Origin: Macrostomum lignano
Taxonomy: Eukaryota
Assembly: GCA_002269645.1 (NCBI GenBank)
Contig: NIVC01001234.1
Coordinates: forward strand, 1-64,000
Direction of reading: 5' to 3'
DNA: 64,000 nt
A program made the translations under genes and the position numbers. The notes below the pieces were generated by a model. That model searched no databases and was not told the origin of the DNA. It saw nothing but the letters and a program-made list of their open reading frames with translations. Within the stretch, counting starts at the first letter, position 1; the number at the start of each line of letters is the position of its first letter. Shown here one piece after another: positions 1-64,000 of the stretch.

Positions 1-14
1 TCTGCTCATTTCCT

Positions 15-425
15 TCTCCGTCACCCACCTGATAACCCTCCGTCACCCACCTGACAACCCCTCCGTCCCCACCCGACAACCCCTCCGTCACCCACCCGAC
101 AACCCTCCGTCACCAACCTGACAACCCTCAGTCACCCACCTGACAACCCCTCAGTCACCCACCGACAACCCCTCCGTCACCAACCTGACAACCCTCAGTC
201 ACCACCCGACAACCCCTCCGTCACCAACCTGACAGCCCATCAGTCACCCACCCGACAACCCCTCCGTCACCAACCTGACAGCCCATCAGTCACCCACCTG
301 ACAACCCCTCCGTCACCAACCTGACAACCCCTCAGTCACTCACTCGACAACCCCTCCGTCACCCACTCGACAACTCCTCCGTCACCAACCTGACAACCCC
401 TCAGTAACCCACCTGACAACCCCTT
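15..425. repeat. Minisatellite, ~23-bp unit (CCCCTCCGTCACCCACCTGACAA)
   Basis: Directly visible degenerate tandem copies; probably continues beyond the window start. Confidence 0.9.
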
Positions 426-984
426 AGTTCCCAGTCTAAGAGCCGAACTGTATCAAGCAACTCATTCCCTGTTAATTTCTCAGAACTCTCTCGAGCAGCC
501 TTTGTGACTTGCGCCTTTCAAAAAGACTAGTTTCAAATATCACAGATTTATTTCAATTTTTTACATTGTTCTATAAATGTACTTTACTTATTTCAAGCCA
601 ATGTGCGCTGTAACTCACTGTCAAAACCTGCTACTCTATACTGAATGGTATGCTAGTGTACCATTGGCATTGCTATGCCCACTCTGATGCTACTCTCCGT
701 TTGACCAGCTTCATGCCAAGTTCATGCACTTTTTATTAAACACCGTTTGAGGCATAAATTGACTTGCAAACAGTCTGTTTGCGTCAGGGTTTAATACAAC
801 CTGTTTATTTACACAATCACCTATTTGAACAATCCTTGATTATCTGTGACTAACTCCATTAAACAGCGATTGCACATTTGGCCGCTTCAAGGCCTGAATT
901 GTTTTAATTCTTACACTGGATTTTCATTTTAAACTCTTGTGTTTTTTTATTTAGCTTTGTCTCAGTTATTTACTTGAATGCGGG

Positions 985-1482
985 ATGTGTGCGGCACTCC
1001 CAGATCCCCAGGCTGTGTGCGGCACTCCCAGATCCTCAGGCTGTGTGCGGCACTCCCAGATCCTCAGGCTGTGTGCGGCACTCGCAGATCCTCAGGCTGT
1101 GTGCGGCACTCCCAGATCCCCAGGCTGTGTGCGGCACTCCCAGATCCCCAGGCTGTGTGCGGCACTCCCAGATCCCCAGGCTGTGTGCGGCACTTGCAGA
1201 TCCTCAGACTGTGTGCGGCACTCGCAGATCCTCAGGCTGTGTGCGGCACTTGCAGATCCTCAGACTGTGTGCGGCACTCGCAGATCCTCAGACTGTGTGC
1301 GGCACTCGCAGATCCTCAGACTGTGTGCGGCACTCCCAGATCCTCAGGCTGTGTGCGGCACTCGCAGATCCTCAGACTGTGTGCGGCACTCACAGATCCT
1401 CAGGCTGTGTGCGGCACTCGCAGATCCTCAGGCTGTGTGCGGCACTCGCAGATCCTCAGGCTGTGTGCGGCACTCGCAGATC
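985..1482. repeat. Minisatellite, 28-bp unit (GTGTGCGGCACTCGCAGATCCTCAGGCT)
   Basis: Visible tandem copies; explains the three overlapping repetitive ORFs at 974-1575. Confidence 0.95.
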
Positions 1483-1791
1483 CCTAGTTGCTGGGTCAGT
1501 CTCCCAGACCCTCAGGTTCAGATCCCCAGCTGTTGGACCGACACCAATCTTACGAACATAAATCTGACGGGCTGATAAGTTTCATGCGGAAATCTTAAAA
1601 GATGCGCTTGCCATGAGCGACCGTCAGGTGTTTGGTATTTGTAGACTTTGGCACGGATGAATCAATAGTCTGTGGTCAGAACTCTGCAGCTCTATGCTGA
1701 AGTTACAATGCTCTTCTGGTTAATGCAATTTTACATCTAAAGCCCCAATCCGAATCGGTATTTGCAATCGGTTTGCCGAGCTCGCCAGGCC

Positions 1792-3096
1792 ATGACTGAC
1801 AGCCAGTCCGAAGCCAGGACAATCGTCGTTAGAATCGAATTCGGCTCCGCCTGCTGCAACCACGGCGTCCCGGAGTTCGGCAAGCTGGCGCGCATGCTGC
1901 TGAGCCTGTTCCCTGCCGGCCGCATCAGCATTGCCGCCTGCCAGCTGGTTGACTACTTCAATCATTTCCGTGTCTATGTCGGCCGGCATCTGGTGTTCGA
2001 CTCTTACACCGCTACCCGCCTGTGGTTGAGGTTGCCAAGGTAACAGGTTCATGGCTTTTGATAATTATGGCAGAGAATGATACCAGTGTCTTTAGAGTGA
2101 GATAAATGTCTCTAAAGTGATGTCACTGTCTCGAGTGAAATCGGTGTCTCTAGAATGACTTCAGTGTCTCTAGAGTGATACCAGTGTCTTTGGAGTGACG
2201 TCGTCAGTGTCTTCAGAGTGATATCAGTGTCTCTAAAGTGAAATCAGAGTCTCTAGAGTGACGTCAGTGTCTCTAGAAGGATATCAGAGTCTCTAGAGTG
2301 ATGTCAGTATCTCTTAAGTGAAATCAGTGTCTCTAAAGTGATATCAGTGTTTCTATAGAGTGATACCAGTGTCTTGAGAGTGAGATGAATGTCTCTAAAG
2401 TGATTTCGCTGTCTCTAGAGTGACGTCAGTGTCTCTAGAGTGATATCAGTGCCTCTGAAGTGATACCAGTGTCTCTGGAGTGATACCAGTGTCCCCATAA
2501 TGATGTCTGTGTCTCTAAAGTGATACCAGTGTCTCTAGAGTGATACCAGTGTCTCTGTAGTGATATCAGTGTCTTTGAGGTGACGTCAGTGTCTTTAGAT
2601 TGAAATCAGAGTCTCTATAGTGAATGTCTGTGTCTCCGGAGTGTTATCAGAGTCTATAGAGTGATTTCAATGACTTCAGAGTGATACCAGTGTCTCTAGA
2701 GTGACGTCTGTGTCTCTAGAGTGATTGCATAAATGGTAGGGTTTCATGTTTAGGGTTTGAGACGATGTCAGGTCTCAACACTGACCGGCCCCGCAACCCG
2801 GCCGCCCCTCGCAGTGCATCGAATCCGCCGAGCAGGACGCCGTGCCCGCGGAGATTCCGCACAGCCGCGGCATCCCCTTCTCCTACTGGCGCTGTCCGGA
2901 GCACGAGGGCAAGCTGGTGCCCCAGCAGGAGGGCGGCTGCGCCTTCAGGCGACGCTCGACTCAACGCATGAGCGTGGCGAGCTCGTCACGGAACAGCCAG
3001 GTGAACAGTGAGACGTCCTTCAAGTTGTCAATGGAGCAGCAGCAGGCTCAGCAGTTTGTTTCTAAGAAGGCCTTCCGACGGATGGCGAAGCAGTGA
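1792..3096 (+). CDS. Putative two-exon Rdx/SelW-like (thioredoxin-like fold) protein; exons 1792-2039 and 2815-3096
   Basis: Exon 1 reads VVRIEFGSACC...LARMLLSLFP...HFRVYVGRHLVFDS, following the SelW/Rdx pattern V-x-I-x-Y-C-x-x-C...L...FP...FEVxVxGxLVHS. Donor AAG|GTAACA at 2040 and acceptor CCTCGCAG| at 2814. The phases join only if one C is missing in the CCC run near 2015, giving ...TPPVVEVAK|CIESAEQD. Both exons are GC3-rich. Confidence 0.45.
2080..2725. repeat. Intronic minisatellite, ~20-bp unit (GTGATACCAGTGTCTCTAGA)
   Basis: Degenerate tandem copies fill most of the putative Rdx-like intron. Confidence 0.9.
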
Positions 3097-3186
3097 ATTG
3101 CTAGATTAATATTGAACTGAATCTCCCTAGCTATGGTTAACTTTATTGTTCTTTATACACTCTTTGGTGTATTTTGGCTCTTTGGC

Positions 3187-3425
3187 ACCAGCGGCTTGAG
3201 CACCAGCGGCTTGAGCATCAGGGGCTTGAGCACCAGGGGCTTGAGCATCAGGGGCTTGAGCACCAGGGGCTTGAGCACCAGGGGCTTGAGCATCAGGGGC
3301 TTGAGCACCAGGGGCTTGAGCACCAGGGGCTTGAGCACCAGGGGCTTGAGCACCAGGGGCTTGAGCATCAGGGGCTTGAGCACCAGGGGCTTGAGCATCA
3401 GGGGCTTGAGCACCAGGGGCTTGAA
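3187..3425. repeat. Minisatellite, 15-bp unit (GGGCTTGAGCACCAG)
   Basis: About 16 near-perfect copies. Confidence 0.95.
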
Positions 3426-4042
3426 AACTAAGGGCTTAAGATTATTCCATTTTCCATGCAATTACAGGTTTTTGCACGTGTTTTTCAGTCCTTAATTCCA
3501 ACCAGCTTATCGCTTAGTTATTTTCTGAGTTCTTACTGGAACCCAATTGACAAGCACTAATGACAGGTAATAATAACATAGCTAATTTTGCGCATAAAAT
3601 TTGTTGATGCCGATGGTCCCAGAATCACTCGTACTCTGAACCCCATTGTCGCGCCATAATCAAACGGGGCCGAACGTTTTCCCTTTGCAGTTAATCAAAC
3701 GCTTAAAAGTACAAAACTGCTTTGACAAATAAAAGACAATCCTAAATTATCGTTGACAAAAATCTGTTTTGAAAATAAACGATTTTTTACATTTTTCTTT
3801 GTAATTTATTTCTCTTGTTTAAAATTTTATTACTTGTAAAACTCAAGACATTAAATTTAAAAGCAATAATCATTAATTTATTTGGAAATCATACAAGTAG
3901 ATACAGCGTAGGGAAATATGAAATATCATTGAGCCATTTGCGGACGCCTGTCATGGCTCTACTGCTACTGCTAAGGCTAACACAGTTTTGATGTAGCAAC
4001 ATTAAGCCTTAAATGCGCCCGAATCGAAAGTCAGAGAAAATT

Positions 4043-4759
4043 TTACGATTTCTTGTAGAATTTCTTCAGCTGCTCGTCGCTGAGACTCTCTGCGACTTCC
4101 TCGGCCTTGTCCACGATGTACTGTACAGGATCGGCCGGCCGCTCGAACACAATGGCCGTCGTCAGTTTCTGTCCAGTTGAGTAAAACAAATTGTATTATT
4201 TTAGGTCACAAACAAATTTCATGATACAATAAATATGAATACAATTTATTTATACTTAGTGTAGAAACAGAAGAACAATAAAAATAGTATTGAATATTGA
4301 ATTTCTCATTCATGAAATTTTGAAATAACAGATTATTTGAATAAATTAATTTTTCTACACATGAATTAAACATAACAAAAAATTGATTCAATTTAGATGA
4401 TTTAACAATAAAATGCATATCATTTTAATGGAATATAAATAAAAAATGTATATTTTATTGTATCAGCTAGTAACTGTCCATAAGTAATTATTTGAAAAGG
4501 TGTCTGTAAAATAGAATACCTGAAAGAACTGAATGATATTGTGCTCTTCCAAATAATCCATTGCTTTGAAGTAAGGATCTTCTACAACTTCAGACTTCTT
4601 CTTCCCTTTTTCTTGATCTGAAGCAGGCACCATTGATTCAGTCTCTGCTTTTGTTGTTGTTGAGGCTTCTGGTTTAGCTGCTGTCGATGGTCTCGAGTTT
4701 GAAACACTAACAGATACTTCTGACAAATTGTCTGGCGTTTCAATGGTCTCTTCTGCCAT
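4043..4759 (-). CDS. TEX55-like small protein (121 aa) with C-terminal RIIa/Dpy-30-type dimerisation/docking domain; exons 4759-4520 and 4168-4043
   Basis: Phase-0 splice CAG|GTATTC ... GACAG|AAA joins DPYFKAMDYLEEHNIIQFFQ to KLTTAIVFERPADPVQYIVDK, matching the recalled TEX55/RIIa-like pattern A-x-x-Y-L/M-E-x-H-N-I-x-Q-x-F...E-x-P-x-D-P. Stop TAA at 4043. Confidence 0.75.
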
Positions 4760-6417
4760 CGTCTGGCTTCTCTTTTGTTTTAAAATGGCTAACTTGGTTA
4801 AAAAACTACCGGTGAAGAGTGCAATATAGCATTCAATTATTCTGTTAAAATCTTCTGGGGATATTGGTAACGGTAATTTTATGATGCTTTAGCGCCTAGA
4901 TATACTGAGAAATCTGAACGAATTTAATTATTTATATCAATAAAGATAGTAAATGCGCATATCAGAATTCTTTTTAGTTTTTTTGTTATTTTAAACATTA
5001 AGTTTTAAACCGTAATTTCTTTGATCGTGTCAGTTCGGAAATCGGATATATTTTCGTTTAATTGCAATGAAGCTTTAAGAAGTTTATTTACACTTACACT
5101 ATTAAAGGATTTAATGTTATAATCAGTAAATGTCTAAAATTCTTCCAGAACTCCTGTTTATTTGTTTTGATCAGAAGTGTTTATGATGAAACCGTGCTAT
5201 TCTAAACGTGCAATTAATTCCATACATTGTGCACTCATACACTTTATATATACACCGTTCATTTTACGGTCAAAACATGATAAATAACACTCGTACCTGC
5301 ATTTAAATGACCAAGGAAAATTACAAACGTAGGAATCAAGATAAATTGATTTCAGTGAAGTCTTCTTTGTGTTTTTTACAATGCATGTCGATCCACTTTT
5401 CATGTGCATTTACAATTTTCCTTAATTCTCTTCAATAAATATCTATGAAAAGAGTAAATACACTTCATGCCCTTTTACCATTGAGAACAACAAAAAACTG
5501 AGTATGTCTGAAAAATGACAAGAGCCGTACAGATCTATGTTTTTTACAATTAATATGAAGTATAGCGATCCACGTTGTCTGCATTATAGTAACAGAGAGG
5601 CACTCTCCCTTTAGCTTAACAATTCACATTGCGATGCTCGAAAAAACCGTCACATACTCCATGCATAGGCTTCACATGGCTAATTAATTACCATAGGATT
5701 TTTCTCCAGCGAAAGGATTGGGAATTAAATACAGCGGATTGGCATTGGGGCTCGAGGGGGCGGTGCTCAAAAGAAAGAAAAATACAAAATGCGCAGAATT
5801 TTGTCCACACCGTGGGCGCCGCTCGGAAATCGATCCCATATTTAACGTTGCGAGTACTTTGCTCGCAACATTTGTACTTTTAGGCTGGTTATTGCAAATT
5901 CCGCGAGCCCTTGTTGCCCAAATACTGCGGGCATGCAATTTCAGCTGCTCATTTTCTTTCCGGGCCTGTTTTTGCCGGGCAGCCTCTCCACATCCCTGCT
6001 GCCGAGTGAGCTCAGGCTGCATCAAATATTAATTTTCTGCTGAGACCCTCCTCTTCTCTTCTTCTGGCACCCTTGCACACACTCTGTAGTTCGATTTAGC
6101 CCAACTTCCAAGCCGTTCCTCCCCTTCTTCCCTTTTCCGCGCAAACTTTCTCCTCAATTGGTTTTGCCTCAGCTGCAGCTTATGCACAGTGTATGCGTGA
6201 AGTATGACTGACTACCTTTAGTTTGTCCTGCATTAACAGAAGCTAGAGGCTCGTATAACCATAAAATTCATGCATAAATTTAGTGCGAGAACGAGTTCAA
6301 ATAAACCTGGGTGACCTTGGACTAAGGAAAAAAGATACTTGACGAAATTGGGATGTGGAACTGAAGGAGACGGAGGGATAAAGGTGATGTTTGAAAGAGG
6401 GGCACAGTGAGAAAAGG

Positions 6418-7283
6418 TGAGAGGGAGAGAGGAACAGGATGAGAGGGAGAGAGGAACAGGATGAGAGGGAGAGGGAGAGAGGAACAGGATGAGGGGAGAG
6501 AGAAACAGGATAAGAGGGAGAGAGGAACAGGATAAGAGGGAGAGGGAGAGAGGAACAGGATGAGAGGGAGAGAGGAACAGGATAAGAGGGAGAGAGGAAC
6601 AGGATGAGAGGGAGAGGGAGAGAGGAACAGGATGAGAGGGAGAGAGGAACAGGATGAGAGGGTGAGAGGAACAGGATAAGAGGGAGAGAGGAACAGGATA
6701 AGAGGGAGAGAGGAACAGGATAAGAGGGAGAGAGGAACAGGATGAGAGGGAGAGAGGAACAGGATGAGAGGGAGAGAGGAACAGGATGAGAGGGAGAGAG
6801 GAATAGGATGAGAGGGAGAGGGAGAGAAGAACAGGATGAGAGGGAGAGGGAGAGAGGAACAGGATGAGAGGGAGAGAGGAACAGGATGAGAGGGAGAGAG
6901 GAACAGGATGAGAGGGAGAGGGAGAGAGGAACAGGATGAGGGGAGAGAGGAACAGGATGAGGGGAGAGAGGAACAGGATGAGAGGGAGAGAAGGACAGGA
7001 TGAGAGGGAGAGGGAGAGAGGAACAGGATGAGAGGGAGAGGGAGAGAGGAACAGGATGAGAGGGAGAGAAGGACAGGATGAGAGGGAGAGGGAGAGAGGA
7101 ACAGGATGAGAGGGAGAGGGAGAGAGGAACAGGATGAGAGGGAGAGAGGAACAGGATGAGAGGGAGAGAGGAACAGGATGAGAGGGAGAGAGGAACAGGA
7201 TAAGAGGGAGAGAGGAACAGGATAAGAGGGAGAGAGGAACAGGATGAGAGGGAGAGAGGAACAGGATGAGAGGGAGAGGGAGA
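6418..7283. repeat. Purine-rich minisatellite (GAGAGGGAGAGAGGAACAGGAT, 22-28-bp variants)
   Basis: Visible tandem array. Confidence 0.95.
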
Positions 7284-7747
7284 GTGTTGGTGGGCTGTTT
7301 TCAAAAATGTTATTTATTTAAAAAGTTTGCCAAATAAGAAGACCCACCCTGGAATTGGAGTCGGGTTGCTCTCATGAGCGCGCCACATTGTGAAGCGGGG
7401 TCACGCAGTGCTTCCTCTGCTTTTGCGGGCCTTCGGGCCAGGCTGAGTTGAATTTCCAGGAATGAAAATGAAATGAAAGCTGACACATCGGCTGGAGCGC
7501 CGCAGCCGTTCATTGCCAACCCCCTTCAGTCGGCTTCCCGTGTAGCATTGGAGCAAGCAAGCAATAGGAAAGGAGGCGAAGGAACTGTCTTGACAGATTA
7601 GGAATAGAGGGGTGGGGGATAATTTACGACTGGGGAATAAGGATTAGAATGTTATAGAGTTAGCCGCCCAAATTGAGCAGGTGAGAACACAGCCTTTCTT
7701 TAGAGACATCTTATTGCTCCATTGAAGCCAGGATTTTTGCGGTCAAT

Positions 7748-8032
7748 TGACCCCCTTGACCCCCTTGACCTCCTTGGTACCCTTGACTCCCTGGACCCCC
7801 TTGACCCCTTGACCCCCTTGACCTTGACCCTCTTGAACTCCCTGGCCCCATTGACCCTCTTAACCCCCTTGATCAACTTGACCCCCTTGACCCGCTTGAC
7901 CCCCTTGACCTACTTGACCCCCTTGATCAACTTGACCCCTTTGACCCGCTTGACCCCCTTGACCTACTTGACCCCCTTGATCAACTTGACCCCCTTGACC
8001 TACTTGACCCCTTTGACCCGCTTGACCCCCTT
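7748..8032. repeat. Short-unit TTGACCCC(C) tandem array
   Basis: Visible; the same motif recurs near 8140 and 15535. Confidence 0.85.
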
Positions 8033-8739
8033 GATTTGTCTCTCTCATAAACAAAGCTGCCATGCAATTATAGAATTTTTCCGTTTCCTAGGAGGGAGTC
8101 ATGGGCCCCCATTCTTTTCGAGGAGGGTCAGCGGACCCCCTTGACCTCCTTCTGGATCATCTACACAACGCTTCAACCCCGGAATTTGTTCCTAAAGTGC
8201 TAAAATGATTCAATATCGAAAGTTCTTCCGAAGTTATTCCGAAGACAATGAGAGTTCGCCAATTTAGCCTGAAAAATAAATTTCCATAAATTTGAAGTGT
8301 TCCTACCAACATCTCTTAGTCCGATAAAACGCACTGGATCTCAGACAGTGCTCCCCCTGTTTGTTGGCCTCTGTGAGGGAGAGCAGCCGCAAGCACTGGC
8401 ATTGAGCTGTGCCAGTCAGTCAGACCACGCCCTGTTTTTTTTCCCAATTTTTATGCTGAGCTGGCATGGCGCTTCGATTGAAGTTGAAGGAGAGCTCGTG
8501 CAGGTTTGTGGCGAATGCTACCGCAGCCTCAAAGCTGATGGGATTGCACAGATATGGCATCGATTTTTTGCTCACGGGCGTCGCCACAGGAGGTAAGGAG
8601 GATCGTTACATGATGCTAGACTGGCGAATGCCTCGTACTGGCGGCACTCGAGGAAGACTGAGACCGATCCATCCTGAGTGGCCAGTCGTGTTATGCCCGT
8701 TTTTTATCTTTTTTGGGATGCCTGATTAAGCGTGCGTGT

Positions 8740-9560
8740 CTAGTTTGATTGGCACACACTGGGTACAGATGGGGCAGTTTGATTGGCACACACTGGGTAC
8801 AGATGGGGCAGTTTGATTGGCACACACTGGGTACAGATGGGCAGTTTGATTGGCACACACTGGGTACAGATGGGGCAATTTGATTGGCACACACTGGGCA
8901 CAGGTGGGGCAGTTTGATTGGCACACACTGGGTACAGATGGGGCAGTTTGATTGGCACACACTGGGTACAGATGGGGCAGTTTGATTGGCACACACTGGG
9001 TACAGATGGGGCAGTTTGATTGGCACACACTGGGTACAGATGGGGCAGTTTGATTGGCACACACTGGGTACAGATGGGGCAGTTTGATTGGCACACACTG
9101 GGTACAGATGGGGCAGTTTGATTGGCACACACTGGGTACAGATCGGGCAGTTTGATTGGCACACACTGGGTACAGATGGGGCAGTTTGATTGGCACACAC
9201 TGGGTACAGATGGGGCAGTTTGATTGGCACACACTGGGTACAGATGGGGCAGTTTGATTGGCACACACTGGGTACAGATCGGGCAGTTTGATTGGCACAC
9301 ACTGGGCACAGATGGGGCAGTTTGATTGGCACACACTGGGTACAGATGGGGCAGTTTGATTGGCACACACTGGCACAGGTGGGGCAGTTTGATTGGCACA
9401 CACTGGGTACAGATGGGGCAGTTTGATTGGCACACACTGGGCACAGATGGGGCAGTTTGATTGGCACACACTGGGTACAGATGGGGCAGTTTGATTGGCA
9501 CACACTGGCACAGGTGGGGCAGTTTGAATGGCGCACACTGGGTACAGGTGGGGCAATTTG
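8740..9560. repeat. Minisatellite, 34-bp unit (GCAGTTTGATTGGCACACACTGGGTACAGATGGG)
   Basis: About 24 near-identical copies with no unique spacers. Confidence 0.95.
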
Positions 9561-11559
9561 AACCTCTGGCCGTCAAGATATTCAACGATTCAGCCAGAAG
9601 GTCGGATTTTTCCTATAAGCGGCAGAGTATTCAGTACACCCCTGTGCGCCAATCAGCACTGCACCTCATTGCAGCCTTGCCAAACCTCTGAATTTCATCA
9701 GCACGTCGACCATATGAGTCTGCATCAGATCTGACTTCGTTGCTCACTGGTCTTCCCCGAGGCGTTGCGAAGTTCTCAAGTTTCACTGATCAAGCCTCGA
9801 CATTGAGCAAGCCTCAACTGCTGGACATTCTCAGCTAGTTGTTCAAGACTTCTCGCTTTTCGGCTTCAAGCATCCTTTAGAAACCCCTTCTTCTGGTTTT
9901 TCATCTTCATCGCGACGTTCCCGAAGGAATGCCCCGAAATGGAAGCAGCTGACACTCCAACATGCCTAAAAGCCAGCCAGCAGTTTCTAACAGTTATAAA
10001 GTGCAGAAAATCCGGCCCTCCAACTCTTAAATTGGATTGACGCCATCGAGGACCAGATCCTGCGGGAGGCAGGACAGGCATGTGCGGACAACCGGGCGAG
10101 GACACGCTGAGGGGGGGAGCACTTTGAACTATTGACATTATTGAATCAGCCGCTACAAAAGCCTTCCTCTCCCCCCCCCCTTTCCCAAAGCGTTAATCCA
10201 ACGCACCGCGGGGGGTCTGCGTCCCATTCGGATTGGCCATGAAAGCGTGTCTCTCCCTCGTCCTGAGCCTGAGTGTGCGATGGCCCGCACAGCCACCCCA
10301 TCGCCAGACCCTCGGCTCAGCGCCCCCCGCTGTGCCCGCAGCTGTACACTGCGCGCCAAGGAGGTCCAGAGCCAGAACCTGGGGAGTGCCCCGGCTCTTC
10401 CCTATTTTCAGACAACTATAGACTGACTGCAGTTTTTGGTTTGCGCACTCAATTTATAGAGCTTCGGTTGCGGTTAAACTGATTAAAGTTTATGACCGAT
10501 TTCAAAAGCATTTGTCTTGTCGCAGCACTTTTATGTCTAGCTTGATAATATAAAATAGCAGTTTTCTAAACTTCTATTGATACGCCCATTCACCCTATCG
10601 CCCAGCCCACAGTTGTCAGAAAAATGGAGTTCCCAAATCCAGGTCCTGGCTCTGGCGAGTCCTTGGCTGCGCACAGGACAGTGGGGTGGGCTGGCCTCAC
10701 ACACACCAGGAAGAGAGCGGATCTGCCCCTCTCCTCCGACTGTCTGTCTCACATTTCCCCAAAGAAAATCCAGTGAGTGCACCGAGGGCCGCTTCAGAAC
10801 TGGCAGAGGCAGCCATTCTTGCAAACTCCGCCATCAAGGAAAGTTTAATTGACAGACTCAGCAGCCGCCTTAGCTCAAAGCCCAGCTGAGGAGTCCGGGT
10901 GAGTTGCCCTCCATCTCCCTCTCCCTTCGAGGCGGATCAATGATATACTTGAATTAATAAAGCAAGGCACTGCCTTAGTTGTACAGCAACTGGCACGCAC
11001 GGAGACATGCCTCTCCATTCAATAATGAAACTGTATTGTGCTCTTGTCAGCGGAGGCTGAGCAGATGAACTCATCAAGGCATCCCATTGTTTCCCGTTTT
11101 GGCAGCCTCCTCTTGTTCCTCGCTGCATCCCCAGCAGCACTGATCACGGACGGAGTAGCAGAAGCAGCCTCACAGCCAAAAGACGTATCCAATTTCCCTT
11201 TTAAAAAATCCTCAGAAAATCCTATCGAAAATTTTCCTATCCCAATCGCCGCCTCAAGCCCGGCAGCGGCGGCGAGCCGCACTCGGCTGAAACAACATCC
11301 CACAGGGGGGGATTGCAGACCTGAATAGGAGCCAAAGCCCTCAGCAGGCTGCTTATAGCGCTGAGGAATAGGGAGGGAGACAAGGACATTCTGAGCGACT
11401 GTCACCAGAGCTGCTCAGCTGCCGTCGAATCAACATCGACTTGGGCGGCCAAAAAAGCAGACATTCGCGGCCGGCTGCTGGGACCGACTTAAATCCTGCT
11501 GCCCTGCTCCGCTTTGTCATCTTTTTGCGTTGCTGCCGCTCTCAAAACTCTGAGCGGGC

Positions 11560-37297
<25,738 letters not shown>

Positions 37298-38139
37298 AAC
37301 ATTACTTATACAATTTAAATATTGCCGCTGAACCGCATCATTGTGTGCTTGGAACGTAGAGTGGAGCTCCGTTCTCCCAATCTTTAATTTGTTTTTCTTT
37401 AATTATTTATTTTGCCCAAAACGTTTTCCGCCCTCGCTTTTACGCGGTCTGAATATTTGATTCTCTCTCAAAGTTCGCCTTCGCCTGCCTACCGTTTGCT
37501 GTGGTTTCACATTAATATCTCGTTGCCAGGATATGCCACGCTAACGTACGCACACCGCTTACTCTTAGGCTAGCTATTCAGCATTCTTCAAGAAATTACT
37601 AAGTATATTGCTTGCTTGCGAACCTTCAAGTAGATGATCTTGAATTCTCGCCTTACCCAGTCCGACCTGCTTTAGCGGTAATCCAAATATACAGCAAGCA
37701 GAGAGTTTGGCTGCTTCTGTTTTTGACTGACCAAGTGACTTTCCAGATCTGACCAATCCACTGCCGTATGCTGCTGTGAAGGCGATGGAAAGATTAGTCA
37801 CCGCTCTCGGGCCGTATTTGGCTTCCCCAAATCTGTGCAAAGCTTTGGAAGCCGACCGCAAACACCATTGGCAAATGGAGCGGCACTTCAGAGACTTAAA
37901 GACTTAATTACCATTAAAGAGTTTTGGCTTTAAGGGATTTAGGACATTAAGAGCTTCAATGGAACTTCGCAAAAACTGCCTAGAACACTTAAACTGGCGC
38001 TTCAATAATTTCATAAATTCCCCCTTGCATTGGGATTGGCTCTTGTTAGACTTTCATACCGTTGTTTTCAAATTGAAGAGAAGCTGAAGAGACTCAAAAG
38101 TACGGACTTAGTCAGTCTCGTTTCATTTCATTTCATTCA

Positions 38140-38650
38140 TGGGGACCGTGTGAACCATGTGGACCGTGTGAACCATGTGGATCGTGTTGGTCATGTGGAC
38201 CGTGTGGTTCATGTGGACCGTGTGAACCATGTGGATGTGGGTCATGTGGACCGTGTAGGTCATGTGAACCGTGTGAACATGTGACCGTGTAGGTCATGTG
38301 AACCGTGTGGGTCATATGGACCATGTGAACCATGTGGACCGTGTAGGTCATGTGAACTGTGTGGGTCATATGGTCCATGTGAACCATGTGGACCGTGTAG
38401 GTCATGTGAACCGTGTGGGTCATGCAGACCGTGTGGGTCATGTGGACCATGTAGGTTATGTGGACCGTGTAGGCCATGTGGACTGTGTGAACCATGTGGA
38501 CCGTGTGGATCATGTGGACCGTGTGGATCATGCAGACCGTGTGGGTCATGTGGACCATGTAGGTTATGTGGACCGTGTAGGCCATGTGGACTGTGTGAAC
38601 CATGTGGACCGTGTGGGTCATGTGGACCGTGCGGGTCATGTGGACCGTGT
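38140..38650. repeat. Minisatellite, ~18-bp unit (CCATGTGGACCGTGTGAA)
   Basis: Visible degenerate copies. Confidence 0.93.
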
Positions 38651-39433
38651 TGACCAAGTGTTCCAACTTGGCCGCGAGGTCCATACGGAGCAATGGCCTC
38701 GTAGAAAGCGCAAAGTCACTCGAGCCCCTCGTGAACCATACGGAAGCTCACGGAGCCCACGGTCAGTAGAGCGTCTATATCGAACGGCGTGGTGCCCGTT
38801 TTATACCCAGCTCTACGAGCTACAGTTTGTCGCGTTGCAGGTTTCGGAATGCGTACCCGCTTCCATCCTGGTAGAATGCTGGTCTGATCACGGCCGAATT
38901 CGGGTGGACCGAGGTCCCGGCTGTCTCTTCCATTCCAGTTTCTTGTCCGGACGATTTCGAGCACCGCTCAGGTTACCGTCCGGTTCAATTTCAGATGCAA
39001 AGATACGGACCGGATTATTTCGAATGTGTCGTCGGTTAGAAAATCCTGAGCATCGTTGCCGTCTCTGAGAGCACGGCCCTCTTCGCCCTCTTGGCCCACA
39101 TTTATACGTGTATTCATCATTATAAGTGTGCTCCAGAAGTGTGCCAGCCATTGAGATACTGTTGCTGAAAAGTTTTTTTTAAAAATAACAAAAAATAGTT
39201 TTCTAAAGCTGCTTTAACTAAGGTATATTGGATCGAAGATTGACATTGTGGCGGTTAAACCATTGCGGGTTAATGCATCGCGGACAAGCATTTTTGACAG
39301 TTCTGTAAAAACCATATACACGCGTACGGAGCAGCTGGAAAATGATGTTTGTGAGTTTTTGATGCATGCAGCACTCAGCGTACGGTACAATGAAAATGCA
39401 CGTTTCTGTCGCCTGCTTGACGGCGACCCCCAG

Positions 39434-40990
39434 CTAGACATGACCGCCGCCGCGGAAGCCGCGACTTCTTTGAACCAGCGGCGACGCAACAGCTCTGCGC
39501 AGCGGCAGTGGGGGCGGGGGAGGCGACGGCGGAGGCGGCGGGAGCGGCGGCAGCAGAGACGGTAGCAGCGGCGCGTCGCTTACTCGAGGCTGCGGCTCCT
39601 GCGGCATCTGGCCAGTGCGCACGTAGCAATAGATGTCCTCCACCTCGTCCAGCAGCTCGTGGATGTTTGCCCCGGGCGGCGAGACTGGAGTCAGCGGCAT
39701 TGGCGGCGGTGACACCGGAGTGAGCGGAAGCTGCGGCAGCGGTACGGGCGGCGGTGGTGGCTGCGGGGGCGACTGCAGCTTGTCGGTGGATTCGGCCAGC
39801 CGCTCTGTGAGGTGCCGCAGGGAGCCCGCCGGGTGGCACGCGCGAAGGAACTGCTCGGAGCGTGTCCAGTGACGCTGCAGCTGTCGCCGGTGCCGCCGCA
39901 GGCTCGGTGGGCCCGCACAGAACGCGTGACCTCCATCCAGCATCTCTGGCGTCACAACCAGCAGCCGGTCGGGGTCGGACAGGCTGGCGAAGAACAGCAG
40001 GCGGCCCTGGGCGAGCCCGCTAAGCCGTAAGCCGCGCCTTCCTCCGGTTGGCAGCCAGGGCAGCGGTGGCCGGCCCGGCGGCACCGGACGAACGCTCAGT
40101 GGCAGCCGAAGGCGGTCCAGCAGGGAGCGCAGTTGCTGAACTCCAGAGATTCCGTCCGGCCCGGCCACCGGGCTGGCGCTGCAGCGGTCCGCGAGGCTCA
40201 GATAAACCGGCCGCCCGCCGCTGCGAATGTCGAGGCACTTCAGCATTGCCAGCTGGCGGCAGCCTCCCCGCTTCCTGACCGAATAGCGGCCGCTCTCCAC
40301 GCAGGTCAGCACCGTGCCAGCCCGCAGCAGGCCGCCTGGCTCAACCCACTCGGTGCCACTTCCGCCACCACCGCCGCTGCTGCTGCCGCCACCGCTCCCG
40401 CTGGCTCCGCTATCAGCATCTCCTCCGCCACCGCCGCCGCTGCAACCGAGCCAGCACTTTTGATCGCGACGGAGGAACAGCGACTTTGGCGCCGCTTTCG
40501 CCGCCTCCTTGACGCTTGTCCAGGACGGAGCGGCATCCCCGCTCTCGTTGAGCAGCTCCAGCCAGGCCTGGTGCCGGTCGGTCATGGCCAGCTGCACGCC
40601 ACCCTCCTGCTCGCGGGCCGCGCCCCGGCCCAGCTTGATCCAGGAGCCCGTCACCAGTCGGACGTCGGACACGGCTCTCAGCATGAGCGGTTCCTGGTTG
40701 CTGAGACCGCATGGGCAGCGGTCCCGCTGGCAGCGGATGCTCACAAGGAGGCCGCCGCCGACAACGCCGCTACCGCTTTGAGATTCAGAGGCCGGCTCTG
40801 CGGAAGCCGCTTCTGCCTCTGGCCCGGCCTCCAGCTCCGCTTCGAGCTCCGCCGCAGCAGCCGACGCAATTTCAATCAGCTGCGAGGCACTGTCCGCCTC
40901 TCGTTGCCAAGACATCGGAGGATGCTCAGGCACCTGCGCTTTGGAGCCCCTGGCGCCGCCGGCCACCGGAGTCCCCTTTGTCGACGGCAT
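39434..40990 (-). CDS. CABIT-domain protein, GAREM/Serrano-like, in a single large exon
   Basis: WTSVKEAAKAAPKSLFL matches recalled GAREM FNSVEEVAKAFPERVYV; LLRAGTVLTC, LKCLDIRSGGRPVYLSLADRC and QLRSLLDRLRLPLSVR match CABIT strands. Followed by Pro-rich tracts and an EDIYCYV tyrosine motif. The true start (40990 or MSWQ) and the C-terminus are uncertain. Confidence 0.75.
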   Translation of the reverse strand: MPSTKGTPVAGGARGSKAQVPEHPPMSWQREADSASQLIEIASAAAAELEAELEAGPEAEAASAEPASESQSGSGVVGGGLLVSIRCQRDRCPCGLSNQEPLMLRAVSDVRLVTGSWIKLGRGAAREQEGGVQLAMTDRHQAWLELLNESGDAAPSWTSVKEAAKAAPKSLFLRRDQKCWLGCSGGGGGGDADSGASGSGGGSSSGGGGGSGTEWVEPGGLLRAGTVLTCVESGRYSVRKRGGCRQLAMLKCLDIRSGGRPVYLSLADRCSASPVAGPDGISGVQQLRSLLDRLRLPLSVRPVPPGRPPLPWLPTGGRRGLRLSGLAQGRLLFFASLSDPDRLLVVTPEMLDGGHAFCAGPPSLRRHRRQLQRHWTRSEQFLRACHPAGSLRHLTERLAESTDKLQSPPQPPPPPVPLPQLPLTPVSPPPMPLTPVSPPGANIHELLDEVEDIYCYVRTGQMPQEPQPRVSDAPLLPSLLPPLPPPPPSPPPPPLPLRRAVASPLVQRSRGFRGGGHV

Positions 40991-42644
40991 TCAGGGCCGT
41001 CCAGCTGATTGCAGAGTTCAATCGGGCTTTGCAGTTCGATCAGCTTCAGACAGCGGCAGAGAATTGAAAGATCTGAACAGTTGCTGCGCGCAACCGCTTT
41101 TTATTTGGGACTGGGCGATAGGGGAAAGCGTTTCTGCCAGCTTGGAGGCAAGAGCCGAGGTATGGGCGGGACAAGTGGCGGGGGGCGGGTGGTAAAAAAA
41201 TTTGCCCCCCCCCATGTGTGCAGGACGGAATGAAGGCTGGGGTCGATGTGAAGCCTCCAGTTTCTGTTCGCAGGCGCCAGGGGTGATTGGAGGTCAGGGA
41301 CGCCTGCTGTCACAGGGAGGTTTTCACGGTAGAGTAAAAAAAACAGCCGCCCCTGATTGGCTGCTCAGTCCTGCTGGAACTTTTATCTCGACTTTGGTGA
41401 CTCATCGCTGGGCAGCGCAGGCAGCTGCAATGTCCTTGTGGTGTCTGCCAGACAGAAATTCGCCGGAGACATTAAAGTGGCTGCGCAAGAAGAATACGAG
41501 CGTAATAAAAACCTCGAGCGCAGGGGAAAAACGCTCGGGCGAGCGTTCGAAGCGATCAAGCATTTCCATGTGCGCTGCTGTTCTGGCCTGCCTCCCCCCC
41601 TCCCCGTGTTTAATCCGGTGCTTCTCTTGGCACGCTGGAACCCGCGGTGCGGCCTTGGGCTGGCGGGTGTGCCGGCCGGGTGGGCGGCCATGGGAGGCGG
41701 ATACAAAACTGCATGCACCAAATGGCATGGGCGTGCAAGTGCAGGAGAGGCTGCAGAGGAGAGAGGAAGGGAGGGAGGGAGGGGGCCTGTGTCCGGATCC
41801 CGGCTACAGAAGCCAAACTGTTCGATGTTGAAGCAGGCTGCTGGTGTTCTCCTAAAAACTAACCGGAGAATTTTCCCAAGCTTAACAGAGAGCGAGAGGC
41901 TCTCGGTCCAGCGGGCAAGCCAGAGAGAGACAGGGGAAGCAGAATGCCAGTCAGCTTGGACTGCTTTACCTCATTGCTTTACCCTTCTGGATACTGTAAG
42001 CAAAGTGTGCCGAAGGCAGATGAAGTTGTCGGGGACAAACTTCAAACTTTCTTGCTCTGTTTGGAGAGATAAATCAAAAATCGACAACCGCGGAGTGCTG
42101 GCGGCCCGGCAGCAGCATTTGGCATGTGGGCGTGTAATTTTTGTGACTAAAATGCTAGTAGAGTCATAATAACGGCAAAAGCGGATTTCATAGATTCGGA
42201 AGCCGCTGGTTATGATATCTAAAGACGGAATTTTCCTTCTTGTCCAACTGAACTTTTCCGCAGTCACCTCACGGCCGGCCGGAGAAGAATCGCGTCATTA
42301 TCGCCTTTTTTCGACTTTCCTCCTTTAATTGCTTCGCACTCTGGCGGGCGCCTCTGTCGTGTTTGTCTACTGTCTGGCCAACTAAACATTCTGTTCTATC
42401 TTTCCTCTGTGCAGTAGTCCGGTAGGCAGCGAGTGCCGATGTCTTTATTTACTTCGTTCATGGGTGGCCGAGAAAGGAGAGCTGGAGGCCCCTGACAAAT
42501 TAATGCAGCCTCTTCTTGGATTCTATCCCGATTCCTCATTTTTCGCTTCATTTACCCTCTCCACAGTTGCTTCTGCTGTCTCCCTTGCGTCTTGCTCTCG
42601 CGAGAAAACACCCATATTTCCACATTAGCTTTGTGGACGGCCTA

Positions 42645-43300
<656 letters not shown>

Positions 43301-43589
43301 ACTATCTAACCAAATAACTGACTACCTTATTAATTAACAAACTCAGAAAATATATTGTTATTATATATTTCGTGGCGGCTTCCTATCTATCTTAATCCCA
43401 AATCACGCTTCGATGTGCATCTTTTCTTGATTTTGACTCTCGAGTCCGTTTTTAGCATGAATAAAATAAAATTTGAAGCCTCCTACTCAAAGTAGGTGGT
43501 CTGTAGGAGAAGCTAGCTTTGCCTCCCTCCGGACCGCCGGTGAGGAAAAAACTCGTTCGATAGATGGCACCAATATATTAACAATTAAT

Positions 43590-43885
43590 TAATAATAATT
43601 CATTTCCCCTGCCCCACTTGGGCCAGATGCGCAACCGACAGCTCAGCCGCAGGTATTGCGCGGCGCATCTGAAGGCTGCGTACGGCTGTTCAGTTCAAGG
43701 ACTGGGGGGTCGCCACGCACCCTCAATTACCCCAGCTAATGCTGCCATCCATTTTATAGCTGGGTGGACTGAAGCAACACGGAGTTAAGTGTCTTGCTCA
43801 AGGACAAAAATTTTCCAGTGAAATCGCGAATCGAACCCCCGACCTTCAAGTCGTGAGACCGATGCTCTCACCACAAGGCTACAAA
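43590..43885 (-). mobile_element. tRNA-derived SINE, copy 2
   Basis: The reverse complement aligns end-to-end with 35172-35482 (head, GGTTCGATTC, TGAGCAAGACAC, 3' stem, (ATT)n tail). Confidence 0.8.
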
Positions 43886-45011
43886 CCCCTTTTATCAGTG
43901 ATTTATTGATATCTGAGTTTGAGCTCCGTCTCTCAAATCCCGGCTTCTTTGACTGCTTTGAGGTATTCGGATTTACTGGTCGATAGAATTGCCGACCGAG
44001 GGACAGCGCCAGAGATCAAAGTCGACCAAAGCTTGGCTCTTTTTTCACTGAACGTGTCTTCATTGCTGTGGGTGTCCTCTGCATGCGTTTTGGGCGTGGT
44101 CGGCCTTGCTGACAAGCCTAAAGAGCAGCAGATGCCGCAGCTCTCAGCTATCTCTCTCCTCTCTCTCTCCCTCTGTCTCTCCCCCCTCTCTCTACTACTA
44201 TCTAGTACTACCAAGTCAAGCCTCACGCCTCATATTAGCCCTGAGGAAGAAACTAAATTACTCGTATTCGAAATATCACTGACGCGTCGTTTGTCAAATG
44301 AGAGAAAACAGACACGATATATTGCGACCGCGATAGTGACAATATTGGGGCGTCGGCGTGCGCGCACAGAGAGTATAAAATAAATAACGTGCATAAAGCG
44401 AATGCGTACAGTTCTGGTATAAGATACAATTGGCTCATGAGTAAATAAATGCTTGTAAATCAATAACTCAAGAGTCTAAATTCATAGATTGACATGCCAC
44501 CTCAATCACTTTGCTTTAACATCTGCGTTATCGCATCAGTGCTTTGGGATTTGAGGACTCTTCCCTCTACCCTCTAGCTCTCTCGTTTCAAAAATGTGTG
44601 CCTACGTACGCATCCGTGTGCTCAGTGGTGAGCACCTTGTCTCCTCACTGGCTGCCGGTCGACCATCGCCTTGAATTGAGGTCGTACGCAAAGGCCTTTG
44701 AAAATGATTAGCTCCTGTGCTCAGGGTGCTGATTCACTGCATAAGAAATAAGAAATAATTGAAATAGCGTCGTTATTAAAATGACAGATGAAGTTGCACG
44801 AGGTACCCACTGGACACCAACTGAAGCGAGAATCGTGACTCGTTCTCAAGCTGCAGCAGTGCATGCGCCCCTGACCCAGTGAGCATTCCCATTGGCTACA
44901 ACGGACTGCCAATCCACTCCATCCTGCTGCTAAAAATTGCACTCAGTGCAGGGCGGATTCGCACTGATTGCCAAGTCCCATTTCAAATCTCAGACATCCG
45001 CAATTCGAGCA

Positions 45012-45785
45012 ATGGCGTCAGACGAAGAGTTGCTGATGGCCTTCAGGGCCATTGACAAGGGTAACACGGGTGTCATCAGTGCAGACGAGCTGAGAGCCTT
45101 CCTATACAAGAAGCGTTACAACGAACTGTTTGTTCAGGTGAGAAAGAAGCTTCAATTTACTTGCTACCCTTACGAGCGTACCTGTAGACATGTTGGTAAA
45201 TTTGACTTGCATGATTTGACAGAAATATTTGCGACTATTCGACCGCAACCACGACGGCAGGATCACTCTGGAGGAATATCAGAACACACTGAACGAGATA
45301 CCCAGAGCGCAGAGGCAGTAAGTGTCATGGGGTTCGTAGCTTGCTTTCGGACTATGGCCATTAAGGGGATTCTTCTGCAAAGCAACCGGGCAGAAGGTGG
45401 ACTTCTACGGATCTATTTACTGATAAAGGGCAGTGTACCTTGAAAAAACTAAACTACAAGGCTAGGATTGATATTATTCTATCTGTTCAACATTTACCGA
45501 GGCTCACAAGCCAGTTGCAACACTAAATCCCCTTTCCCTGCCACCTACGGAGCAATAGTATTCAGGTACAGCCAGTGGCGCCAACTGTTCGAGAGCATCG
45601 ACAAGGATGGCAACGGCTTCATCACTAAGAACGAGCTGCAGGCAGCCGTGCATGAGATGGGTGCCGGCTCTCTGTTTCATATGCGCGACTTCGACCGCTT
45701 CTTTGAGCAGGGCGACTCGGATCGCGACGGTCGGATGAACTATCGCGAGTTCCTGGAGTGGATGAACAAGTCGCAGACGGCCTGA
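45012..45785 (+). CDS. Calmodulin-like calcium-binding protein with four EF-hands (146 aa); exons 45012-45137, 45223-45317, 45566-45785
   Basis: Phase-consistent GT-AG introns. EF loops DKGNTGVISADE, DRNHDGRITLEE, DKDGNGFITKNE and DSDRDGRMNYRE. Confidence 0.9.
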
Positions 45786-45875
45786 CAGCGGCAGCCGAGG
45801 AGTAGCAATTCGCGCGTGATGCGACGCCCGACCACGAGCGTAGTTGATTAGAATCTGCACCTGCACAGAGTCATA

Positions 45876-46068
45876 GGGCCGTGTGCAGAAAGCTCTGTCT
45901 AGGGTAGTCCGGTCTTGAAAAGCTAGTCTGGACTTGGATTTGGTATGCAGAAACACAAAGTTAGACCAGTCTACTATAGCAGAACTAGGCTAGCTAGACC
46001 ATAGACTATAGACTGAACTACTCAAGTCCGGACTAGCTAGTCTGGACTAGGCTTTCTGCATACGGCCC
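45876..46068. mobile_element. Putative MITE with 18-bp TIR (GGGCCGT(G/A)TGCAGAAAGC)
   Basis: Inverted termini match at 17 of 18 positions; internal palindromic AGTCCGGACT motifs; TSD imperfect (ATA/ATT). Confidence 0.6.
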
Positions 46069-46195
46069 ATTGTCTTATTAGTCGTGTCTTGCTATGAATA
46101 CTCTTAAAAATGCACCCAGGACAACTAAACTAGAAGGACGAAGTACACAGACAATCGTATGACTTCGTGTGAAAAGCTTCCGCTTCACAACTCGA

Positions 46196-46355
46196 GGTGT
46201 AGCCAAAAAGTAACGAGAATTGATCGGGGGGCCTCATCCATCACGAGTTTGTGACACAGGGGGCAAACTGTGAATCAGCACTTTCATCGTGAAGTCCCAG
46301 CAAAATTTATGCTGACGATGCGGCGGGTTCGACAGCAACAGGGGGAGAAAGTTTG
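46196..46355 (+). mobile_element. Degenerate mariner relic interrupted by LTR element 1
   Basis: TIR-like CGAGGTGTAGCCAAAAAGTAACGAGAATT, then GLIHHEFVTQ/GQTVNQHFHREV (one frameshift), matching the mariner transposase motif GIVHYEFVPxGQTVNxxFY. The frame continues KV|WKI across the LTR insertion to 57423. Confidence 0.7.
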
Positions 46356-47734
46356 TGTTGTGACCCGGGTCGGCTTGGGTGCCCAGTCCCGAGTACAATA
46401 TATATTATATGTGATATAACAGGCGTTGTGACGCTCTGTCTGTACTTTTATGAATACGACGAGCAGGCGTGGCGACGCTCTGCGATAATAATTCGATCCC
46501 TCTGGTGTTGTGACACTCAGAGTTCACGCTGCGGCTCGAGGTGTGGTGACACTCTCGAGTGCTTCTATTCTCTATACCGTAGGGCGTACGCAATATATAT
46601 GGTAAACGGTACCGTACTACAGAAGCTATATGGTCTCCCGGCGTTATGACGCTCTGGCAAGAATTCGGCCTAGCAAGCTTCCCGAAAAGAAAGGACTCAA
46701 ACAGCAGGCGGCTTACCAGTGGCCAGATGACTGTTCACCGTTTATTATTCGCAGGTCTCAAGCGCAGTTTCCGACTTCTTCTTAATTCTCCAAGACTCTT
46801 CTCGATTAGGCTATTGTGTTTCTTTTATCGAAGTAGCTAATGTTGCTGTTTCTTTTATCGAAGTAGCTAATGTTGCTGTTTCTTTTATCGAAGTAGCTAA
46901 TGTTGCTGTTTCTTTTATCCAAGTAGCTAATGTTGCTGTTTCTTTTATCGAAGTAGCTAATGTTGCTGTTTCTTTTATCCAAGTAGCTAATGTTGCTGTT
47001 TCTTTTATCCAAGTAGCTAATGTTGCTGTTTCTTTTATCGAAGTAGCTAATGTTGCTGTTTCTTTTATCGAAGTAGCTAATGTTGCTGTTTCTTTTATCC
47101 AAGTAGCTAATGTTGCTGTTTCTTTTATCGAAGTAGCTAATGTTGCTGTTTCTTTTATCGAAGTAGCTAATGTTGCTGTTTCTTTTATCGAAGTAGCTAA
47201 TGTTGCTGTTTCTTTTATCCAAGTAGCTAATGTTGCTGTTTCTTTTATCGAAGTAGCTAATGTTGCTGTTTCTTTTATCGAAGTAGCTAATGTTGCTGTT
47301 TCTTTTATCGAAGTAGCTAATGTTGCTGTTTCTTTTATCGAAGTAGCTAATGTTGCTGTTTCTTTTATCAGGTCTCGCGCTTGCACTCTCGGAGCACACC
47401 AAAACACAAAAAGCACGCAGGTGGTGGGCAAGAGCCAGAGTCGCACCATAAATAGCACCCAAACCCTGGGGCAGACGGCCCCACCGGCTAAGCTCACCAA
47501 AACAAACACGCCGGCCCAGCCAATCAAAACCCCGCCTAAGGGGGGAGGGGCAGCACCCGCGCCAAAGCTGGCCCGGCCGCAGCCAACCAGCCCTGAGCAC
47601 GGGGCAGGGGCACGGCTGGGGAGGGGCACGCGCAAAGCCCGGCCGGCGGCCAAACCCTGCCACGCCCGCCAACCCCCCCAACCAGCCCCAAAGTGCAACG
47701 CGCCCTGCCAACTGACAAGGGCGCATGCACTACA
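46356..47734 (-). repeat. 3' LTR of element 1 (1379 bp; 18 copies of an internal 30-bp unit)
   Basis: Direct repeat of 56191-57418; preceded on minus by the polypurine tract AGGAGGGGAGGG (47735-47746). Confidence 0.97.
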
Positions 47735-47989
47735 CCCTCCCCTCCTAAAAAAAACAGGGCGGAGCTCGAACCACGGCGACTGGGATTTCAAATTTCAAAT
47801 AACACAGCAAAAAAAATCAAAAACAACAAAAAATTGGAAACACACTAATGCAAAGGGGAAAAAGAAAAATGGTTGCCGCAAAAGAAATATAAAAAAAAAT
47901 ACTGGTTTTCTGCACGCAAGTTCGTCAGAGCAACCACGGGGCACGGAATAGGCTTTACATCAAAGCTGGCGCCACAGAAAACCATCGCA

Positions 47990-48660
47990 GGTGGCCGGCA
48001 GGACGCGCAGGTGGCCGGGCGGGACGCGCAGGTGGCCGGCAGGAAGTGCAGATGGCCGGCAGGGCACGCAGGTGGCCGGGCGGGACGCGCAGGTGGCCGG
48101 CAGGAAGCGCAGATGGCCGGCAGGAAGTGCAGATGGCCGGCAGGGCACGCAGGTGGCCGGGCGGGACGCGCAGGTGGCCGGCAGGACGCGCAAGTGGCCG
48201 GCAGGACACGCAGGTGGCCGGCAGGAAGTGCAGATGGCCGGCAGGGCACGCAGGTGGCCGGCAGGAAGCGCAGATGGCCGGGCGGGAAGCGCAGGTTGCC
48301 GACAGGAAGCGCAGATGGCCGGGCGGGAAGCGCAGGTTGCCGACAGGACGCGCAGATGGCCGGGCAGGAAGCGCAGGTTGCCGACAGGACGCGCAGATGG
48401 CCGGCAGGGCACGCAGGTGGCCGGCAAGATGCGAAGGCGGCCGGGCGAGGCGCGCAGATGGCCGGGCGGGAAGCGCACGTGGCCGCCGCAGAAGCCGGCA
48501 GGAAGCGCACGTGGCCGCCGCAGAAGCCGGCAGGAAGCGCAGGTGGCCGCCGCAGAAGCCGGCAGGAAGCGCACGTGGCCGCCGCAGAAGCCGGCAGGAA
48601 GCGCACGTGGCCGCCGCAGAAGCCGGCAGGAAGCGCAGGTGGCCGCCGCAGAAGCCGCTG
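47990..48660. repeat. GC-rich ~20-bp tandem array (GCAGGTGGCCGGCAGGACGC variants) in the element 3' UTR
   Basis: Visible; lies between the J-domain ORF stop and the PPT. Confidence 0.93.
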
Positions 48661-48776
48661 AGCCATTCCCCCAGGAAGCTTGACCCCACTAGCATGCAAA
48701 TAAACCCATACAGTACGAGCGTAACAACATACATACAAGTAAGCAGAAAATACAGTATGAATCGGAACTGGTCACC

Positions 48777-49724
48777 CTAGCGAACCCGAAGTCCAGGGAG
48801 ACCGACGCAGCTTTTCAGGACCTCGAGCAGCCTGCCGGGCCGGCGCAAACCGAACAGCGGGATGAGCTCGTGACAGAGCTGTCGGACGAAACAATCAAAA
48901 CTCTGCCTAGACCAGTAACGGCGGCCTGCTCTCTGACGCTTTACCGGAGCGATATCTCTGCGGATGAAGAACAACGCCTGCAGCAGGACCATTGACAGTG
49001 CGCTCCTCGGTTCTCGCTGCGAGTCTCGAAACAGCCGTCTCATAGCCGTGAGCACTGACACGATTCCGTCCGACTGTCCAGCCAAAATATGCTTCATCAA
49101 ACGATGGCGGAGCTGACGCGCAGCTGCCGATAACGACAGCTTTTCATCATCCCATATTGCTCCCGACGCGCGATGTGAGACAACCTCCTTGCTTTCCGGT
49201 ACATCGATCTCCATAGCTTCTGACTCACTACTTCCGGAGGAGCCATCCGATGCCAGCAACTCGTCTTCTTCTTCTGTGTCGATGCTACACTCATCCGACT
49301 CCTCGCTCTCATCGTCGTCCGAGATTAGAATGTAGCCATCCGCTTCGTAATCGTTCCTCTGTCCCTGTCTCCCCTGCCTGAGACCAGCTTCCTTGCGCTG
49401 AGCTTCTTCAACTTCTCGCCTTTGCTGTACTCCCTCTTCGATGTCCGCCGGCATTCTTACACCAGTAGGAGGTATGAACGTCATTGCGAAGGTTACAGCC
49501 TCGTCATACGGGATTGATTTATCGCCCAACTGGTCGTACATCGCTCGGCGATATGGACACGATAGAATTCTACCAGCAGTCTCAATTTCTTGGAAACGGC
49601 GTCCTGCGAGTTCCTTGTCCGGGTGCTTGTCCGGGTGCCAGAAGAGCGCTAGCTGTCGATAGACTCGCCTGATCTCGGCACGTTCGGCTGTGTGTCCGAC
49701 TTGGAGGACAGCGTACAAATCCAT
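48777..49724 (-). CDS. J-domain (DnaJ/Hsp40-type) protein of 315 aa encoded inside the LTR retrotransposon
   Basis: MDLYAVLQV...AEIRRVYRQLALFWHPDK...RFQEIETAGRILS...RRAMYDQLG gives J-domain helices I-IV with an intact HPD (49629-49637). An acidic tract and an unassigned ~120-aa helical-looking C-terminus follow. Intronless and on the same strand as pol. Confidence 0.88.
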   Translation of the reverse strand: MDLYAVLQVGHTAERAEIRRVYRQLALFWHPDKHPDKELAGRRFQEIETAGRILSCPYRRAMYDQLGDKSIPYDEAVTFAMTFIPPTGVRMPADIEEGVQQRREVEEAQRKEAGLRQGRQGQRNDYEADGYILISDDDESEESDECSIDTEEEDELLASDGSSGSSESEAMEIDVPESKEVVSHRASGAIWDDEKLSLSAAARQLRHRLMKHILAGQSDGIVSVLTAMRRLFRDSQREPRSALSMVLLQALFFIRRDIAPVKRQRAGRRYWSRQSFDCFVRQLCHELIPLFGLRRPGRLLEVLKSCVGLPGLRVR

Positions 49725-49959
49725 CTGCAAAGCAACGTACTCAAACCTGCGACACACTGTCCCTGACTCCAGATTCTACTCCTGCTCCCCTCTTGCCAGA
49801 GCGTCATCTCCTCGGACCGTGGCCCGCGGTACCTGCATCGTAAAGTCCCAGCGCAAATTCGAGTTGTCACCGGATGCCAGTCCGAATACCCTCCACCGAT
49901 GCATAGATTTTGTAGGCAAAATTTGATTCTCGTCAAAACTTCGATGAAGATGCGATTAA

Positions 49960-50085
49960 AATGACTTAATGACGCATTAACGAATTTCTTGAATGACGCA
50001 TTGGCGAACTGCTCGTACTCATGATGAATGATGCATTGATGAAGTACTCGTATTTATGATGAATGACGCATTCGCGAAATATTTT
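49960..50085. promoter_or_regulatory. Cluster of four AATGA(C/T)GCATT near-palindromes upstream of the J-domain ORF
   Basis: Four spaced copies between the integrase stop and the J-ORF. The TGACGCA core resembles bZIP (CRE/AP-1-like) sites; function is inferred only. Confidence 0.35.
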
Positions 50086-50146
50086 TCTGGCTTTTAACGA
50101 TAATCGCATATGAAACTGATGAGACTTCACGATGACGAGTAACCCA

Positions 50147-53100
50147 TTAGAATGTCACTGGCTGGCCGTAGCGATCCGGCGGCCGTCGCAACCTTCCGGA
50201 CCTTCGAGGCTCAGGTGCAGCTTCCACCGGGTTATGAGTAGGCTGCGGGTCGTCAACCAACTCCATCTGCTCTTCCAGCACCTCGGCGACTTCCTCAGCG
50301 TCCTGTGGCGGCATCAGTTGAGGCCGAGTCCAAGTCTCGCATTCCGCATCTGCCTCCGAGTCCGTCTCGTCGACCACTTCCGGCGGTGCCGCGGTCCTAA
50401 CTGGTGTTTCCAGGGCGGCCGGTCGAGCGAACTTCCGGAGGTTGTTGAAGTGGACGAACTTCGACTTTTTACGATTTGACGGGTTTTCCACTTTGAAGAG
50501 CACCTCGGATCTTCTTTCGAGCACCTTCACTGGGCCGAGCCAGCTTACGTGAAACTTTGCGGCTTCGTCTGGTTTCAGGGCGGGGCTGTAGACGAAGACA
50601 TGGTCACCCTCCTGAATATCGGATCCTCGGGTTCTTTTATCGTACTGGTCCTTCTGTCGCCGCTGATAAGTATTCAACTGCTGTCGAGCAGCGCGATGAG
50701 CTGTCTGCAATTTGTCTTCTAGCTCCTTGACGAAATTTACATGCGAATCGACAGGCTGTGGCGGCTGGTCAGTCAAGTCTATCGGTAGGCGCATCTCCGT
50801 GCCATAGACCATGTAGTGGGGAGTATAACCCGTTGCTCGATGCACGCTTGATCGGTACGCCATTAACGCAGAGCTGACGAATTCTTCCCAGTCGTTTCGT
50901 CCTGAGTCCTCTAGGCAGCACTTGAGGATGGATTTTAAACTTTTATTGAAGTTTTCTACTTGTCCATTTCCGCTCGGATGATAAGCTGTTGTTCTGGACT
51001 TGCGGATCTCGAGTATCCTGCACATTTCGCGCATCACTTGCGATTCGAAGTTTCTTCCTTGGTCACTGTGCAAAGTACTCGGACACCCATGCTGGCTAAT
51101 CCATCGATTGAAAAGCGCCCTTGCCACCGTCCTTGCCTTCTGGTTGCGAAGCGGGTACGCGTCAGGCCACTTCGTAAACGAATCTTGGACTGTCAGGAGA
51201 TAAATGTTTCCAGCCTTACTCCGCGGTAGCGGCCCGACAATGTCCATCATGACGCAATCGAATGGTGCTGCGAATGTCAACGGTTGCAGGGGTGCTCGGT
51301 TTCGCTTGCCCGGCTTTGACTTGCAGCAGGTGGCACAACCGCGAATATATTCTTCAATGGCACGAGACAATCCTGGACGCCAGTAGCGCTGAAGCACTTT
51401 AAATTTTGTCTTCGCAAAGCCCATGTGGCCACCTCCCACTCCCTCGTGTAGGGTTTTCAAGATACGATCCAATGCCTTTCGTGGCAGCACCATTTGATAC
51501 TCATCGCGCCTGTCTTTGTTTCTCACAAGGAGCACGTTCTCTTGCAGCACCAGGTCGTCTTTTCGAGTCCAGACGGCTCTAGCCAGTGGACTCCAAGCTG
51601 TCTCGCTTTTATCTGGAACTGGGTTTGAGCCAAGCGCTTCCTTTACTGTTCTCAAATCGTCGTCTTGATCCTGCTCGCTTGCCAGATTGCCGGCTGAGAA
51701 TCGTTCAAATTCGACTGCATTTAGTCCTTCTGGATGCTGCGCACATGCCGGGCATGTCTCCGCTCCGAAATGTCTCCGTACTGGCTTCCTCGACATTGCG
51801 TCCGCGTTGCCATGCGATCGACCTGGTCTGTGAACGATGCGGTACTGAAATGGAGCCAACTCTCCAACCAGCGAGCAACCTGTCCCTCGGCGTCACTGAA
51901 GTTTTTTAACCATTGCAGGCTGCTGTGGTCCGTTCGCAGACAGAACGCTTTTCCAAGCAGATAGTATCTGAACTTCATGATGAAAGTCACAACCGCTAGT
52001 AGTTCTAAACGAGTCGTACAATAGTTGCGTTCGGCTTGATTTAGTGTCTTGGACCCATAGGCGATCACTCGTTCTGCTCCATCTGGCTGGACTTGAGAAA
52101 GTACCGCTCCTATGCCCATCTTCGAACTGCCATCAGTATCGAGGATAAACTCTCCGGCATCCGGGGAGAAATCCGGATGAGCCATAACCTCTGAACTTGT
52201 CATTCGTTCCTTCAATGTTTCGAACGCCAGCTGCTGTTCCGTTTTCCATTCAAACTTTGCGTCTTTTGTTGTCAATCGAGTTAGAGGCGCTGCTATTGCG
52301 GCGAAATCTTTAATAAACTTTCTGTAATAGCCACACAGGCCCAAGAATGAATGCAGCTCCGTCGAGGATCGCGGTGTTGGCCAGTTCTTCACTTCTTGAA
52401 CTTTCTCCTCATCGGTACTGATGCCAGCAGCCGACAGCGTGTGACCGAGAAATTTCACTTGCTTTTGCAAAAAGTGACACTTCTGGGGCTTCAGGCACAA
52501 ATTTGCTTGCCGCAACTTGCTGAATATTTCCTCCAGTCTTCTCAGGTGTTCATCCACGTCGGTTGACCAAACCAGTAGATCGTCGATGTAGACGAGACAG
52601 GTTTTCCACATCTGCTTGTCCAGAACGGCTGCCATCAACCTGGTGAATGTTGCTGGGCTGTTCACTAAGCCGAACGGCATAACCTTCCATCGAAATTGTC
52701 CGCGATGCGGCACTGCAAACGCCGTCTTGTCCTGATCCTGAGGTCTCACCCCTACTTGCCAAAACCCGCTGTGAAGGTCCATTGTCGAGAAGATCTTGGC
52801 GCCGTGTACTGCCTCCAGCGCATCATCGACCCTCGGCATCGGCACTGCATCCTTGACGGTGACCTCATTCAACTTCCGATAATCGACGCACATCCTCATT
52901 TCCCCTGATTTCTTCTTTACACACACCAAAGGAAAGCACCATGGTGACTGTGCTTCTTCGATCTGCCCCTTTTCCAGCAACTCGTTGACTTGACGATCTA
53001 CTTCTGGCTGTAAGTGGGGAGGCAGACGACGCGGTGGGATCTTGATTGGGCGCGCATTCTCGGTGTTAATTTCATGCTCCACCACGGTAGTTAACTTGCT

Positions 53101-55058
53101 TGAAGTCTGCTTGGTCGTGAACACATCGCTGTAACTCCGGACAAGGATTCTAAATTCTTCGTCTTCTTTCGTCGACAGTCCACAGTCGCCGTACGAGTTT
53201 GGTAGCAAGTCTGCTTCCGAAGGGCTGTTGCTGCCTTGGACCTTCGGCTCTTCCTGTGGATCGTCTCCTGACTCTACGGCTAAGAGCTTGATGGTGTTCA
53301 ACGGTTCGGTGGATTCTAGGGGGCAGAACCACCCGAGCGTACAACCTTGGCGAATTCTGACTGGCTCCTCCGTGATATTGATGAGTCGAGTCGGCAGACG
53401 GCTGCCGCTATTTGGGATCACTAAGGCCTTAGCAAGCCAGCGGCCAGCTGCCAAATCGTTCGCCCGAGATTCTCAGTTAGGCCGACACACCCTCTGTTCC
53501 GTCGTCCTTTGCTCTCCAGCCTTGCTGACAGAACTGCTTGATGACCTGGCGGTATTGTGCTGGACCTTGTCGCCAAAATTCTGCAAACGATCGGGCGCTC
53601 AGCTTGCCATCGGAACGGGATTGCAGTGTCCTGCACTGAAAAGACAGCTGTCTTGTAGTCGATGACGCAACTGTTGTCCCTGCAGAAGTCGGATCCCAAT
53701 ACCAGTTGGTACTTCACTCCGCTGACTACCAAGGCTGGAGTATCTATTACTTTATCAGCGATTGACATTCGCAACAGGACTGTTCTCTCGATTTCGATCG
53801 GGCTGCCGTTTGCTAAGCTAACGTAGCCTTCAGCACCGGCCAAATCTCTGACGCTCTGTTTCGGCATACTTTGGTAAGCTTCCCGTGAGATAATGGTGCA
53901 GGAAGCTCCCGAGTCCACTAGCGCGTTCACCCTCCGCCCTGCGATTGAGGCCGTAACATATATCGACGCAGGATTGATTTGAATTGACTGAGGTGCGTTG
54001 ACGGTGATTGGGCGCTGCGACTGTGCAAAACCGGCTAGTTGATGGTGAGGTGCAGTACCGGACGCTGGAGGCTGATGAGGCACTGTACCGGACACTGGAT
54101 GCTGATGAGACGCAGTACCGGACACTGGAGGCTGATGAGACGCAGTACCGGACACTAGAGGCTGATGAGACGCAGTACCGGACACTGGAGGCTGATGAGA
54201 CGCAGTACCGGACACTGGATGTTGATGAGGTACTGTACCGAACACTGGATGCTGATGAGACGCAGTACCGGACACTGGATGATGAGACGCTGTACCGGAC
54301 ACTGGATGCTGATGAGGCGCAGTACCGGACACTGGATGCTGATGAGACGCAGTACCGGACACTGGAGGCTGATGAGACGCTGTACCGGACACTGGATGCT
54401 GATGAGGCGCAGTACCGGACACTGGATGCTGATGAGCCGCAGTACCGGACACTGGATGCTGATGAGGTACTGTACCGGACACTGGAGGCTGACGAGACGC
54501 AGTACCGGACACTGGAGGCTGATGAGACGCTGTACCGGACACTGGATGCTGATGAGGCGCAGTACCGGACACTGGATGCTGATGAGCCGCAGTACCGGAC
54601 ACTGGATGCTGATGAGGTACTGTACCGGACACTGGAGGCTGATGAGACGCAGTACCGGACACTGGATGTTGATGAGGTACTGTACCGAACACTGGATGCT
54701 GATGAGACGCAGTACCGGACACTGGAGGCTGATGAGACGCTGTACCGGACACTGGATGCTGATGAGGCGCAGTACCGGACACTGGATGCTGATGAGCCGC
54801 AGTACCGGACACTGGATGCTGATGAGGTACTGTACCGGACACTGGAGGCTGATGAGACGCAGTACCGGACACTGGATTCTGATGAGACACAGTACCGGAC
54901 ACTGGAGGCTGATGAGATGAAGTACCGGACACTGGATGCTGATGAGGCGCAGTACCGGGCGTTTGATGATGATGAGATGAGATGACGGCTTGTTCGGAGG
55001 CTGACGAATTGCAGGGGCTCACTTGCCTCCAGCTGGTGGGCCCCTCTTGCCTTTTCCC
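50147..55058 (-). CDS. pol: pol of element 1: transframe linker with minisatellite, protease, RT, RNase H, integrase (two 1-nt frameshifts, ~53440 and ~51860)
   Basis: Protease ALVDSGAS, RT LVYIDDLL, RNase H FILDTDGS...TDHSSLQWL, integrase HHCC (H...GHMG...CATC), D,D(35)E core (MMDIVG...SDQGRNF...VENFN) and GPY/F-like LGPVKV. Confidence 0.95.
54060..54965. repeat. 30-bp in-frame minisatellite encoding (HQHPVSGTAS)n in the gag-pol linker
   Basis: About 30 copies; frame-preserving unit. Confidence 0.95.
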
Positions 55059-55939
55059 GGCTTTGGGCACTGGAATGAGAGATGGCCTATCTCCCCGCAG
55101 TTGTAGCACTTGACACCGCTACGCTGCTTCGAGCTGGACGGAGCCGCCTGCTTGGATTGTTGCTTGTCTTGAAGGCCGGGTTCGGGCGGCTCCTGCTGGC
55201 CCTGCTGCATCTGCTCCATCCGTCGGATCTTTTCTTCCATTTCCTTTACTTTTTGACGCAGTTGGCGTAGCTCCTCGTCTTTGCCGGTGTCACCTGTCGA
55301 CGTTTCGGTGGCAAAGGCATTCAGCCCAGCCCTGGGTCTGGCTTTGGACTGGGTCGAAGACGCCTTCTGGGCTGCTTCAAGTTGTCTTACTGTTCGAATG
55401 GCATCGGTGAGGTTGGCCGGCTGCTGCAGGTACAGTCTTTCTCGGACAGTGTCGGTTACTCGAACGCCTTTTAGAAATCTGTCTTTCGCCAGCTCTGTCC
55501 TGGTGTCGGCATCCGCGGTGGGGAAGGCATTGCGCACCAACTCCAGCAGCTCGTCCCCGTAGGTCTCCACAGACTCCTTGTCTAGCTGATCTCGATTCGA
55601 TAATTCAAAACGGTAGTCCTGGGCTGTTCTGTTCATGGTGAACCGCGCCAGTAGTGCATCCGTGAATTCCCCGTACTCGATGTCGTCTGCCAAGTCCAGC
55701 TTATCAACGGCAGCGTAGGCTGTTGTGAGGTCGAGTAGGCCGATCAGGTGCGGCCGCCTGGCTTCTTCTTCTATACCGACAGCCTCGCAGTACTCGTTGA
55801 AACTCTGCAGCCATAGGCTGAAATTCATCGTTGGTATGTACTTGGGCGGCTTCGAGAGTCGTGGCGCTGCTCGGTCGGCGTTGGCTCTGAGGCGCGCAGC
55901 CAGCGCATCGATCAGTTGGTCCATAGCTTGATCACCCAT
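55019..55939 (-). CDS. gag: gag of element 1 (306 aa) with CCHC zinc knuckle
   Basis: ATG in GCCATGG context; retrotransposon capsid-like core and CYNCGEIGHLSFQC. Confidence 0.93.
   Translation of the reverse strand: MGDQAMDQLIDALAARLRANADRAAPRLSKPPKYIPTMNFSLWLQSFNEYCEAVGIEEEARRPHLIGLLDLTTAYAAVDKLDLADDIEYGEFTDALLARFTMNRTAQDYRFELSNRDQLDKESVETYGDELLELVRNAFPTADADTRTELAKDRFLKGVRVTDTVRERLYLQQPANLTDAIRTVRQLEAAQKASSTQSKARPRAGLNAFATETSTGDTGKDEELRQLRQKVKEMEEKIRRMEQMQQGQQEPPEPGLQDKQQSKQAAPSSSKQRSGVKCYNCGEIGHLSFQCPKPGKGKRGPPAGGK
55052..55058 (-). promoter_or_regulatory. -1 ribosomal frameshift slippery site G GGA AAA with a downstream stem
   Basis: X XXY YYZ heptamer in the gag frame; the -1 frame is the pol ORF (GKRQEGPTSW). 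A 6-nt spacer is followed by an AGGGGC...GCCCCT stem. Confidence 0.8.
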
Positions 55940-56140
55940 GGCCGAAGTCACTGAATACCGTTGCTACTCTTTACTCTGAGGTGGTGATAGCTATCGATCT
56001 CTGATAACCAATCAGTTGTCTGTCACCGTGATCAATGTCTTTTGCGGTAGGGCAATAGCCGCAAGCGATAAGCAACAGTCGTTTTAATAAGAAAAAACGC
56101 TCACAATATGACAGCAATTTTCATAGAAAGCAACTGAGCC

Positions 56141-56187
56141 GACTTTCAATCTGAGGGTCCAGGGTTCGAGTCCCTGTTCGGGCGCCA
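56141..56187 (-). promoter_or_regulatory. Primer-binding site for tRNA-Lys(UUU), extended to 47 nt
   Basis: Minus strand TGGCGCCCGAACAGGGAC starts 3 nt from the LTR; the plus strand reproduces the tRNA-Lys 3' half from the anticodon arm through CCA. Confidence 0.9.
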
Positions 56188-56190
56188 ATT

Positions 56191-57418
56191 TGTTGTGACC
56201 CGGGTCGGCTTGGGTGCCCAGTCCGAGTACAATATATATTATATGTGATATAACAGGCGTTGTGACGCTCTGTCTGTACTTTTATGAATACGACGAGCAG
56301 GCGTGGCGACGCTCTGCGATAATAATTCGATCCCTCTGGTGTTGTGACACTCAGAGTTCACGCTGCGGCTCGAGGTGTGGTGACACTCTCGAGTGCTTCT
56401 ATTCTCTATACCGTAGGGCGTACGCAATATATATGGTAAACGGTACCGTACTACAGAAGCTATATGGTCTCCCGGCGTTATGACGCTCTGGCAAGAATTC
56501 GGCCTAGCAAGCTTCCCGAAAAGAAAGGACTCAAACAGCAGGCGGCTTACCAGTGGCCAGATGACTGTTCACCGTTTATTATTCGCAGGTCTCAAGCGCA
56601 GTTTCCGACTTCTTCTTAATTCTCCAAGACTCTTCTCGATTAGGCTATTGTGTTTCTTTTATCGAAGTAGCTAATGTTGCTGTTTCTTTTATCGAAGTAG
56701 CTAATGTTGCTGTTTCTTTTATCGAAGTAGCTAATGTTGCTGTTTCTTTTATCCAAGTAGCTAATGTTGCTGTTTCTTTTATCGAAGTAGCTAATGTTGC
56801 TGTTTCTTTTATCCAAGTAGCTAATGTTGCTGTTTCTTTTATCCAAGTAGCTAATGTTGCTGTTTCTTTTATCGAAGTAGCTAATGTTGCTGTTTCTTTT
56901 ATCGAAGTAGCTAATGTTGCTGTTTCTTTTATCCAAGTAGCTAATGTTGCTGTTTCTTTTATCGAAGTAGCTAATGTTGCTGTTTCTTTTATCGAAGTAG
57001 CTAATGTTGCTGTTTCTTTTATCGAAGTAGCTAATGTTGCTGTTTCTTTTATCAGGTCTCGCGCTTGCACTCTCGGAGCACACCAAAACACAAAAAGCAC
57101 GCAGGTGGTGGGCAAGAGCCAGAGTCGCACCATAAATAGCACCCAAACCCTGGGCAGACGGCCCCACCGGCTAAGCTCACCAAAACAAGCCACGCCGGCC
57201 CAGCCAATCAAAACCCCGCCTAAGGGGGGAGGGGCAGCACCCGCGCCAAAGCTGGCCCGGCCGCAGCCAACCAGCCCTGAGCACGGGGCAGGGGCACGGC
57301 TGGGGAGGGGCACGCGCAAAGCCCGGCCGGCGGCCAAACCCTGCCACGCCCGCCAACCCCCCCAACCAGCCCCAAAGTGCAACGCGCCCTGCCAACTGAC
57401 AAGGGCGCATGCACTACA
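56191..57418 (-). repeat. 5' LTR of element 1 (1228 bp; 13 copies of the internal 30-bp unit)
   Basis: Matches 46356-47734 apart from array copy number and three small indels. Confidence 0.97.
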
Positions 57419-58414
57419 TTTGGAAAATATTATTTAAGACCGTCCAAAACAGACTGCTGTTGAATTCTTTAAACGGATTTAGCAAAAATTTGCTAGATTG
57501 GCTTGGTTTCCGGTCTCCGGTAGCACTCGTAGTTTAACAAAACACCAACTTGCTTCATAGGAAATTCTTAAGTCCTGGTGGTAAGATATTGTCAATTTGT
57601 CAAATCAAACGATTTCCTTCTACTTTAGCTGTCCATGAAGTGCATCTTATCAGCAATAAATTTTTGCAAATCGTCCATACTACACGCGTACTGCACTGCA
57701 CTGAAAGTCAACTTCGAAAGTAAAGTACGAGCGAGTGTCACAGAATTAATTTTGTTTAAATAAACCAAGTATTGAGCAAAACGCAGCAGAAACGAGTTTT
57801 TGATTAACAGAAAAGTTTACTACTGAAGTCTCTGGCTTCAATTGTCTGTCACTGTACTCGACGCAAAGCAGCATGCGATTACAGTTGTCCTTGTACTGAG
57901 CTGGACTGATGAAACTAAGAGAATTTTCATGAGAATTTTCATGACATTTAAATTAATAAGTTTACAAAACCAACATTGCATCAAGCTCGTGCTGGCGTAC
58001 CCCAGAGAACTTTGCACGCAAAAATATTTTCGGAAACTATTCTAAGAAATCTCATTTTGAATTGAACTTGTGCTTATTGAATTCCGTTACAATTTGGTTC
58101 CGAATAGGAAATGTTTGATCTGGACTTCCGAATTGCTACTTGATCAAGAAGGCGCTTTGTCCGAGGTTCGCTCACCTTATTGTCGAGCTGTGACTCGCCT
58201 AGCTGTGACTACCGGAAATGTCACTGGAGATTGGAAAGCAAGCAATGCTCCAGCTAAGTCTCAGTTCTCCTACCTGCTTAGTTGTGTTGCTATAGCCCAA
58301 TTCTACTCGCGAAAGAGTTTTGTCCATGGTAAAAATAATATGACAATCAATGTCAAATATTTGCAAAATCCATTCCGAGAGCGTTTTTCCGGTCTTCAAT
58401 AATTGTTTTGCTGC

Positions 58415-61400
58415 TGTTGCATTCTTGTAAATAAATAAGAATGATATTGATTGTCCAAGGCTCCTAACTGAGCCAAAACCAAGAAAACAAGTATCGCCCT
58501 CTGGCGCGCACCAGGTCTATTTATAGACTTATCAAAAATGGGGTGGCACAAAGAAAAGTCCACCGTCACACCCTCCACCAAAAGATCGAAGCCGGAAAAA
58601 TCGCAAGCCAAAAATCAATCGCAGGGTCACGCAAAGTTCGGATATGTCTTACAAAAAAACAATGCAAACTTGGCCACTAACGACTTTAATAAAAGTTAAA
58701 TCGCTCAGTCAGTCTCTAAATCACTTGGTCAGTCACTAAATCACTTGGTCGGTCACTAAATCACTTGGTCGGTCACTAGCCCAGATCCTGCTGAGACCAT
58801 CGGCCACCGTGTTGCTTTCGCCTGGCTGGTACTGGATCTCGTAGTCATAGCCGGACAGATAGAAGGCCCACCGCTGGAGTCGTGGGTTGGCGTGGTCCAT
58901 CTGCAGGTACTGCAGCGGCTTATGGTCGGACTTGATGACGAACCGGCGGCCTAGCAGGTAGTGCCGCAGCTTCTCGACCGCCCAGCGCACGGCGAGGCAC
59001 TCCTTCTCGATCGTCGTGTAGCTCCGCTCCGCCGAAGTCAGCCGCCGAGATACGAATAGCACGGGATGGATGCCGTCCTCGAACTCTTGCGTTAGCACCG
59101 CGCCGATCCCAGTCTCCGAGCTGTCAGTCTCCAAGGTGAACTGCCGACTGTAGTCCGGCGCGCGCAGCACCGGCTCGCTCGCCAGCAGAGATTTCACAGT
59201 CTCGAAGGCTCGCGTCTGCTGCTCTCCCCAGGCCGCCGTCAGGTCATCGGGTGCCGACTTCTTTGTGAGGTCCGTCAGGGCCGCCACCTTTTCTGAGTAA
59301 TCGGGCACGAACCGACGGTAGTGGTTGAGCACTCCGAGCACAGATCGCAGCTGAGCCTTGGTCCGGGGCTGAGCCAGCGCCGTGATTGTCCGCACTCGGT
59401 CCTCGCTTGTACCGATCTCGCCTCCGCCGAGCTTGAAACCCAGGTAGTCAGCAGAGTTGCCGCCCAGGTAGCACTTTCGGGTTGCACCGTTAGACCGGCA
59501 GCCTTAAGGCGACCGAATACTTCCCTCAGGTCCTCGACGTGCTGCTCGAATGTCGCGCTAAACACGGCGATGTCATCGATGTAGGAGTCCGCGTTGTCCA
59601 GCCCTTGGAACAGCTTGTCCATGAGCCTCTGGTACGTCGCGCTGCTGCAGTTTAAGCCCATGGGCATCACAGTAAATTGATACAGCTTGCCGCAGGCCGC
59701 GAAAGCCGTCAATCGCTTTGAATCCTCGTACAGTGGAATTTGCCAGTAGCCCTTGCAGCAGTCCAGCTTAGATATGAACTTGGCCTTGGCGACCCGCTCC
59801 AGTAGGTCCTCGATGTTCTTCATCGGATAGGAGTCGAAGGCCACCAGCTCATTCAGCGCCTTGAAGTTGACAGTGAACCGGACTGAGCCGTCCTTCTTGG
59901 CCACCAGACAGACCGGGGAGCAGTAGTCACTGTCAGATGGTTCGATCACCCCGAGGTCCAGCATGCGTTGAATCTCCTCTTGGAGCACCTGCCGATGCGC
60001 CTGCGGCTCCCGTCGCGGCCGGATGCGCACTACGCGGTCAGATGTCGTCCGGATACGGTGCTCCACTAGGTCAGTCCTGCCCGGGATCTCGCTGAAGACG
60101 CCCGCGAAGTCCTGCACCAGCTGCAGAAGACGATCTCTCTCGGCCGGTGTCAGATGTTCGGACAACTCAGGAGCACTCGTAGCTGCCGCTGGAAGCTGCA
60201 TCAAAACCGCCTCTCGTGAATTGTACTTCTTAAGCAGGTTGACATGAAACGTGTTTGTCGCAGGGCCCATCCGGATCCGGTAGTTCACATCGCTGCACCT
60301 CTCCAGTACTTCATAGGGACCGCGCCATTCAGCGTGAAGCTTCTTGGATGACGATGGCAGCAGCAGCAGCACCTTATCTCCGGGCTGCAACTCTCGTTCC
60401 CGCGACTGCCGGTCGTACCAGAGTTTCTGACGCTTCCGTGCTAGCTCTTCGCTGTTCCGTGCCGCTTCCTGGCCAGCCCGCAGTCGGTCTCTCTGGGCCA
60501 GCACGAACGAGATGATGTCCTTCTTCTCTTCGGAGAGCTGCTCATCCCAGGTCTGCCGCAGTAGATCTAGCGGGCCCCGCACAGTGCGTCCATACAAAAG
60601 TTCGAATGGGGAGAAGCCAGTTGTTTCGTTGGGCACCTCCCGAATGGCGAACAGCAGATACGGTAGGTACTGGTCCCACTTCTTTTTCTCGCGAGCTGGT
60701 AGTCTCCTCAACATGTTCTTGAGAGTGCCGTGGAACCTCTCCACCAACGCCTGGCTTTGCGGATGGTACGGCGTCGACTGGATGCCCTCGACCCCGGTAC
60801 ACCGGTACAGGGCCTGCAGCAGTGCTGATGAAAAGTTAGTACCCTTATCGCTCTGGATCTCCCTCGGGAATCCGGTCCTCACGAAGCAGTCCACCAATGC
60901 CTTCGCTACGGACTCAGCGTCGATCTTTCGCAGCGGGACTCCTTCGGGGAATCGAGTAGCCGCATCGATAATCGACAGGATGTACTGGTGACCACTCGCA
61001 GTCCTCGTATACGGTCCACTGATATCGATGATAACTTTGGTGAAGGCCTCCTCCACTCCAGGCACTTGGACTAGTGGCACCTTGTGATTGCCTGGGACTC
61101 GAGCCGTCTTCTGACACTTGTCGCACGTTGCTACGAAGTCCTTCACGTCCTTTGTCATCGTTGGCCACCAGAATCGCTGTTCCAGTCGTTGACAAGTCTT
61201 CCTTGTTCCCAAGTGGCCAGCGAATGCACTCTCGTGGGCCTGGGACAGCGCCGTAGCACGCAGAGCCTTCGGAAGCACCAGTTGGTCCTCTCCAGCTGCT
61301 TGATGCCGAAACAGTCTGCCGCGGCTTTCCTTCACCAAGTCGTTGGTTTGTACCGCTGCTTGCAACTCCTTGTCGTCTTGTAGGGCCGCCTCGTAATCCA

Positions 61401-63169
61401 ATGTTATAGGGCGCATTGCAGTTTCTTGTCTCGTTTTGTTGTACTCTTGCCGTTGTTTACGCGCTTGGGCTCTAGTTATTCTTGATTTTGTTTTGCCAGC
61501 CGGCTCCGGATCGATCTGGTTAAGGCCGCTAGCCACGATGCCCTCCGCGAAAAGCCTCTCGTCCCCCTCTGACTGGGGCATTGGGCGGTGCGGCGCACCC
61601 ACCCCTTCTCTCTCATTGGCTGAGAGGGGTTGGCCGTGGACCCCCTCGCGCGTCTCTCTGCCAAGCACTGTACTCGGGGCGTCTCCACCCCCCAACTTGA
61701 GCTGGCTAATCAAATCCAGTCCAACCAGCGCGCTTACGGGTAGTGAGTCAGCCACACAAACCTCAGTGGTTCTATTGTAGCCCTTTAGGTGCAGCTCCAC
61801 TTTAGCGATTGGAAGACGGTGTAGGTCGCCGCCAAAACAGCGCAATAGTGCATGATGTCCTGTCCAATTAATGTTTTCAGGTAGACAGCTACGCCGAATC
61901 GTAGTTCGATCAGCTCCAGTATCCATCAGGAACCGCAGTTCTTTGCCATCCGCATGTCCGGTGATGAACCTGCCCGAAGCAGCATCCATAGCTCTTTCCT
62001 CTGAGGCCAAGTGGACATTGGCGGGCTTGTTGGTACACTGAAACTTCTTGTGGGGGCCTCCGCAGTTGAAGCAGCTAATCTTAGGCTTTAGGCTTTGCGG
62101 TCTCTGAATCGTCCTTTGTTTATCCATAGCATTGGACGCCGTCGCCCCCTCAGAGGTCTCTTGGCTCGGGTGTCCTGGTGTTCCGCCGCCCTTGTCGCTG
62201 TTTCTTGCCATTGCGTAGTCATCGGCCAGTTTCGCAGCCTCTTTGATGTCCTTCGGTTTTCTCTCTCGCATCCACACCTGGAGTCCTCTTGTCAGAGAGT
62301 CCGTAAACTGCTCCAGAAGCACTTTCTGCCTGACGATGGAGTCGCCACTTATCAGTTCCTCTCTCTGATCCTCGTCCAGCCCAGCTGTCATCCATCGGAC
62401 AAACAGGTCTTCCAGCTTTGTCGCGAACACCTGGAAGGTCTCTTCAGGCGCCTTCCGCAAAGACCGAAATCGCTGTCGGTAGGTCTCCTCGCCGATGTTG
62501 TATCTCGCTAAGATGGTCGCCTTTGCCAAGTCGTAGTCCGCGCTCGCCGCTGACGTCAGACTGTGGAATGCGCTCTGCGCAACGCCCGTCAGTAGCGGTG
62601 CCAGCCGAATCGTCCACTCTGACTTTTGCCATCCACACGATGCCGCTGCCCTTTCGAAGGTCATCAGGAATGCCTCGATGTCATCAGAGTCCGTCAGCTT
62701 AAACAGCTTGGGCTCCGCTGCTTGTGGTCGTGGCTTAGACTCGGCCAGGAGCTTTGTGAACTCCGCTTGTTGACGAGCCAGTTGCTCCAGGTAGAATGCT
62801 GACTGTCTTTCTTGCGCGCGAGTCATTTCTTGTAGCTGCTGACTCTGGTGCGTCAGGAGCATCTTCATTGTCTCCATCAGATTCGCGCCCTCCAGCGTAG
62901 CTGAATCTTGGATTCCGCTGGCTTCTTCAGCATTGTCTTCGGAGCCTTCTCCGAGCGCCCCGTCTTGGGAACGCAGGTTGTACGGGTGCTTCGAGCCCGC
63001 ACCGCTGCCACCATGTTGCATTCTTGTAAATAAATAAGAATGATATTGATTGTCCAAGGCTCCTAACTGAGCCAAAACCAAGAAAACAAGTATCGCCCTC
63101 TGGCGCGCACCAGGTCTATTTATAGACTTATCAAAAATGGGGTGGCACAAAGAAAAGTCCACCGTCACA
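58415..63169 (-). mobile_element. Gmr1-like Ty3/gypsy LTR retrotransposon 2 (4755 bp)
   Basis: Identical 156-bp LTRs (58415-58570 and 63014-63169; TGTGA...CAACA), 5-bp TSD GCTGC, tRNA-Leu PBS (63000-63013), PPT-like GGTGGAGGG, and PR-IN-RT-RH domain order. Confidence 0.95.
58736..63021 (-). CDS. gag-pol: Single gag-pol polyprotein of element 2 (SCAN-like capsid, zinc knuckle, protease, integrase, RT, RNase H; one frameshift ~59475)
   Basis: DDIEAFLMTFER...LAPLLTG...YRQRFR capsid/SCAN-like region; CFNCGGPHKKFQC; FLMDTGAD; HHCC and DDE integrase with WRGPYEV upstream of RT (SYIDDI); RNase H LETDSS...SDHKPL. Confidence 0.93.
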
Positions 63170-63835
63170 GCTGCGCAACCTGTGACCCACTCTTGGACTA
63201 GACCGCGCACTTCCTCTTCGATTTTGCGATTTGGTGCTAACGAATGGGAAACTTGAGAATTACCGGCCTACTAACTTAAGTGTGATTGAGACTCCATGAG
63301 AATTCCTTGTCGAGCAAAACAAAACATGACCAGGTTGCTTGATTTAGTGAGGCATGAAAATGGTCTCAAATTATTTTCCAGCTTGCTACTCGTAGACATC
63401 TAGACAAGCGAGTGTTTGATGCTTCACCACAAAGCCTTTGTGCTTGGACGAACAGCAACGCAAGCTTGAGGTCGATGCGTCGCTTCACCTCACTGCGTTT
63501 TAAGAAAAAATTTCTGCCATATTGATTGACTCCTGGATTCACAACGGCTTTGAGCAACTCGATGGGATATTTTAACAGAAATTGACATCAAAAGGTTGCT
63601 GCCAGCTGTCCGTTCGATCCGAATCGAATCCAAACCGAATCGCCCTGCCGCCTTTGAGCCGCCGCGTCAGTCGAGTTTCCCGTTCTGACTGATAATTGAT
63701 TGTTTTGGGAGGAGCCGGCGCCGCTCCGTCGGCCTTAAATCCCAATCACCCTGCGTGTTGCGCTTCCCAAACCGCTATCCTTAGCCGAGAGCCGAGTCTG
63801 TGAATCCCCAGACTGGAGTTCCTTATCGCAGTGAC

Positions 63836-63961
63836 ATGGCCTCAGACCAGGACCTGCTGATGGCATTCAAGACCATAGACAAGTCTAACTCCGGGGAGAT
63901 CACGGCGGACGAGCTGAGGACTTACCTGTACAAGAAGCGCTATAATGAGCTGTTTGTTCAG
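63836..63961 (+). CDS. First exon of a second EF-hand calcium-binding protein, paralogue of 45012-45785 (runs off the window)
   Basis: MASDQDLLMAFKTIDKSNSGEITADELRTYLYKKRYNELFVQ aligns without gaps to exon 1 of the first copy; same 126-nt length and donor position. Confidence 0.9.
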
Positions 63962-64000
63962 GTGCGCAAACTGAATTGAGCTCGCATCGCTTTTACACCA

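Follow-up and report, generated by a model that had tools for sequence, protein, structure and literature searches.

Some Ty3/Gypsy retrotransposons are known to carry a third open reading frame (ORF3) that is not env, and some viruses encode J-domain proteins. Bdelloid elements encode a DEDDy exonuclease or a GDSL protein as ORF3 (PMC5408684), and an orchid Gypsy element carries an AlkB third ORF (PMC9289625). In the accessible portions of these reports such ORFs are typically expressed from a spliced message; neither main text mentions DnaJ. The Gypsy-type element Cer1 of C. elegans encodes a non-env accessory protein, CERV, which according to the accessible text is made from a spliced mRNA and acts on the RNA of Cer1 itself within the nucleus (PMC10309623; neither DnaJ nor Hsp70 occurs in the text). 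In the accessible part of a 2026 review (PMC13254874), phages and polyomaviruses are the only elements for which encoded J proteins are named, and a transposon-encoded one is absent from it (0 matches to "transpos"). Polyomavirus T antigens and phage Rki combine an N-terminal HPD-bearing J domain with element-specific sequence (PMC13254874, PMC3486835), an arrangement that presumably aims Hsp70 at chosen complexes. Plant SILENZIO and DNAJ1/2/3 (SDJ) couple a J domain to a chromatin reader, as host genes with separate reader proteins (10.64898/2026.09.14.751395, accessible part).

Here we analyze a 64,000-nt stretch of Macrostomum lignano DNA (assembly GCA_002269645.1, contig NIVC01001234.1, positions 1 to 64,000; hereafter the window) that holds a Ty3/Gypsy element whose ORF3 resembles each of these systems in part. 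Like the bdelloid and orchid ORFs it is a family-specific extra frame after pol, captured, and gained or lost among lineages; unlike them, it is predicted to encode a J-domain co-chaperone whose helical domain has no match. It shares the N-terminal J domain, HPD and presumed Hsp70 targeting of T antigens and Rki, but differs from T antigens in having neither a helicase nor an origin-binding domain, no sequence or fold link to them, and an LTR retrotransposon as its carrier. Like CERV it is a non-env accessory protein, for which a nuclear role may likewise apply, and in one sister family (D) a reader and a J domain are joined in one element-encoded chain, unlike the plant systems. No transposon-encoded J protein was found in the open literature searched (outside Repbase/GyDB), including the accessible parts of PMC5408684, PMC6338049, PMC9289625, PMC10309623, PMC13254874 and PMC12801592, the last being an M. 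lignano LTR survey whose accessible text and supplements mention no J protein.

A Very Young Ty3/Gypsy Element With a Third Gene in the env Position

The element extends from window 57418 to 46356 on the minus strand and comprises the following features.

46352..46355, no strand: target site duplication (TSD), left copy, 4 bp
46356..47734, minus: 3' LTR, 1,379 bp, with a 30-bp minisatellite
47735..47746, minus: polypurine tract (PPT), abutting the 3' LTR, read from sequence
47957..48660 (approximate limits), no strand: GC-rich 20/21-nt minisatellite in the ORF3-PPT interval
48777..49724, minus: ORF3, 315 aa, J-domain accessory protein (P0001)
48780..49139, minus: five-helix C-terminal domain, residues 196-315, conserved
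49140..49364, minus: acidic linker, predicted disordered, residues 121-195
49533..49721, minus: J domain, residues 2-64, HPD at 30-32
49725..49739, minus: candidate 3' splice acceptor (pyrimidine-rich, CAG), abutting the ORF3 ATG, putative
50147..51892, minus: integrase frame (H2C2, rve, p58_C)
51721..53472, minus: reverse transcriptase (RT)/RNase H frame
53421..55118, minus: protease frame, including a 30-nt coding minisatellite
55019..55939, minus: gag (Retrotrans_gag/PNMA-like below cut-off; one CCHC knuckle)
56170..56187, minus: primer-binding site, read from sequence, which we take to be a tRNA-Lys match
56191..57418, minus: 5' LTR, 1,228 bp
57419..57422, no strand: TSD, right copy, 4 bp

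Direct LTRs (TG...CA), TSDs on both sides, a primer-binding site and a PPT are all present, and frames and Pfam domains place Gag (CCHC), protease, RT/RNase H and integrase in Gypsy order, which excludes the integrase-before-RT (Gmr1) arrangement. The LTR pair differs by 1 substitution and 153 gap columns (three single-base gaps plus five 30-bp minisatellite units, i.e., 150). Within the 5' LTR we found a TATA-like motif at LTR position 281, AATAAA at 839 and one donor-like GGTAAG at 868. A 422-nt spacer separates the integrase stop (50147) from ORF3, and PPT-like tracts also lie 227-716 nt past ORF3 in families C, D, F and H (below). The primer-binding site extends as a tRNA-like stretch (window 56142-56187) of ~45 nt vs the usual 18, and neither ARAGORN nor Rfam reports a tRNA in this region. 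Elsewhere in the window, a second Gypsy element (58736-63267, minus strand) has a SCAN domain in gag and integrase before RT, a Gmr1-like order, and exons of an EF-hand, calmodulin-like host gene lie just past the 3' LTR (44934-45785, plus strand; by eye, from translations).

ORF3 Encodes a Class C-Type J-Domain Protein by Domain Content

Pfam DnaJ (PF00226) matches residues 2-64 of ORF3 over its full 63-position model (E = 5.5e-18; 65.3 bits vs a cut-off of 27.8). In an AF2 model the J fold is followed by a long helix, then by the acidic linker, which is disordered, and finally by a compact C-terminal domain. The model superposes on solved J domains at an rmsd of 0.9-1.7 Å (best short alignments; no Foldseek row reached E 0.001), and the basic residues of helix II align with those of the solved domains. 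Charge is partitioned along the chain, with 27 D/E vs 4 K/R in the linker and 24 K/R vs 7 D/E in the C-terminal domain, which has a basic RRxW loop. The class A/B features (G/F region, zinc finger, DnaJ_C) are absent from ORF3, and DnaJ is the sole Pfam domain. By domain content ORF3 is a class C-type J-domain protein, and stimulation of Hsp70 ATPase is predicted. No polyomavirus T-antigen domain other than the J domain appears in the Pfam result, nor an LxCxE motif by eye. No membrane segment or signal peptide is apparent either: the maximum 19-residue Kyte-Doolittle mean is 1.33 and N-terminal windows are ~0, which together with the soluble helical model indicates that ORF3 has no env features.

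The five-helix domain (pLDDT 85.6) has no known family or fold match, which does not amount to a new fold. Pfam gave nothing significant in 6 members, and Foldseek nothing at E ≤ 0.001 against PDB and BFVD. The best VIA-align hit (Z 8.1, rmsd 4.1, 107 aligned) was rejected as within the generic helical-bundle range. An Atlas lead (0.76) to DnaJ-X (PF14308; Djp1/Caj1-like) was not reproduced with family B, and PF14308 matched none of 6 members; the window's genome likewise gave no PF14308 match, in a search whose control was equally silent.

The original prediction, of an uninterrupted 315-aa frame on the pol strand between the integrase stop and the PPT/3' LTR of a TSD-flanked element with near-identical LTRs, encoding a complete HPD-bearing J domain without signal peptide or transmembrane segment and hence not env, agrees with these results throughout. 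For the C-terminal part, where it had looked to structure prediction, a compact domain was obtained and a known fold was not.

Family A Is Young, and the pol Frame Breaks Are Not a Family Trait

Searching the window's genome with ORF3 returned at least 127 matches, a lower bound since 126/252 candidates were scored. At least 21 span the whole of ORF3 at 99-100% identity (family A), and 20/21 have no stop. All 30 of the top family-A loci fetched match the window element, so that the ORF does travel with the same gag-pol/LTR family, and among 17 3' flanks checked, 16 yielded flank and 15/16 are distinct insertions. Within family A, 14/21 ORF3 copies are DNA-identical, and we count 8 distinct non-synonymous or stop changes vs 4 synonymous ones, the expectation for unselected post-insertion changes. 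These copies are so young that the intactness of ORF3 alone says little.

An intact ORF3 beside a pol with two apparent frameshifts had been offered as an argument for retention. Both breaks are present in the window copy, but of 15 other integrase matches at 99% identity, 9 sit within open frames of 1,488-1,682 aa, and 4/4 public runs have one-base indels relative to the window near both breaks, with no listed difference inside the J ORF. The frameshifts are a peculiarity of the window copy or its assembly, not of family A, and because the family does not share them the contrast shows no differential selection. Contigs of 3/4 public runs bridge ORF3 and the integrase end, which argues against the chimeric assembly that the original prediction had raised as a concern. 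One 99%-identical family-A integrase (G000:C33:1033838-1035556) has no ORF3 match among the matches listed nearby (deleted, or not scored). A public 3,375-aa "J domain-containing protein" (P0029, UniRef100_A0A1I8G8I7) is 100% identical to ORF3 over 313 aa; its gene model splices element sequence, including an integrase C-terminal piece, into a longer prediction.

Seven Families Share a Core and Vary in Added Domains

In seven families (A, B, C, D, F, G and H), the integrase is followed by ORF3 or a homolog of it. Integrases of the other families are 42-54% identical to the window's over aligned parts, and the ORF3s of families A-D share 25-32% identity. In representatives of B, C, D, F, G and H integrase sequence lies just upstream on the same strand, and further copies show the same adjacency by coordinates. 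The frame has 327 aa in B, 293 aa in C (at least 14 full-length open matches), 328 aa in D (17 full-length open matches), 283 aa in F and 558 aa in H (at least 9 copies, in 571-aa open frames), and is broken in 4/4 G copies fetched (L061, L063-L065). The common core consists of a J domain, a short helical extension, an acidic linker and the five-helix domain, whose RRxW-ending basic loop is found in A-D. The helical domain of F and H is weakly similar (hhalign probability 21-25%), and H is linked through G at 33-34% identity over about 400 aa. HPD is kept in 6/7 families (A, B, C, D, F and G) at 25-35% overall identity, and in 5/5 of the J-bearing outside homologs used; family H has lost it and retains a J-like fold and the helical domain.

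In family D a chromodomain lies within the linker that joins the J domain to the helical domain (Pfam Chromo, E = 1.4e-12; L033:3495-4478, L046:1731-2441). The only PDB match of the D2 chromodomain is Swi6/HP1, and aromatic residues occupy what we take to be the cage positions. Three such aromatics occur in D2 and only two in D. Pfam Chromo is also found in an outside protein (P0034). Chromoviruses are Gypsy elements with a chromodomain too, which in them ends the integrase, but in the present lineage it lies inside ORF3 of family D only, and no Chromo match was found in integrases across the 4 frames scanned.

Families G and H carry an extra C-terminal TatD-like domain (L060:158-1834, L061, L063-L065; Pfam E 1.6e-7 to 0.02, with 1/4 frames above cut-off). 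The domain is probably inactive because one conserved His aligns to Gln; the other TatD metal-ligand positions in G and H are presumed ones.

Among 8 related elements fetched for lack of a J match, 4 belong to H, 1 holds a TatD-like remnant (L058:1338-1880, where it alone is left), 2 lack ORF3 and 1 is interrupted by a LINE-like ORF. A family-D-related element has a LINE-like endonuclease ORF after the integrase (L052:1013-3201; by eye), and a deleted family-F copy without integrase has RT/RNase H fused in frame to ORF3 (L048:861-2999). On the integrase tree, which like the ORF3 tree is poorly resolved, ORF3-less elements are sisters of ORF3-bearing families. Relatives without ORF3 nested among those that bear it imply that ORF3 is dispensable, and together with the HPD-less family H they imply that not every member of the lineage needs Hsp70 recruitment. 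The placement of the ORF3-less elements fits either a single early acquisition followed by losses or an exchange of modules. Between A and its subfamily A', integrase dS is 0.17-0.27 vs about 1 for ORF3, which suggests that ORF3 modules have been exchanged between related elements. Loci L028 and L029, which suggest the same, are ~92% identical to the window in integrase DNA and ~69% in ORF3.

ORF3 Evolves Under Purifying Selection

Between subfamilies, dN/dS (Nei-Gojobori) is 0.11-0.28. For A vs A' it is 0.11 in the J domain, 0.16 in the linker and 0.24 in the helical domain (dS 1.0-1.9), and comparisons in B, B2, D and F give 0.15-0.28 (B vs B 0.25; B vs B2 0.24; F vs F 0.23; D vs D2 0.20-0.28 in 3/5 segments, with 2-3 D comparisons saturated). 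The most conserved segment in B is the helical domain (0.15). One very young pair, C vs C, gives 2.3 on 8 differences; we saw no sign of positive selection in the pairs tested. On these ratios ORF3 is an old accessory gene under purifying selection, consistent with the capture and retention originally predicted and with neither the neutral decay nor the one-off retrocopy that had been named as contrary outcomes.

The best host DNAJ match to ORF3 is 45% identical and covers the J domain only. Host loci with J-only matches (L034, L040-L044) are ordinary DNAJ genes without helical domain or integrase, and no host gene with the helical domain was found among the matches examined. One of these loci is an apparently intronless DNAJB6-like gene (L034:3510-4520), with similar matches on three contigs. 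In a J-domain tree (36 rows, 73 columns), 14 element sequences cluster apart from 22 cellular J domains with low support (2 changes vs 11.3 when shuffled), and a single element clade is not rejected (p-AU 0.52). The tree thus yields the separation from host DNAJ genes and no donor of the J domain.

Outside this genome, a helical-domain profile found 10 matches among 1.84 billion representatives, 7 of them genuine; the other 3 (P0035-P0037) were discarded as weak matches to repetitive proteins. Five of the 7 have both J and helical domains; the records of P0006 and P0032 contain no J part. Among sequences found in the window's genome, identity to P0006 reaches no more than 55%, which implies that the ORF3 protein family extends to other samples. 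A word-indexed search with P0001 gave 4 J-only matches alone, one with family-H residues 120-558 gave none, and scans of metagenomes and viral contigs found no DNA loci of the outside homologs.

A Candidate Splice Acceptor Adjoins the ORF3 Start

The last nucleotides of the spacer form a pyrimidine-rich CAG that abuts the ORF3 ATG. A YAG lies 0-1 nt before the ATG in 4/7 families (A, B, D and F), and at a distance of 7 nt in H and 16 nt in C; the examined G copy has no ATG there. The background frequency at 0-1 nt is 197/2,941 ATGs (6.7%), giving a binomial P of 6e-4 for 4/7 in a post hoc test. Because YAG adjoins the ATG, these data suggest that ORF3 is expressed from a processed mRNA, by env-like cis-splicing or by spliced-leader trans-splicing. 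The latter is common in M. lignano and resolves polycistronic RNAs, according to the accessible part of PMC5730564. Two observations count against processing: 4 host DNAJ genes checked also have YAG 2-6 nt before the presumed start, and in 4 public runs the contigs continue across the proposed acceptor, showing neither a joint nor a loose end. Such contigs omit rarer forms, may derive from DNA and carry no information on level or strand; the 24 runs listed include no recorded RNA run with this sequence.

ORF3 as a Putative Hsp70 Adaptor

ORF3 is a captured third gene: it sits in the env position, is conserved and is under purifying selection. We propose that a J-domain gene entered this Gypsy lineage by capture in an ancestral element and was retained as a separate third gene, which would probably be translated from a processed subgenomic mRNA through the acceptor just before its ATG. 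In established J-protein biology, an HPD-bearing J domain brings Hsp70 to the binding partners of the remaining chain, and from fold and motif we consider it probable that ORF3 in general recruits Hsp70, its J domain docking the host chaperone and triggering its ATPase, as viral J proteins recruit Hsp70 (PMC13254874, accessible part). The basic five-helix domain would place ORF3 on its client, with help from a chromodomain or a TatD-like fold in some families. That client would most likely be nuclear, namely the element's own chromatin or RNA, and Hsp70 would then remodel host complexes that otherwise silence the element or retain its RNA.

The chromodomain and TatD-like domains of the sister families tilt the evidence toward such a nuclear chromatin/RNA role, and chromatin- or nucleic-acid-directed modules, a basic helical domain and no membrane anchor together favor a nuclear adaptor. 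Against it, the window's own family A has neither a chromodomain nor a TatD-like domain, and we rate ORF3 as a nuclear Hsp70 adaptor at the element's chromatin or RNA slightly below an even chance. Precedents exist, in the accessible parts of the sources, for J proteins acting in both silencing and anti-silencing at methylated chromatin in plants (10.64898/2026.09.14.751395) and for export of Cer1 genomic RNA by a spliced nuclear accessory protein (PMC10309623). A more elaborate version is unlikely, namely a modular anti-silencing factor with a swappable reader, in which the helical domain, HP1-like chromodomain or dead TatD would aim Hsp70 at heterochromatin or RNA-silencing complexes, released by spliced-leader trans-splicing from an element that would be a small operon.

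One alternative, to which we give a minor share, is that ORF3 is a cytoplasmic assembly chaperone bringing Hsp70 to Gag or Pol for folding, RT activation, particle assembly or uncoating. An intact J domain under purifying selection suits this reading, as does the fact that some reverse transcriptases and capsids need Hsp40/Hsp70. Viruses also encode J proteins for their own folding needs (PMC13254874, accessible part); however, the chromodomain and TatD-like fold are hard to explain by particle assembly, and close relatives lack ORF3.

It is rather unlikely that the helical domain is the working part, a nucleic-acid- or chromatin-binding scaffold to which the J domain is structural or optional and Hsp70 not required. 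Family H, with its helical domain and J-like fold but no HPD, would be explained, as would the strong conservation of the helical domain in B, and Arabidopsis JDP1 works without HPD (10.64898/2026.09.14.751395, accessible part). Yet HPD is otherwise kept in all families, dN/dS in A vs A' is lowest for the J domain, and it is the helical domain that is only weakly similar in F and H.

As a decoy, ORF3 would rival host J proteins or draw Hsp70 away from the loading or stabilization of PIWI/Argonaute, and so weaken small-RNA silencing generally. Planarian DNAJA1 binds and stabilizes SMEDWI-2 (PMC11663942, accessible part), and fast divergence with domain shuffling among families would fit an arms race. 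A pure decoy needs no conserved helical domain or chromodomain, however, and with positive selection unseen in the pairs tested we think this quite improbable.

Help to the element under heat stress, indirect and similar to phage Rki in raising chaperone output, or a benefit to the host, is very unlikely. Some LTR families of M. lignano are heat-induced (PMC12801592, accessible part), and MligTCv3c-15711.0, a DnaJ-only transcript with no listed human homolog, is mildly so (log2FC 1.2; PMC12801592 supplement 2), but the canonical heat-shock element (pattern from PMC12801592) occurs 0 times in both family-A LTRs, and none was found in the fetched loci of other families, which partly cover their LTRs. 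The Pfam score of this transcript (65.2) is close to that of ORF3, and it may be ORF3; a short ORF3 motif was not found in five supplements of PMC12801592, where text may be wrapped or cut.

A neutral passenger, i.e., a recent retrocopy of a host DNAJ in a young family with many DNA-identical copies, is most improbable given seven divergent families, J domains that cluster apart from host DNAJs and a helical domain absent from the host matches examined, and is ruled out by dN/dS well below 1 at dS near 1 unless divergent pairs are misaligned.

Implications for Retrotransposon-Host Interactions

To our knowledge, animals offer few examples of counter-defense or regulatory proteins encoded by transposons. 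The present Gypsy lineage, recently active in a regeneration model that is tractable to transgenesis, has retained a J protein under purifying selection and shuffled reader domains onto it. It would provide a way to ask which host complexes Hsp70 must remodel for a retrotransposon, with HPD-less, chromodomain-bearing and ORF3-less sister families as natural controls. For the M. lignano genome itself, many apparent DnaJ genes are transposon cargo.
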